From contig DASPTE010000074.1 of the NCBI GenBank assembly GCA_035623585.1, positions 1-53,207 of the forward strand: a stretch of DNA of 53,207 nt, in the 5' to 3' direction. Position numbers and translations under genes: made by a program. Position 1 is the stretch's first letter. Each line of letters opens with the position of its first letter. Below the pieces are notes generated by a model that worked only from the letters and a program-made list of their open reading frames with translations, had not been told where the DNA came from and ran no database searches. The DNA comes from Steroidobacteraceae bacterium. GTDB lineage: Bacteria > Pseudomonadota > Gammaproteobacteria > Steroidobacterales > Steroidobacteraceae. Positions 1-53,207 of the stretch are shown one piece after another.

Positions 1-1
1 C

Positions 2-2050
2 TCTGCACGGACTATCGCCTCGATTGCGGCGGCGGCCGCGGCTGCGGGCCTCGCAGCAGGCTCGCTGTCCTCGACGGCGCCCGCCGCCGCTCGGCATGCG
101 CAGATCGGCGCCTTCGGTCTCGATCTGACCGGCGGCGATCCAAGCGTCAAGCCTGGCGATGATTTCTTCACCTATGCGAACGGCCACTGGTACGAGACGA
201 CGCAGATCCCGCCGGACCGCTCCTCGTGGGGTTCGTTCATCATCCTGCGCGAGCGCTCACTCGAGCAGATGCGGGGAATTCTGGAGGCGCTGCCGCGCGA
301 TGCGCCGGCGGGCACCAACCCGCAGAAGCTGCGGGACTTCTACCAGGCCTATCTCGATACCGACGCCATCGAACACACGGGGCTCGCGCCCGCGCGGCCG
401 ACGCTCGATGCCATCGCCGCCGCCGCAACGGGAGATGATCTCGCGAAGCTCATGGGGCGGCCGGAGCTGCGACTGCGTGCGCCCATCCGCTTCGACATCG
501 ATCCCGACGAGAAGGATCCCGAGCACTACATGGTGAGGATCGTCCAGAGCGGTCTCGGGCTCCCCGACCGCGACTACTACCTCAAGGACGAGGCGGTGTA
601 CAAGGACCTGCGCGCGAAATACGCGGCGCACATCGAGCGGCTGCTGAAACTCGCGGGCGATGCGGATGCGGCATCCGAAGCCAAGACCATCGTCGATCTC
701 GAGACCGAGATCGCGAAGCTTCACTGGCCGCGCGCCAAGATCCGCGAGCGTGATCTCACCTATAACCCCTACACGCGCGAGAGCCTCGTAGGCTTTGCGC
801 CCGGGTTCCCCTGGGTGGAGCTGCTCGGTGGAGCGAGCCTGGGTGCGCAGCCGCGCTTCATCGTTTTCGAGCCGGACGCCGTGCAGGGGCTCGGTGCGCT
901 CTTCGAGAAGACGCCGCTGAAGAGCTGGCAGTCGTATCTGCGCTATCACTATCTCGCGGGTAATTCGGACGTGCTGCCAAAAGCCTTCGACGATGAAGTC
1001 TTCGAGTTCTACGGCCGCACGCTCCATGGCCGCGAGCAGCAGCAGGCGCGCTGGAAACGCTCGGTCGATGCCGTCGATCGCTCGCTCGGGGAAGCGGCCG
1101 GTGCACTCTACGTCAAGCAATACTTCCCACCCTCTTCCAAGCAGCAGATGCTCGAGCTGGTCGAGAACCTGCGCGGCGCTTACCACAATCACATCGAAAA
1201 ACTCCCCTGGATGAGTGACGAGACCAAGAAGGTCGCGCTGGAGAAACTCGCCGCCTTTCACCCGAAGATCGGTTATCCGGACAAGTGGCGCGACTACTCG
1301 GCACTCGATGTGAAGCCGGGCGATGCGTTCGGGAACGTCTCGCGAGGGGTGGCGTTCGAGTGGCAGCGCAAGGTCAAGCGTCTCGGCGGGCCTACCGACC
1401 GCGGCGAGTGGGAGATGACGCCGCAGACGGTGAACGCGTACTACAACCCGACGTTCAACGAGGTGGTGTTCCCCGCTGCGATCCTCCAGGCGCCGTTTTT
1501 CGATCCAAACGCGGATGCGGCGGTCAACTATGGCGCCATCGGCAGCGTCATCGGCCACGAGATGGGTCACGGCTTCGACGACCAGGGCTCGAAGTCCGAC
1601 GCCCACGGGGTGCTGCACACCTGGTGGCTGCCATCCGACACCGACGCCTTTCACAAGCGCGTCGACCGCCTGGCGGAGCAGTACGACACCTACACCGTGC
1701 TGCCGGGGCTCAACATCAACGGCCGGCTGACGCTCGGTGAGAACATCGGAGACCTCGGCGGTGTGTCCGTGTCGAACGACGCCTATCACCGCTCGCTCCA
1801 TGGCGCCAAGCCCCCACTGCTCGATGGCCTCACGGGCGATCAGCGCTTCTTCCTCTCCCTGGCACAGGCGTTCCGCTTCAAACAGCGTCCCGAGGACCTG
1901 CGCTCGCAGGTCATGAGCGACCCGCACAGCCCGTCGAAGTACCGCGTGAACGGCGTGGTGCGCAACGTCGACGCCTGGTACGGGGCGTTCAACGTGCAGC
2001 CGGGCGAGAAGCTCTACCTGCCGGAGGACCAGCGCGTCCGCATCTGGTGA
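2..2050 (+). CDS. M13 family zinc metallopeptidase (PepO / endothelin-converting-enzyme-like), 5' end cut by window edge
   Basis: Track ORF 269..2050 carries VIGHEMGHGFDD (HExxH), NAYY and GENIGDLGG motifs. The same frame stays open back to nt 2 and encodes the family N-terminal motif KPGDDFFTYANGHW, so the true start is upstream of the window. Confidence 0.9.
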   Translation, partial: SARTIASIAAAAAAAGLAAGSLSSTAPAAARHAQIGAFGLDLTGGDPSVKPGDDFFTYANGHWYETTQIPPDRSSWGSFIILRERSLEQMRGILEALPRDAPAGTNPQKLRDFYQAYLDTDAIEHTGLAPARPTLDAIAAAATGDDLAKLMGRPELRLRAPIRFDIDPDEKDPEHYMVRIVQSGLGLPDRDYYLKDEAVYKDLRAKYAAHIERLLKLAGDADAASEAKTIVDLETEIAKLHWPRAKIRERDLTYNPYTRESLVGFAPGFPWVELLGGASLGAQPRFIVFEPDAVQGLGALFEKTPLKSWQSYLRYHYLAGNSDVLPKAFDDEVFEFYGRTLHGREQQQARWKRSVDAVDRSLGEAAGALYVKQYFPPSSKQQMLELVENLRGAYHNHIEKLPWMSDETKKVALEKLAAFHPKIGYPDKWRDYSALDVKPGDAFGNVSRGVAFEWQRKVKRLGGPTDRGEWEMTPQTVNAYYNPTFNEVVFPAAILQAPFFDPNADAAVNYGAIGSVIGHEMGHGFDDQGSKSDAHGVLHTWWLPSDTDAFHKRVDRLAEQYDTYTVLPGLNINGRLTLGENIGDLGGVSVSNDAYHRSLHGAKPPLLDGLTGDQRFFLSLAQAFRFKQRPEDLRSQVMSDPHSPSKYRVNGVVRNVDAWYGAFNVQPGEKLYLPEDQRVRIW

Positions 2051-4578
2051 ACCCGGTCCTCCCCATCGAGGAGGCGCTGCCGGCGCTGCGGCAGGCTCTC
2101 GGGGCAGGGCGCTCAGCGGTGCTGCAGGCGCCCCCCGGTGCCGGCAAAAGCACGGTCGTACCGCTTGCGCTACTTGAGGAGGAATGGGCGCGGAGCAAGC
2201 GGCTCATCATGCTCGAGCCGCGCCGCCTCGCCGCGCGCGCCATCGCCGCCCGCATGGCGCAGACGCTTGGCGAGAGCGTCGGCGGCACGGTCGGTTACCG
2301 CACGCGGCTCGACACCCGCGTCTCGAGCGCAACCCGCATCGAGGTCGTCACCGAGGGCGTACTCACGCGCTTGCTGCAGCAAGATCCCGCGCTCGAAGGC
2401 GTGGCCGCACTCATCTTCGATGAGTTTCACGAGCGCAATCTGCAGGCGGACTTAGGTCTCGCGCTCGCACTCGATGCGCGCTCGAACCTCACCCCAAAGC
2501 TGCGCCTGCTCGTGATGTCGGCGACGCTCGATGGGGAAGCGGTCGCACGGCTGCTCGCCGATGCAGCGCTCATCAGTGCCCCGGGGCGCAGCTTCCCCAT
2601 CGACATCCACTACGCCGGCAAGGGGCCGCCGCAACTCCCGGCGCCGGCCCGGGGCACCGGGACGCCCGAGGGGCTCGTCGCGAACCTGACTGTGCGTGCG
2701 CTGCGCGAGGAGGAGGGTGATGTGCTCGTCTTCCTCCCCGGCGCGCGCGAAATTCGCCGCGTCCACTCGCTCCTCGAGAGCGCGGGGCTCCCTCCAGGGA
2801 TTCGCGTGCTGCCGCTCTTCGGGGATCTGGCGAGTACGGAGCAGGACGCGGCGCTCGCACCCGCACCGCGCGGTGAACGCCAGGTCGTGCTCGCGACGAA
2901 CATCGCCGAGACCAGCCTCACGATTCCCGGGGTGCGCGTTGTCGTCGATTCGGGGCTCGTGCGGCGCGCGCGCTTTGACCCCGAGACCGGAATGAGCCGT
3001 CTCGAGACCGAGCGCATCTCGCGCGCCTCGAGCGAGCAGCGCGCCGGGCGTGCCGGACGGCTCGCGGCCGGGGTCTGCTACCGTGCGTGGAGCGAGGGGG
3101 CACAGGAGGCCCTGCGGCCGTTCACGCCCCCGGAGATCACCGAAGCAGACCTCGCCCCTCTCGCGCTCGAGCTCGCAGGCTGGGGTGTGCGGGACGCCAC
3201 GCAGCTGAGCTGGCTCGATCCACCTCCCGCTGCGATGCTCGCGAGCGCGCGCGAGCTCCTCGTCCGCCTCGCAGCGCTCGATGCGGCAGGTCGCATCACC
3301 CCGCACGGTCGCGAGATGGCGCGTCTCGCCGTGCACCCGCGCCTCGCGCATATGCTCTTGCGCTCGCGCGATCTCGATGCTGTGCCACTTGCCGCGCAGC
3401 TCGCGGCGCTCCTCTCCGAGCGCGATCTCCTGCACGCGGGCCCAGCTCACGATGCGGACATCCGCACGCGACTTGAGCTTCTGCGGGGCGAGCACGAGCG
3501 AGCTCGGGTCGATCGTGCGGGACTCGAGCGGGCACGGCGCAGTGCACGGGAGCTCGAGCGGCGGCTCGGTGGCGGTAGTGCCGCCACCGGCGATCCGGGA
3601 CTCCTTCTCGCCTTCGCTTATCCCGATCGCATCGGCAGGAAGCGCGCCGGCGGGACGGGCCGCTTCGCGCTCACGAACGGCCGCGGTGCTGCCTTCGCGG
3701 AAGCGCAGGGACTTGCGCAGCGGCAGTTCATCGTCGCGGTGGACCTCGATGACCGCGAGCGCGATGCGCGCATCCTGCTCGCCGCCCCGATCGAAAAAGC
3801 CGACGTCCTCCGGCAGTTCGCCGATCGCATCCGGACACGCGAAGCTGTGGAATGGAACGCGCGCGAAGAGGCCGTGAGCGCGCGCCGCACGCTCGAACTC
3901 GATGCACTCGTGATTGAGGAAAAGCCGCTCGCCGAAATCTCTCCGGATGCTGCCCGGGAGGCCATGCTGAAGGGCGTGCGTGCACTCGGCGTCGCGGCGC
4001 TTCCCTGGGACGAGGACGCACGCGATCTGCAGGCGCGGCTTGAGTTCGTGCGCACGGCTCTCGGTGTGGATGCACGGGGCGGCGCCGAGACGTGGCCGCC
4101 GAGCTCGGATGCCGCGCTCGCGGATTCTCTCGCTACCTGGCTCGCGCCCTGGCTCGAAGGCATCACGCGCCGCGAGCAGCTCTCGCGCTTGCCGCTCGTT
4201 GAAGCTTTGCGTGCGCGGCTGACGCGCGAGCAGCAGCGCGAGCTCGCGGAATGGGCGCCGACCCACCTCACACTCCCGGGCGGCTCACGCGTGCGCGTCG
4301 ACTATCGCGGTGAGCACGCGCCGGCGGTCGCGGTGAAGCTGCAGGAAGTGTTCGGGCTTGCGACGACCCCACGCGTGGGCCGCGGTCGGGTGCCAGTGAC
4401 CTTCAAGCTGCTTTCACCGGCGCAGCGCCCGGTGCAGGTCACGCGCGATCTTGCGAGCTTCTGGCGCGGCTCGTATGCGGAGGTGCGCAAGCAGATGCGC
4501 GGCCGGTATCCGAAGCACTACTGGCCCGAGAATCCTCTTCAGGCGCAGCCCTCGCGTGGCGTGCGCCGACCGCGTTAG
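2047..4578 (+). CDS. hrpB: ATP-dependent RNA helicase HrpB (DEAH-box)
   Basis: 843 aa with Walker A APPGAGKST and DEFHER (DEAH box), length typical of HrpB. The GTG start overlaps the upstream stop (GGTGA). Confidence 0.9.
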   Translation: MNPVLPIEEALPALRQALGAGRSAVLQAPPGAGKSTVVPLALLEEEWARSKRLIMLEPRRLAARAIAARMAQTLGESVGGTVGYRTRLDTRVSSATRIEVVTEGVLTRLLQQDPALEGVAALIFDEFHERNLQADLGLALALDARSNLTPKLRLLVMSATLDGEAVARLLADAALISAPGRSFPIDIHYAGKGPPQLPAPARGTGTPEGLVANLTVRALREEEGDVLVFLPGAREIRRVHSLLESAGLPPGIRVLPLFGDLASTEQDAALAPAPRGERQVVLATNIAETSLTIPGVRVVVDSGLVRRARFDPETGMSRLETERISRASSEQRAGRAGRLAAGVCYRAWSEGAQEALRPFTPPEITEADLAPLALELAGWGVRDATQLSWLDPPPAAMLASARELLVRLAALDAAGRITPHGREMARLAVHPRLAHMLLRSRDLDAVPLAAQLAALLSERDLLHAGPAHDADIRTRLELLRGEHERARVDRAGLERARRSARELERRLGGGSAATGDPGLLLAFAYPDRIGRKRAGGTGRFALTNGRGAAFAEAQGLAQRQFIVAVDLDDRERDARILLAAPIEKADVLRQFADRIRTREAVEWNAREEAVSARRTLELDALVIEEKPLAEISPDAAREAMLKGVRALGVAALPWDEDARDLQARLEFVRTALGVDARGGAETWPPSSDAALADSLATWLAPWLEGITRREQLSRLPLVEALRARLTREQQRELAEWAPTHLTLPGGSRVRVDYRGEHAPAVAVKLQEVFGLATTPRVGRGRVPVTFKLLSPAQRPVQVTRDLASFWRGSYAEVRKQMRGRYPKHYWPENPLQAQPSRGVRRPR

Positions 4579-4645
4579 CCGCAGATCCGCGTGCGGACGA
4601 TCGGGTATATTCCTTCGCACTCAGGTCGAGGGGGACGCGAGAGAC

Positions 4646-5278
4646 GTGTTGTCGGCACAAGGGGCGCTCGATGCGCTGCGCGAGGGCAATCGCCGCTTCG
4701 TGGGCGAACTGCAGGGGGATGCGCGTGCGGGCAACGCGCGCCGCCGCGTGCTGCCCGAGCGGCAGGAGCCGCTCGCCATCGTGCTTGGCTGCTCGGACGC
4801 GCGCGTGCCGGCCGAGATCGTCTTTGATCAGGGGCTTGGGGATCTCTTCGTCATCCGCGTCGCGGGCAACATCGTCGCCCCCTCGCAGGTGGGAAGCGTG
4901 GAATTCGCCGCGGAGAACTTCGGCACGCGACTCGTGGTGGTGCTCGGGCACACGCACTGCGGGGCGATCCAGGCGACGCTGCGCCAGCTCACCCGACCGA
5001 CACGCGAGCAGTCACGCAATCTCGGCTCGATCGTTGATCGCATCCGCCCCGCGGTGCAGGGACTCCTTGAGGAGGGGCGTTCCGACGATTCGGAGTTGCT
5101 CGAGCATCAGGCGGTGCGCGCCAACATCCGCATGTCGGCCGATCATCTGCGCCATGGCTCCGCGATCCTCGAAGAGCTGATCACGAGCGGGGGACTGCGG
5201 GTTGTCGGTGCCGAGTATTCGCTCGAAACCGGCGTCGTCGATTTCTTTGACGGGGTGCCGCTGGCGCCCCCGGGGTGA
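4646..5278 (+). CDS. beta-class carbonic anhydrase
   Basis: Has CSDARVP, FVIRVAGN and HTHCGA zinc-ligand motifs. I trimmed the track ORF (4451) to the GTG at 4646 because the upstream part overlaps hrpB and is Arg-rich nonsense. Confidence 0.85.
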   Translation: MLSAQGALDALREGNRRFVGELQGDARAGNARRRVLPERQEPLAIVLGCSDARVPAEIVFDQGLGDLFVIRVAGNIVAPSQVGSVEFAAENFGTRLVVVLGHTHCGAIQATLRQLTRPTREQSRNLGSIVDRIRPAVQGLLEEGRSDDSELLEHQAVRANIRMSADHLRHGSAILEELITSGGLRVVGAEYSLETGVVDFFDGVPLAPPG

Positions 5279-5288
5279 CTGTCCTCCC

Positions 5289-5750
5289 TTAGCGCGGGGC
5301 GATGCTGCCGAAGCGCCGCTGCAGGAAGTAATCGAGCGAGGCAGCGCCTGCCCCGGCGATCGCAAGCCAGACGAAGAGCGCGAGGTACTCGAACTCGTCG
5401 AAACCAAGGAGCGTCTCGAGCGAGTCAACCTCGGCCCACTTTGCCGCGCGAATGGCGACGATCATGGTGACGCCGAGCGCCCCTGCGGAGATGCGCGTCA
5501 CCAGGCCGAAGAGCAGGAACAGACCGCCGAAGAACTCGACTCCGGATACGAACGGCGTGAGCAGATGCGGGAAGGGAACGCCCCAGCCGATGAAGTTCTC
5601 GGTCACCTGAGGGAGGTTGTGAAGCTTCCCCCAGCCGCTTAAGAGGAACACCCAGCCCACCGTGATGCGCGCAAAAAGCGGCGCGAGCCAGTTGAGATGC
5701 ACAGCCACCTTCTGCGGCCATTCGAGCAGCCACTTCACGAGAAATTTCAT
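5289..5750 (-). CDS. DoxX family membrane protein
   Basis: About 153 aa with four hydrophobic helices and a DoxX-like pattern (ARITVGWVFLLSGWGKL, FGGLFLLFGLVTR). Start moved to the internal ATG (MKFLVKW). Confidence 0.8.
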   Translation of the reverse strand: MKFLVKWLLEWPQKVAVHLNWLAPLFARITVGWVFLLSGWGKLHNLPQVTENFIGWGVPFPHLLTPFVSGVEFFGGLFLLFGLVTRISAGALGVTMIVAIRAAKWAEVDSLETLLGFDEFEYLALFVWLAIAGAGAASLDYFLQRRFGSIAPR

Positions 5751-5873
5751 CGCTGGGCTCCTGCTTGAGCTTGGGAACAGTTGGGCGATTAGACCGGGCG
5801 CTTTGCCGCGATATTGCCGGGGTACGAGCGCCCCCGTGCGTATAATCGCGCGGCTCAGGAACTCGACCCCCGC

Positions 5874-6452
5874 ATGCGCAATTCTCAACCGGGACCCCCG
5901 GTCTCCTCAATCGTCGAGCGGCTGCCGGCGACGGATTCGGCTGCGCCGTTGGTGGGGGTATTTGCGGCGCTGCGCCCCGACCTCTTGCGCTTCGCCCACT
6001 GGCTGGCGCGCGATCGGGCGATTGCGGAGGACATCGTGCAGGAGGCGCTTTTGCGCGCCTGGCGCTCCCGGGAGGCGCTGCAGGATCTGGGTGCGGCACG
6101 CCCCTGGCTGCTGACGATCGTGCGCCGCGAACATGCGCGGCTTTACGAGCGCAAGCGCCTCGAGCTCGTGTCTCTCGATGATGTGCTCGAGACCCAGGCC
6201 GCTCCACGATACGCCGAAGCAGACGGAGACCTTTTTACCTTGCGCCATGCGATCATGAGACTGCCGCTTGAATACCGTGAACCATTGCTGCTCCAGGTCT
6301 TCGGTGGATTCTCCACCGAAGAGATCGCACGCGAGCTCGCGCTCTCGACCACCGCGGTGCTGACCCGCCTCTTTCGCGCGCGCAACAAGCTGCGTGTCAT
6401 CTGCGGCATGCCCTCGGCCAACGACGCCGCGGCGCCCGAGAGCCTCACGTGA
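5874..6452 (+). CDS. ECF-type RNA polymerase sigma-70 family factor
   Basis: Region 2 (AEDIVQEALLRAW) and region 4 helix-turn-helix (EEIARELALSTTAVLTRLFRARNKL). Start chosen at MRNSQ. Confidence 0.85.
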   Translation: MRNSQPGPPVSSIVERLPATDSAAPLVGVFAALRPDLLRFAHWLARDRAIAEDIVQEALLRAWRSREALQDLGAARPWLLTIVRREHARLYERKRLELVSLDDVLETQAAPRYAEADGDLFTLRHAIMRLPLEYREPLLLQVFGGFSTEEIARELALSTTAVLTRLFRARNKLRVICGMPSANDAAAPESLT

Positions 6453-7132
6453 TCTGCGAACAGGCACAGCTCGAGATCGGTGCCGACCCGCGCGCGAGCT
6501 CGCGCGAGCTCGACGAGCACCTGCGTTCGTGCCCGGCCTGCGCGAGCTTTAGCGCGCAGATGCGCGCCCTCGATGCTGACATTCGCCGCGCACTCGATTC
6601 CCCGCCGCCCACTGCGGCGGCGGCCGTGCGCGTGCAAAAACCGAAAGCCGCATGGCGCGAGTGGGCGCTGGCGGCGAGCGTCCTCCTGGCGACACTTGCG
6701 GTGCTCGGGCTCTGGCTCCTGCGCCCGACCGACACACTCGCGCACGAAGTCGCGGAGCACGTCGAGAAGGAGCCCCAGAGCTGGACGAGCACGCATGAGA
6801 GCGCCGAGAGCATCGACAAGGCGCTGCGCGGCTCGGGGGTCAAGCTCGATATCAACTCCGACAAAGTCACCTTTGCGGCGAGCTGTTGGTTCCGCGGGCA
6901 GTACGTGCCGCACTTCGTCGTGCAGACCGCGCACGGGCCTGCCCAGCTCATCATCCTGCGGAACATGATGGTGGCGGGGCGGCGCACTTTCCACGAGGCG
7001 GGCATGAGCGGTGTCATCGTGCCCGCCGAATACGGCAGCATCGCGGTTCTCGCTCACGGCGGTGCTGCCGGCGTCGATGCGATGGCCGGCGAGATGCAGC
7101 AGGACGTGCACTGGCTCGCGGACGCTCGCTAA
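6449..7132 (+). CDS. anti-sigma factor (zinc-finger N-terminus, single TM; DUF3379-like)
   Basis: 4-nt overlap with the sigma gene (GTGA). N-terminal H-x3-C-x2-C motif (EHLRSCPAC) and a central TM helix (WALAASVLLATLAVLGLWLL). Confidence 0.7.
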   Translation: MICEQAQLEIGADPRASSRELDEHLRSCPACASFSAQMRALDADIRRALDSPPPTAAAAVRVQKPKAAWREWALAASVLLATLAVLGLWLLRPTDTLAHEVAEHVEKEPQSWTSTHESAESIDKALRGSGVKLDINSDKVTFAASCWFRGQYVPHFVVQTAHGPAQLIILRNMMVAGRRTFHEAGMSGVIVPAEYGSIAVLAHGGAAGVDAMAGEMQQDVHWLADAR

Positions 7133-7164
7133 GCCACCCCGGCGAGCCAGCGCGAGCGACCGAC

Positions 7165-7539
7165 GTGAAGCGCCGCAAAGGTCAGGCCGTACTCGAAGCG
7201 CTGCGCCGTCGCGAGCCGCTCTTCCACCGTTCCGAGTTCGGGCGCTCGCGCGCGGAGCTCGAGCGGCTGATCGTCAAGGACTTCTGGGAGATCGGCGCTT
7301 CGGGCCGCCGCTACAGCCGCCGCTACGTGCTCGATACACTGGCGGCGAGCGAGCTGCAGCCGATCGACGACGACTGGAAGGCGGGCAACTTCCGCTGCCG
7401 CAAGCTCGCCCCGGGTCTGTATCTTCTCACCTACACTCTGCTTCAGGGTACGCGCAAGACGCGGCGCGCCACGATCTGGCAGCGTAAGGATAGGAGCTGG
7501 AAGGCAGTCTTCCACCAGGGAACCATCGTGCAGGAATAA
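7165..7539 (+). CDS. DUF4440 / SnoaL-like (NTF2 fold) small protein
   Basis: 124 aa from the GTG at 7165. The family call rests on my recollection of this sequence pattern (FWEIGASGRRYSR ... LLTYTLLQG ... RATIWQRKDRSWKAVFHQGT). Confidence 0.55.
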   Translation: MKRRKGQAVLEALRRREPLFHRSEFGRSRAELERLIVKDFWEIGASGRRYSRRYVLDTLAASELQPIDDDWKAGNFRCRKLAPGLYLLTYTLLQGTRKTRRATIWQRKDRSWKAVFHQGTIVQE

Positions 7540-7545
7540 ATCGAG

Positions 7546-9726
7546 ATGTTGAATCGGATCAGTCGACGGGAGCTTTTTATGGGAGCCGGAGGTTTGTTCG
7601 CGGCGTGGGTCGCTCGTCGCAGCGAGGGGGCGAGTGCGGCGAGCGGCAGCCCGATTCCGCCAGCCCCGATCGCCCGGGTCTCGGTCGCGACCGACAACTA
7701 TTTCGGCGACACGGTGCGTGATCCCTATCGCTGGATGGAGAACGACAAGGACCCCGAGTGGCTGCCGTTCCTCAAGGGGCAGGACGCCCACGCGCGCGCC
7801 GTTCTCGCGAGGATCCCCGGGCGGGGCGAGCTGCTCAAGCGGATCGAGCAGCTCTCCGGTGATGCCGCGGTGACGCGTGGCGCACGGCGCGCGGGAAGCA
7901 GGCTCTTTTACGAGCAGCGGCCCGCGGGTGCCAACAACTTCAAGCTCTTCGTCAGCGAGCGCGGCGTAACGCACGTCCTCATCGACCCGACCACGCTCAA
8001 GACCACGAGCGGCCATCTGTCGCTCGATTGGTGGCGGCCCTCGCCCGATGGCTCGCACGTCGTCTACGGACTTTCGAAAGACGGGAGCGAAGACTCCGTT
8101 CTCCACATTCTCAGGGTGGCTGACGGAGCTGATCTGCCCGAGCGCATCGCCAACACCGAAGCCGCCAACCCCCAGTGGCTCGATGACGGATCGGGATTCT
8201 TCTATAACCAGCTGACCGGTACGGTCGACACGCCCGAGCGCTACCTCGATAGCCAGGCGCGCTTTCATCGCCTCGGGACCGATCCGCAGTCCGATCCCAT
8301 CCTCATGCAGCGGGGCCTCGATCCCACGGTGCAGTACGAGCGCATCCAGCTGCCGACGATCGTTACCTTCGAAGGATCCGCGTACGCGCTCCTCGTCCTC
8401 CAGGACGTACGTACCGAGACGCGGCTCCTCATCGCTCCGGTTGCGGATGCCGTGGCGAAGCGCGCGCAGTGGCACCCGGTGGCCACTTTCGAAGACGAGA
8501 TCACCGGCGCCGCGATCGACGGCGAGGCGCTCTATCTTCTCGCCAACAAGGATCACCCGCGTGGCCGGATTCTCAAGACCTCGGTCAGCGCACCGAGCGT
8601 TGCGAACGCGATGGAGGTGGTCCCGGAAAGCGCGATGGTCATCGACAGCCTGGCCCGCGCCCGCGATGCGTTCTATCTGGAAATGATGGACGGGGGCATC
8701 AGCCGGCTCAAGCGACTCGATCGCAGCGGCAAAGTGAGCGAGGTCGCGCTCCCCTTCGACGGCACGGTCGGCGCGCTCTCCTGCGAGGCTACGGCGGATG
8801 GGGCGCTCTTCTCGTTCGCAGGCTGGCTCACCCCGGACGACATCTGGGCCGTCGACGCCGCGGGCAAGGTCTCAGCCACGGGACTCACGCCGAGGCCCCC
8901 GATCGATGTCAGTGCGTACGAGACGCAGCGCGCCTTCGCCACTGCGCGCGATGGCACGCGCATCCCCTACACCCTGATCTATCGGAAGGGACTCAAGCGC
9001 GATGGCCGCACTGCGGCGTGGATTTCGGCCTACGGTTCCTACGGCATCTCCTATACCCCCAGGTTCGCGGGCCGGACGCTCGCGCTCGTCGATGCCGGTT
9101 TCATCGTGGGCTATGCGAACGTGCGCGGGGGCGGGGAGTACGGGCGCGACTGGCACAAAGCCGGACAGCTCGCGAACAAGCCCAACACCTGGCGCGATCT
9201 GATCGATGTCTGCGAGGAGCTCTGCGCGCTCAAGTACACCTCGCCCGCGCGACTCGCGATCGGCGGACGCTCCGCAGGGGGCATCACCGTCGGCCGCGCC
9301 ATAACCGAGCGTCCCGAGCTCTTTGCCGCGGTCATCGATGGCGTTGGCTGGTCAAATCCGCTGCGCTACGTCGCCGAGCAGAATGGCTACGGCGAGGAGC
9401 CCGAGTGGGGCGCGATCTCGGAGGAATCGGGTTACCGCGCGCTCAAGGGCATCGACAGCTACCAGGCGGTCAAGGATGGGGTCGCGTATCCGGCGGTGCT
9501 CCTGACCACCGGCGTCACCGACCCCAGGGTCGGGCCGTTTCACGTCGCGAAGATGGCGGCGCGGCTTCAGGCGGCGACGAGTTCGCAGAAGCCGATCCTC
9601 CTGCGCGTCGATTTCGATGCGGGGCACGGCATCGGCTCGACGCGCACTCAGCAGGATCAGGAGGCCACCGACACGTACGCCTTCCTCCTTTGGCAGACGG
9701 GGGCCAAGGGGTATCAGCCCACGTAG
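7546..9726 (+). CDS. prolyl oligopeptidase family serine peptidase (S9A), Tat/Sec-exported
   Basis: DPYRWMEND N-terminal hallmark, GGRSAGG nucleophile elbow and a C-terminal DAGHG region. Twin-arginine-like leader SRRELFMGAGGL. Confidence 0.9.
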   Translation: MLNRISRRELFMGAGGLFAAWVARRSEGASAASGSPIPPAPIARVSVATDNYFGDTVRDPYRWMENDKDPEWLPFLKGQDAHARAVLARIPGRGELLKRIEQLSGDAAVTRGARRAGSRLFYEQRPAGANNFKLFVSERGVTHVLIDPTTLKTTSGHLSLDWWRPSPDGSHVVYGLSKDGSEDSVLHILRVADGADLPERIANTEAANPQWLDDGSGFFYNQLTGTVDTPERYLDSQARFHRLGTDPQSDPILMQRGLDPTVQYERIQLPTIVTFEGSAYALLVLQDVRTETRLLIAPVADAVAKRAQWHPVATFEDEITGAAIDGEALYLLANKDHPRGRILKTSVSAPSVANAMEVVPESAMVIDSLARARDAFYLEMMDGGISRLKRLDRSGKVSEVALPFDGTVGALSCEATADGALFSFAGWLTPDDIWAVDAAGKVSATGLTPRPPIDVSAYETQRAFATARDGTRIPYTLIYRKGLKRDGRTAAWISAYGSYGISYTPRFAGRTLALVDAGFIVGYANVRGGGEYGRDWHKAGQLANKPNTWRDLIDVCEELCALKYTSPARLAIGGRSAGGITVGRAITERPELFAAVIDGVGWSNPLRYVAEQNGYGEEPEWGAISEESGYRALKGIDSYQAVKDGVAYPAVLLTTGVTDPRVGPFHVAKMAARLQAATSSQKPILLRVDFDAGHGIGSTRTQQDQEATDTYAFLLWQTGAKGYQPT

Positions 9727-9789
9727 CGTGCTCTACGTGTGGCAGACTTGAGCGATCAACGCCCAGGGTCGGGGAGCGAGGTCAGTGAC

Positions 9790-10245
9790 ATGAGCCGCCG
9801 TCGGATCGCGCTGTTGCTTGCACTTGGCGTCTTGGGCGGCTGTGCGAGCGTCCGCTCGGGCGTTCTCTCCCCGGTGCAGGGGCCGCTCTCAACTCAGACA
9901 CCGAAGCCGGTTTACGCCGTCACGGCACAGGGCATCTCCTCTGGGTACTCCGGGCAGATGAGCGTTGCGCTCCCATCCGGCGAGAATTGCACGGGCACCT
10001 GGGCGTCCGTGCCTCAGGGGGATGCATCTTTCAAGGATATGGCGGAAGTTTGGGATGCGGTTTACGGAAAGGGGTTTTTCGGATCCGACGTCTGGGGGTC
10101 CGATCTCCTCGCACGGGGCGTGTTGAAGGGAGGCAGTGGTACGGTCATCAACGTCGAGATGTTCCGCCCGGCGGGCAGGCGCCAGAGCGACTTCCGTGGC
10201 GTCGCCAAGGACAACAAAGGCAACATCTACAAGCTGACTTTCTGA
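9790..10245 (+). CDS. hypothetical lipoprotein
   Basis: Signal peptide plus lipobox (LLLALGVLGGC) and high third-position GC. No family recognised. Confidence 0.55.
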   Translation: MSRRRIALLLALGVLGGCASVRSGVLSPVQGPLSTQTPKPVYAVTAQGISSGYSGQMSVALPSGENCTGTWASVPQGDASFKDMAEVWDAVYGKGFFGSDVWGSDLLARGVLKGGSGTVINVEMFRPAGRRQSDFRGVAKDNKGNIYKLTF

Positions 10246-10264
10246 GTCGCCCCTCAGGCGTTTG

Positions 10265-10966
10265 CTAGCCGCGCGCCGGGACCGCAAGACCTCTCGCGAC
10301 CGCGGGTCGCGCAAGAAACGCATCGAGCGCGCGTGTCACATGGGGGAAATCTCTGATGCCGACGAGCTCGCCGGCCGCGTAGAAGCCGATGAGATTGCGC
10401 ACCCAGGGAAAGATCGCCATGTCGGTGATCGTGTACGTCTCACCCATCATCCAGCTGCGTGTCTCAAGACGCGCGTTCAGCACCTCGAGCAGGCGTCTCG
10501 ACTCCGCGACGTAGCGATCGCGCGGGCGCTTGTCCTCGTAGTCGCGGCCGGCGAACTTATGGAAGAAGCCGATCTGGCCAAACATCGGACCAATCCCGCC
10601 CATCTGGAACATGAGCCACTCGATGGTCTCGTAGCGCCCGGCCGCGTCGGCTGGCAGGAACCTGCCGGTCTTCTCCGCAAGATAGATGAGGATCGCGCCG
10701 GATTCGAAAAGCGGCAGCGGCAACCCGCCCGGGCCGTTCGGATCAAGGATGGCGGGGATCTTGCCGTAGGGATTGAGCGAGCGAAACTCCGCTGAGCGCT
10801 GCTCGTTCCTTTCGAAGCTGACGAGGTGCGGCTCGTAGGGGAGGCCGGTCTCTTCCAGCATGATGGAGACTTTGACGCCGTTTGGTGTCGGCAGTGAGTA
10901 GAGCTGCAGCCGCTCGGGATGCCGCGGCGGCCACTTCCGGGTGATCGGGAACTGCGCGAGATTCAT
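10265..10966 (-). CDS. glutathione S-transferase (Nu-class, YfcG/YghU-like)
   Basis: LQLYSLPTPNGVKVSIMLEE...NPYGKIPAILDP...ESGAILIYLAEK pattern. Start trimmed to MNLAQFP. Confidence 0.8.
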   Translation of the reverse strand: MNLAQFPITRKWPPRHPERLQLYSLPTPNGVKVSIMLEETGLPYEPHLVSFERNEQRSAEFRSLNPYGKIPAILDPNGPGGLPLPLFESGAILIYLAEKTGRFLPADAAGRYETIEWLMFQMGGIGPMFGQIGFFHKFAGRDYEDKRPRDRYVAESRRLLEVLNARLETRSWMMGETYTITDMAIFPWVRNLIGFYAAGELVGIRDFPHVTRALDAFLARPAVARGLAVPARG

Positions 10967-11008
10967 GGGGCTCAGGATAGCAGCGAGCACCGCGGGCTTG
11001 ACAGATAA

Positions 11009-11024
11009 GTAAGTAATCACTTAC
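11009..11024. promoter_or_regulatory. 6-4-6 palindrome GTAAGT-AATC-ACTTAC, candidate ArsR-family operator next to a TTGACA -35 box (10998..11003)
   Basis: Perfect inverted arms read directly, lying between the divergent GST and arsR-family genes, 9 nt upstream of the arsR ATG. Confidence 0.3.
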
Positions 11025-11032
11025 CGTAAGCC

Positions 11033-11356
11033 ATGGCTTACTCTTCTGCCATTCAGTGCCTGAGCGATCCGACGCGCCGCCGGGTGTTCGAGCGGCTGCG
11101 CGCAGGTCCGCAGTCGGTGGGCGCGCTCGCGAAGGGGTTGCCCGTGAGCCGCCCCGCGGTCTCGCAGCACCTCAGGGCGCTGCGCGAGGCGCACCTTGTC
11201 AATCAGCGCGCGGAGGGCACACGTCGCGTGTACTACATCGATCCCGACGGTCTTGGCGAGCTGCGGCGCTGGATCGATGAGTTCTGGGAAGCCGCACTCG
11301 AATCCTTCAAGGCCGAAGTGGAGAAAAGCGCCCCGCGCGCGAGGAAAAAGCCATGA
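11033..11356 (+). CDS. ArsR/SmtB family transcriptional regulator
   Basis: 107 aa winged-helix pattern (LSDPTRRRVFERL...SVGALAKGLPVSRPAVSQHLRALREAHLV). Confidence 0.85.
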   Translation: MAYSSAIQCLSDPTRRRVFERLRAGPQSVGALAKGLPVSRPAVSQHLRALREAHLVNQRAEGTRRVYYIDPDGLGELRRWIDEFWEAALESFKAEVEKSAPRARKKP

Positions 11357-11826
11357 CGACGACCATCCAGATCGCGCCGGTGCGCAAGTCCGTGGTAGTG
11401 GAGGCGACGCCCGAGCGGGCCTTCGAGGTCTTCACCGCCGGCATCAACCGCTGGTGGCCAAAGACTCACGGCATCGGCAAGGCGCCGATCCGCGAGAGCT
11501 TCATCGAGCCCTACGCGGGCGGGCGCTGGTACACCAAATGCGAGGACGGCGCGGACGTGGTGGTCGGGCACGTGCGCCTCTGGCAGCCGCCCGAGCGGCT
11601 GGTCATGAGTTTTGAAGTTACTGCGGATTTCAAACCCGAACCGCACCCGGCATTCGCGAGCGAGGTCGAGGTGCGCTTCGTCGCTTTGTCTGAGGGGCAG
11701 ACGCGCGTCGAAGTCGAGCACCGCGACTTCGAGCGCATGGGTGCAACGGCAGGTGAAAAGATGCAGGGCGCGGTAGAGGGCTGGGCGGCACTGCTCGAGC
11801 TCTTTGCCAAACAGCTCGCAGCGTAG
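11353..11826 (+). CDS. SRPBCC / Aha1-domain protein
   Basis: 4-nt overlap with the arsR-family gene. Sequence resembles Aha1/START-like proteins, which typically pair with ArsR regulators. Confidence 0.75.
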   Translation: MTTTIQIAPVRKSVVVEATPERAFEVFTAGINRWWPKTHGIGKAPIRESFIEPYAGGRWYTKCEDGADVVVGHVRLWQPPERLVMSFEVTADFKPEPHPAFASEVEVRFVALSEGQTRVEVEHRDFERMGATAGEKMQGAVEGWAALLELFAKQLAA

Positions 11827-11849
11827 AAAGCGGAAGGAGCATGAAAGCC

Positions 11850-12512
11850 ATGAAGAACGAGTTCGTGATTCACGCGATTCCCGGAAGTCCCTTCAGCCGC
11901 TCGGTGCTCGTCGCGCTCGAGGAGAAGGGCGCGCGCTATCGCATCGCGGCCGTGACTCCGGGGTCGCTGCGCATGCCCGAACACCTGAGCCTCCATCCCT
12001 TCGGCCGGGTGCCGATCCTCGATCACGGCGAGTTTAGGCTCTATGAGACGCAGGCGATCCTGCGTTACATCGACCGGGTGCTCGCGGAACCCGCGCTCAC
12101 GCCGACCGATGCGCAAGCGGCCGCGCGCATGGATCAGCTGATGAACATCAACGACTGGTATCTCTTCCATGGCGTGAGCAACGTCATCGTGTTTCAACGC
12201 ATCGTGGGTCCGCGGGTCCTCGGTCTCACCCCGGATGAGGCTGCCATCGCCGCGGCGCTGCCCAGGGCGCGGGTGGTGTTCGATGTGCTCGCGGGGCAGC
12301 TCGGCTCGCAGCCCTTCCTCGTCGGCGACCACCTCACGCTCGCCGACATCCTGATCGCACCCGAGCTCGATATGTTCCGCGAGACGCCCGAGTGGGAGTC
12401 ACTCACCCGCTCGCAGGCGAACCTGCGCAACTGGATCGAGCGGATGGCAGCGCGTCCGAGCTTCGCGGCGACGACCTGGGAACGAGTCAGCGCAATGGCC
12501 AAGGCTGCCTGA
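11850..12512 (+). CDS. glutathione S-transferase
   Basis: GST N-terminal and C-terminal domain pattern (IPGSPFSRSVLVALEEKG, HPFGRVPILDHGEFRLYETQAILRYI). AAGGAG lies 10 nt upstream of the ATG at 11850; the alternative ATG is at 11841. Confidence 0.8.
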   Translation: MKNEFVIHAIPGSPFSRSVLVALEEKGARYRIAAVTPGSLRMPEHLSLHPFGRVPILDHGEFRLYETQAILRYIDRVLAEPALTPTDAQAAARMDQLMNINDWYLFHGVSNVIVFQRIVGPRVLGLTPDEAAIAAALPRARVVFDVLAGQLGSQPFLVGDHLTLADILIAPELDMFRETPEWESLTRSQANLRNWIERMAARPSFAATTWERVSAMAKAA

Positions 12513-12557
12513 CGCGACAGCGCACCGCTTCGGGTGCGCGGCGCAAGCCTTCCGCCT

Positions 12558-13448
12558 CTAGGGGTGCAGGAAGAGGCCGGTGAGAAGCATAAGCACGGCG
12601 AAGAAGCCGGTAAGACAAACCGCCGCCTGCCAGCGATAGCTTTGCGCAAGGTGCTCCGGGTCCTTGGCCGCGACCAGGAAGGGGCGGCCATCGCGGGGCT
12701 TCGCAATCTGCTTCAAGAGCGGGCTCTGCACCGTCTGCGTCTGCACGGCGGTGCGTGCGGCCGCGCGTGCCGCTTCCCATTCCTCGGCGCTCAGTTTCCC
12801 ATCGCCGTCCTTGTCGAAGCGCTGGAGAAGTCCCGCCTGATCCGCCTTCCACTCGTGCAGCAGTGCCGTTATAGAGTCCTCTTCGCTCCCATCGGCGATA
12901 CCGCCGACGGTTGCGAATGCACCGAGCACGCACACGCCGTCGTTCTCGTAGATGCGCTTCTCGGTGTACTTGTAGTTGCCGCCCAGCAGCCCGCCCTCGC
13001 TGTAGGGGGCGCTCGGCCAGGATTCGGACCCATACCAGACCTGCCGCTCGCTCGGGGTGACCTCGGCGCCGCGCGGATCGACCTGGCAGGCACCGGTTTC
13101 ATCGCGCAGCACGAAGGGCTCCTCGCTCGTCTCGCTCGCGACCGTCTGCCAGCCGCGTTTGTCGCCGCTGTTGTGCGAGATGCTGTACGACCACCAGACA
13201 CACGTACGCCCGGTGAGCGGTGCCTGGCGGTGGTTCTCCTCGGGCGGGAACTCGGCGCGGCCATAGAGCTCGACATAGCCGTGTGGTGCCGAGCGCACGC
13301 GCGCCCGAGCGGTGTCGGCGACGCTCCTCGCGCGCCCCCAGGCGCGGAACCCGAAATAGAAGCACAGGAGCGCTGCGACTGCGAGGACGACGAGCAGCCA
13401 GCCGGAATGACCGGCAACCATCCAAACAGCCTGTCCGTGGTGGCTCAT
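12558..13448 (-). CDS. membrane protein, GIDE-like, with an internal canonical EF-hand calcium-binding loop
   Basis: N-terminal and C-terminal TM helices and a DKDGDGKLSAEE 12-residue EF-hand loop. Lies 38 nt downstream of lemA on the same strand. The GIDE family assignment is from memory of LemA-neighbour architectures. Confidence 0.6.
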   Translation of the reverse strand: MSHHGQAVWMVAGHSGWLLVVLAVAALLCFYFGFRAWGRARSVADTARARVRSAPHGYVELYGRAEFPPEENHRQAPLTGRTCVWWSYSISHNSGDKRGWQTVASETSEEPFVLRDETGACQVDPRGAEVTPSERQVWYGSESWPSAPYSEGGLLGGNYKYTEKRIYENDGVCVLGAFATVGGIADGSEEDSITALLHEWKADQAGLLQRFDKDGDGKLSAEEWEAARAAARTAVQTQTVQSPLLKQIAKPRDGRPFLVAAKDPEHLAQSYRWQAAVCLTGFFAVLMLLTGLFLHP

Positions 13449-13486
13449 GCTCGCGCCTCAGGGAGGCGACAGGGCGGCGCGCGCTT

Positions 13487-14062
13487 TCAGGTGTTGTGGA
13501 AGAGCGCGCCGACGTCCACGTCGCGCGTCTCCTGCTCATCGAACTTGAGCAGCGTCGCGGATTTGAAGCCGAAGTTCTGCGCGATCAGGACCGCCGGAAA
13601 CTGCGCGATGCGTATGTTGTTGAGGTTCGCCTGCTCGTTGTAGAACTCGCGCCGGTCGGCGATCGCCGCCTCGAGCGCGCTGATGCGGCCCTGCAGCTGC
13701 TTGAAGGTCTCATCGGTCTTGAGCTGCGGGTAGTTCTCCGCGACCGCGAAGAGCCTGCCGACAGTGTTGCGCAGCTCGTTCTCCGCCGCGCCTAGCGCCT
13801 GCACATCACCGCGCGCCTGTGCGGTGCTGACCGCGGCGCGTGCACGCATGACCTTCTCGAGCGTTTCCTGCTCGTACTGCATGTAGCGCTTGCAGGTCTC
13901 GACGAGCTTTGGCAGCTCGTCGTGCCGCTGCTTGAGGAGCACGTCGATGTTGGCCCAGGCCTGCTTGACGCTCTCGCGCAACGTCACGAGGCCGTTGTAG
14001 ACGCCGATCACGTACACGATTGCGACGAGCGCAATGGCGAGCAGGAGCACCAGGGTCATCAT
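13487..14062 (-). CDS. lemA: LemA family protein
   Basis: N-terminal TM followed by the typical LemA sequence (YNGLV..RE.V..AWANIDV.LKQRHDELP.LV, AVAENYPQLK). Confidence 0.9.
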   Translation of the reverse strand: MMTLVLLLAIALVAIVYVIGVYNGLVTLRESVKQAWANIDVLLKQRHDELPKLVETCKRYMQYEQETLEKVMRARAAVSTAQARGDVQALGAAENELRNTVGRLFAVAENYPQLKTDETFKQLQGRISALEAAIADRREFYNEQANLNNIRIAQFPAVLIAQNFGFKSATLLKFDEQETRDVDVGALFHNT

Positions 14063-14289
14063 GGAGGCCTCTCCCCCTTTGGGATAGCGGCGGCAACTCT
14101 ACCAGCGCGGCCCCGCTGTCAATGAGACTTTCGTCACGGGCACCTGCCCGGGCTCATCCAAGAGGCGGTTTTTTCGGGTGTCAGCGCACGTTGCAGTCAG
14201 ATGTCACGTCAATTTAAAGTGGCGCCCCGCCCCGCGGCCGCCAGACACAAAAAGAGTTGAACGTCTTGACCCGAAAGGAACGACCGCAG

Positions 14290-15780
14290 ATGTCTCGCCC
14301 CACTTTTACGCTGCGAGCCGCACAAATGCGTGGCACGCTCAGCACGCTCGCAGCGCTTGCGGCATTCTCCCTCCCTGCGCACACCGCCGCCGCTCCGCAG
14401 AGCCGGCCATCGCCCGCCGCCGAGGGCAGCGCGCGACCGAACATTCTCTATATCGTCTCGGATGATCAGGGATGGAAAGACGTCGGCTACCGCGGGTCTG
14501 ATATTCGCACGCCGAATCTCGATGCGCTCGCGAAAGGTGGGGTGCGGCTCGAGCAGTTCTATGCGCAGCCGATGTGCACCCCGACGCGCGCGGCGCTCAT
14601 GACCGGGCGCTACCCGTTCCGCTACGGATTGCAGACGCTCGTGATTCCCTCGGCCGCCACCTACGGACTCGCAACCGACGAGTGGCTCCTGCCTCAGGCG
14701 CTCAAGGAGGCCGGCTACAGGACAGCGATCATCGGCAAATGGCACCTCGGTCACGCCGATCGCAAGTACTGGCCGCGGCAAAGAGGATTTGATTACCAGT
14801 ACGGACCGCTCATCGGTGAGATCGACTACTTCACGCACGAGCAGCACGGAGTGCTCGACTGGTACCGTGACAACAAACCGGTGCGCGAAGAGGGCTACTC
14901 GACGACACTGCTTGGCAACGATGCCGTGAAGCTGATCGATGAGCACGACCCGAGGGTGCCGCTCTACCTCTACCTCGCGTTCAACGCACCGCACGCCCCC
15001 TTCCAGGCCCCACAGAACTATCTCGATCGGTACAAGAACATCGAAGATCCGACCCGCCGCGCCTATGCCGCCATGATCACCGCCATGGACGAGCAGATCG
15101 GGCGCGTCGTCGCGGCGCTCGAGAAAAAGTCGATGCGCGCCAACACTCTGATCGTGTTCCAGAGCGATAACGGCGGCACACGAAACGCGATGTTCACGGG
15201 CGAGCAGGACATGTCCAAGATGAAGATCCCCTGCGACAACGGCCCGCTGCGCGATGGCAAGGGCTCGCTCTATGAGGGGGGTACGCGCGTCGTCGCCCTC
15301 GCCAACTGGCCCGGTCACATCAAAGCAGGCAGCGTCTCGAACGAGATCATCCATGTCGTCGATCTCTACCCGACCCTGATTGGTCTCAGCGGCGCCAAGC
15401 TCGGCAAGAATAAGCCGCTCGATGGCTTCGATGTCTGGGGAACGATCAGCGAAGGCAAGGCCTCCCCGCGCACCGAGGTCATCTACAACATCGAGCCCTT
15501 CAGGGCGGGAGTTCGCGAGGGCGACTGGAAGCTGATCTGGCGCACGCCACTACCGCAGGGGGTCGAGCTTTACAACATCAGGCTCGACCCCTACGAGAAG
15601 CAGGATGTGGCCGCTGCCAATGCGGATCGCGTCGCGCAACTCAAGAAGCGCGCCCAGGAGCTCGCGGCGGTGAGCGTCAAGCCGCTCCTGCTTGAGACGG
15701 AATTCAAGGCGATGCGCGAGCGGCTCCACCTGCCACCTGCGCTCCCGAGTGAGGATCTCATGTTCAATGAGGAGGACTGA
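14290..15780 (+). CDS. arylsulfatase (Cys-type, formylglycine-dependent)
   Basis: NILYIVSDDQGW and the C-T-P-T-R formylglycine motif (MCTPTRAALMTGRY), plus a signal peptide. Start is ambiguous (TTG 14257, ATG 14290, ATG 14326). Confidence 0.85.
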   Translation: MSRPTFTLRAAQMRGTLSTLAALAAFSLPAHTAAAPQSRPSPAAEGSARPNILYIVSDDQGWKDVGYRGSDIRTPNLDALAKGGVRLEQFYAQPMCTPTRAALMTGRYPFRYGLQTLVIPSAATYGLATDEWLLPQALKEAGYRTAIIGKWHLGHADRKYWPRQRGFDYQYGPLIGEIDYFTHEQHGVLDWYRDNKPVREEGYSTTLLGNDAVKLIDEHDPRVPLYLYLAFNAPHAPFQAPQNYLDRYKNIEDPTRRAYAAMITAMDEQIGRVVAALEKKSMRANTLIVFQSDNGGTRNAMFTGEQDMSKMKIPCDNGPLRDGKGSLYEGGTRVVALANWPGHIKAGSVSNEIIHVVDLYPTLIGLSGAKLGKNKPLDGFDVWGTISEGKASPRTEVIYNIEPFRAGVREGDWKLIWRTPLPQGVELYNIRLDPYEKQDVAAANADRVAQLKKRAQELAAVSVKPLLLETEFKAMRERLHLPPALPSEDLMFNEED

Positions 15781-15805
15781 GCGAGCGCTTGAGGCGGCCA
15801 CCAGA

Positions 15806-16402
15806 ATGATTTCTTCGCAAATGCTTTTGCGTTACGGGTTCTGGATCTCGAGCATCCTCTGGCTGGGTGGCTGCGGCTCTGCGCCCCCATTGGGCGGCGC
15901 TCTGCCGGCCGGCACCGTGACGCTCGCTGGCGCGCCCCCTTACGCTTTCGACTGCGACGCCCCACCGGGCAAGTACCGCAACGCGACGGTTGCGCTTTCC
16001 GCCAAGGAAGTGAGAGTGAAAGGGTTTGTGCAATTCCTGAGCTGGCAGGGCGACTCGACGTTTGGTCCATGGGCGACGATCGTTTTCGCAGGTCCCGCTC
16101 AGCATAGCGGCGTCGGACTGCAGGCCTTTGTGCTGCCGAACGCACCCGACTCGATTCAGTTTGCGGTCGAATCGGGATTGGCGCAGGAGGGGTACGCGCG
16201 TGCGGTGTTTGCCACGACGCCACTGAGCGCTACGCTGACACCGTTTGAACTCTCGGTTGCCGGACCTGGCAACGTGAATGTCGGCATCGGCTCGGTTACG
16301 AAGACAGTGTCGGTCGCCCCCCTCGAATTGACGCGCGTCAATCTGTCCTGCTCGACCGCGCACGTGCGCTTTTCCGGCGTGACCGTGACCGCGCTGCCGT
16401 AG
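15806..16402 (+). CDS. hypothetical lipoprotein
   Basis: Lipobox LWLGGC after a hydrophobic leader and high GC3. The 3' end overlaps the convergent decarboxylase gene by 65 nt. Confidence 0.5.
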   Translation: MISSQMLLRYGFWISSILWLGGCGSAPPLGGALPAGTVTLAGAPPYAFDCDAPPGKYRNATVALSAKEVRVKGFVQFLSWQGDSTFGPWATIVFAGPAQHSGVGLQAFVLPNAPDSIQFAVESGLAQEGYARAVFATTPLSATLTPFELSVAGPGNVNVGIGSVTKTVSVAPLELTRVNLSCSTAHVRFSGVTVTALP

Positions 16403-17816
16403 GAGCCCGCCGCGCACCCGCGATGCGCTCGATTCTGCTGAGAACGTCCTCGACGTCTTGGATCCGCGTGCGCGGATTCATCACCGTAAGGCGCAGCACC
16501 CTGCGACCTTCGAGCACCGTCGAGCTGATGTACCCGTAGCCGCTCTCGTTGAGCTCTTCCTTGATATTCCAATGGATCCGGTCCGAATCCCTGCCACGTG
16601 CCCGACGCAGCCGAAAGCACAGTATGTTGGAGTGCGGTTCATGCAGGGGTAGCAGAATCCGCGAGCGCGCACAGTAGCGAAACGCCGCCTCGCAGACGCG
16701 GCAGGTGTGGCTCACCAGCGCATCCCACACTCGAGCTCCGTACACCTGCCACACGAGCCAGATCTTCAAGGCATCAAATCGCTGCGAACAGGCGATCGTG
16801 AGTTGACCGATGTCGGGCCAGCGCCTGCGCGCGCCGAACAAATAAGGCGCCCGCTCCGCTAACGGCGTAGCCAACCGCGAGCCATTCCGCACCAGCACCC
16901 CACCGGCGGTGAGCGGCATGAACATCATCTTGTGCGGATCGAATACCAGCGAGTCCGTCGAACCGATGCCCCGAACCCGCCTTTGCAATCGGCGGCTGAA
17001 GGCGAGTGCGGCACCGTGAGCGGCATCGACGTGCAGCCAGGCGCCCTCGCGCGTGGCCAGCCGCCGCAGCTCTTCAAGCCGGTCAAAACTGCCGGTCGAG
17101 GTGGAGCCCGCCGAGCCGACCAAGATGAACTTGCGAAATCCCGCTTTGCGCGCCGCCGCGAACGCTTCGGGGATCCGAGCGACGTCGGTGCAGAACTCGC
17201 GATCCACCGGGACGCGAAATACCGCATCCGGCGACAACCCGAGAATCGCAGCCGCGCGCGCGATCGAGTAGTGCGTCTGGGCGCCGACAATGACCGCGAT
17301 CCGCGCAGTTGCCGTGCGTGCGCGGTCCCGATCCAGAGCCTCGCGCGCCGCAAGCAGCGCCGTTAGGTTTCCGAACGCTCCGCCGGGAACCAAGGTGCCT
17401 TCGGCTGAGCGCGGGTAACCGAAGAGGCTCCTGAACCGAACCATCAGTTGCCGGTCGATCGCGGTCGCGATCGGCGACATTTCCCACACGGCCAGACTCT
17501 GATTCAACGCTGCAACCACCGACTCGATCAGCGCCGCCATCGGAATGGGGGCCGCCACCTGCTGCGCGATGTAACGCGGATGCGCAAGGCGCAGGCTCGA
17601 TCGCTGTATCTGCCGCACCAGGGCCAGCGGACTTCGCCCCCGCGCGCCCAGGATCCGCCCGGCGATTGCGCTTGAGCCGCGCCGCCGCACGGCCCCTTCC
17701 TGCACGAGCAGTGCGTCGGTGGCGATTTGCGCGAACTGCCGTGCGAGTCTCCCGACGGTAGTTCGATCCCAGAGTTCGCGGATGACCGCTGCTTCGGACG
17801 AGGGTGTGCGCTTCAT
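16338..17816 (-). CDS. pyridoxal-phosphate-dependent decarboxylase (group II, aspartate aminotransferase fold)
   Basis: DPHKM PLP-lysine motif, HVDAAHG, GGAFGNLTAL. Start trimmed to MKRTPSS because the upstream part of the track ORF runs through the tRNA gene. Confidence 0.8.
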   Translation of the reverse strand: MKRTPSSEAAVIRELWDRTTVGRLARQFAQIATDALLVQEGAVRRRGSSAIAGRILGARGRSPLALVRQIQRSSLRLAHPRYIAQQVAAPIPMAALIESVVAALNQSLAVWEMSPIATAIDRQLMVRFRSLFGYPRSAEGTLVPGGAFGNLTALLAAREALDRDRARTATARIAVIVGAQTHYSIARAAAILGLSPDAVFRVPVDREFCTDVARIPEAFAAARKAGFRKFILVGSAGSTSTGSFDRLEELRRLATREGAWLHVDAAHGAALAFSRRLQRRVRGIGSTDSLVFDPHKMMFMPLTAGGVLVRNGSRLATPLAERAPYLFGARRRWPDIGQLTIACSQRFDALKIWLVWQVYGARVWDALVSHTCRVCEAAFRYCARSRILLPLHEPHSNILCFRLRRARGRDSDRIHWNIKEELNESGYGYISSTVLEGRRVLRLTVMNPRTRIQDVEDVLSRIERIAGARRAPTAARSRSRRKSARARSSRTD

Positions 17817-17895
17817 GTTGTTGTGCGTGCGTCTGAGAGGTGGTGCAAGCAAAAGTGCTACGGGCCACGCGCCCGAGCGACCCCGTCGGTTGGTA

Positions 17896-18210
17896 TGGGC
17901 CCGGTAGGATTCGAACCTACGACCAAGGGATTCACTTAACCCCGGTGTTTCCACCGGGAGTGGACTATCTCTTCACCCGTGCACACGCCGGTGCATGTGG
18001 GTGCGGGATACTCGAAGCCTGTCATCAAGGGCGCTCAAGCCCTCAGGTAGTCTCTGCACCTTCCGCCGGTGTACCGGCGGCTCGGCTCAGGGTTGCCATG
18101 GGATCGCCCGCCCGAAGGTTTCCCTGAATTCATCCCGTCCACTTCGCGCGTTTCCGCGCGAAGGCACCTTGTCGATGAGTCCCCTGCACTAACCGCTGTG
18201 CTACAGGCCC
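17896..18210 (-). tRNA. tRNA with CAU anticodon (most like tRNA-Ile2, lysidine type), interrupted in the anticodon loop by a group I intron
   Basis: Exon 1 (18210->18175) is GGGCCTGTAGCACAGCGGTTAGTGCAGGGGACTCAT. Exon 2 (17932->17896) is AATCCCTTGGTCGTAGGTTCGAATCCTACCGGGCCCA. Joined, they give a 73-nt cloverleaf in which all four stems pair, with loop CU-CAU-AA. It closely resembles E. coli ileX as I remember it. Confidence 0.85.
17933..18174 (-). ncRNA. group I self-splicing intron (IC3-like, Azoarcus tRNA-Ile type), 242 nt, no ORF
   Basis: Starts CGACAAG-GUG (the GUG guide can pair with exon CAU, giving U-G at the splice site) and ends in G (omega-G). Has three GAAA-capped hairpins. Conserved blocks GUGCCUU, GAAACCU, AUGGCAAC.C.GAGCC and GAAGGUG.AGAGACUA match my recollection of the Azoarcus intron. 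Confidence 0.8.
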
Positions 18211-18369
18211 ATACGCACGCGATTCTAGCAGCCGCTCGAGTGCTGCGGTCGCGCGTTCCGCGGACGATGGTCCCTCTTGCCATCGGCACCAGTGCCGCTA
18301 GCATGGCCCTCCCGACACGCGAGAGCCGGCGTCGGTCATGCACAAAACACCCCGGAGAAGGAGAATCGG

Positions 18370-18978
18370 ATGAAGCTCTATTATCTGACCGGTGCCTGTT
18401 CGCTAGCTTCGAACATTGCGCTGCGCGAAGCGGGACTCAAATTCGAGCTCGTAAAGGTGGACCTCAAGACCAAGAAAGCGAGCGATGGGCTCGATTTTCT
18501 CGAAGTGAACCCCAAGGGCTATGTCCCTGCCCTCACGCTCGATAGTGGCGAGACGCTGACCGAAAACGTCGCGGTGCTGCAGTACGTTGCCGATCGCAAC
18601 CCCGCAGCCAAACTCGCGCCCGCCGCGGGCACCATGGAGCGCTACCGCCTTATCGAGTGGCTGAGCTTCATCAACTCCGAAATACACAAGAATTTCTCGC
18701 CGCTCTTTCGCGCCGACGCGCCCGAGGACATGAAGAACTTCGTGCGCACCAACCTCGCCAACCGACTCAACTACCTCGAGAGCGCGCTCGGGACGAAGAG
18801 CTACCTCATGGGCGAGCAGTTCACCATCGCCGATCCTTACCTCTTCACGGTGCTCGGCTGGGGCAAGCATTTGGGCGTCGACATCGGCAAGTGGCCAAAC
18901 CTGCAGCGCCTCTGCGACCGCGTCGGGGCGCGGCCGCACGTCATCGAGGCGTTGAAGTCTGAGGGTCTGCTGAAATAA
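18370..18978 (+). CDS. glutathione S-transferase (GstA/beta-class-like)
   Basis: MKLYYLTGACSLASNIALREAGL... with the typical beta-class catalytic Cys. GGAGAAGGAG RBS upstream of the ATG at 18370. Confidence 0.85.
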   Translation: MKLYYLTGACSLASNIALREAGLKFELVKVDLKTKKASDGLDFLEVNPKGYVPALTLDSGETLTENVAVLQYVADRNPAAKLAPAAGTMERYRLIEWLSFINSEIHKNFSPLFRADAPEDMKNFVRTNLANRLNYLESALGTKSYLMGEQFTIADPYLFTVLGWGKHLGVDIGKWPNLQRLCDRVGARPHVIEALKSEGLLK

Positions 18979-19070
18979 CGCCCCGCCTTCGCCCAAACGT
19001 GCCGCGCGCGAGCGATCGGCCGTTTACTGCTACCATCCGCAACACGGCGCTTTGCATGTGAGGGGACGTA

Positions 19071-19271
19071 ATGGCTACCAAGCTCAACAAACAGCTCAAG
19101 CGCGAGATCGACGTGGACGGCAAGCCCTATATGGTCACGCTCTCGCCCGAGGGACTTAAACTCACCGAGAAGGGAAAGCGGCTCGGCAAGGAACTCACCT
19201 GGAAGGATCTGGTCACCGGCGACACCGCTCTGGCGGCGGCGCTGCAGGGCTCGGTAGGGGGCGGGAGTTAG
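19071..19271 (+). CDS. hypothetical small protein (66 aa)
   Basis: GAGGGGA RBS and high GC3 codon pattern. No family recognised. Confidence 0.5.
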   Translation: MATKLNKQLKREIDVDGKPYMVTLSPEGLKLTEKGKRLGKELTWKDLVTGDTALAAALQGSVGGGS

Positions 19272-19279
19272 GTTGCGCG

Positions 19280-19564
19280 ATGCCTGAAGAGAGCCTGCGC
19301 GAGTTGCTTGCTCGGCTACATGAGCGATTGAGCGCGAGCACTTCAATCGACGCGGAGTCGCGCAAGCTCCTCGGCACGCTCACGCGCGACATCGAACGGG
19401 CGCTCGCTTCCGGCGAGGGCACCGTGGAGCGGGCCGACAAACTCGCCGCAGCCGAGCACACACCGAGGCTCGAGGCGTTCGCGGTGCAGTTCGAAGCCGA
19501 GCACCCGGCCGTCGCCGAGACCTTGCGCGAGGTGATCGACGCACTCGGCAAGGCCGGCATCTAG
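19280..19564 (+). CDS. DUF4404 family protein
   Basis: 94 aa with the helical pattern LRELLARLHERL ... FEAEHPAVAETLREVIDALGKAGI, typical of DUF4404 as I recall it. Confidence 0.6.
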   Translation: MPEESLRELLARLHERLSASTSIDAESRKLLGTLTRDIERALASGEGTVERADKLAAAEHTPRLEAFAVQFEAEHPAVAETLREVIDALGKAGI

Positions 19565-19579
19565 AGCCTGAAAGCACAA

Positions 19580-19618
19580 GGGCCCGGCGTTGTTGCCAAC
19601 GCCGGGCCCTCGGTTTTT
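19580..19618. terminator. bidirectional intrinsic terminator between the DUF4404 gene and rpoD
   Basis: 12-bp perfect stem GGGCCCGGCGTT / AACGCCGGGCCC with a 6-nt loop, followed by TCGGTTTTT on the plus strand. Confidence 0.7.
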
Positions 19619-19642
19619 CACTCGTGCGCTGCGCTCGCGCCG

Positions 19643-21775
<2,133 letters not shown>

Positions 21776-21894
21776 ATGTCAGCGGTGAAAGGAGTTGCTA
21801 ACCCCTATGTGCTGCTGCGGCTGGGCGGCACAAGGGGCGCCTAAGGCAAAGCCCGCAATAATATTTCAGGCAGTGTCAATCCACCAAATCCAAG

Positions 21895-23694
21895 TTAACC
21901 GCCGCGGGCCTCACGGTGGCCAAGTCTGTTGATAAGTCTCTGAAATTCCTCAAATTCGCCCGGTGCCAGGCCACCGGCGCGGCTCTTGGCCTCAAGCGCC
22001 TCGAGCCGCCGTCCGGCCGCCTGGTCGGCGAGCTTCACGAGCGCCGCCCGCAGCTCCCCCGCAGCCTGCGGCGCATCGGTAATGACCTCCTCGCGCTCGA
22101 GGAGTTTCTGCAGCGAGTCACTTCCTTCGCGTCCCGACCAGCGCTGGATCAGCTGCGCGGGGAGTTCGGCCGGCTGCTCGCGCAAGTTGTCGAGGATCTC
22201 GCGCAGCAGCTCGACACCGGGCTCCTCGCTCGCATCGAGCCCGGCGCGCTCGGTGGCGCTCACTTCCCCGGCGATCCCCGGGTAGTGCAGGAGCCGCACG
22301 ATCGCCTGGCGCACGAGACTTCCGCGTCCGGCGCCAGCGCCCCCGCGCGGCGCCGCGCGCCGTACGGGCGTTGCGGGGACCATGGCTGCACGACCTGGGT
22401 TCCAAAGCTCCTCGAGCCGCTGCGGCGCGAGGCCGACCACCTGCGCGAGCCGCTCGAGGAGGAGTTCGCGGTAGACGCCTTCTGGCACCTTGGCGAAGAG
22501 CGGCCGCGCACTTTCCGCAAAGCGCGCCCGGCCATCGGCATGCCCGAGCTCGCTCTGCTCTGAGAGCTCGCGCACGAGATACTCCGAGAGCGGTACCGCA
22601 CTCTTTAGGCGCTCTTCGAAAGCCGTGCGGCCCTCGGCGCCGACGAGTGTGTCGGGGTCATGTCCCTCGGGGAGGAACAGGAAACGGATCTCGCGCCCCT
22701 CGCGCGCTTCAGGCAGCGCCTGCAAGAGCGCGCGCCAGGCGGCGGCGCGGCCCGCGCGATCGCCGTCGAAGGCGAAGGTCACCGCGGGCACGAGCCGGAA
22801 GATGCGCCGGAAGTGCTCGGCGGTGGTCGCCGTGCCGAGCGTCGCGACCGCGTAATCCACCCCCGACTGATGCAGCCGCACGGTGTCCATGTAGCCCTCG
22901 ACGATCAGAAGTTGCCGCAGGTTTGGATGGGCGCGGCGCGTCTCCCAGAGTCCGTAGAGCTCGCGACCCTTATGAAAGAGCACCGTCTCGGGTGAGTTGA
23001 GGTACTTCGGCTCGCCTGTCGCGATGATCCGTCCGCCAAACGCTATGACCCGGCCGCGCGCGTCGCGTATCGGAAACATGATGCGATCGCGGAAGCGGTC
23101 GTAATAACGCTCGCCATCGCGCAGCGGGCCGCGCTCGCGCTCGATGATGAGCCCGCCGTCCGCGAGACGCTTGCGCTCGGTGTCACCGCCGCCAAAGTGC
23201 CGCAGGAGTTCGTTCCAGGAGTTCGGCGCATAGCCGAGACCGAAGCGCTCGATCGTCTCCACCGTGAGACCGCGCCCTAAGAGGTAGTCGCGCGCGCGCG
23301 CTTCGCGCAGGAGGTTTTCGGAATAAAAGCGCGCCACCTGCGCCATCAGCGTGTAGAGCGGCTCGTCGCCGCGCCGCGCGGCTGACTCGCCTCCGCCCTC
23401 ATGGGGGACTTCGAGGCCGAGTCGGGTCGCGAGCTCCTCCACCGCCTCCGGAAAGGCGAGGTGATCGTAGTCCATGAGGAAGCCGATCACCGTGCCGTGT
23501 TTGCCGCAGCCGAAGCAGTGATAGAACTGCTTGTCGGGGCTCACCCAGAAGGAGGGCGTCTTCTCGTTGTGGAAGGGGCAGCAGGCTTTGTATTCGCGGC
23601 CCGCCTTCTTGAGCTGCACGCGGGCGCCGATCACTTCGACGATATCGGCACGCGCGATGAGCTCGTCGATGAAGTGCTGTGGAATGCGTGCCAA
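21895..23694 (-). CDS. dnaG: DNA primase
   Basis: Zinc-ribbon CPFHNEKTPSFWVSPDKQFYHCFGCGKHG and a TOPRIM region (IVEGYMD). Confidence 0.95.
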   Translation of the reverse strand: MARIPQHFIDELIARADIVEVIGARVQLKKAGREYKACCPFHNEKTPSFWVSPDKQFYHCFGCGKHGTVIGFLMDYDHLAFPEAVEELATRLGLEVPHEGGGESAARRGDEPLYTLMAQVARFYSENLLREARARDYLLGRGLTVETIERFGLGYAPNSWNELLRHFGGGDTERKRLADGGLIIERERGPLRDGERYYDRFRDRIMFPIRDARGRVIAFGGRIIATGEPKYLNSPETVLFHKGRELYGLWETRRAHPNLRQLLIVEGYMDTVRLHQSGVDYAVATLGTATTAEHFRRIFRLVPAVTFAFDGDRAGRAAAWRALLQALPEAREGREIRFLFLPEGHDPDTLVGAEGRTAFEERLKSAVPLSEYLVRELSEQSELGHADGRARFAESARPLFAKVPEGVYRELLLERLAQVVGLAPQRLEELWNPGRAAMVPATPVRRAAPRGGAGAGRGSLVRQAIVRLLHYPGIAGEVSATERAGLDASEEPGVELLREILDNLREQPAELPAQLIQRWSGREGSDSLQKLLEREEVITDAPQAAGELRAALVKLADQAAGRRLEALEAKSRAGGLAPGEFEEFQRLINRLGHREARGG

Positions 23695-23765
23695 GTGCCG
23701 ACCGCCCTATGTGAGCGAAGTCCCGGGAGCCGCTGTGAAAGGAGCGCGCCCCCGATTGCCGCAAA

Positions 23766-24209
23766 TCAACCGAGCTTCTGCTTCACCCGTGCGCTGAGCG
23801 CGCCCATGTCCGCGCGGCCCTGCGCCTTTGGCTTCACGACCGCCATCACCTTGCCCATGTCCCTGACAGAGCTCGCGCCGCTCGCCTTGATCGCATCCGC
23901 GATGAGCGTATCGATCTCGGCATCGCTGAGGGGCGCCGGCAGGTAATCCTGCAGCACCCCGATCTCGGCCGTCTCCTTCGCCACGAGATCGGCGCGACCG
24001 CCACTTTGAAACTGCGTAATCGCCTCGCGCCGCTGCTTGATCATCTTTTCGAGGACCGCGAGCACCTGGGCGTCATCGAGCGTGATGCGCTCGTCGACCT
24101 CGCGCTGCTTGATCGCAGCGAGTGCGAGACGAATCGTCCCGAGCCGCTCCTTCTGGCCGGCCCGCATCGCATTCTTCATGTCTTCGGTGATGCGTTCCTT
24201 GAGCGCCAT
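23766..24209 (-). CDS. GatB/YqeY domain-containing protein
   Basis: MALKERITEDMKNAMRAGQKERL... typical YqeY, in the conserved position between rpsU and dnaG. Confidence 0.85.
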   Translation of the reverse strand: MALKERITEDMKNAMRAGQKERLGTIRLALAAIKQREVDERITLDDAQVLAVLEKMIKQRREAITQFQSGGRADLVAKETAEIGVLQDYLPAPLSDAEIDTLIADAIKASGASSVRDMGKVMAVVKPKAQGRADMGALSARVKQKLG

Positions 24210-24226
24210 GGCCGTGCGCGGCGCTC

Positions 24227-24436
24227 CTAGCGGGAGCTGCGCATGCCGTCGCGCGAGATGCGCTTCATGTGGCGCTTGATGGCCGCCGCCTTTTTGCGCT
24301 TGCGCTCTTGGGTTGGCTTTTCGTAGAACTCGCGCCGGCGCAGCTCGGTGAGAATGCCCGCCTTCTCGCAGGCGCGTTTGAAGCGCCGCAGGGCGGCATC
24401 GAAATACTCGTTCTCACGTACACGAACGCTCGGCAT
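24227..24436 (-). CDS. rpsU: 30S ribosomal protein S21
   Basis: [28 protein letters not shown]... is a near-canonical S21 sequence. Confidence 0.95.
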
Positions 24437-24569
24437 CGAATCCTCAAGTCATTGATCGGACTGGTGATCTCGTCCGGCCCCGAACTGCATCGGTCCGGAC
24501 CCGCACGGGGGCGGGGGATTCTAAAGGAGCGCCGGGGCAAAGGCAAAAAAAGCCCTACAATTTTTGCCC

Positions 24570-25589
24570 ATGCGTGTGCTTGCGGTGGAGTCTTCGTGCG
24601 ATGAGAGCGCCGTTGCGGTCTTCGATAGCGCAACCGGCCTGCTCGCGCACGAGCTCTTCAGCCAGGTGGAGCTGCATCAGGGGTTCGGCGGCGTCGTCCC
24701 TGAGCTCGCCTCGCGCGATCACGTGCGGCGGCTGCTCCCGCTCATAAAGCGTGCGCTCGCCGAGTCCCATAGCGAGCCGCGCGCTATCGACGGACTCGCC
24801 TACACCGCCGGCCCGGGGCTCATCGGCGCACTCCTCACGGGCGCATCGCTCGCGCGTAGCCTCGCCTACGCCTGGAACGTTCCGGCCATCGGCGTGCATC
24901 ACCTCGAAGCACACCTCCTCGCACCGCTCCTTGAGAGCGAGCCCCCGCCCTTCCCGCATGTCGCGCTTTTGGTCTCAGGCGGGCACACCCTCCTCGTCGA
25001 AGTGTCCGCGGTCGGCCGCTACCGCATTCTCGGGGCGAGCCGCGATGATGCCGCGGGCGAGGCGTTCGATAAGAGCGCACGGCTTCTCGGACTTCCCTAT
25101 CCCGGCGGCCCGCAACTCGCCGCGCTCGCGACCAGGGGCAAGGCTGGCGCGGTCGCCTTCCCGCGCCCGATGCTCGATCGCCCCGGACTCGAGTTCAGCT
25201 TCTCGGGACTCAAGACCGCGGTCCTACTGGCGGTGCGGGGCCGTGTGCTCACCGAGCAGGAGCGGGCGGACATCGCCCGCGGCGTCGAGGAGGCGATCGT
25301 CGAGACCCTCACCGCGAAGGCGCTGCGCGCACTTGATGAGACAGGGCTCGATGCGCTCGTCGTCTCGGGTGGAGTGAGCGCGAATCAGACGCTGCGTGCG
25401 CGCCTCACGGCCGTGGTCGGCGCGCATCACGCCCGCGTGTACTATCCGCGCATCGAATTCTCCACGGACAACGCGGCCATGATCGCCTTAGCGGGACTCA
25501 AGCGCCTTGAGGCCGGCGAGCACGAGGGACTTGCGATCGCGGCGCGCGCCCAGTGGCCGCTCGAAGCGCTGCCCGCGGTGGGCGCGTGA
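24570..25589 (+). CDS. tsaD: tRNA N6-adenosine threonylcarbamoyltransferase
   Basis: [17 protein letters not shown] and GVHHLEAHL motifs. Divergent from rpsU, as in many proteobacteria. Confidence 0.9.
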
Positions 25590-25617
25590 GCCGGTCCCCG
25601 CGGCAGAGCAAGCAAAC

Positions 25618-26016
25618 ATGAGCGACCCCCGATCGAGCGGCGACCGGATCTTTCTGCACGGGCTCACCACCGAGTGCGTCATCGGCTTCATCGACTGGGA
25701 ACGGCGCGTGAAGCAGACCGTGGTTCTCGACATCGAGCTGCCGGTTGACTGCCGGCGCGCCGCGCGCAGCGACGAAGTCGCCGATACCCTCGATTACAAG
25801 CAAGTCGCAAAGCGCGTACTCGCGTTCATCGAGGCCACCGAGTTCAAACTGGTCGAGACGCTCGCCGAGCGGGTCGCGTTGCTCGTGCTCGCGGAATTCC
25901 CCGTGGAATGGGTACGCATCGCTCTCAATAAACCTGGCGCGATCCGCAACTCCCGCGACGTTGGGGTTGTGATCGAGCGCACCCGCGCGGACCTGCCGGC
26001 TCCAGGGTCCGGGTAA
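25618..26016 (+). CDS. folB: dihydroneopterin aldolase
   Basis: DRIFLHGLTTECVIGFIDWERRVKQTVVLDIEL and DYKQVAKRV patterns. Start trimmed to ATG 25618, after the tsaD stop. Confidence 0.85.
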   Translation: MSDPRSSGDRIFLHGLTTECVIGFIDWERRVKQTVVLDIELPVDCRRAARSDEVADTLDYKQVAKRVLAFIEATEFKLVETLAERVALLVLAEFPVEWVRIALNKPGAIRNSRDVGVVIERTRADLPAPGSG

Positions 26017-26021
26017 CACCG

Positions 26022-26504
26022 GTGCCCGAGGTGTATGTCGCCGCAGGCAGCAATGTCGCGCCCGAGCGCAATCTCGCGCGGGCCGTCGGAGAACTTACGA
26101 ACGAGTTCGCCGGCGCGCGCTTTTCGCCCTGGTACCGCAATCGCGCGGTAGGGTTCGAAGGCGAGGACTTCATCAACCTCGTCGCGGGATTTTCGACGGC
26201 GTTGCCCGTGCGCGAGGTGCTCGCGCGATTGCACCGGATCGAGGAACGCTGCGGTCGCGCGCGCGCGGCGCCACGCTGGGCTCCGCGCGAGATGGATCTC
26301 GATGTGCTCCTCTACGGCGCTCTCGTGCTCGATGAGCCGGGCCTCAAACTACCGCGCCCCGACCTCCTCAAACGCGCCTACATGCTCGGGCCCCTCGCTG
26401 CACTCGCCCCGGACGTGACGCATCCCACCGCACACGAGACGATCGGCGAGCTCTGGCGGCGCTTCGACCAGGTGAGCCACCCCCTCGTCGAGCTCCGCCG
26501 CTGA
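26022..26504 (+). CDS. folK: 2-amino-4-hydroxy-6-hydroxymethyldihydropteridine diphosphokinase
   Basis: VYVAAGSN..PE, RWAPREMDLDVLLYG and LPRPDLLKRAYMLGPLA are HPPK motifs. It immediately follows folB. Confidence 0.85.
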   Translation: MPEVYVAAGSNVAPERNLARAVGELTNEFAGARFSPWYRNRAVGFEGEDFINLVAGFSTALPVREVLARLHRIEERCGRARAAPRWAPREMDLDVLLYGALVLDEPGLKLPRPDLLKRAYMLGPLAALAPDVTHPTAHETIGELWRRFDQVSHPLVELRR

Positions 26505-26516
26505 GGGAGGCGCGTG

Positions 26517-27305
26517 TCACCAACCGATGCTGCGGCCGCCATCGACCGCGAGAATCTGCCCGGTTACGTAGGGCGCATCGGTGGCGAAGAAGAGGCAGGC
26601 GCGCGCCACATCTTCGGCAGACCCGGGACGCTTGAGCGCAGTGCGCTGCGTGATCTTCTCCTGGAGCGCGGAGTCGAGTCCGTCCTCGGGCCACATCACA
26701 GGGCCCGGCGCCACGGCATTCACGCGCACGTGTGGACCCATCTCGCGCGCGAGGGACTTCGTGAGCATGATGACGCCGGCCTTGGCGACCGAGTAGACGG
26801 GGAAGCGGCGCAGCGGGCGCATGCCATGGATGTCGGCGAGATTGATGATGAGACCGCGCCGTTCATGGAGCGCGGAGGCCGCAGCCTGCGCGAGGAAGAG
26901 CGGCACCTTGAGGTTCGTCCCGATGAGATCGTCCCAGTCGATCTCGGTAACGTCACCGAGGGGGGTCGGATAGAAGGTAGAAGCGTTGTTGACGAGGATG
27001 TCGAGCGCGCCGAAGGCGCGGGTGGCGCGGGCGATGAGCGACGGCAACTGCGCGATGTCGAGGAGATCGCACTCGGCGCACACCGCGGAGTTCGCGCGCA
27101 CACCATTCAATTCGCGCTCGAGAGCAGCGGCATCCTCCGCGGAACTGCGGTAGTGCAGTACCAGATTGGCGCCGGCGCGGTGCAACGCGCGGGCGATCGT
27201 CGCGCCGACGCGGCGCGCGGCGCCCGTGACGAGCGCCGTCTTCCCCTCGAGCGTCACTCCGGCGGCGGAGGGCTGCGGGATCGATGCCGGTGTCTTACGC
27301 GCCAT
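26517..27305 (-). CDS. SDR family oxidoreductase, pteridine reductase / FolM-like
   Basis: TALVTGAARRVG Rossmann motif, YSVAKAG catalytic YxxxK, and a position beside the folate genes. Confidence 0.7.
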   Translation of the reverse strand: MARKTPASIPQPSAAGVTLEGKTALVTGAARRVGATIARALHRAGANLVLHYRSSAEDAAALERELNGVRANSAVCAECDLLDIAQLPSLIARATRAFGALDILVNNASTFYPTPLGDVTEIDWDDLIGTNLKVPLFLAQAAASALHERRGLIINLADIHGMRPLRRFPVYSVAKAGVIMLTKSLAREMGPHVRVNAVAPGPVMWPEDGLDSALQEKITQRTALKRPGSAEDVARACLFFATDAPYVTGQILAVDGGRSIGW

Positions 27306-27316
27306 GGGCTGCGATT

Positions 27317-28516
27317 ATGACTGCATCGGGGCCGCGCTCAATCCTGCCACCGCTCTCGGACGCGCAAGCCGAGCACTCCCGGGCGGTACGCGCGCTCATC
27401 GGCGCCGAGCTCGATGCGCGCGGTGGCTGGCTTTCCTTCGAGCGTTTCATGGATCTCGCCCTCTACGCTCCGACCCTCGGCTACTACAGCGCCGGGAGCA
27501 CGAAGCTCGGTGCGGCGGGCGATTTCATCACGGCTCCCGAAATCTCAACTCTCTTTAGCCGCTGCCTTGCGGCGCAGTGCGCCGAGATTCTCGCGGCGAC
27601 GGGCGGGGAGATTCTCGAGCTCGGCGCGGGTAGCGGCCGTATGGCGCGGGACATCCTGAGGACGCTCGAGGAGCTCAAAGTACTGCCCGAACGCTACGCG
27701 ATCCTGGAAGTGAGCGCAGAGCTCGCCGAGCGTCAGCGGGAGAAGCTCGCCAACCTTCCGGACTCGCTGCGCAAGCGCGTCGTATGGCTCGAGCGGCTGC
27801 CCGAGCGCCCCATGACCGGCGTGATGCTCGCGAACGAGGTCGCGGATGCGCTGCCCTGCCGGCGCTTCCTCTGGCAGTGGGGTGCGGCACTCGAGTTGGG
27901 AGTGGTGCGCGGCGCAGCCGAGGTAGGCGAACCTGACACATTCCGCGCCGAGGCGAGAGCGGCCGATCCGGATTTCGCGCAGCTCTGCACCACGCTCACT
28001 GCCGAGTTGCCCGAGCCGCTCCCCGACGGCTACGAGTCTGAGGTGTGTCCGCGGCTCGATGCCTGGATCGCAACGCTCGGCGAAACCTTGGGGCGCGGCG
28101 CGCTCCTTCTGACCGACTACGGGCTGCCGCGGCGGCACTACTACCACCCTCAACGCGACCGCGGCACGCTGCGCTGTCATTTCCGGCATCTCGCACACGA
28201 TGACCCCTACATCAATATCGGCGTGCAGGACATCAGCGCGTGGGTCGACTTCACGCGCGCCGCCGAAGCCGCTCTCGATGCAGGGCTCGCCGTGCAGGGC
28301 TTCACTACCCAGGCGGCGTTTCTTCTCAGTACGGGTCTTGCGAGCGCTGTATCCGAGGGAGCCGACGAAAAGAAGCGTGTGCGCCTTGCAGGCGAGGCAC
28401 GCCGTCTCCTCATGCCCTCCGAGATGGGCGAGTCGTTCAAGGTGATGGCCCTCACACGCGGACTCGCTGAGCCGCTCAGGGGCTTCGCGGTTCTTGACTT
28501 GCGTCACCTGCTTTGA
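27317..28516 (+). CDS. class I SAM-dependent methyltransferase (COG1565 / NDUFAF7-like)
   Basis: FERFMDLALYAPTLGYYS, DFITAPEIS and ILELGAGSGRMARD motifs. Start set at ATG 27317 to avoid overlapping the divergent SDR start. Confidence 0.75.
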   Translation: MTASGPRSILPPLSDAQAEHSRAVRALIGAELDARGGWLSFERFMDLALYAPTLGYYSAGSTKLGAAGDFITAPEISTLFSRCLAAQCAEILAATGGEILELGAGSGRMARDILRTLEELKVLPERYAILEVSAELAERQREKLANLPDSLRKRVVWLERLPERPMTGVMLANEVADALPCRRFLWQWGAALELGVVRGAAEVGEPDTFRAEARAADPDFAQLCTTLTAELPEPLPDGYESEVCPRLDAWIATLGETLGRGALLLTDYGLPRRHYYHPQRDRGTLRCHFRHLAHDDPYINIGVQDISAWVDFTRAAEAALDAGLAVQGFTTQAAFLLSTGLASAVSEGADEKKRVRLAGEARRLLMPSEMGESFKVMALTRGLAEPLRGFAVLDLRHLL

Positions 28517-28591
28517 ATGCGCGCGCCGCCGGGCGGCGCGGGCGGTTAAGATGGCGCCCCGCGAGTTTCAGCTACCAACGAGGATCGTTCA

Positions 28592-29386
28592 GTGTCCGAC
28601 ACCCTCAGCACCGTGATCCTCGGCATCGTCGAGGGCGTCACCGAATTCCTGCCGATCTCGAGCACCGGGCATCTGCTGATCGCCGAACGCTGGCTCGGGG
28701 GGCGTTCGGAGCTCTTCAACGTCGCCATACAGGCCGGCGCCATCCTCGCGCTGGTGCTCGTTTACTGGCGGCGCCTCGTCAATCTCCTGACACGCTTCGA
28801 TGAGCCTGAGAACCGCGACTACCTCATGAAACTCACGGTCGCGTTTCTTATCACCGCCTCGGGCGCCTTTCTCGCCACCCGACTTGGCTGGAAGCTTCCC
28901 GAGAGCGTGCTGCCGATTGCACTCGCCACCCTGATCGGCGGGGTGTTGATTCTTCTCATCGAATGGTACATCTCAGGGAAGCCCCTGAGCTCCACGGTCA
29001 CATGGAAAGTCGCTTTCTGGGTCGGGAGCTGCCAGATCCTGGCCGCCGTCTTTCCCGGCACATCGCGCTCGGCTGCTACGATTTTTGCGGCGATGCTCGC
29101 CGGGCTCACGCTGCGGCCCGCCGCGACCGAATTCGCCTTCCTCGTCGGCATCCCAACGATGTTCGCCGCGACCGGTTATGAGCTCATAAAGGCGCACGCC
29201 GGCCGCGCGAACGAGGACTGGCAGGCGCTCGCGCTCGGTTTTATCGTGTCGACGATCGTTGCCTTCGTCGTGGTCAAGTGGCTGCTGCGGTACGTGCAGT
29301 CGCATCGCTTCACGATCTTCGCCTGGTATCGGATCATCGTCGGGTCGGCGCTGCTCGTGCTCGTGATGACGGGCGCGATGCGCTGA
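28592..29386 (+). CDS. uppP: undecaprenyl-diphosphate phosphatase
   Basis: GIVEGVTEFLPISSTGHL and PGTSRSAATI motifs; multi-pass membrane protein. Confidence 0.9.
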   Translation: MSDTLSTVILGIVEGVTEFLPISSTGHLLIAERWLGGRSELFNVAIQAGAILALVLVYWRRLVNLLTRFDEPENRDYLMKLTVAFLITASGAFLATRLGWKLPESVLPIALATLIGGVLILLIEWYISGKPLSSTVTWKVAFWVGSCQILAAVFPGTSRSAATIFAAMLAGLTLRPAATEFAFLVGIPTMFAATGYELIKAHAGRANEDWQALALGFIVSTIVAFVVVKWLLRYVQSHRFTIFAWYRIIVGSALLVLVMTGAMR

Positions 29387-29402
29387 ACGCGCGTCGAGGA
29401 CG

Positions 29403-30626
29403 TCAGGCCTTTGCTTTTAGCGCGGTGATCGCCGCAAGACGCCCGCGACGCACCTTGGCGCCGATGGCAGGGCCTTCGAGGCCTTCGCGCTCCTCCGGGC
29501 TGAGCGCTACGGCGGAGGCGGCGGCGAGCGCAACTTTCAGATAATCGGCCTGAGGATAGGGGACCCTCTCGCGCCCCGTGCGGCCGCGTGCATCCGCTTC
29601 GCAGGCGAGGAGGAGTTCGGTGAAGCGCTCGGGGCGGCGGAAGGCGTCGCAATCCTCGAGCAGCCCGAGGACCGTCGCCGGCTTGAGTTCCGCTGCCCGA
29701 TGCACGAGGGTGTGTTGGCGCGCGGCGAGGATGGCGAGTTCGCGGCAGGAGTTCGGTACCTTGAGGCGCGCCGACAGGGCCTCGATGAGCGGCACTCCCG
29801 CGTTTTCGTGCCCATGATGGCTCGGCCAGCGATCGGGAGGCGTGCGCGCCTTGCCGAGATCGTGGGTGAGCGCGGCAAAACGCACTGCGAGCGAGCCGCC
29901 AAGATCAGCCGCGCAGCGCAGCGCCAGCAGGGCGTGCACGCCGGTGTCGATCTCGGGGTGCCAGCGCGGCGGTTGCGGTACGCCGAAAAGCGCGTCGATC
30001 TCGGGGAAGAGGACGGCGAGCGCACCGCACTCGCGCAGGGTTTGGAAAAACACCTCGGGTCGCTTCTCGCCAAGTGCCCGCTCGGTCTCCTGCCACACTC
30101 GCTCGGGCACGAGCGCATTCACTTCGCCCGCCGCCACCATGCGCCGCATGAGCTCGAGAGTGGGCTCGGCGACACCAAAGCCGAGGTCCGCAAAGCGGGC
30201 CGCGAAGCGCGCGACGCGCAGGATGCGCACGGGATCTTCGACGAAGGCTTCCGATACGTGCCGCAGGACGTGTGCGGCGAGATCCGCCTGTCCGCCGTAG
30301 GGGTCAACGAGCTCGCCGTTCTCGCTCTCCGCCATGGCGTTGATCGTGAGATCGCGCCGCCTTAGATCATCCTCGAGCGTTACATCGGGCGAGAACTGTG
30401 TCGTGAAGCCGCGATAGCCCGGCGCGACTTTGCGCTCGAGCCGCGCGAGTGCGTACTCCTCGTGCGTCTTCGGGTGCAGGAAGACCGGGAATTCGCGTCC
30501 CACGCTCTTGTAGCCGGCCCGCTCGAGCTCCTCCGGTGTTGCACCAACCACGACCCAGTCACGTTCGTGCACCGGAAGTCCAAGCAGTCGGTCTCGTACC
30601 GCACCGCCGACCAAGTAGACTCGCAT
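29403..30626 (-). CDS. cca: multifunctional CCA-adding tRNA nucleotidyltransferase (with HD domain)
   Basis: [16 protein letters not shown]...ERDWVVVG N-terminus and an HD-domain region (THDLGK). Start trimmed to MRVYLVGG. Confidence 0.9.
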
Positions 30627-31740
30627 GGTGCGCATGTTAACCGAGACTTTCGCACCGGGCGCAGTGGGCGGGCGCGAGCCGACACGAGTTGTGAAGCTCC
30701 TCGGCACGGTGGCGTCCGCCACGGCGTGCGTGCTCGTCGGCGGCTGCTACTACGTGCAGGCCGCGAGCGGGGAATGGCAGGTGCTCCATGAGCGCGTGCC
30801 GATCGAGAAGGTGATCGATGACCCGCACACATCCGAGGCTTTGCGCACGCATCTCGAGAAGGAGCGCGCGGCGCGCGACTTCGCCTCGCGCGAGCTTGGG
30901 CTCCCGGACAACAAGAGCTACCGCAGCTACGCCGACATCCATCGTTCGTTCGTCGCCTGGAACGTGGTCGCCGCGCCCGAGTTCTCGGTGCAGCCGAAGA
31001 CCTGGTGCTTTCCGGTCGCCGGCTGCGTCGCCTACCGAGGTTACTTTCACGAGCAGGAGGCGCGCGATTACGCCGCGCACCTCGCCGCTGTGGAGGGTTA
31101 CGATGTCACCGTCGATGGAGTGCCCGCGTATTCGACGCTCGGCCGCTTCTCAGATCCCGTCCTCTCGAGCATGCTGCCGTACGGCGATGACGAGCTCGCC
31201 GCGACCGTCTTCCACGAGCTCGCGCATCAACTCCTCTACGTGCGCGATGATTCCGAATTCAACGAGGCCTTCGCCACGACCGTGGAAGAGGTGGGCCTCG
31301 AGCGCTGGCTCAAGTACCAGGGCGAGGAGGCGCGCATCGGTAGGTACGAGCGCGTGCAGGCCGAGCGCGAGGTCTTCTATGGCCTGCTTGCGCAGACGCG
31401 CGCGCAGCTAAGGGTCCTTTATGCCTCAGACATGCCGCGCGAGGAGATGCGCGAGCGCAAGGCTGTCATCTTCCACAATCTCGCGGGAGATGTCCGCGGC
31501 CTCGGCTCGCGCAAGGGTGCGACCGAGAGCGTGTACGAGGAGTGGCTTGCCGGGGGACTCAACAATGCCCGCCTGGCCTCGATCGCGACGTACTTCAATT
31601 GCGTGCCGGGGTTCAAGCGTCTGCTCGCCTCGGAAGACAATGATCTCGAGCGCTTCTATAGCGCCGCGCGCGAGCTCTCCAAAGAGCCTCGTGAGAAGCG
31701 CGACGCACAGCTTTGTGAGAAGCGCGAGAGCGGCGGCTAG
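30625..31740 (+). CDS. putative zinc aminopeptidase (DUF2265-like lipoprotein)
   Basis: FHELAHQ metal motif and lipobox-like LVGGC. Start uncertain (ATG 30625 or 30634, or GTG near 30691). Confidence 0.6.
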
Positions 31741-31764
31741 CCGAAGTCCGAGGAAGTAGGCGCC

Positions 31765-33120
31765 TCAGCGCAGGGGGATGAGGAGCGTCGAGCCGCCGCG
31801 GCGCACTTCGAGAACGAGCACGCCCGTGCCCTTGGCGTGCTGCTCAAGCTCGTGGACGTTGCCGACGTGACCTCGGTTCGCGCCCACGATGACATCGTCG
31901 GCTTTAAGCCCGGCCTGGGCCGCGGCACTCCCCGATTCGACGCTGCGCACGAGTGCACCGCCGGCATCGGGGGCATCGGTGAGAATTGCGCCGTCGAGCC
32001 CCTTGTGAATACTGACCGCAGCGGAGGTGACCCCGGGGCTGCTGTCGGCGATGACGGCGGTTGTGTGCATCGACTTGCCATCGCGCACGTATCCGATCTC
32101 GACCTTGTCGCCGACCCGCAGCAATCCGATGATGTTGCGCAGTTCGCTGTTTGACTTGACCGGCTGGCCGTTCACCTGCGTGATCACATCGCCGCTCCTG
32201 ATGCCGGCGTGATCGGCGGGCGAGCCTTCGACCACCTGCGAAACCAACGCGCCCGCGGCGTTCGGAAGTCCTAGGGAATGCGCGATATCAGGGGTCACGG
32301 TATACATGCTGACCCCGAGCTGGCCGCGTTTCACCGCGCCGTACTTGATGAGTTGATCGACGACATTGCGCGCCATGTTCACAGGTATCGCGAAGCCGAT
32401 GCCAATGTTGCCGCCGCCGCGCGCGAGAATGGCGGTATTGATGCCGATCAACTCGCCGCGCAGGTTGACGAGCGCGCCGCCCGAGTTCCCCGGATTGATC
32501 GAGGCATCGGTCTGGATGAAGTCCTCGTAACCGTCGGGATTGATTCCCGAGCGCGAGAGCCCGCTGATGATTCCCGAGGTCACGGTGTGCTGCAGGCCGA
32601 AGGGATTACCGATCGCCAGCACGAAATCCCCGACTTCGATCTTGGTCGAGTCCCCGAGAGCGATCTGCGAGAGACCATCGGACTTCACGCGCAGCACGGC
32701 GACATCGGAGGGGACGTCCATACCGACAACCTGGGCCTTGAGGTCGCGGCCATCCTGCAGCGTCACCGTGATCTCGGTGGCGTTCTCGACGACGTGGGCG
32801 TTGGTGACGATGTAGCCGTTGCGGGCATCGAAGATGACCCCGGAGCCCGCGCTCTGGAACGAGCGTTCACGGGAGCCGCCCTCCGGCGGGACTTCGAAGA
32901 AGCGCCGGAAAAACGGATCCTCGAGCAGCGGATTCGAGGGGCTTTTCTCGTGGATGGTGCCACGGGTTGCGATGTTGACGACCGCTGGGGAGACTTTCTT
33001 CACGATCGGCGCGAGCGTCGGCAGCGCCTGCTCGCCGACCGCGGCGGGCGTGGCAGCAGGGAGCGGTGCCGACACCGGCAGTAGCAGCAGCAGCGCTGCG
33101 AATGAAAGCGCGAGTCTCAT
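31765..33120 (-). CDS. Do/DegP/DegQ family periplasmic serine endoprotease with two PDZ domains
   Basis: Signal peptide, TNAHVV (His), D in the catalytic triad context, and GNSGGALVN (Ser). Confidence 0.9.
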   Translation of the reverse strand: MRLALSFAALLLLLPVSAPLPAATPAAVGEQALPTLAPIVKKVSPAVVNIATRGTIHEKSPSNPLLEDPFFRRFFEVPPEGGSRERSFQSAGSGVIFDARNGYIVTNAHVVENATEITVTLQDGRDLKAQVVGMDVPSDVAVLRVKSDGLSQIALGDSTKIEVGDFVLAIGNPFGLQHTVTSGIISGLSRSGINPDGYEDFIQTDASINPGNSGGALVNLRGELIGINTAILARGGGNIGIGFAIPVNMARNVVDQLIKYGAVKRGQLGVSMYTVTPDIAHSLGLPNAAGALVSQVVEGSPADHAGIRSGDVITQVNGQPVKSNSELRNIIGLLRVGDKVEIGYVRDGKSMHTTAVIADSSPGVTSAAVSIHKGLDGAILTDAPDAGGALVRSVESGSAAAQAGLKADDVIVGANRGHVGNVHELEQHAKGTGVLVLEVRRGGSTLLIPLR

Positions 33121-33190
33121 GTGGCGGGAATTCTAGCCTCACGGAGCAGGGCGCGCGCTCGCGCTCTCCGAGTGGACATAAAAAAGGAAC

Positions 33191-33223
33191 GCCGGTAGTG
33201 CGACAGCGCACTACCGGCTTTTT
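33191..33223. terminator. hairpin terminator downstream of hsp20
   Basis: 12-bp perfect stem GCCGGTAGTGCG / CGCACTACCGGC with loop ACAG. TTTTT follows directly on the plus strand. On the minus strand the T6 run is separated from the stem by GTTCC. Confidence 0.6.
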
Positions 33224-33237
33224 GGCTCAAGTGCCGA

Positions 33238-33672
33238 TTAGGCAGCCTGGACGCTGATCCGCCGCGGCTGTTCCTGGGGACGCTTCGGGATGGAAACTTC
33301 CAGCACCCCGTTGTTGTGCGTCGCCTTGATCGCCTCGGCATCCACGCTCTCGGGCAGCGTGAAGCGGCGCAGGAACGTGCCGGTAGCACGCTCGACGCTC
33401 TCGAAGCCGTCCGTGGTGGACTTCTTCTCGGAGCGGCGCTCGCCGCGAATCGTCAGCACGCCCTTGTCGGCCGTGACTTCGATGTCCTTGCCCTCAACGC
33501 CCGGCAGGTCGGCCGCCACAACGAAGCGCTCAGCCTCCTCGCGAATGTCGACATGCGGGATCCAGCTGACGCTCGCGGAATCCGCGCTCGCAGCATTCTC
33601 ACCCAGGGCACGATCGAGCTGCCGCTGAAAGCGGCTCACGATCGCCCAAGGGTCGTAACGAACGATGGTCAT
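33238..33672 (-). CDS. Hsp20 / alpha-crystallin family small heat-shock protein
   Basis: WIPHVDIREE..RFVVAADLPGV...I.V....GVLTIRGER...F.R.F.LP..VD...I.A...NGVL.V.IPK pattern. Start trimmed to MTIVRYDPW. Confidence 0.9.
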   Translation of the reverse strand: MTIVRYDPWAIVSRFQRQLDRALGENAASADSASVSWIPHVDIREEAERFVVAADLPGVEGKDIEVTADKGVLTIRGERRSEKKSTTDGFESVERATGTFLRRFTLPESVDAEAIKATHNNGVLEVSIPKRPQEQPRRISVQAA

Positions 33673-33742
33673 AACAAAAACTCCTCTGAGACAGGTATGC
33701 AAAAACTGAAACTGGGTGCGCCCTCAGGCGCGGTTGCACACG

Positions 33743-33771
33743 ATGTGCGGATGGCTGCTTTACGTTTCAAG
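33743..33771 (-). promoter_or_regulatory. sigma-32-like heat-shock promoter for hsp20
   Basis: The minus strand reads CTTGAAA, 14 nt, CCGCACAT. This compares with the consensus CTTGAAA-N13-15-CCCCATNT and sits about 70 nt upstream of the ATG. Confidence 0.5.
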
Positions 33772-33960
33772 AGCGGCGCGTGTGAACGCCATCTGCGTGT
33801 GGCGAGTCAATAGCGAAGCTCGGGCCGCACGATTTTCTTGCAGCAAAAACCTGCGCTGCGAGGCGCGCGATCACTTGAGGCTCGAGGAAGAAACCCCATC
33901 TCACGGGCGCGGCGGCGCCGCCGCTGTGGGCAGGCTGTGCAGAAGCTGTGCTTGCCCTGA

Positions 33961-33976
33961 GCACAATATATTGGGG
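33961..33976. promoter_or_regulatory. imperfect NrdR-box-like site
   Basis: GCACAATATATTGGGG matches 13 of 16 positions of the remembered NrdR-box consensus acaCwAtATaTwgtgt. Confidence 0.3.
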
Positions 33977-34099
33977 TTGGCCGGGTTCTGTTAAAGACGC
34001 GCGTTTATATAAATATTATCGTGGAACTTACAGCCAATAATCTCGTAACGCATTGAAAAATATTAATAAAAATGACATTACAAAATACCCTTCGGAGCC

Positions 34100-34128
34100 T
34101 TGACGCTTCCCCGAGTGCTCATTAGGCT
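34100..34128 (+). promoter_or_regulatory. candidate sigma-70 promoter of nrdJab
   Basis: TTGACG, 17 nt, TAGGCT, located just upstream of the palindromic NrdR box. Confidence 0.35.
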
Positions 34129-34138
34129 TTTGACCCCG

Positions 34139-34154
34139 ACACAAGATCTTGTGT
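34139..34154. promoter_or_regulatory. NrdR box (perfect 16-bp palindrome)
   Basis: ACACAAGATCTTGTGT is a perfect palindrome with the ACAC/GTGT arms of the NrdR-box consensus. It lies 10 nt downstream of the putative -10 and about 180 nt upstream of nrdJa. Confidence 0.55.
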
Positions 34155-34331
34155 TCGCGCGCCAGCGCGATCAGGGGTCACGCGGTCGGGGGAGGTTTCA
34201 GGGATCTGACTGTCTTGAAGGCAGCAGGTACCCGGTCAGGCAGCGCGGCTCGCTGAGCTCGTAGCGCTTTGATCGGTATTCCCTGTAAATCCGGCATGGC
34301 AACGAGTGCATTCGGAGCGCCGCGGATTGAA

Positions 34332-36479
34332 ATGAATACGGTCGTCAAGATTGATCCCAAAGACATCGACGCGATTCCGTTCCAGGAAGCCTCGCTCGAC
34401 ATCTGGGACAAGAAATATCGGCTGACTGCGAAGGACGGCACGCCCATCGACAAGACGATGGACGATACCTACAAGCGCGTCGCCCGAGCGCTCGCCGAGG
34501 TCGAGAGCGAGGACGTGCGCGAGAGCTGGACCGAGCGTTTTCTCTGGGCGCTGCGGCGCGGCGCGATTCCCGCGGGCCGCGTTACCTCCAACGCCGGAGC
34601 GTTCGAGCACAAGCCGGCAACATCGACGATCAATTGCACGGTCTCGGGCACGATCCATGACTCGATGGACGACATTCTCAAGAAAGTCCACGAGGCGGGA
34701 CTCACGCTGAAGGCGGGATGCGGCATCGGCTATGAGCACTCGACGCTGCGGCCGCGCGGCGCATACGTGTCGGGAGCGGGTGCCTACACGTCCGGCCCGC
34801 TTTCCTTCATGGATATTTTCGACAAGATGTGTTTCACGATCTCGTCTGCGGGTGGAAGGCGCGGGGCGCAGATGGGTACTTTCGATATCGGCCATCCCGA
34901 TGTTATGGAGTTCATCCGCGCCAAGCGCGAGAGCGGGCGTCTGCGACAATTCAATCTCTCGCTCCTCATCACGGATGAGTTTATGCGGGCCGTGCGCGAG
35001 GACCGCGAGTGGAAGCTCGCTTTTCCCGTGTCGCTCAAGGAGTACGAGACCGACAAGCCCGAGCTCGCCGATCAGACAAAGTTCATGTGGCGCGAGTGGC
35101 CGGTGCACGACGGCTACGTCGTCAATGACGACGGCCTCGTCGCTTGCAGGATCTACAAAACTCTGCCGGCGCGGCGCATGTGGGACGTCATCATGACGTC
35201 CACCTATGACTTCGCCGAGCCCGGATTCATTCTCATCGACCGCGTCAATGAGATGAACAACAACTGGTGGTGCGAGAACATTCGCGCGACGAACCCCTGC
35301 GGCGAACAAAGTCTTCCGCCCTACGGCTCATGTTTGCTCGGGTCCATCAACCTAACACGTTTCGTAAAACATCCGTTCACGGATTTCGCGGAATTCGACT
35401 GGTCGGAGTACCGCGAGGTCGTGAAGGTGTTCACGCGCATGCTCGACAATGTCGTCGAGATAAATGGACTTCCACTCGCGCAGCAGCGCGAGGAGATCCT
35501 GCGCAAGCGCCGTCATGGCATGGGATACCTCGGGCTCGGCAGCACGATGACGCTGCTCAAGATGAAGTACGGTTCGCCCGAAGCGGTGCAGTTCACCGAG
35601 GACGTGACGCGCGAGATGGCGGTCGCGGGCTGGGAGGCCGCTCTCGAGCTCGCGCGCGAGAAGGGTCCGGCACCGATCATGAACGAGGAGTTCACGGTTA
35701 CCAGGGAAATGCTGCGCAAGCGCCCGGAGATGGCGCGCGATGGCTGGAAGGCGGGCGTGAAGATCGCAGGCAGGCTCCTGCACGCCAAGTACAGCCGCTA
35801 CATGCAGCGCATCGCGCAGGTCGCACCGCAACTCGTGCACGAGCTCGCCGAGACCGGCGCGCGCTTCACGCACCACACCTCGATCGCGCCCACAGGCACG
35901 ATCTCGCTTTCGCTCGCCAACAATGCCTCGAACGGCATCGAGCCCTCGTTCGCGCATCATTACTTCCGCAACGTGATCCGGGAGGGAAAGAAAACCAAGG
36001 AAAAGATCGACGTCTATTCCTTCGAGCTACTCGCCTACCGCGAGCTGGTCAATCTAGAGGCCAAACCGGGAGCCACCACCGATGCAGAGAGACTGCCCGA
36101 GTACTTCATCGCTTCCGAAGACATCACTCCCAAGGAGCATGTCGAAGTGCAGGCTGCGGCCCAAAAGTGGGTCGATTCATCGATTTCTAAGACGGCGAAC
36201 GTGCCTACGGATTTCCCGTACGCGAAATTCAAAGACATCTATCTGTACGCATATGAGCAGGGGCTGAAGGGCTGCACGACCTTCCGCTTCAACCCGGAGG
36301 CGTTCCAGGGCGTGCTCGTGAAGGAACAGGATCTCAAGAACACGATCTACAAGTTCACCCTCGAAGACGGCTCGGTAGTCGAGGTGCGCGGGGACGAGGA
36401 GATCGAGTACGACGGTGAGGTGCACACCGCCGCCAATCTTTACGACGCGATGCGCGAGGGCTACTACGGCCGCTTCTGA
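34332..36479 (+). CDS. nrdJ: adenosylcobalamin-dependent ribonucleoside-diphosphate reductase, large N-terminal fragment (NrdJa)
   Basis: Class II RNR core motifs (TNPCGEQSLPPYGSCLLGS, SIAPTGTISL, ISKTANVP). Start ambiguous (ATG 34296 or 34332). Confidence 0.9.
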   Translation: MNTVVKIDPKDIDAIPFQEASLDIWDKKYRLTAKDGTPIDKTMDDTYKRVARALAEVESEDVRESWTERFLWALRRGAIPAGRVTSNAGAFEHKPATSTINCTVSGTIHDSMDDILKKVHEAGLTLKAGCGIGYEHSTLRPRGAYVSGAGAYTSGPLSFMDIFDKMCFTISSAGGRRGAQMGTFDIGHPDVMEFIRAKRESGRLRQFNLSLLITDEFMRAVREDREWKLAFPVSLKEYETDKPELADQTKFMWREWPVHDGYVVNDDGLVACRIYKTLPARRMWDVIMTSTYDFAEPGFILIDRVNEMNNNWWCENIRATNPCGEQSLPPYGSCLLGSINLTRFVKHPFTDFAEFDWSEYREVVKVFTRMLDNVVEINGLPLAQQREEILRKRRHGMGYLGLGSTMTLLKMKYGSPEAVQFTEDVTREMAVAGWEAALELAREKGPAPIMNEEFTVTREMLRKRPEMARDGWKAGVKIAGRLLHAKYSRYMQRIAQVAPQLVHELAETGARFTHHTSIAPTGTISLSLANNASNGIEPSFAHHYFRNVIREGKKTKEKIDVYSFELLAYRELVNLEAKPGATTDAERLPEYFIASEDITPKEHVEVQAAAQKWVDSSISKTANVPTDFPYAKFKDIYLYAYEQGLKGCTTFRFNPEAFQGVLVKEQDLKNTIYKFTLEDGSVVEVRGDEEIEYDGEVHTAANLYDAMREGYYGRF

Positions 36480-36508
36480 GCGCGGGCAGTTAAAGCAGGA
36501 AAACCAAC

Positions 36509-37246
36509 ATGACCAAGATCGACCGCAAGATCGTCAAGTATCAGGTGCAGAAGCCTGAAGAGAAGCCCGCCGCGGCGGCGGCGCAAGCTCCCGCGGCCCC
36601 GCAGGGCGGGGAGCCCGAGATCGTGCGCGACAAGAATGGCGGCACCGCCAAAGTAATCCGCATGCACGAGAAGCTCGAGCGTCCGGAAATGCTGGTCGGC
36701 TCGACCTACAAGATCAAGACGCCGATCTCCGATCACGCCATGTACGTGACGATCAACGACATCGTGCTGAACGAGGGTACCGAGTACGAGCAGCGCCGGC
36801 CGTTCGAGATCTTCATCAACTCGAAGAATCTCGATCACTTCCAGTGGATCGTGGCGCTCACGCGCATCATCTCCGCGGTGTTCCGCAAGGGGGGCGATGT
36901 CACCTTCCTCGTCGATGAGCTCAAGGCGGTGTTCGACCCGCGCGGCGGCTATTGGCAGCCGGGCGGCAAGTTCATGCCATCGATCATCGCCGAGCTCGGC
37001 TACGTCATCGAGAAACACCTGCAGGCGATCGGCTTGATCCGCAAGAGCCCCCTCGATCCCCACCAGCAAAAGTTCGTCGACCAGAAGCGCGCCGAGTACG
37101 AGGCGCGCGCCAAGCAGACCGACGCCTTCGCCAAGCCGCACTTCCCCGAAGGCGCCCAGCTCTGCGGCCGCTGCAGCACGGCGGCGGTCGTCATGATGGA
37201 CGGCTGCATGACGTGCCTGAACTGCGGTGATTCGAAGTGTGGTTAA
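36509..37246 (+). CDS. class II ribonucleotide reductase C-terminal fragment (NrdJb)
   Basis: Lies 29 nt after nrdJa. Continues the RNR C-terminal region (YKIKTP...MYVTIND, PFEIFINSK) and ends in a Cys-rich tail CGRCSTAAVVMMDGCMTCLNCGDSKC. The split architecture is known from Pseudomonas aeruginosa nrdJab. Confidence 0.8.
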   Translation: MTKIDRKIVKYQVQKPEEKPAAAAAQAPAAPQGGEPEIVRDKNGGTAKVIRMHEKLERPEMLVGSTYKIKTPISDHAMYVTINDIVLNEGTEYEQRRPFEIFINSKNLDHFQWIVALTRIISAVFRKGGDVTFLVDELKAVFDPRGGYWQPGGKFMPSIIAELGYVIEKHLQAIGLIRKSPLDPHQQKFVDQKRAEYEARAKQTDAFAKPHFPEGAQLCGRCSTAAVVMMDGCMTCLNCGDSKCG

Positions 37247-37300
37247 CGCTCAAGGTTTCTGCGCCAACCAACCGGCACTGATAGACCCCGAGCGCAACTG

Positions 37301-37332
37301 ACGAGGCAGCCATCCGGGCTGCCTCGTTTTGT
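37301..37332 (+). terminator. intrinsic terminator of nrdJab
   Basis: 11-bp perfect stem ACGAGGCAGCC / GGCTGCCTCGT with loop ATCCG, followed by TTTTGT. Confidence 0.75.
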
Positions 37333-37435
37333 CAGTGCGGATCTAATCGAGCGCGCTACCGCTCCGTGCGGACGATCGCCTATGATTTCGGGCGTCGCGG
37401 CTGCGCAGCGTTGCGCAAGTGAGGGGAGCCAAAAG

Positions 37436-37726
37436 ATGAGAACACCAAGAGGGATGCTGATCGCGCTTGCGATAGCTGTGATCGGTACGGGCTGCGCGGC
37501 GCAGAAGATCAGCGCCGTGCCGGGTGCCGATGCGGTCAAGGTCACGAGCAATAATGCGGACGTCGCCAACTGCAACCCGCTCGGCAACGTCACCTATTAC
37601 GCAACCGACCCGAATGCGAAGCAGCTGGCACTGAATGCGACCGTCGGCCTTGGCGGGAACACGCTCCAGCTGCTCGATAACCCGGGCCAGTACGGCGGGG
37701 TCGCCTACAAGTGTCCCGTTAAGTAG
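37436..37726 (+). CDS. small lipoprotein (DUF4156-like)
   Basis: Lipobox IGTGC, GAGGGGA RBS, 96 aa. The pattern C..LG.V......A.N.....G.NT......G.AYKC resembles DUF4156 as I recall it. Confidence 0.55.
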   Translation: MRTPRGMLIALAIAVIGTGCAAQKISAVPGADAVKVTSNNADVANCNPLGNVTYYATDPNAKQLALNATVGLGGNTLQLLDNPGQYGGVAYKCPVK

Positions 37727-37865
37727 GAGCGGCTTTCTTCCGTGTTAACCTGCCGCCGCTGACTCAATCCTTTATCGGCGGCGGCGTTGCGTGAACCATC
37801 CCGGGCCGTCTGGCTCGGGATAGGTCCCTCGCGTCCCCCGATCTAAAGCTCGCCACCGGATGCGG

Positions 37866-37893
37866 AAAAAAAGACCCCGCCAGGAGGCGGGGT
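37866..37893 (-). terminator. strong orphan intrinsic terminator (minus strand only)
   Basis: The minus strand reads ACCCCGCC-TCCT-GGCGGGGT, then C and TTTTTTT. On the plus strand the A-run precedes the hairpin, so it is unidirectional. Confidence 0.75.
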
Positions 37894-38041
37894 GTCGGTC
37901 GCTTTGCTTGTGTGGAGGAGTGTCTTCTCGTTGTTATCCGGTCAGCGCGCGATAGTCCCTACCTTCCCCAATTCTCGATTCCGGACCCGCGCGTTCTTTG
38001 ATAATCCCTGTGGCTTTCCTTCCGCCGAAATTTGCTGTTCC
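37866..38041 (-). ncRNA. candidate sigma-54-dependent small RNA (about 175 nt, GGA-rich), family unknown
   Basis: Bounded by the sigma-54 promoter match and the orphan terminator. The interval has no ATG-initiated ORF on the minus strand. It contains 8 GGA triplets and a CUCCUCC tract. Confidence 0.45.
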
Positions 38042-38047
38042 TATGAA

Positions 38048-38067
38048 GTGAGCAACACTCGTGCCAG
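38048..38067 (-). promoter_or_regulatory. sigma-54 (-24/-12) promoter match
   Basis: The minus strand reads C-TGGCACG-AGTG-TTGCT-CAC. This is an exact match to TGGCACG-N4-TTGCW with GG-N10-GC spacing. Confidence 0.55.
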
Positions 38068-38268
38068 CGCGATTTCCCTTTAACTAAATATGCTGCGACG
38101 CATGTGCAGAGCCTCGCGGGAACGAAGCGGCCTTCGCCGAGTCTTCGGCCTTGGAGCCGGTGTCAAAATAGCCGACGCATTGATGCGCGGGCGCGACATC
38201 GTCCGAGCGCAGCGTACGCGGCAAACCTTTGAATTTTCTGGCGAAGCGTGCGGTTTCGAGAGCTGTAA

Positions 38269-40323
38269 ATGATCCCGACAGGAGCTCTAGAAGGTCTCGG
38301 GCGCGCAATTCGGACGCTCGGAACACTCGCCTCGCTCCTCCCGACGATCGCCTGCGCGCTCTTCGGTGCGGGGCGTGCGCTCGCGGGGGAGAACGCGATG
38401 CCGCGCCCCCCGCAGCTCGAACCCGACGTCCAGTTCTGGATCCGCGTCTACACCGAGATCGATACCAACTCGGGATTCCTCCACGACGAGCACGACCTGA
38501 CGGTCGTCTACGAAGCGCTCCACTTCGCGCCCGAAGCACCCCCCGCCGAGCGCGAGCGTTTGGTCGATGACGCCCGCGATCGCATCTCTGCGGCGCTGCG
38601 CCGGATCGTCGATGCAGGGGAGGGACCGCTCTCGGCGGACGATCAGCGCATCAAAGACGCCTGGGGCACGGCGGGCACGCCGGTGCGGCTGCGCCAGGCG
38701 GTCGATGAGGTTCGCTTCCAGCTCGGGCAGTCGGATCGCTTCCGCAGCGGCCTCATCCGCTCCGGAGCCTGGGAGACGCACATCGCCGAGACGCTCGCGA
38801 ACCGCGGATTGCCCGCAGAGCTCGCAGTCCTGCCGCACGTCGAATCCTCTTTCAACCCGGCGGCGTATTCGAAGGCGGGCGCCGCGGGCCTCTGGCAGTT
38901 CATGCGCTCGACGGGGCGGCGCTACATGCGCATCGACACCGCCGTGGACGATCGGCTCGATCCCTTCCGCTCCACCGAGGCCGCCGCGCAGCTCCTCGCC
39001 TACAACTACCACGTGCTTGGCACCTGGCCGCTCGCGCTGACGGCCTATAACCACGGCACTGCGGGCGTGCGTCACGCGGTCGAGACGCTCGGCACCGACG
39101 ACATTGTGACGATCGTGCGCCACTACACGAGCCGCACGTTCGGCTTCGCCTCGCGCAACTTCTACGTCTCGTTTCTCGCCGCACTCGAGATCGATCACAA
39201 CCCGAAGAAGTACTTCGGCGCACTCGAGCGCGAGCGGGAGGTGCGCTTCCAGGAGGTGCAACTGCCCGCCTACGTGCCCGCGGCGGCGCTCACGCGCACG
39301 CTCCAGATCGACACGGATAAGCTGCGCGCCCTGAACCCGGCACTCCTGCCTGGAGTGTGGAGCGGCGAGCAGCGCGTACCTCGGGCCTATCGGCTGCGCT
39401 TACCCCGCGAGGGAACCCCACTTACGAACGAGCAGTTCGCGAAACAGCTCAGCCCCGAGGACATGTTCGCCGGCCAGCGCAGCCCGCGCCGCTACAAGGT
39501 GCAACAGGGCGACACGCTCGCGAATATCGCCGATCGCTACGGCGTGTCGATCGAGACACTGGCGCGCAAGAACGGCTTGCGCACGAGTGCGGGGCTGCAT
39601 GCCGGCCACATGCTCACGATACCCGAGGCATCGCCCGGTCTTCTCGTGGCGGCCAACACGCCGCCACCGCGCAGGGGAGTCGTCACGATCATTCCGCTGC
39701 CACCCGAAGTCGCCCCGGGCGGAGCCGTGCCGGTCGAGGTCGCGCAGCGCGAGAGCGCGGAGGACGCCGCGGCGGCGGCGAAATCGCGCGCGGCGGCGGC
39801 CACGAACGTGGAGCCGCTCTCGGCCGCACAGGCCGAGGCGGTCGGACCTGCGATCGGCCCCGCCGCCGAGAGTACGCAAAGCGCCGATCCCACCGATTAC
39901 AGCGTCGCGCAGGATGACACGATCCGCGTCGCCCCCGATGAGACGCTCGGGCACTACGCCGACTGGCTTGGCATCAGCGCGACCCGCGTACGCGAACTCA
40001 ACAACATGGCCGGTAAGAGCGCGGTGCTCATCGGCGAGCGCATCAAGCTCGATTTCCACAAAGTGACGCACGAGGTGTTTGAAGCGCGCCGTCGTGACTA
40101 TCACCAGCAGCTGCAGGCGAGCTACTTCGCCGCGCACCGCATCGTTGGCACCGAGGTGTACATCGCCCGCCCCGGGGATTCGCCCTGGACGCTCACGCAA
40201 CACGGCCCGCGGCTGCCGCTTTGGCTCCTGCAGCAGTACAACCCCGATGTCGATTTCTCGGCACTGCGCGCCGGCACGCAACTCGTGATGCCGCGCGTGC
40301 AGGAAATCGCCGCGGGCGGCTGA
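38269..40323 (+). CDS. mltD: membrane-bound lytic murein transglycosylase D-like (SLT domain plus three LysM repeats)
   Basis: SLT catalytic region (ESSFNPAAYSKAGAAGLWQFM) and LysM repeats (YKVQQGDTLANIADRYGVSIETLARKNGL and two more). Confidence 0.85.
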   Translation: MIPTGALEGLGRAIRTLGTLASLLPTIACALFGAGRALAGENAMPRPPQLEPDVQFWIRVYTEIDTNSGFLHDEHDLTVVYEALHFAPEAPPAERERLVDDARDRISAALRRIVDAGEGPLSADDQRIKDAWGTAGTPVRLRQAVDEVRFQLGQSDRFRSGLIRSGAWETHIAETLANRGLPAELAVLPHVESSFNPAAYSKAGAAGLWQFMRSTGRRYMRIDTAVDDRLDPFRSTEAAAQLLAYNYHVLGTWPLALTAYNHGTAGVRHAVETLGTDDIVTIVRHYTSRTFGFASRNFYVSFLAALEIDHNPKKYFGALEREREVRFQEVQLPAYVPAAALTRTLQIDTDKLRALNPALLPGVWSGEQRVPRAYRLRLPREGTPLTNEQFAKQLSPEDMFAGQRSPRRYKVQQGDTLANIADRYGVSIETLARKNGLRTSAGLHAGHMLTIPEASPGLLVAANTPPPRRGVVTIIPLPPEVAPGGAVPVEVAQRESAEDAAAAAKSRAAAATNVEPLSAAQAEAVGPAIGPAAESTQSADPTDYSVAQDDTIRVAPDETLGHYADWLGISATRVRELNNMAGKSAVLIGERIKLDFHKVTHEVFEARRRDYHQQLQASYFAAHRIVGTEVYIARPGDSPWTLTQHGPRLPLWLLQQYNPDVDFSALRAGTQLVMPRVQEIAAGG

Positions 40324-40442
40324 AGCAGGAGGGTGTCAGGGCGCTTGGAATCGGCTCACCCCGGCCGCTGTGACGGATGCCCGTGCCGGGGTTTGGGTGG
40401 AACGCCTATAATCCCCCCGGGTTTTGTCGTATTGACCAGGGA

Positions 40443-40991
40443 ATGAAGAACATTTTCAGGGCGTTAGCCGTCGTCGCGGCGCTTCCTTGCGCCGCCGCGC
40501 TCGTGCGCGCCGATTCCCTGCCACAGGCCCAGCCGGTCGTATTCACCCCGTCCACGCAGTCCCTCCCGATCGTCGATCGGGTGGTGGTGCACAAATCCGA
40601 GCGGCGGCTGGTCCTCATGCACGGCGGCAACATCGTGCGCTCGTATCACGTCGCGCTCGGGCTCAGCCCCGCGGGTCAAAAGGAGCGTTCGGGCGATTTT
40701 CGCACTCCCGAGGGGAGCTACCGTCTCGACCGGCGCAATCCGCGCAGCGACTTCTTTCTCTCGATCAAGGTGTCTTACCCGAGCCCCGCGGACCTCAAGC
40801 GCGCGCACGATCACCACTGGGTGACCGGCGGTTCGATCATGATCCACGGGCTGCCGAACTTCCTCAGGCACGAACCCGAGTACTACCTGAGCCACGACTG
40901 GACCGATGGCTGCATCGCCGTGTCGAACGCCGACATGGTCGAGATCTGGATGCTCACCCCTGACGACGCGCCGATCGATATCCTTCCCTAG
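40443..40991 (+). CDS. L,D-transpeptidase family protein (YkuD domain)
   Basis: Signal peptide, IMIHG and DWTDGCIAV catalytic His/Cys motifs. Confidence 0.85.
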   Translation: MKNIFRALAVVAALPCAAALVRADSLPQAQPVVFTPSTQSLPIVDRVVVHKSERRLVLMHGGNIVRSYHVALGLSPAGQKERSGDFRTPEGSYRLDRRNPRSDFFLSIKVSYPSPADLKRAHDHHWVTGGSIMIHGLPNFLRHEPEYYLSHDWTDGCIAVSNADMVEIWMLTPDDAPIDILP

Positions 40992-40994
40992 CGC

Positions 40995-42374
40995 GTGAGC
41001 ACAGAGCTTCCAGAATTCGTCGACGCGCGCGTCGGGCCGCGCGGTAGTCTCGAAAATCTCTCCCAGACCGAGATCGATATGCTGCTCGACACCGGGCAGG
41101 GCGGGCTCTATCCGCTCTTCCGGCGCTGCGCGCTCGCCGTGCTCAATTCCGGCGCACCCACCGACAACACCAAGGAGATCTTCGACCGCTACCGCGACTT
41201 CGATATCCGCATCGTGCGCAGCGCCTGGGGCGTGAAGCTCGAGATGCAGAATGCTCCGGCCGCGGCCTTCGTCGACGGACAGATGATCCGCGGCATCAAG
41301 GAGCACCTCTTCGCGGTGCTGCGCGATGTGGTGTTCATCTCGAACGAAATCGTGGCGAGCGGGCGTTTCGATCTTACGAGCTCCGCTTCGATCACGAACG
41401 CGGTGTTCCACGTGCTGCGCAACGCGCGCCTCCTCGATTACCGCGGCAGGCCGAACCTCGCGGTGTGCTGGGGAGGGCACTCGATCGACTCCGGGGAGTA
41501 CCAGTACAGCAAGAACGTCGGCTACGAGCTCGGGCTGCGCGGACTCGATGTGTGCACCGGTTGCGGCCCGGGCGCCATGAAGGGTCCGATGAAAGGTGCC
41601 GCGGTCGGTCACGCGAAGCAGCGCATCGAGCATGGCCGCTATATCGGCATCACCGAGCCAGGGATCATCGCCGCCGAACCCCCGAACCCGATCGTGAGTC
41701 AGCTCGCGATCATGCCCGACATCGAGAAGCGCCTTGAGGCGTTCGTGCGGCTCGCGCACGGCATCGTCGTGCTCCCGGGCGGTGCCGGCACGGCGGAGGA
41801 AATCCTCTATCTCGCCGGCATGCTCCTCGATCCGGCCAATCGCGACCAGCCCTTTCCGATCGTGCTCACCGGTCCCGCTGGCAGCGCCGCCTACTTCGAG
41901 CAGATCAGCCGCTTCCTCGAGGGCACCCTCGGGAGCGATGCCGTACGGCACATGAGCGTCATCATCGACGACCCGCCGCAGGTTGCACGCGAGCTCGTGC
42001 GCGGGATGCAGGCGGTGCGCGAATTCCGCCGCGAGCGCAGCGATTCTTTCAACTTCAACTGGCTGCTCTCGGTGCGGCCCGAGTTCCAGAAGCCCTTCGA
42101 GGTGACGCACGCCTCGATGCGCGCGCTCGATCTCAGCCGCGATCAGCCGCCACACGAACTCGCCGCCAACCTGCGGCGCGCGTTCTCCGGGATCGTCACC
42201 GGCAACGTCAAGGAGCAGGGCATCGCCGCCATCGAGCGCGAGGGTCCTTATGAGCTCTCGGGCGATCCCGCGATCATGCAGCTCCTCGATGAACTCCTCG
42301 CCGCCTTCGTCGCCCAGCGCCGCATGCGGCTGCCGGGCGCCATCTACCGCCCCGTCTACCGCCTCGTCGCCTGA
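40995..42374 (+). CDS. ppnN: nucleotide 5'-monophosphate nucleosidase PpnN (LOG family, YgdH-like)
   Basis: 459 aa with the LOG motif LPGGAGTAEE and a GCGPGAMKGP nucleotide loop. Length and N-terminus resemble E. coli YgdH. Confidence 0.8.
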   Translation: MSTELPEFVDARVGPRGSLENLSQTEIDMLLDTGQGGLYPLFRRCALAVLNSGAPTDNTKEIFDRYRDFDIRIVRSAWGVKLEMQNAPAAAFVDGQMIRGIKEHLFAVLRDVVFISNEIVASGRFDLTSSASITNAVFHVLRNARLLDYRGRPNLAVCWGGHSIDSGEYQYSKNVGYELGLRGLDVCTGCGPGAMKGPMKGAAVGHAKQRIEHGRYIGITEPGIIAAEPPNPIVSQLAIMPDIEKRLEAFVRLAHGIVVLPGGAGTAEEILYLAGMLLDPANRDQPFPIVLTGPAGSAAYFEQISRFLEGTLGSDAVRHMSVIIDDPPQVARELVRGMQAVREFRRERSDSFNFNWLLSVRPEFQKPFEVTHASMRALDLSRDQPPHELAANLRRAFSGIVTGNVKEQGIAAIEREGPYELSGDPAIMQLLDELLAAFVAQRRMRLPGAIYRPVYRLVA

Positions 42375-42615
42375 AGCGCGCCACCCGCGCTGCGCTGAAG
42401 CTTCGTGCACCGCTCACGTCAGCGCTGCCAACTGCACGCCGCGGTGCGCGCGTTCGGCTCACTCGTTACATAACGTTTCTTTCGCCGCACACTTTTTTCG
42501 CAGCGCGCGAGAGCTAGTTCCCAGCGCGGCAGAGCGAGGAGGTGGCTGTGAACCAGTTCCTGCGGTGGCTGTCGCTAACGCCGTACGCTGCCCCTCAGTT
42601 CTTCAGGAGCTTCTC

Positions 42616-42876
42616 ATGGGCTCAAGCGACAGGGGGCGAGACGACGTCCCCGGCACGCAAAACGACCCGGCACCCGCGGGCAATCAGACGGGTAATCCGG
42701 ATGCGTATGCGAATTGGCTCGATCGAATGCAGCGCGCGCGTGCCCGCCACGCCGCCATCACCCGAAACCTCTACACGTGGTCGAACTATAAGAATTGGGC
42801 CGACCAGGTGCGCGACACCTGGCAGAACCCCGAAGGCAACGGCGCCCCGGGCGCCGGCAAGCCCCGCAACAAGTAG
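42616..42876 (+). CDS. hypothetical small protein (86 aa, predicted disordered, Trp/Asn-rich)
   Basis: AGGAG lies 6 nt upstream of the ATG; moderately high GC3. No family recognised. Confidence 0.45.
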   Translation: MGSSDRGRDDVPGTQNDPAPAGNQTGNPDAYANWLDRMQRARARHAAITRNLYTWSNYKNWADQVRDTWQNPEGNGAPGAGKPRNK

Positions 42877-42945
42877 CTCTCCGGAGCGGGCACTGCCGCC
42901 GCACTGAGTGCGGGGGCGCCCGCCATTCCCCGACGCCCAAGTCCT

Positions 42946-43797
<852 letters not shown>

Positions 43798-43882
43798 TCA
43801 CCGCAAGCCACAGTATGTCGCATGTGTGACTGTGAGCACGGGCACGGCGCGCGGCACGCGCGCTCCGTAGAGTGCCCCTCGA

Positions 43883-44077
43883 ATGGAAGAGTTCTTCTTG
43901 CACCTCTGGGACGAATTCGACGACATCGTCGGGATCTGCCGACACGTCGTGAGCTGCACGGCAGCCGAGGCGGTCGCAGACGCCGCACCGCTGATCGGTG
44001 CGGTCTCGGGGGCACTCCTTGCCGGGGCGGCAGCGTTGCTGCTCGCACACCCGCACTTCACCAGCTTCCTCAGCTAG
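43883..44077 (+). CDS. hypothetical small protein (64 aa, acidic N-half, hydrophobic C-half)
   Basis: About 85% G/C at third codon positions by my count. Divergent from the ParA-like gene. No family recognised. Confidence 0.4.
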   Translation: MEEFFLHLWDEFDDIVGICRHVVSCTAAEAVADAAPLIGAVSGALLAGAAALLLAHPHFTSFLS

Positions 44078-44101
44078 TCTTGCCCGGTTCGCCGCGCGGA
44101 A

Positions 44102-44130
44102 CTTGAAAATTCCGCGCCGATTCCCAAGAT
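44102..44130 (+). promoter_or_regulatory. sigma-32-like heat-shock promoter for htpG
   Basis: CTTGAAA, 14 nt, CCCAAGAT, 37 nt upstream of the htpG ATG. Confidence 0.5.
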
Positions 44131-44166
44131 CGTGCGTCTCAAGAACGCGCGCAGCGGACGGCGAGC

Positions 44167-46104
44167 ATGGCACCCGAACCGAACCCGAAAGAAGAGTCGC
44201 GAGCGGACGGCTCGCCTGCCACCCACGGCTTTCAGGCCGAGGTGCGCGAGCTCCTCAAGCTCATGATCCACTCCCTGTACAGCCACAGGGAAATCTTCCT
44301 GCGCGAGCTCATCTCCAACGCCTCGGACGCCTGCGACCGGCTGCGCTTTGCCGCGATCGCCGACAGCTCACTCCTCGCCCCCGCTCCCGAGCTCGGCATC
44401 CGCATCGACTCCGATCCCGCGCAGGGCACGGTGACCATCACCGATAACGGCATTGGCATGACGCGCGAGGAGGCGATCGCGAACCTCGGCACCATCGCCC
44501 GCTCGGGCACGGCCGAGTTCTTCCGCTCGCTCTCGGGCGATGAGCAGAAGGCCTCGCAACTCATCGGGCAGTTCGGCGTGGGCTTTTATTCCGCGTTCAT
44601 CGTCGCCGAGCGCGTCGAGGTGCGCTCGCGCAAGGCCGGCACCGCGCCCGAGGCGGGCGTGCACTGGCAGTCGCGCGCCGAGGGCGATTTCACCGTCGAA
44701 ACCGTGAGACAGGAAGCGCGCGGCACTTCGGTGACGCTGCACCTCAAGCAGGATGCGCGCGAGTTCGCCGATCCCTTCCGCCTGCGCGCGCTCATCCGCC
44801 GCTACTCCGATCACATCGGCTTCCCGGTGCACATGCGCAAGGAGGGCGAGGCGTCGCTCGAGTACGAGGTGGTGAACCAGGCGAAAGCGCTCTGGACGCT
44901 GCCGCGCAGCGAGATCCCGGAGGAGGAATATCGGCAGTTCTACCAGTACCTCGCGCACGATTTCACGGACCCCCTCGCCTGGAGCCACAACAAGGTGGAG
45001 GGCAAGCGCGAGTACATCAGTCTCCTCTATGTACCGGCGCGCGCCCCCTTTGATCTCTGGCAGCGCGAGGCGGCACATGGCCTGAAACTCTACGTGCGGC
45101 GCGTCTTCATCATGGACGATGCCGAGCAGTTCCTGCCGATCTACCTGCGGTTCGTGAAAGGGGTGATCGATTCGAGTGACCTGCCGCTCAACGTCTCGCG
45201 CGAGCTCCTGCAGCAGGACCCCGAAGTCGAAGCGATCCGAAGCGGGCTCACCAAGCGCGTGCTCGACCTGCTGGGGCGACTTGCGAAGGACGAGCCCGAG
45301 AAATACGCGACCTTCTGGAAGGAATTCGGCACCGTGCTCAAGGAGGGCATCGTCCAGGATCAGCCGAATCACGCCGCGCTCTTGCCGCTCCTGCGCTTTG
45401 CGAGCACGCGGCAGTCGGACAACACCCCCTCGGTGAGTCTCGTGGATTACCGCGCACGCATGCAGAGCGGGCAGGAGCGCATCTACTACGTGATCGCCGA
45501 GAGCGTGGACGCGGCGCGCGGGAGTCCCGCGATCGAGCGCCTGAGGGAGCGCGGCCTCGAGGTGCTCTTGCTCGCCGAGCGCATCGACGAGTGGGTCATG
45601 GGACAGCTCAGCGAATTCGACGGCAAGCGCTTCAAGGATGCCTCGCGCGGCGATCTCGAGCTCGGCGGACTTGCGGGCGCGGCCGACAAGAAGCAGCACG
45701 AGGAGGAACTCAGGGAGAGCAAGGGACTCCTCAAGCGCGTGAAGGACGCGTTGGGAACACGCGTCACCGAAGTGCGTGTCAGCGAGCGCCTCAAGGAGTC
45801 CCCGGCCGTCCTCGTGCTTGGTGAGCATGACCTGAGTGAGGCCATGCGCCGCATTCTCGCCGCCGCCGGACAGAAGCCGCCCGAGACTCATGCGCACCTC
45901 GAGCTCAACGTCACTCACCCGCTCGTGAAGTATCTCGATGGGGTCAAGGATCCGGACACGTTCGGCGAACTTGCCCAGCTCCTTTATGAGCAGGCGCTCC
46001 TCGCCGAAGGCTCGCAGCTTGCGAACCCGCCCGAATACGTGCAGCGGTTGAACCGCCTGCTCGTGCGACTCACCGCTCAGGAGCACCCAAGCGGTGCCTC
46101 CTGA
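44167..46104 (+). CDS. htpG: molecular chaperone HtpG (Hsp90)
   Basis: FQAEVRELLKLMIHSLYSHREIFLRELISNASDA and GQFGVGFYSAF motifs; 645 aa. Confidence 0.95.
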   Translation: MAPEPNPKEESRADGSPATHGFQAEVRELLKLMIHSLYSHREIFLRELISNASDACDRLRFAAIADSSLLAPAPELGIRIDSDPAQGTVTITDNGIGMTREEAIANLGTIARSGTAEFFRSLSGDEQKASQLIGQFGVGFYSAFIVAERVEVRSRKAGTAPEAGVHWQSRAEGDFTVETVRQEARGTSVTLHLKQDAREFADPFRLRALIRRYSDHIGFPVHMRKEGEASLEYEVVNQAKALWTLPRSEIPEEEYRQFYQYLAHDFTDPLAWSHNKVEGKREYISLLYVPARAPFDLWQREAAHGLKLYVRRVFIMDDAEQFLPIYLRFVKGVIDSSDLPLNVSRELLQQDPEVEAIRSGLTKRVLDLLGRLAKDEPEKYATFWKEFGTVLKEGIVQDQPNHAALLPLLRFASTRQSDNTPSVSLVDYRARMQSGQERIYYVIAESVDAARGSPAIERLRERGLEVLLLAERIDEWVMGQLSEFDGKRFKDASRGDLELGGLAGAADKKQHEEELRESKGLLKRVKDALGTRVTEVRVSERLKESPAVLVLGEHDLSEAMRRILAAAGQKPPETHAHLELNVTHPLVKYLDGVKDPDTFGELAQLLYEQALLAEGSQLANPPEYVQRLNRLLVRLTAQEHPSGAS

Positions 46105-46130
46105 GAGGATCGGGTTGTGAGCCGCGGGCG

Positions 46131-46787
46131 ATGGTACTAAGAGCACCCGATGCCGAGCGGCTCATGCTCGAAGGCCCCGCCGGCGGCCTCGAGGCGCTCA
46201 TCGAGACACCGAGGATCGAAGGTCGCGAAGGCGCGCCCGTCGCAGCATTCGCGGTCGTCTGTCATCCCCATCCGCTGCATGGCGGCACGCTCGATAACAA
46301 GGTGGTCTACACGCTCGCGCGTGCCTGCGAGCATTTCGGTACGCCCGCGATTCGCTTCAATTTCCGCGGCGTCGGCAGGAGCGAAGGCGTGTACGACGAG
46401 GGGCGCGGGGAGACCGAGGATGCGCTCGCCGCGATCGCCTACGGCCGGCGCCGCTGGCCGGGCGCGGCGCTTTGGCTCGGGGGATTCTCCTTCGGAGGCG
46501 TGGTCGCGGTGCGAGCCGCGGCGCAGGCGCGGCCCACCTGCGTGGTTGCCATCGCCCCGGGAGTCACCCGCATCGATGCGAGTGGTGTCGCACCGCCCGC
46601 CTGTCCCTGGCTCATCGTGCAGGGCGAGGCGGACGATGTGGTGCCGGCGGACACCGTCCTCGACTGGGCGCGCTCGCTCTCACCCGTGCCCGAGATCAAG
46701 CTGCTCGCGGGTGCCGGACACTTCTTTCACGGCCGCATCAACGAGCTGCGCGGGGCGCTCCTCGAGTTCCTCGAGACGATCCCCTGA
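46131..46787 (+). CDS. alpha/beta hydrolase (COG2945-like)
   Basis: HPHPLHGGTLDNKVV, FNFRGVGRSEG and GFSFGG nucleophile-elbow motifs. Confidence 0.75.
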   Translation: MVLRAPDAERLMLEGPAGGLEALIETPRIEGREGAPVAAFAVVCHPHPLHGGTLDNKVVYTLARACEHFGTPAIRFNFRGVGRSEGVYDEGRGETEDALAAIAYGRRRWPGAALWLGGFSFGGVVAVRAAAQARPTCVVAIAPGVTRIDASGVAPPACPWLIVQGEADDVVPADTVLDWARSLSPVPEIKLLAGAGHFFHGRINELRGALLEFLETIP

Positions 46788-46796
46788 AAACAAAAA

Positions 46797-46826
46797 GCCC
46801 GGCAGGAGCTGCGCTCCTCCCGGGCC
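46797..46826. terminator. bidirectional hairpin between the hydrolase and HU genes
   Basis: GCCCGGCAGGAGC / GCTCCTCCCGGGC stem (one mismatch), flanked by CAAAAA on the left and CTTTG on the right. Confidence 0.6.
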
Positions 46827-46861
46827 TTTGCTCTCCGACCCTTCCGGAGAGTGCAAATCCC

Positions 46862-47176
46862 CTATTGGTTGACCATCGCCTTGAGGCTCTTGAGCGGCAT
46901 AACGCGAACCTTCTTGCTGGCGGGCTTGGCCTTGAACATCATCTTTTCGCCGGTGAAGGGGTTGATACCCTCGCGTGCCTTCGTGGCTGGCTTCTTCACC
47001 ACTTTCATCTTCAGCAGTCCCGGCAGCGTGAAGAGTCCATTCCCCCGCAGGCTCTTCTTGATCACGCCACCCAGGGACTCGAAGACGGTTCCGATTTGCT
47101 TGCGTGAAAGTCCAGTGTCTTTCGAGATGTGTGTGAGGACTTCGGACTTAGTCGGTGCGCCACCCTTTTTCGCCAT
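46862..47176 (-). CDS. HU family DNA-binding protein
   Basis: 104 aa with an HU/IHF fold pattern (LSRKQIGTVFESLGGVIKKSL..NG.FTLPGLLKMKVVKKPATKAREGINPFTGE). GAGGAG RBS. Confidence 0.85.
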   Translation of the reverse strand: MAKKGGAPTKSEVLTHISKDTGLSRKQIGTVFESLGGVIKKSLRGNGLFTLPGLLKMKVVKKPATKAREGINPFTGEKMMFKAKPASKKVRVMPLKSLKAMVNQ

Positions 47177-47507
47177 ATTGCTTTACTCCTCGGGAATATT
47201 AGTGTTGCGAAACGCGGCCCCCGTGCTGCCGCGAAGAGAATCGCGGCGGAAAATAGCACATGGGAGAGCTTTCGCAAGCGCTTTTTGCGCGTAGTGCTAC
47301 GCGGAAATGCCTTTTTTATAAGGGTTTCACGCACACCGGGCGCCGACGCTGTGCTCCATCGCGCGCTCGCAGCGCTCGCGCGCGGCGCACGAGCGCTAGG
47401 ACCAATGTTGCGATTCTCGTTGCGAAGTCATCGCTAAGCATGTGTTCCGCAAGCGCTCGCGCGCACCTCGAGCGCGTCGCGTGCGCGAGACGAGTGCGCC
47501 TTTTAGC

Positions 47508-48035
47508 TCAGCGCAGGAGGATCAAAATCGCCTGGATGGCGATGATCGCCCAAAGCGGCGAGAGATCGAGCCCGGCGACGGCGGGAATCAGGCGGCGGAT
47601 CGGCCGCAGCACCGGCTCGCAGAGCGAGGTGAGGACGGACTGGAGCGGGGAATAGCCACCAGGCGCCACCAGCGAGAGCAGCGCATAGAGAAAGATCGCG
47701 TAGAAATAGGTCCAAAGGAGGGTGCGGGCGATCTCGCTCAGGATCGGGCGTACCCAAAGGAATGGCGGGGGAAAGCCGACCCCGCGCAGCGCAAAGATAC
47801 AGCCGACATCCACCGTCGCGACGATGAACACCGCGACCACGGAGGCGGTGTCGATCTTGCCGATCGGGGGCAGGAGGCGGCGCAGGGGCAGGATGATCGG
47901 GTTCGTGAGGCGCACCACAGCCTGGCAGAGCGGGTTGCGGAAGTCCGCGCGCGCCCACTGCAGGAGGAGGCGCGCCATCACCACGAAGAGCGCGAGCGAA
48001 AGCAGCGTCTCGACGATGTAGATGATCGCGTTCAT
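47508..48035 (-). CDS. yggT: YggT family membrane protein
   Basis: ARLLLQWARADFRNPLCQAVVRLTNPIILPLRRLLP is typical of YggT. 4-nt overlap with proC. Confidence 0.85.
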   Translation of the reverse strand: MNAIIYIVETLLSLALFVVMARLLLQWARADFRNPLCQAVVRLTNPIILPLRRLLPPIGKIDTASVVAVFIVATVDVGCIFALRGVGFPPPFLWVRPILSEIARTLLWTYFYAIFLYALLSLVAPGGYSPLQSVLTSLCEPVLRPIRRLIPAVAGLDLSPLWAIIAIQAILILLR

Positions 48036-48859
48036 GGCTTCGGCCCTGAGGCGGCGAGCTCGTGGCCGCGCTTGACGGCCGCGCCAAGTGCCTGCGCGAT
48101 GATCTCGCGCAACTTGGCGCGCTCGAAGACCCGCAGCGCCGCCTCCGTCGTGCCCCCGGGGGAGGTCACCTCCGCGCGCAGCCGCGCAAGATCCGCATCA
48201 CCCGAACGCGCGAGCACGCCCGCCCCGTAGAGCGTCATGCGCGCGAGCTGCCGGGCGATCGGGGCCTCGAGGCCGAGCGCCTGCGCGGCCTCCGCCATGT
48301 GCTCGGCGAGCAGAAAGAAGTATGCAGGCCCGCTGCCTGAGAGCGCGGTGACGACATCGAGCGCATCCTCGCTTGCGACCCACGCCACCTCGCCCACGGA
48401 ACCGAGCACCTGCGCGGCGCTCGCGCGCGCCGCCGCGCCGACTTGCGATGGGGCATAGAGGCCGGTGGCGCCCGCGCCCACGAGCGCCGCGCGGTTGGGC
48501 ATCGCGCGCACGATCTCGATTCCCCCGCCCGTCGCGGCCGCGAGTGTCGCGATGCGGATCCCGGCCGCAACTGAGATGAGCAGCGGGCGTTCGCTCTCGA
48601 GGAGCGCGGCGAGCGGTGCGAGCACCGCGATGACATCGCTGGGCTTGACCGCGACCACGACCACGGTGGCGCCGCGCACTGCGGCCGCATTGTCGGCACT
48701 TGAGCTCAGGCCGAGCTCGCGCGAGAGCAGCGCGCGCTGCTCGCCCGAGCGCTCGCCGACCTGGAGATGCTCGGGGCGCGTGCCCGAGCGCAGGAGTCCG
48801 CCGATGATGGCGCGGCCCATGTTGCCGGCTCCGAGGATGGCGAGGCGCCTGTTGGTCAT
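48032..48859 (-). CDS. proC: pyrroline-5-carboxylate reductase
   Basis: LAILGAGNMGRAII Rossmann motif and the C-terminal SPGGTTEAAL motif. Start trimmed to MTNRRLA. Confidence 0.9.
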   Translation of the reverse strand: MTNRRLAILGAGNMGRAIIGGLLRSGTRPEHLQVGERSGEQRALLSRELGLSSSADNAAAVRGATVVVVAVKPSDVIAVLAPLAALLESERPLLISVAAGIRIATLAAATGGGIEIVRAMPNRAALVGAGATGLYAPSQVGAAARASAAQVLGSVGEVAWVASEDALDVVTALSGSGPAYFFLLAEHMAEAAQALGLEAPIARQLARMTLYGAGVLARSGDADLARLRAEVTSPGGTTEAALRVFERAKLREIIAQALGAAVKRGHELAASGPKP

Positions 48860-48869
48860 GTTGTGGTGC

Positions 48870-49580
48870 TTATTGTACGGGTCTCGGGCCAAACAGCACC
48901 GTACCGAGCCGTACGATGGTCGCTCCCTCGAGGACCGCGGCCTCGAAATCATCGCTCATGCCCATCGAGAGCGTGTCGAGCGGTGTGCGCAAGCTGACAG
49001 CGCCGTTGAGCTCATCGCGCAGCTCGCGCAGCCGGCGGAACCAGCCCCGCTGGCGCAGCGGATCAGTCTCAGGGGGCGGGATGCACATGAGACCCCGGAG
49101 CGCGAGGCGCTCGAGAGTGGCGACGCTCGCTGCGAGCGCCGGCAGCGCCGCAGGCAGGACGCCGCCCTTACTTGCCTCGCCGCCGAGGTTGACGGCGAGG
49201 CAGACGTTGAGCGGCGCCGCTTGCGGTGAGCGTTGCGCCGCGAGCCGCTCGGCGATGTGCATGCGATCGATGGCGTGCACCCAGCTGAAGCTCTCGGCGA
49301 TCGGGCGGGTCTTGTTCGCCTGTAGGCGTCCGACGAAGTGCCAGGTGAGAGCGCGGCTCGCGAGTTTTTCGATCTTCGCGAGCGCCTCCTGCAGGTAGCT
49401 CTCGCCGAAGTCCCTGAGGCCGCAATCGGCGGCCGCGTCAAGGAGTGCCACCGGCTGCGCCTTGCCGACGGCCAGGATTGTGACCGATTGCGCACTCCGC
49501 CCGGCCTCCTCGGCCGCCCGAGCGATGCGCATTCGCACCTCATGGATACGTTCGGGCAAATTCTGCGGACCCATTAACAT
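48870..49580 (-). CDS. yggS: YggS family pyridoxal-phosphate homeostasis protein
   Basis: VTILAVGKAQP (PLP lysine), HFVGRLQANK and LSMGMSDDFE motifs. Confidence 0.85.
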   Translation of the reverse strand: MLMGPQNLPERIHEVRMRIARAAEEAGRSAQSVTILAVGKAQPVALLDAAADCGLRDFGESYLQEALAKIEKLASRALTWHFVGRLQANKTRPIAESFSWVHAIDRMHIAERLAAQRSPQAAPLNVCLAVNLGGEASKGGVLPAALPALAASVATLERLALRGLMCIPPPETDPLRQRGWFRRLRELRDELNGAVSLRTPLDTLSMGMSDDFEAAVLEGATIVRLGTVLFGPRPVQ

Positions 49581-49684
49581 ATGGGACTTGTAACCCCTCC
49601 GCTATACTTCCGCCGCGCTTGAGGCTTTAGGCTGGCACGTCGCGGATCCCTGCCCCTTAAGTCGCGCCGTCCCAGGGAGCATCA

Positions 49685-50725
49685 ATGGCCGTTGATATCG
49701 CGCAACTGCTCGCTTTCGCCGTCAAGAACAACGCCTCCGACCTGCACCTCTCGTCGGGCGTGCCGCCGATGATCCGCGTGGACGGGGACATGAAGCGCAT
49801 CAACATGCCGGCGCTCTCCCACAAGGAAGTGCACGCCATGGTGTACGACATCATGAACGACAAGCAGCGCAAGGCGTACGAAGAATTCTACGAAACCGAT
49901 TTCTCGTTCGAGATTCCAAAGCTGGCGCGCTTCCGCGTCAACGCCTTCAACCAGAACCGCGGCGCCGGGGCGGTGTTCCGCAACATCCCCTCGCTCATTC
50001 TCTCACTCGATGACCTGAACGCGCCGAAGATCTTCCGCGACCTGTGCATGCTGCCGCGCGGCCTCGTGCTGGTCACGGGGCCTACCGGCTCGGGCAAGTC
50101 CACCACCCTCGCCGGCATGGTCAATCACTGTAACGACAACCGGCCCGATCACATCATCACGATCGAGGACCCGATCGAGTTCGTGCACGAATCCAAGCGC
50201 TGCCTCGTCAATCAGCGCGAGGTGCACCGCGATACGCTCGGCTTCAGCGAGGCGCTGCGTTCGGCGCTGCGCGAAGACCCGGACGTGATCCTGGTCGGCG
50301 AAATGCGCGATCTCGAGACCATCCGCCTCGCGCTCACCGCGGCGGAGACCGGGCACCTGGTGTTCGGCACCCTGCACACGAGTTCCGCGGCCAAGACCAT
50401 CGACCGCATCGTGGACGTCTTCCCGGGCGAGGAGAAGGACATGGTGCGCTCGATGCTCTCCGAATCGCTGCGCGCGGTGATCTCGCAGACGCTGCTGAAG
50501 AAGATCGGCGGCGGGCGGCTCGCGGCGCATGAGATCATGATCGGCAGCCCCGCCATCCGTAACCTGATCCGCGAGGGCAAGATCGCGCAGATGTACTCCG
50601 CCATCCAGACCGGCGGCGCACAGGGCATGCAGACGCTCGATCAATGCCTCTCGGAGCTCATGGCCAAGGGGCAGGTGAGCAAGGAAGAGGCGCGCTACAA
50701 GGCGCAGAACAAGGACGCGTTGTAA
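49685..50725 (+). CDS. pilT: type IV pilus retraction ATPase PilT
   Basis: Walker A GPTGSGKST, DVILVGEMRD, TGHLVFGTLHT and the PilT-specific AIRNLIREGK motif. Confidence 0.95.
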   Translation: MAVDIAQLLAFAVKNNASDLHLSSGVPPMIRVDGDMKRINMPALSHKEVHAMVYDIMNDKQRKAYEEFYETDFSFEIPKLARFRVNAFNQNRGAGAVFRNIPSLILSLDDLNAPKIFRDLCMLPRGLVLVTGPTGSGKSTTLAGMVNHCNDNRPDHIITIEDPIEFVHESKRCLVNQREVHRDTLGFSEALRSALREDPDVILVGEMRDLETIRLALTAAETGHLVFGTLHTSSAAKTIDRIVDVFPGEEKDMVRSMLSESLRAVISQTLLKKIGGGRLAAHEIMIGSPAIRNLIREGKIAQMYSAIQTGGAQGMQTLDQCLSELMAKGQVSKEEARYKAQNKDAL

Positions 50726-50746
50726 GAGGGGGTTTGGGGACGGCTC

Positions 50747-51901
50747 ATGGATCGCGACCAAGCAATCAAGCTGATGCAGGACCTGCTGCGGCGGGTGACC
50801 GAGAAGAAGGCCTCGGATCTTTTCATCACCGCCGGCTTCCCGCCGGCCATCAAGATCGACGGCGAGATCCGCCCGCAGAGCGAGCGCGCACTCACCGCCG
50901 AACAGGCCGCAACCCTCGTGCGCGCCATCATGAACGACCGGCAGACGAAGGAGTTCGATGCCACCAAGGAGGCGAACTTCGCGATCGCCCCGCAGGGCAT
51001 CGGCCGCTTCCGCGTGAGCGCCTTCGTGCAGCAGGCGGCGGTCGGCTGCGTCATCCGCCTGATCAACGCCAAGATCCCGACCTTCGAGGAGCTCGATCTG
51101 CCGCCGGTGCTCAAGGAGGTCGTGCTCTCGAAGCGCGGCCTCGTGATCCTCGTCGGCGGCACGGGCTCGGGCAAGTCGACGACGCTCGCGACCATGGTCG
51201 GCTACCGCAACGAGAAGACCCGCGGCCACATCGTCACCATCGAGGATCCCGTCGAGTACGTGCACACCCACAAGGGCTGCGTCATCACGCACCGCGAAGT
51301 GGGCGTCGACACGGAGTCCTGGCACAACGCGCTCAAGAACACCCTCCGTCAGGCGCCCGATGTCATCCTGATCGGTGAGATACGCGACCGCGAGACCATG
51401 GAGTACGGCATCCAGTTCTCGGAGACCGGGCACCTGGTGCTCGCGACGCTGCACGCGAACAACGCCAACCAGGCGCTCGATCGCATCGTCAACTTCTTCC
51501 CCGACGAGCGGCGCACGCAGCTGCTCATGGACCTCTCGCTCAACATCCGCGGGCTGATCTCCCAGCGCCTGATTCCACGCGAGGCGGGTGGCGGGCGCAT
51601 CGCGGCGATGGAGATCATGCTGAACTCGCCCCTCATTCAGGACCTGATCTTCAAGGGCGAGGTGGCCAAGATCAAAGACATCATGGGGCGCTCGACGCGC
51701 CTTGGAATGCGCACCTTCGACCAGGCGCTGTACGAGCTCTACGAGACCGGCTTCATTTCCTACGAGGATGCGCTGCGCAACGCCGATTCCAAGAATGAGC
51801 TGCGCCTGCGCATCAAGCTCGAGAGCAAGCGCGAGGTCAAGAACATCGACGAGGGCGGCCAGCTCGCGCTCGAGGAAACAGAGCAGGGTCGTAGCCTTTG
51901 A
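50747..51901 (+). CDS. pilU: PilT/PilU family type IVa pilus ATPase (PilU-like)
   Basis: GGTGSGKST, DVILIGEIRD and TGHLVLATLHA motifs. It lacks the AIRNLIRE motif (LIQDLIFKGE instead). Confidence 0.85.
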   Translation: MDRDQAIKLMQDLLRRVTEKKASDLFITAGFPPAIKIDGEIRPQSERALTAEQAATLVRAIMNDRQTKEFDATKEANFAIAPQGIGRFRVSAFVQQAAVGCVIRLINAKIPTFEELDLPPVLKEVVLSKRGLVILVGGTGSGKSTTLATMVGYRNEKTRGHIVTIEDPVEYVHTHKGCVITHREVGVDTESWHNALKNTLRQAPDVILIGEIRDRETMEYGIQFSETGHLVLATLHANNANQALDRIVNFFPDERRTQLLMDLSLNIRGLISQRLIPREAGGGRIAAMEIMLNSPLIQDLIFKGEVAKIKDIMGRSTRLGMRTFDQALYELYETGFISYEDALRNADSKNELRLRIKLESKREVKNIDEGGQLALEETEQGRSL

Positions 51902-53049
51902 GCACGGCGGCGGACAAAGTCGCGGAGGACAATCCGCAGCCGTCGGCTCTCGCCGATGCGGTGACCGAGGCGGTGACCTCCAAGCACCCGACCCTCAATA
52001 CCAAGCCGCTCTTCAAGCTGATGGTGGAGAAGAAGGCCTCCGACCTCTTCTTCACCGCGAATGCCCCGATCAAGATCAAGATCGAGGGGCAGATCATGCC
52101 TGTCAACAAGCAGATCCTGACTCCCGAGACCGTGCGCCAGACCGCCTTTGCGCTCATGTCGCCCCCGCAGCGCGAGTACTTCCAGCGCGAGTGGGAGCTC
52201 GATTTCGCGATCTCGGAGCCCGGGCTCGGGCGCTTTCGCTGCAACGTCTTCATGCAGCGCGGCTTCCCCGCCATGGTGCTGCGCTACATCACCGCCGACA
52301 TGCCGCGGCTCGATCTCCTCGGCCTGCCGCAGGTCACGCTCGATCTCACGATGCTCAAGCGCGGGCTGATACTCATCGTGGGTTCTACGGGTTCGGGTAA
52401 ATCCACCTCGCTCGCGGCGATGATCAACCATCGCAACGAGAACGCCGCCGACCACATCGTCACCATCGAGGACCCGATCGAGTTCCTGCACACCAACAAG
52501 CGCTCGATCATCAATCAGCGCGAGGTGGGGCTCGACACCAAGAGCTACGCGCGCGCGCTGCGCGGGGTGGTGCGCGCGGCGCCCGATGTGATCCTGATCG
52601 GCGAGGTGCGCGACAAGGACGGCATGGAGGCGGCGATCCACTTAGGCGGCACCGGGCATCTCGTGCTCGCGACCATGCACGCCAACAACTCCGCGGAGTC
52701 GCTCGATCGCATCATCAACATGTTTCCGAAAGAGCAGCACAGCCAGATACTGCTCGACCTCTCGCAGTACCTGCGCGCCATCATGTCGCAGCGGCTCGTC
52801 ATGGGTAAGGATCGCCGGCGCGTCGCCGCCGTGGAAGTGCTGATCAACACCCCGCACATCTCGACCCTCATCAAGAAGGGCGACGTCACCGGCTGCAAGG
52901 AGGCGATCGAGGCCTCGGGCGAGCGCGGCATCCAGAGCTTCGACCTCGCGCTCTTTCAGCTCTACAAGGCGGGCCGCATCAACATGGACGAAGCCCTCAC
53001 CCACGCCGACTCGCGCGCGAACCTCGAGGCCAAGATCAACTTCGGCTGA
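51898..53049 (+). CDS. second PilU-like PilT-family ATPase (third paralogue in tandem)
   Basis: GSTGSGKST, DVILIGEVRD and TGHLVLATMHA motifs. The TTG start overlaps the upstream stop (TTGA). The AIRNLIRE position reads HISTLIKKGD. Confidence 0.8.
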   Translation: MSTAADKVAEDNPQPSALADAVTEAVTSKHPTLNTKPLFKLMVEKKASDLFFTANAPIKIKIEGQIMPVNKQILTPETVRQTAFALMSPPQREYFQREWELDFAISEPGLGRFRCNVFMQRGFPAMVLRYITADMPRLDLLGLPQVTLDLTMLKRGLILIVGSTGSGKSTSLAAMINHRNENAADHIVTIEDPIEFLHTNKRSIINQREVGLDTKSYARALRGVVRAAPDVILIGEVRDKDGMEAAIHLGGTGHLVLATMHANNSAESLDRIINMFPKEQHSQILLDLSQYLRAIMSQRLVMGKDRRRVAAVEVLINTPHISTLIKKGDVTGCKEAIEASGERGIQSFDLALFQLYKAGRINMDEALTHADSRANLEAKINFG

Positions 53050-53063
53050 GTTCGCGGGCGCGC

Positions 53064-53207
53064 TCAGAACACCTGCAGCGCATCGAACACGGGTCCATCG
53101 ACGCACACCCGCTGCATCGTGGGCCCCGCGGGCGTCTCGACGCGCACCGCGCAGCCCATGCAGCCACCGACCGCGCACGCCATGAACTCCTCCAGCGACA
53201 CCTGGCA
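53064..53207 (-). CDS. C-terminal fragment of a PyrK-like 2Fe-2S electron-transfer subunit (FAD/NAD-binding oxidoreductase family); 5' part lies outside the window
   Basis: The minus strand translates to ...MACAVGGCMGCAVRVETPAGPTMQRVCVDGPVFDALQVF*. The C-x4-C-x2-C...C cluster is typical of the dihydroorotate dehydrogenase B electron-transfer subunit family. Confidence 0.55.
   Translation of the reverse strand, partial: CQVSLEEFMACAVGGCMGCAVRVETPAGPTMQRVCVDGPVFDALQVF

Follow-up and report, generated by a model that had tools for sequence, protein, structure and literature searches.

We analysed a 53,207-nt stretch of contig DASPTE010000074.1 from a Steroidobacteraceae bacterium (the window), in which tsaD, dnaG, and rpoD are followed by an opposite-strand GST gene and then by a tRNA(CAU) gene in two pieces. 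The pieces lie on the minus strand 242 nt apart, and ARAGORN folds them, once joined, into a 73-nt tRNA(CAU) with exactly the coordinates and stems of the cloverleaf drawn in the original prediction. The features of the locus, in the order in which the tRNA is read, are the following:

18222..18227, minus strand: -10-like hexamer TAGAAT, read from the sequence, 11 nt upstream of the mature tRNA 5' end
18210..18175, minus strand: 5' exon of the tRNA(CAU), 36 nt, called by ARAGORN on the spliced sequence and covered by the alignment of the intronless allele L214 to 18216..18175; it holds the acceptor 5' strand, the D arm, the anticodon stem 5' strand, and the loop bases C-U-C-A-U
18174..17933, minus strand: group I intron, 242 nt, no ORF, from RF00028 and the fold over 64 homologues; omega-G is 17933
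18165..18168, minus strand: internal guide sequence GGUG, which pairs with exon C-A-U and the first intron base C as P1
18142..18163, minus strand: P2 hairpin, 9 bp, with GAAA tetraloop L2
18131..18137, minus strand: P3 5' strand CGGGAUG, partner 18010..18004
18086..18128, minus strand: P4-J4/5-P5-P4' domain, with P4 UUCAGGG (18128..18122) paired to CCCUGAG (18092..18086)
18063..18080, minus strand: P6a hairpin CCGCCGG-UACA-CCGGCGG
18048..18052, minus strand: P7 5' strand GACUA of the guanosine-binding helix, in a pseudoknot with 17967..17963
18018..18047, minus strand: extra P7.1-type hairpin, 30 nt, which follows the P7 5' strand and precedes the P3 3' strand
18004..18010, minus strand: P3 3' strand UAUCCCG, paired with the P3 5' strand
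17974..18003, minus strand: P8, base helix CACCC/GGGUG and a distal stem-loop of variable length, from covariation
17963..17967, minus strand: P7 3' strand UAGUC, within the conserved J8/7-P7 block GAAGAGAUAGUCC
17941..17958, minus strand: P9 hairpin CCCGGUG-GAAA-CACCGGG
17932..17896, minus strand: 3' exon of the tRNA(CAU), 37 nt, called by ARAGORN and covered by the alignment of L214 to 17932..17893; it holds A37-A38, the anticodon stem 3' strand, the variable loop, the T arm, the acceptor 3' strand, and discriminator A73, with CCA unencoded
16338..17816, minus strand: PLP-dependent decarboxylase gene, downstream of the tRNA and outside the element, from a Pfam Pyridoxal_deC match to residues 139–450 of a 538-aa ORF

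The intronless metagenomic allele L214 matches the spliced product at 100% identity, and its alignment to the window breaks at 18175|17932. This break point fixes the exon/intron boundaries exactly, and the insert sits directly after the anticodon, as had been proposed. The junction reads CUCAU|...G|AA, i.e. it falls after the fifth anticodon-loop nucleotide (36/37), and the 5' exon closes with U36, which contributes the U to the U-G wobble of the 5' splice site. Williams defines the Ile2.5Ug class by insertion after anticodon-loop nucleotide 5, U at -1, and G at omega, and the window intron has this position and both splice bases. The opening CGACAAG-GUG and the closing G that had been described for the insert are likewise read in the sequence. 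The last intron base is G in 78 of the 81 CAU-class loci that we parsed, and ARAGORN calls a tRNA(CAU) for all 78 spliced family members with omega-G.

Run with intron detection, as the original prediction had advised, ARAGORN does not return this gene but a tRNA-Gln(CUG) whose 242-nt intron is placed at 35/36, i.e. displaced 2 nt upstream. However, the last two intron bases differ among orthologous loci (UG or CG, G always final) whose exon bodies are identical. Since two bases of the supposed CUG anticodon vary in this way, they are intronic; otherwise, the orthologues would alternate between CUG and CCG anticodons on one otherwise identical tRNA body. The displaced register also puts a C before the 5' splice site, which destroys the invariant CAUC/GGUG P1, and it disagrees with the intronless allele, which reads CUCAUAA. 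Such mis-registration by ARAGORN is reported by Williams, who settles the register from scores of the -1 and omega bases. The variable last intron bases and the L214 junction together refute the Gln(CUG) call as a 2-nt register error, and we give it practically no weight.

The tRNA(CAU) is most likely tRNA-Ile2, the decoder of the rare AUA isoleucine codon, because it combines an ileX-type position downstream of rpoD with C4-G69 and C5-G68 and a match of 57/73 to ileX, a likeness that had been noticed from the exons, including both pairs. The evidence behind this call is the gene position and a set of determinants that were worked out in Escherichia coli, where ileX encodes the lysidine tRNA tRNA-Ile2. 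The E. coli gene order is rpsU-dnaG-rpoD-(opposite-strand gene)-ileX, annotated tRNA-Ile(CAU), so that, as in the window, one opposite-strand gene separates dnaG-rpoD from a tRNA with the CAU anticodon, the same two acceptor pairs, and a near-identical anticodon arm. By contrast, ileX is intronless and encodes its CCA, whereas the window gene is split and does not: the bases after the discriminator A read UACCA, out of register as had been stated, and CCA is absent throughout the subclade to which the window belongs. The first acceptor pair of bacterial initiator tRNAs is mismatched, whereas G1-C72 is paired in the spliced tRNA. Among the family tRNAs, 51 have a GCUC and 17 a GCAC D stem, with a matching 3' strand, AGAGC or AGUGC.

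Were the host an elongator tRNA-Met(CAU) instead, it is AUG decoding that the intron would disrupt, and lysidine would play no part. In favour of this reading, ARAGORN names every CAU tRNA "Met", and the TilS determinants applied here, C4-G69 and C5-G68, derive from E. coli work. Nevertheless, both pairs occur in 68/68 family tRNAs parsed, identity is lower to tRNA-Met (49/73) and tRNA-fMet (46/73) than to ileX, and the anticodon arm is almost that of ileX. Many loci, with either class of intron, keep the linkage to rpoD, and the published class at this insertion site is Ile2.5Ug. On this evidence, we regard an elongator as very unlikely and retain tRNA-Ile2. No TilS is found among the 26 ORFs of the 53-kb window scanned with Pfam.

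The split gene probably has its own promoter, for which the TAGAAT hexamer is the candidate -10 element. A comparison of upstream regions of relatives reveals TAGAAT or TACAAT at equal distance in L029, L036, L120, L001, L031, L062, and L023, as well as in the intronless L214. On the minus strand, a simple promoter and terminator scan detected no full sigma-70 promoter for the tRNA.

The RF00028 (Intron_gpI) search by which the group I assignment was to be judged gives a match at 18187..17941 on the minus strand that covers model positions 1–253 of 253 without truncation, and its 64.6 bits (E = 3.6e-14) exceed the gathering score of 50 bits. The intron has an MFE z-score of -3.04. Across 64 related introns, 97.4% of the cells of 61 modelled pairs are paired and 37 of the 61 pairs show compensatory changes, while slid alignments reach 38–43% paired and none of 500 shuffles attains the observed values; the model omits distal P5 and distal P8, where length variation makes the alignment unreliable. 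The window agrees with the family consensus at every invariant position.

The window retains all core helices intact, and P3, P4, P6a, and P8 covary. Specifically, P3 is paired in 99.1% of cells with two-sided changes at 4 of 7 pairs, P4 in 100% with compensatory changes at 3 of 7, and P6a in at least 99% with such changes at 7 of 7, while two P6 pairs never vary. P8 shows A-U replaced by G-C and C-G by U-A in relatives (98.4% of cells paired; two-sided changes at 2 of 5 pairs). Compensatory changes affect all 9 pairs of P2 and all 7 of P9; L9 is GAAA in 64/64 sequences, and L2 varies within GNRA types among relatives. P1 comprises the pairs C-G, A-U, U-G, and C-G, all invariant in the 64 sequences apart from one gap in the fourth, and the U-G wobble that had been expected from pairing of the guide GUG with exon CAU is present in 64/64. 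The P7 strands GACUA and UAGUC are complementary and equally invariant (64/64). As such, covariation neither backs nor contradicts P1 or P7. Three GAAA-capped hairpins had been listed for this intron, of which P2 and P9 hold, but the inner GAAA is the conserved J4/5 segment (inside 18126..18115), located in GGGAAACC between the P4 and P5 strands.

The same data bear on whether the locus could be a decaying relic, i.e. a splicing-dead intron in a tRNA whose task is covered by an unsplit Ile2 gene outside the window. Many natural alleles have no intron, which is therefore dispensable; only 53 kb of the genome is in view; and the subclade has neither an encoded CCA nor canonical 11-nt receptors. 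Against decay, however, stand the intact core helices and the agreement with the consensus, together with changes that preserve pairing in P3 (U-A for U-G, G-U for G-C) and in the D stem. The -10-like element is also conserved, and the arrangement is equally intact in the nearest relatives (~80% DNA identity). A relic thus has only a slim chance of being the right description, and we continue with an intact split gene.

With 242 nt, the intron is 37 nt longer than the 205-nt intron of Azoarcus, as had been estimated. The added structure is not in the 3' third where it had been placed, but at intron positions 128–157, shortly beyond the middle. It consists of an outer stem CCUG/CAGG, an inner stem GGGC/GCCC, a 1x7 internal loop (A / UUGAUGA), and an apical loop UUGAGC. 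The hairpin is present in every gamma-class intron compared and missing from Azoarcus-like introns, and its inner stem covaries, with one pair being GC in 39, AU in 14, and CG in 11 sequences and another GC in 49 and AU in 14. The outer stem is GCGG/CCGC in L071, and the loop consensus is conserved in the family alignment. Judged from these alignments, the extra length is a hairpin common to the whole gamma-class lineage and not a peculiarity of the window copy. Its internal loop also occurs as UUAAUGA, UUCAUAA, and UUAAUCA in the family. We considered a kink-turn or box C/D-like motif (CUGA ... UGAUGA) and rejected it, as the required G-A positions are unconserved across the family.

The closest well-studied comparison is the intron of Azoarcus sp. 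BH72 / A. olearius (IC3, 205 nt, Ile2.5Ug), which self-splices efficiently in vitro (PMC13168695) and whose sequence we took from the gpI.sto supplement of Williams. It shares with the window the host tRNA, the insertion point, the -1 U and omega G, a guide GUG that pairs with CAU, GAAA-capped P2 and P9, and the absence of an ORF, and Azoarcus-like loci likewise adjoin rpoD. Four blocks had been named as common to both introns. All four (GUGCCUU, AAUUC-N4-AAACCU, AUGGCAAC.C.GAGCC, and GAAGGUG.AGAGACUA) are present in the window and in A. olearius, but the second had been given one base too long, and AAUUC-NNNN-AAACCU fits both. Identity is ~67% over ~198 aligned columns, and segment lengths are equal except between the P7 strands (79 nt in the window vs 37 nt) and in P6 (23 vs 17–27 nt).

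The two introns differ in their periphery and in several signatures. Where an IC3 intron built as in Azoarcus runs from P7 to P3' without a peripheral helix, the window has the 30-nt covarying hairpin and a linker. P1 is CAUC/GGUG in the window and CAUAU/AUGUG in Azoarcus, and the P3' and J8/7 signatures are AGYRUCCCG and GAGAUAGUCC as opposed to GACGGCACC and GGCAUAGUCC. In Azoarcus, 11-nt receptors CCUAAG/UAUGG in P5 and P8 stabilise the ribozyme, whereas the window has the GAAA loops L2 and L9 that would dock on them but no CCUAAG. This motif occurs in 1/64 gamma-class introns, and twice in each of L084, L093, and L105. Given the missing canonical receptors, folding may rely on other contacts or on a protein.

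A similar helix between P7 and P3' is already annotated in the published seed alignment for introns in other tRNA settings, i.e. the Williams seeds Mga42.Leu.1Ug, Dba165.Lys.2Ug, Pam37.Asn.4Ug, and Mba55.Phe.2Ug. For example, the P7.1 helix of Mga42 (ccug-a-...-uaauaa-cagg) is the motif of the window. These introns share with the window an AGCG(U/C)CC P3' strand, an (A/U)GAGAUAGUCC block, and GUG/AUG-AAUUCA at the P3-P4 junction, and their crude global identity to it is 71–77%. Their host tRNAs and anticodon-loop positions are different (Leu.1, Lys.2, Asn.4, and Phe.2), and some of these introns have a second hairpin (P7.2) or an internal loop built otherwise (UGA / AAUAA). Introns of cyanobacterial and plastid tRNA-Leu(UAA) and of Agrobacterium tRNA-Arg(CCU), also IC3, resemble the window in their compact core and anticodon-loop site, and examples of both are matched by the core pattern used for the window class; they differ in host tRNA and insertion position, and the P7-P3' hairpin is absent from the examples retrieved.

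By these signatures and crude identities, the window intron is at least as close to the P7.1-bearing introns of other tRNA sites as to Azoarcus, although its P1-P2 region is closer to Azoarcus. One tentative reading, which we find possible but rather doubtful, is that the Ile2.5 site hosts two lineages: a compact Azoarcus type in Betaproteobacteria, and a P7.1-bearing type in Gammaproteobacteria with its nearest relatives in Leu.1, Lys.2, Asn.4, and Phe.2. If so, either one nucleotide was invaded independently or its intron replaced, or a peripheral domain was gained or lost with a rewiring of tetraloop-receptor contacts. With rewiring, the conserved 1x7 loop (A / UURAUNA beside a CC/GG step) would replace the lost P8 receptor for L2.

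The core reading, an ileX-like tRNA(CAU) with an Azoarcus-related group I intron after the anticodon, is supported by sequence comparison on every test run. We consider it highly probable that the locus is a chromosomal, ileX-positioned tRNA-Ile2(CAU) gene split between bases 36 and 37 by an ORF-less 242-nt group I intron. In the predicted precursor, exon C-A-U and the first intron base would pair with the guide GGUG, forming P1 with its U-G wobble at the 5' splice site, and the intron would fold into P3-P8 and P4-P6 domains with a P7 pseudoknot, GNRA-capped P2 and P9, and the extra peripheral hairpin in a presumably stabilising role. If the intron is catalytically active, exogenous guanosine would attack after U36, and the terminal G 17933 would then fill the G-site, with exon ligation yielding the 73-nt tRNA. 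The CCA end would be added post-transcriptionally, and C34 would receive lysidine or a related modification so that AUA is read as isoleucine. AUA decoding may therefore depend on both self-splicing and lysidine.

Ile2.5Ug is one of four classical settings (Williams 2020), and the window intron, by its sequence features, belongs to this Azoarcus-type class, which is already known and not rare. Bacterial tRNA group I introns had been described as limited to a few lineages, a view that is outdated: at least 120 loci from many bacterial lineages match our core pattern scan. Within Proteobacteria, the class has a much wider distribution than one would gather from the classical literature, and cultured relatives with it include Rhodanobacter, Dyella, and Lysobacter daejeonensis. 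The locus is a well-supported added example that leaves the current understanding of group I introns and AUA decoding unchanged. The gammaproteobacterial branch, with its conserved extra hairpin and without the Azoarcus tetraloop receptors, offers a natural comparison for ribozyme-folding studies.

Two smaller features of the locus concern its flanks and its annotation. The exon flanks GUAU/AUAC, which had been said to lengthen the acceptor helix by 4 bp, are present in the sequence, but the closest relatives do not have them; the extension is thus probably due to chance, and we reject it as a processing signal.

In annotation, this seemingly essential tRNA is lost in three ways. Default ARAGORN reports no tRNA anywhere in the 53-kb window, which reflects a limitation of the tool and is not evidence for absence; intron mode assigns the wrong anticodon; and an ORF call runs across the 3' exon. 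The 538-aa ORF that had been said to hide the tRNA (16338..17954), with LGRRFESYRAH over the T arm, is confirmed by translation, and an in-frame ATG at 17816 indicates that the mechanical ORF extends too far. A genome annotated in this way would appear to be without a decoder for AUA, a codon that occurs once in rpoD and twice in dnaG of the window.

On the minus strand, the window carries a tRNA(CAU) gene split by a group I intron. The original prediction placed the exon pair and its 242-nt insert correctly, and its interpretation is supported by the analyses below. The parts of the gene are:

18210..18175, minus strand, 36 nt: tRNA 5' exon
18174..17933, minus strand, 242 nt: group I intron; U36 precedes the 5' splice site and G17933 is omega-G
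17932..17896, minus strand, 37 nt: tRNA 3' exon

When the exons are joined, ARAGORN returns a tRNA with anticodon CAU and the cloverleaf stems that had been claimed. A scan of all 53 kb against Rfam 15 at gathering thresholds gave a single match, RF00028 (group I intron; 18187..17941, minus strand), with 64.6 bits vs. a threshold of 50 (E = 3.6e-14) and coverage of model positions 1–253 of 253. The intron contains no ORF. The gene is a clear case of an annotation blind spot: ARAGORN at default settings finds zero tRNAs in the whole window, and with introns allowed it reports the same 242-nt insert displaced by 2 nt and calls tRNA-Gln(CUG). As had been noticed, a 538-aa ORF also masks the T arm. 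Pfam places a decarboxylase domain at residues 139–450 of this ORF, which has an in-frame ATG at 17816; the part across the T arm is therefore an over-extension beyond the decarboxylase.

Searching GTDB representatives (one genome per species) with the core pattern GGCAACNNNGAGCC-N10-40-GGTGNAGAGACT recovered at least 120 loci, almost all of which have an interrupted tRNA according to ARAGORN. Among the matches listed, 81 loci have a 5' exon ending in CUCAU, with identical exon bodies throughout (...GGGGACUCAU and AAUCCCUUGG...). The two bases that ARAGORN puts in the "anticodon" are mostly UG, or CG in Rhodanobacter, Dyella, and Lysobacter. Because they vary between loci and always end in G, these bases must close the intron at its 3' end, leaving CAU as the anticodon; the tRNA-Gln(CUG) reading was ruled out, as its supposed anticodon bases vary on constant exon bodies. 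A second scan, with the exact spliced junction as query against metagenome contigs, found at least 120 uninterrupted alleles. One of these, on metagenome contig locus L214, matches the spliced tRNA of the window at 100% identity (minus strand, tRNA start at position 189 once the locus is reverse-complemented; CCA not encoded). BLAST aligns L214 to the window in two pieces, 18216..18175 and 17932..17893, which sets the intron at 18174..17933, between U36 and the 3' exon, with G17933 as omega-G. The DNA flanking the L214 tRNA is unrelated to the window, and thus different organisms share one tRNA sequence, some having the intron and some lacking it. As intronless alleles are common too, the intron is optional across lineages.

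The nearest loci among the matches listed are MAGs labelled Steroidobacteraceae or Gammaproteobacteria (L036, L007, L029, and L120), with ~80% DNA identity to the window across rpoD and dnaG. The gammaproteobacterial branch of split tRNA(CAU) loci, hereafter the gamma class, extends to Woeseiaceae, Rhodanobacter, Dyella, Lysobacter, and others. Further split tRNAs from the core-pattern scan belong to Bdellovibrionales, Acidobacteriota, Eremiobacterota, Paceibacteria, Aminicenantes, and others.

We aligned 64 distinct introns of the CAU class (225–285 nt) and annotated the window row with a group I structure comprising P1, P2, P3, P4, P6/P6a, P7 (pseudoknot), an extra hairpin, P8, and P9. Across 61 pairs and 64 introns, standard pairs fill 97.4% of cells vs. 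38–43% in a slid control with partners moved 1–3 columns; changes on both sides are seen at 37 of the 61 pairs, and none of 500 shuffles matches any observed measure. Every pair of P2, P6a, and P9 covaries, as do several pairs each of P3, P4, and P8. P1 (CAUC/GGUG, including the U-G wobble) and P7 (GACUA/UAGUC) fit the model and are invariant, such that covariation gives no test of them. All modelled pairs are formed by the window's own sequence; P2, P6a, P8, P9, and the inner stem of the extra hairpin also appear in its minimum-free-energy fold (z-score −3.04). The loop capping P9 is GAAA in 64/64 introns, while that of P2 varies among GNRA-type loops; what had been taken for a third GAAA-capped hairpin is really a conserved stretch between P4 and P5, GGGAAACC. 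Of the 64 gamma-class introns, 1 has the canonical CCUAAG receptor, whereas each of the closest compact, Azoarcus-like introns has two copies.

The extra 37 nt originally predicted relative to Azoarcus do reflect added structure, although this is not peculiar to the window: it is a 30-nt hairpin found throughout the gamma class. Compared with Azoarcus-like introns of 202–205 nt from the core-pattern scan, the P7-to-P7 stretch is 79 vs. 37 nt and P6 is 23 vs. 17–27 nt, with all other segments equal in length. Pairwise alignment with these introns leaves a single block gap immediately 3' of AGAGACUA. The added element, between P7 and P3', is:

18047..18018, minus strand, 30 nt: extra hairpin with outer stem CCUG/CAGG, inner stem GGGC/GCCC, apical loop UUGAGC, and an internal loop with a single A on the 5' side and 7 nt (UUGAUGA) on the 3' side

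Among the matches listed, the hairpin is present in every gamma-class relative and in zero Azoarcus-like introns. Its inner stem covaries (GC 39, AU 14, and CG 11 at one pair; GC 49 and AU 14 at another), its outer stem is GCGG/CCGC in one relative (L071), and its loops keep a consensus (internal A / UURAUNA; apical U-N-N-A-G-Y). Along with the annotation blind spot, this conserved hairpin of the gammaproteobacterial branch is what the locus adds to the known class. The hairpin would act as a peripheral stabiliser, and one may speculate that it substitutes for the lost receptor. A second variant, following AGAGACU in four taxonomically scattered loci, differs in its internal loop, which is of the UGA / (A)AUAAG type instead of A / UURAUNA; two hosts are CAU tRNAs (L004, L118), and ARAGORN, with register unadjusted, calls the others (L072, L095) Asn(GUU) and Gln(UUG). 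This variant resembles the Lys.2Ug, Asn.4Ug, and Phe.2Ug seeds of the Williams alignment (bioRxiv 10.1101/2020.01.27.920355).

The intron class itself is already known and widespread. The Williams survey found 5,292 tRNA genes split by group I introns in ~80,000 bacterial genomes, and Ile2.5Ug (tRNA-Ile2, intron after the fifth anticodon-loop nucleotide, U at −1, G at omega) is one of its four classical settings, all of subgroup IC3 (bioRxiv 10.1101/2020.01.27.920355). The window gene fits this setting exactly, and its intron is an Ile2.5Ug member by host and position. The 205-nt Azoarcus olearius intron, taken from the seed alignment of that survey (bioRxiv 10.1101/2020.01.27.920355), has ~67% identity to the window intron and contains 4/4 of the Azoarcus blocks originally listed. 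Its P7.1-type helix and its lack of the 11-nt receptors set the window intron apart from the strict Azoarcus architecture. Helices between P7 and P3' are already annotated in Leu.1Ug, Lys.2Ug, Asn.4Ug, Phe.2Ug, and tmRNA introns (bioRxiv 10.1101/2020.01.27.920355). For example, Mga42.Leu.1Ug reads ccug-a-...-uaauaa-cagg, the motif of the window hairpin. In a crude global alignment, the Leu.1Ug, Lys.2Ug, and Asn.4Ug seeds are 71–77% identical to the window intron, and the AGCG(U/C)CC and GAGAUAGUCC signatures are common to it and the helix-bearing seeds. In Burkholderiaceae tRNA-Leu(UAA) introns (244–299 nt; twelve loci in Burkholderia, Paraburkholderia, and Trinickia), P7 runs directly into P3' with no inserted hairpin.

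Gene order agrees with the predicted resemblance to ileX. E. coli K-12 has rpsU-dnaG-rpoD, one opposite-strand gene, and ileX, annotated as tRNA-Ile(CAU); the window has tsaD, dnaG, rpoD, an opposite-strand glutathione S-transferase gene, and the split tRNA. Many loci, of both intron classes, show the same linkage to rpoD. The spliced tRNA shares 57/73 positions with ileX, with near-identical anticodon arms, vs. 49 and 46 with tRNA-Met and tRNA-fMet sequences. C4-G69 and C5-G68, known as E. coli TilS determinants, are present in 68/68 parsed family tRNAs, and the D stem alternates between GCUC and GCAC with matching changes in the 3' strand. An AUA decoder is needed, since rpoD and dnaG of the window contain one and two AUA codons, respectively. 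Pfam identified no tilS among the 26 ORFs scanned in the 53-kb window. We infer that the intron self-splices and that C34 carries lysidine or a related modification.

Of the oddities first reported, the 4-bp GUAU/AUAC acceptor extension is present, and is taken as chance because it is unique to the window; the missing CCA is shared by the window's subclade, while most family members encode it. CCA would be added to the tRNA after transcription. A −10-like hexamer, TAGAAT (18222..18227, minus strand), lies just upstream. In the window, three of the nearest MAGs (L029, L036, L120), four other retrieved loci (L001, L031, L062, L023), and L214, TAGAAT or TACAAT precedes the mature 5' end by 11–12 nt, and is thus kept in intron-bearing and intronless alleles. 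A simple consensus scan gave no full promoter at the tRNA, and no clear −35 element was seen upstream of the hexamer; its conservation points to a dedicated promoter whose leader is just a few nucleotides long.

Three glutathione S-transferase genes lie inside 9 kb (10265..11020, minus; 11841..12512, plus; 18277..18978, plus), one of which lies between rpoD and the tRNA on the opposite strand, where E. coli has mug. At 34269..37246 (plus), an ORF for a ribonucleotide reductase large subunit (736 aa) is immediately followed by a separate 245-aa TSCPD-domain ORF, both in the window's lowest-GC stretch (0.60 vs. ~0.66); the two may together represent a split class II reductase. Three consecutive ORFs at 49685..53049 (plus) all hit the type II/IV secretion ATPase family (T2SSE), suggestive of tandem PilT/PilU-like paralogues.

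Follow-up and report, generated by a model that had tools for sequence, protein, structure and literature searches.

The gap upstream of mltD in a stretch of 53,207 nucleotides from a Steroidobacteraceae bacterium (hereafter the window, that is, the whole stretch of DNA that was analysed) is best described as carrying the gene of a sigma-54 small RNA (sRNA) with enhancer boxes of the PEP-CTERM type, apparently born from a PEP-CTERM gene and not of the Csr type. Comparison with related loci indicates that this is a stand-alone regulatory RNA gene of about 175 nt, non-coding, conserved in soil Steroidobacteraceae and with a candidate function. No description of the sRNA family to which it belongs was found in Rfam or in the literature searched.

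The relatives of the MltD protein place the 53-kb window in the Steroidobacteraceae (Gammaproteobacteria), the highest amino-acid identity being 70%. The features of the locus and of its surroundings are the following:

34269..36479: ribonucleotide reductase gene (RNR), flank of the slot that contains the sRNA
36509..37246: TSCPD gene, flank of the same slot
37382..37726, plus strand: ORF of 114 aa without family match
37866..37893, minus strand: intrinsic terminator with an 8-bp stem, a 4-nt loop, then C and U7 (stem-loop at 37893..37874)
37866..38040, minus strand: predicted sRNA of about 175 nt, with a covariance model match, no Rfam family and no ORF
37894..37939, minus strand: highly conserved, mostly unpaired block GGAUAACAACGAGAAGACACUCCUCCACACAAGCAAAGCGACCGAC, recognised from its invariant columns and from the 3' identity
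37947..37992, minus strand: central imperfect hairpin SL2, in which 37992..37983 pairs with 37958..37947
38051..38066, minus strand: sigma-54 promoter TGGCACGAGTGTTGCT (-24 TGGCAC and -12 TTGCT), unique exact match in the window
38084..38099, minus strand: degenerate element GTCGCAGCATATTTAG, from the upstream alignment and sequence reading
38161..38177, minus strand: proximal activator box CGTCGGCTATTTTGACA, with its 3' end 94 nt upstream of TGGCAC
38264..38280, minus strand: distal activator box TGTCGGGATCATTTACA of the PEP-CTERM-box type, starting about 214 nt upstream of TGGCAC
38269..40323, plus strand: mltD, encoding an SLT/LysM lytic transglycosylase

Much of what a sequence-only reading of this DNA had described at the locus was found again. 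The gap between the 114-aa ORF and mltD has the size that it gave, 542 bp (37726 to 38269), and contains both the sigma-54 site and the terminator, on the minus strand. The exact -24/-12 consensus that it had noticed is indeed the only exact match to TGGCAC-N5-TTGCW in 53 kb, where shuffles lead to an expectation of 0.02. Its strong terminator (8-bp GC stem, 4-nt loop, C, T7) reads ACCCCGCC-TCCT-GGCGGGGT at 37893..37874, with the C and T7 behind it extending to 37866, and the CUCCUCC that it had seen before the terminator lies at 37920..37914 (minus strand), inside the conserved 3' single-stranded block. An ORF scan (at least 150 aa) agrees with its estimate of about 4.9 kb devoid of any minus-strand gene upstream, the nearest upstream minus-strand ORF being 42946..43788. 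The interval had also been described as lacking an ATG-initiated ORF on this strand, and no sense ORF of at least 10 codons was found between the promoter and the terminator of the window copy. As for the idea of a local promoter feeding an orphan terminator, it is strengthened by the relatives, since promoter, RNA structure and terminator are conserved jointly in 99 loci.

Of 80 mltD loci that were fetched (loci are designated below by L and a number), 24 have a sigma-54 site on the strand opposite to mltD, about 240-460 bp upstream of the start of the mltD match. Downstream of this site, 21 of the 24 loci harbour a complete orthologous RNA of 166-190 nt with the same architecture as in the window; the copy of L028 is interrupted by the end of a contig. 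A pattern search with the conserved block led to 77 soil-metagenome loci, every one of which then runs into a terminator. Wherever the upstream sequence of a family member is long enough, it contains the motif TGGCAY-N5-TTGC (24 genomic loci and 70/70 metagenomic loci); in the metagenomic ones, this motif lies 128-160 nt upstream of the block. The RNA is apparently read from an enhancer-dependent sigma-54 promoter, and a dependence on RpoN is predicted. Neither promoter nor box nor RNA was found upstream of mltD in other Steroidobacteraceae/Woeseiaceae loci (L020-L027, L054, L070, L071 and others), L026 being described separately below.

The family architecture comprises a 5' hairpin and, after a purine-rich linker, an imperfect central hairpin; the conserved block, about 45 nt long, and the terminator come next. 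The start of the sRNA was deduced from the promoter and would lie about 12 nt (+/-2 nt) past the -12 GC, and its 3' end corresponds to the U-run. The block, bounded by AUAACAACGAGAAGA and CUCCUCCACACAAGCAAGCGACC, includes successively an A-rich (ARN-like) tract that reads AAC AAC GAG AAG, the CU-rich CUCCUCC, which is anti-Shine-Dalgarno-like, and AAGCAAGCGACC. Its family consensus is GGAUAACAACGAGAAGACGCUCCUCCACACAAGCAAGCGACCGAC, while that of the terminator is CCCCGC..GCGGGG with U7-8. Most of the invariant or near-invariant columns of the alignment belong to the block, the terminator and the U tail, and identity amounts to 0.83 in the block versus 0.32 immediately past the U-run. The mean predicted unpaired probability of the block is 0.55-0.77, and the predicted accessibility of the CU-rich seed is moderate (0.46 in the window copy, with a family mean of 0.55). 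It should be noted that the window copy is a divergent member, sharing with its nearest relative 76% identity over the full length and 92% identity over the 3' 85 nt. The 5' hairpin of the family is missing from it, and nine of the model pairs form in its SL2.

The support for the RNA structure comes entirely from comparison, since the window RNA, when folded by itself, does not exceed shuffled sequences in stability (z=0.49). A plain MAFFT alignment misaligned the hairpins, so that the RNAalifold structure obtained on this alignment was meaningless. A covariance model, R1, based on nine close members whose structure was specified by hand, was used for search and realignment. It recovers 99 copies, 84 of them distinct, from Steroidobacteraceae genomes and soil metagenomes, and matches the window copy at 37868..38048 with 80.3 bits (E=7e-18). 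In the model alignment, 95.1% of the cells are paired, versus 86.1% for column shuffles and 38-48% for slid partners, and compensatory changes affect 19/24 base pairs (114 cells among the 84 distinct sequences), these pair counts being biased towards the structure of the model to which the alignment was fitted. Even so, it is hard to account in another way for the number of double changes and for the result with slid partners. Within SL2, 10/11 pairs show compensatory changes among the 84 distinct sequences, and the terminator helix is 99.8% paired family-wide, with 4 covarying pairs. The 99 copies and the 19/24 pairs provide the conservation and covariation of the mltD-upstream region by which the sequence-only reading had proposed to judge its candidate. 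The cmsearch against Rfam that it had proposed as well matched no family, either for the window copy or for other members. The best Rfam matches in 37700..38300 are chance terminator matches (E of at least 1.3), and the Csr/Rsm, GlmY/Z, Qrr, NrsZ and CrcZ models give no match even at E<=10. That a real, structured RNA is transcribed here from a sigma-54 promoter can be considered very likely.

No convincing enhancer site had been recognised upstream of this promoter in the sequence-only reading. However, two conserved 17-nt boxes are present there, at 38280..38264 and 38177..38161. The pattern GTCG-N6-TTKACA has two matches in the window, both at this promoter, versus 0.08 expected, and about 1.3 Mb of fetched loci contain 3 further box matches away from it. 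The distance from the distal to the proximal box is 103 nt, and the distal box overlaps the annotated ATG of mltD (38269, plus strand). According to the upstream alignment, the box (T/C)GTCG-N6-TT(T/G)ACA, of 16-17 nt, is found at fixed distances from TGGCAC in at least 80 family members. Most of them carry it at -166, plus a second conserved element, GTGC..GTCACA, at -69; the boxes are at -256 and -155 in the L015-L019 lineage and at about -213 and -110 in the window. A two-box layout with a spacing of 101-103 nt is also found in the L015-L019, L087, L122, L141, L146, L161 and L164 lineages. According to the same alignment, about 50 bp between boxes and promoter appear to be missing from the window. 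The element GTCGCAGCATATTTAG is possibly a relic of the third element of the family (GTGCGCCGCGTCACA at -69), moved promoter-wards by this lineage-specific deletion of about 50 bp.

The window boxes match the consensus TGTCG-N6-TTTACA that was derived here from true PEP-CTERM genes. In the PEP-CTERM/exosortase loci L172 and L173, this sequence lies 58-64 nt upstream of sigma-54 sites, and the PEP-CTERM genes with boxes adjoin EpsH exosortase, PrsT-like TPR, PrsR-like and PrsK-like genes. For example, L172 carries TGTCGGCTTTTTTTACA and TGTCGTAAACCTTTACA beside Wzz/GNVR and polysaccharide deacetylase genes, TGTCGTAAACCTTTACA being 64 nt upstream of TGGCACACTTACTGCT. L173, which includes a PrsT-like TPR gene, three PEP-CTERM genes and an EpsH exosortase gene, carries TGTCGAGAATCTTTACA and CGTCGATATTTTTTACA, with sigma-54 sites about 60 nt downstream of them. 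In the same way, TGTCGGTTTGCTTTACA is found in L165/L166 between a regulator with Response_reg, Sigma54_activat and HTH_8 domains and a TPR protein, and GTCGAGGCTTCTTACA is found in L167/L168 beside a GAF histidine kinase.

A 17-nt motif ending with TTTACA, sometimes repeated and followed by a sigma-54 site, was described upstream of proteobacterial PEP-CTERM genes as motif 1, with a spacer of 32-92 nt (mean 62.8 +/- 10.6 nt) between the most 3' copy of the motif and the sigma-54 site (PMC1569441). Haft et al. (2006) assigned it to the response regulator PrsR, together with PrsK and PrsT, and noted that a few motif 1 sites lie upstream of non-PEP-CTERM genes (PMC1569441). RpoN dependence of a PEP-CTERM gene has been demonstrated experimentally in Aquincola (PMC9850573). 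The comparison of the window boxes with motif 1 relies on its published description (17 nt, TTTACA end, repeats; PMC1569441). The published spacer does not exceed 92 nt (PMC1569441), whereas box and promoter are separated by 94 nt in the window and, in most members, by about 150 nt; the degenerate -69 element (GTGC..GTCACA) is at the canonical distance in most members, but not in the window. Since the boxes match those found upstream of PEP-CTERM genes, the activator is most likely the response regulator of the PEP-CTERM system, PrsR, with its kinase PrsK, and the locus likely belongs to the PEP-CTERM-box regulon. PrsR, PrsK and exosortase genes are absent within the 53-kb window, in which no ORF for an enhancer-binding protein (GAFTGA motif) or for a PEP-CTERM protein was found either.

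The orthologous loci of relatives also give good reason to believe that the sRNA originated by the loss of a coding region. Upstream of mltD in L034 and L035, an ORF of 249 aa is under the control of the same boxes and promoter; its product is a DUF4114 protein and bears a sorting signal of the PEP-CTERM type (TIGR02595, 25.1 bits for a cut-off of 16). The homologues of the L034 protein, which share with it 84, 60, 55 and 52% identity (L158, L161, L164 and L170/L171), are all encoded in the same slot. When it bears the gene, the order of this slot is mltD, boxes, sigma-54 promoter, gene, terminator, TSCPD and ribonucleotide reductase. A PEP-CTERM gene thus occupies the orthologous slot of L034, L035, L158, L161, L164 and L170 and is lacking in the window, where the flanks (mltD on one side and TSCPD/RNR on the other) are the same as in these gene-bearing relatives. 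Furthermore, the conserved block of the sRNA is detected in the 3'UTR of the PEP-CTERM gene of L034, L035 and L158 (43-49 bits). In these three loci, the stop codon is included in GGAUAAC and the 3'UTR corresponds to the conserved block of the sRNA plus the terminator. The 5' half of the sRNA and the 5'UTR of the PEP-CTERM mRNA show no significant sequence similarity, so the case for descent rests on synteny, promoter, boxes and 3' module. As a speculation, the GGA-rich linker could be a relic Shine-Dalgarno sequence.

All loci with the sRNA group together in a neighbour-joining tree of MltD, and this single clade is nested within a set of lineages of which some carry the gene and others have lost everything. 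A single loss of the coding region is the simplest history. According to this tree, the gene-bearing relatives are more basal Steroidobacteraceae than the sRNA clade. During this evolution, a DUF4114/PEP-CTERM gene would have lost its coding region, and the enhancer, the promoter and the module made of the 3'UTR plus terminator would have been retained. As the parent coding region is absent from the window, the RNA would be a primary transcript there. L026, a single genome that is sister to the gene-bearing L170, possesses the promoter and the terminator of L170 with an A-rich RNA of 135 nt between them. It looks like a second, independent deletion of the coding region.

The sequence-only reading had likened the RNA to those that titrate CsrA/RsmA, i.e., to sponges whose multiple GGA motifs sequester this translational repressor. 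Such a role is very improbable here. The count of 8 GGA triplets on which the comparison was founded is real, with 7 of them within the RNA and one more in the AGGAAC at its predicted start. Four are in the A(N)GGA form, and most members have a motif of the RGGAA type after the 5' hairpin. However, this richness is not an excess: the 103 nt before the conserved block include 6 GGA versus 4.6 expected from dinucleotide-preserving shuffles (p=0.26), the four A(N)GGA of the window copy compare with 2.2 expected (p=0.20), and GGA is not enriched family-wide (79 observed versus 65 expected in 22 orthologues). It is not conserved either. Half of the orthologues counted (11/22) have no A(N)GGA in their 5' part, the positions of GGA are poorly conserved, the GGA-bearing part is the least conserved part of the RNA, and the conserved block contains no GGA other than that of GGAUAAC. 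Since GGA is not enriched, the sponge was rejected. CsrB, RsmY and RsmZ resemble the RNA by their similar size and by some GGA triplets of the window copy, but differ from it by this lack of enrichment and conservation, by their models, none of which matches, and by their promoters: those of CsrA-sponge RNAs are GacA-type, unlike the sigma-54 promoter with PEP-CTERM-type boxes found here.

Three other explanations have to be considered. It is unlikely that the RNA is a protein titrator comparable to CrcZ, which would compete with mRNAs for the distal face of Hfq, or for another protein that binds A-rich RNA, by means of its A-rich AAC/AAG tract. Admittedly, AUAACAACGAGAAGA is highly conserved, CrcZ is likewise sigma-54-dependent, and the 3'UTRs corresponding to the block in the PEP-CTERM genes of L161 and L164, as well as the CDS-less RNA of L026, contain at the same position much longer tracts made of AAC/AAG repeats. 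However, the single tract of the sRNA family is short (3-4 ARN triplets), which is more in keeping with an Hfq anchor than with a sponge; this reading would not account for the CU-rich and AAGCAAGCGACC parts, which are just as invariant, and the Rfam model of CrcZ does not match. Less probable still is a non-functional relic, whose promoter and enhancer would be kept because PrsR binding also controls the divergent mltD, the short transcript being a by-product of the decayed PEP-CTERM gene. This would agree with the descent of the locus from a protein gene, with the distal box that overlaps or abuts the start codon of mltD, and with the apparent second deletion in the single genome L026. It is disfavoured because a by-product would not retain helices, block and terminator. 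Yet compensatory changes are found in two internal helices, and the 45-nt block and the terminator are kept whereas beyond the terminator the sequence is randomised. Even between lineages whose MltD proteins are only 55-57% identical, conservation of the transcribed part persists, and the same boxes are found upstream of PEP-CTERM genes that do not adjoin mltD. Finally, a small protein or a leader peptide is extremely unlikely. ORFs of 10-57 codons do exist in some orthologues, but they are in different frames, mostly without a stop before the terminator, and are not conserved, and the window copy has no such ORF in the sense direction. Moreover, the indels are not multiples of three and the substitutions track base-pairing, not codons. 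The conserved small ORF that the sequence-only reading had mentioned as another account of the locus was looked for in the orthologues and rejected, as they have no reading frame in common.

On balance, the RNA is probably PrsR/sigma-54-dependent and probably a base-pairing sRNA of the Hfq type derived from a PEP-CTERM mRNA, its dependence on PrsR and its binding of Hfq being predicted and its targets putative. PrsR would bind the two 17-nt boxes and switch on the sigma-54 promoter. Hfq would anchor on the A-rich, ARN-like tract and on the U tail, and the CU-rich, anti-Shine-Dalgarno-like seed CUCCUCCACA would pair with the ribosome-binding sites of target mRNAs and occlude them. An A-rich tract, a CU-rich seed and a U-tailed terminator constitute the layout of Hfq-dependent base-pairing sRNAs. 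The features of this class are present in the family, with a U7-U8 tail, conserved AUAACAACGAGAAGA and CUCCUCCACA, and a mostly unpaired block. By analogy with this class, the chances of the Hfq base-pairing mechanism can be put at about even. The complementarity of the block to the purine-rich 5' part of the RNA itself or to the ribosome-binding site of the parent mRNA is no better than that of shuffles; an icaR-like pairing of the CU-rich block with its own 5' region, whose complementarity is only at this level, was rejected. Among the start regions in the 53-kb window, the search for targets gave only GC-rich chance duplexes.

The locus shares several characteristics with the known sigma-54-dependent sRNAs, i.e., Qrr1-5 (activated by LuxO), GlmY/GlmZ (GlrR), CrcZ/CrcY (CbrB) and NrsZ (NtrC). 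All are stand-alone genes with a -24/-12 promoter, sites for an activator of the NtrC family and a terminator, and a conserved single-stranded region is likely the functional part. However, the RNA has no similarity of sequence or structure with them (Rfam, E<=10), and its sites are of the PEP-CTERM type and not those of LuxO, GlrR, CbrB or NtrC. The predicted regulon (exosortase and exopolysaccharide surface proteins) and the clade (soil Steroidobacteraceae) differ too, and its origin from a protein gene is traceable. The repeated 17-nt box ending with TT(T/G)ACA, the sigma-54 site, the long intergenic region and the true PEP-CTERM gene in the orthologous slot of relatives are all reminiscent of the PEP-CTERM box/PrsK-PrsR regulon (PMC1569441). 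The differences are the product, a non-coding RNA here, and the spacer, which reaches or exceeds the upper limit of 92 nt given in the literature (PMC1569441).

Other comparisons concern the functional part of the RNA. CpxQ, SroC, DapZ and MicL are sRNAs derived from 3'UTRs by processing or from an internal promoter. As in these sRNAs, the functional module here would be the 3' end of an mRNA with its terminator, the block being the 3'UTR of the PEP-CTERM mRNA in L034, L035 and L158. Unlike them, the parent coding region is gone in the window and in 98 other loci, and the module is transcribed from the own promoter of the parent gene instead of being processed or internally initiated. CcsR and the other 'cuckoo' RNAs of Alphaproteobacteria, with CCUCCUCCC, and RsaE/RoxS, with their C-rich motifs, carry CU- or C-rich anti-Shine-Dalgarno seeds in hairpin loops. 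The conserved CUCCUCC could pair with ribosome-binding sites in the same way, but it is in an unstructured 3' block and not in hairpin loops, and these RNAs show no homology with the family and have another promoter and belong to another clade.

More tentatively, and with somewhat less than even chances, the locus could represent an mRNA of the PEP-CTERM regulon turned into a dedicated riboregulator. A deletion of the coding region would have fused the promoter to the 3'UTR, purifying selection would then have acted across the soil clade, and a second deletion would have occurred in L026. If this is true, the PrsK/PrsR system would have its first assigned sRNA, the signal that induces surface and matrix proteins would also reprogramme the translation of other genes, and the 3'UTRs of PEP-CTERM mRNAs would be regulatory modules in themselves. 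The PEP-CTERM/exosortase system is widespread among bacteria that live in soil or sediment or form flocs. To our knowledge, its regulation by PrsK/PrsR is known almost only through comparative genomics, and no RNA regulator of this system was found in Rfam or in the literature searched. With a conserved sRNA under the same enhancer, the control of matrix and surface proteins would acquire a post-transcriptional arm. The locus would also offer a clean, datable example of the birth of an sRNA gene, in which the coding region is lost while the promoter and an already functional 3'UTR are kept. The alignment and the covariance model can be used for RNA family databases and for the annotation, in metagenome-assembled genomes (MAGs), of what appears as a 'gap' of 540 bp.

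The loss of a coding region in the slot occupied by the sRNA does not seem to be restricted to the sRNA-bearing lineage. The single genome L026, sister to the gene-bearing locus L170, carries a short RNA in place of a gene:

L026 3397..3547, minus strand: A-rich RNA of about 135 nt without CDS, containing AGAAGAA repeats

The sigma-54 promoter of this RNA (TGGCACATGCCTTGCA) and its terminator are the same as those of the PEP-CTERM gene of the sister lineage (L170/L171). L026 appears to be a second, independent instance of coding-region loss, represented by one genome only.

A-rich sequences are also found downstream of DUF4114/PEP-CTERM genes, at two other loci where such a gene occupies the slot:

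L161 3757..3900: A-rich 3'UTR of the DUF4114/PEP-CTERM gene
L164 3790..3950: A-rich 3'UTR of the DUF4114/PEP-CTERM gene

Both consist of 100-150 nt made mainly of AAC, AAG and GAA repeats (ARN-type tracts) followed by a terminator, and both lack the CUCCUCC block, the conserved 3' block of the sRNA. These repeats look like Hfq-binding or CrcZ-like tracts joined to an mRNA. At L164, the ribonucleotide reductase adjoining the PEP-CTERM gene is interrupted by an intein that includes a LAGLIDADG endonuclease domain (5773..6789, Pfam); that of the window (34269..36479) shows ribonucleotide reductase domains only.

In the window, the annotated ATG of mltD (38269) falls inside the distal PEP-CTERM-type activator box (38264..38280). 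In the sRNA-bearing locus L017, too, the estimate from locus coordinates places this box only a few nt from where mltD is inferred to start. Activator binding at the distal box might also influence mltD, or the overlap may reflect a mis-assigned mltD start.

An independent, compact marine locus is useful as a reference set in defining the box consensus:

L173 2501..5744: PrsT-like TPR gene, three tandem PEP-CTERM genes, then the EpsH exosortase gene

Each of the three PEP-CTERM genes has a separate terminator, and at least two of them also have a box and a sigma-54 site to themselves.

Elsewhere in the window, ARAGORN found no tRNA at default settings and called one with its intron option, the anticodon assignment being uncertain. 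At the same place, the Rfam search matched a group I intron (RF00028, 64.6 bits, 17941..18187), which is about 242 nt long:

16338..17954, minus strand: PLP-dependent decarboxylase gene, on one flank
17895..18211, minus strand: tRNA gene with a group I intron in the anticodon loop (RF00028 and ARAGORN intron option)
18277..18978, plus strand: GST gene, on the other flank
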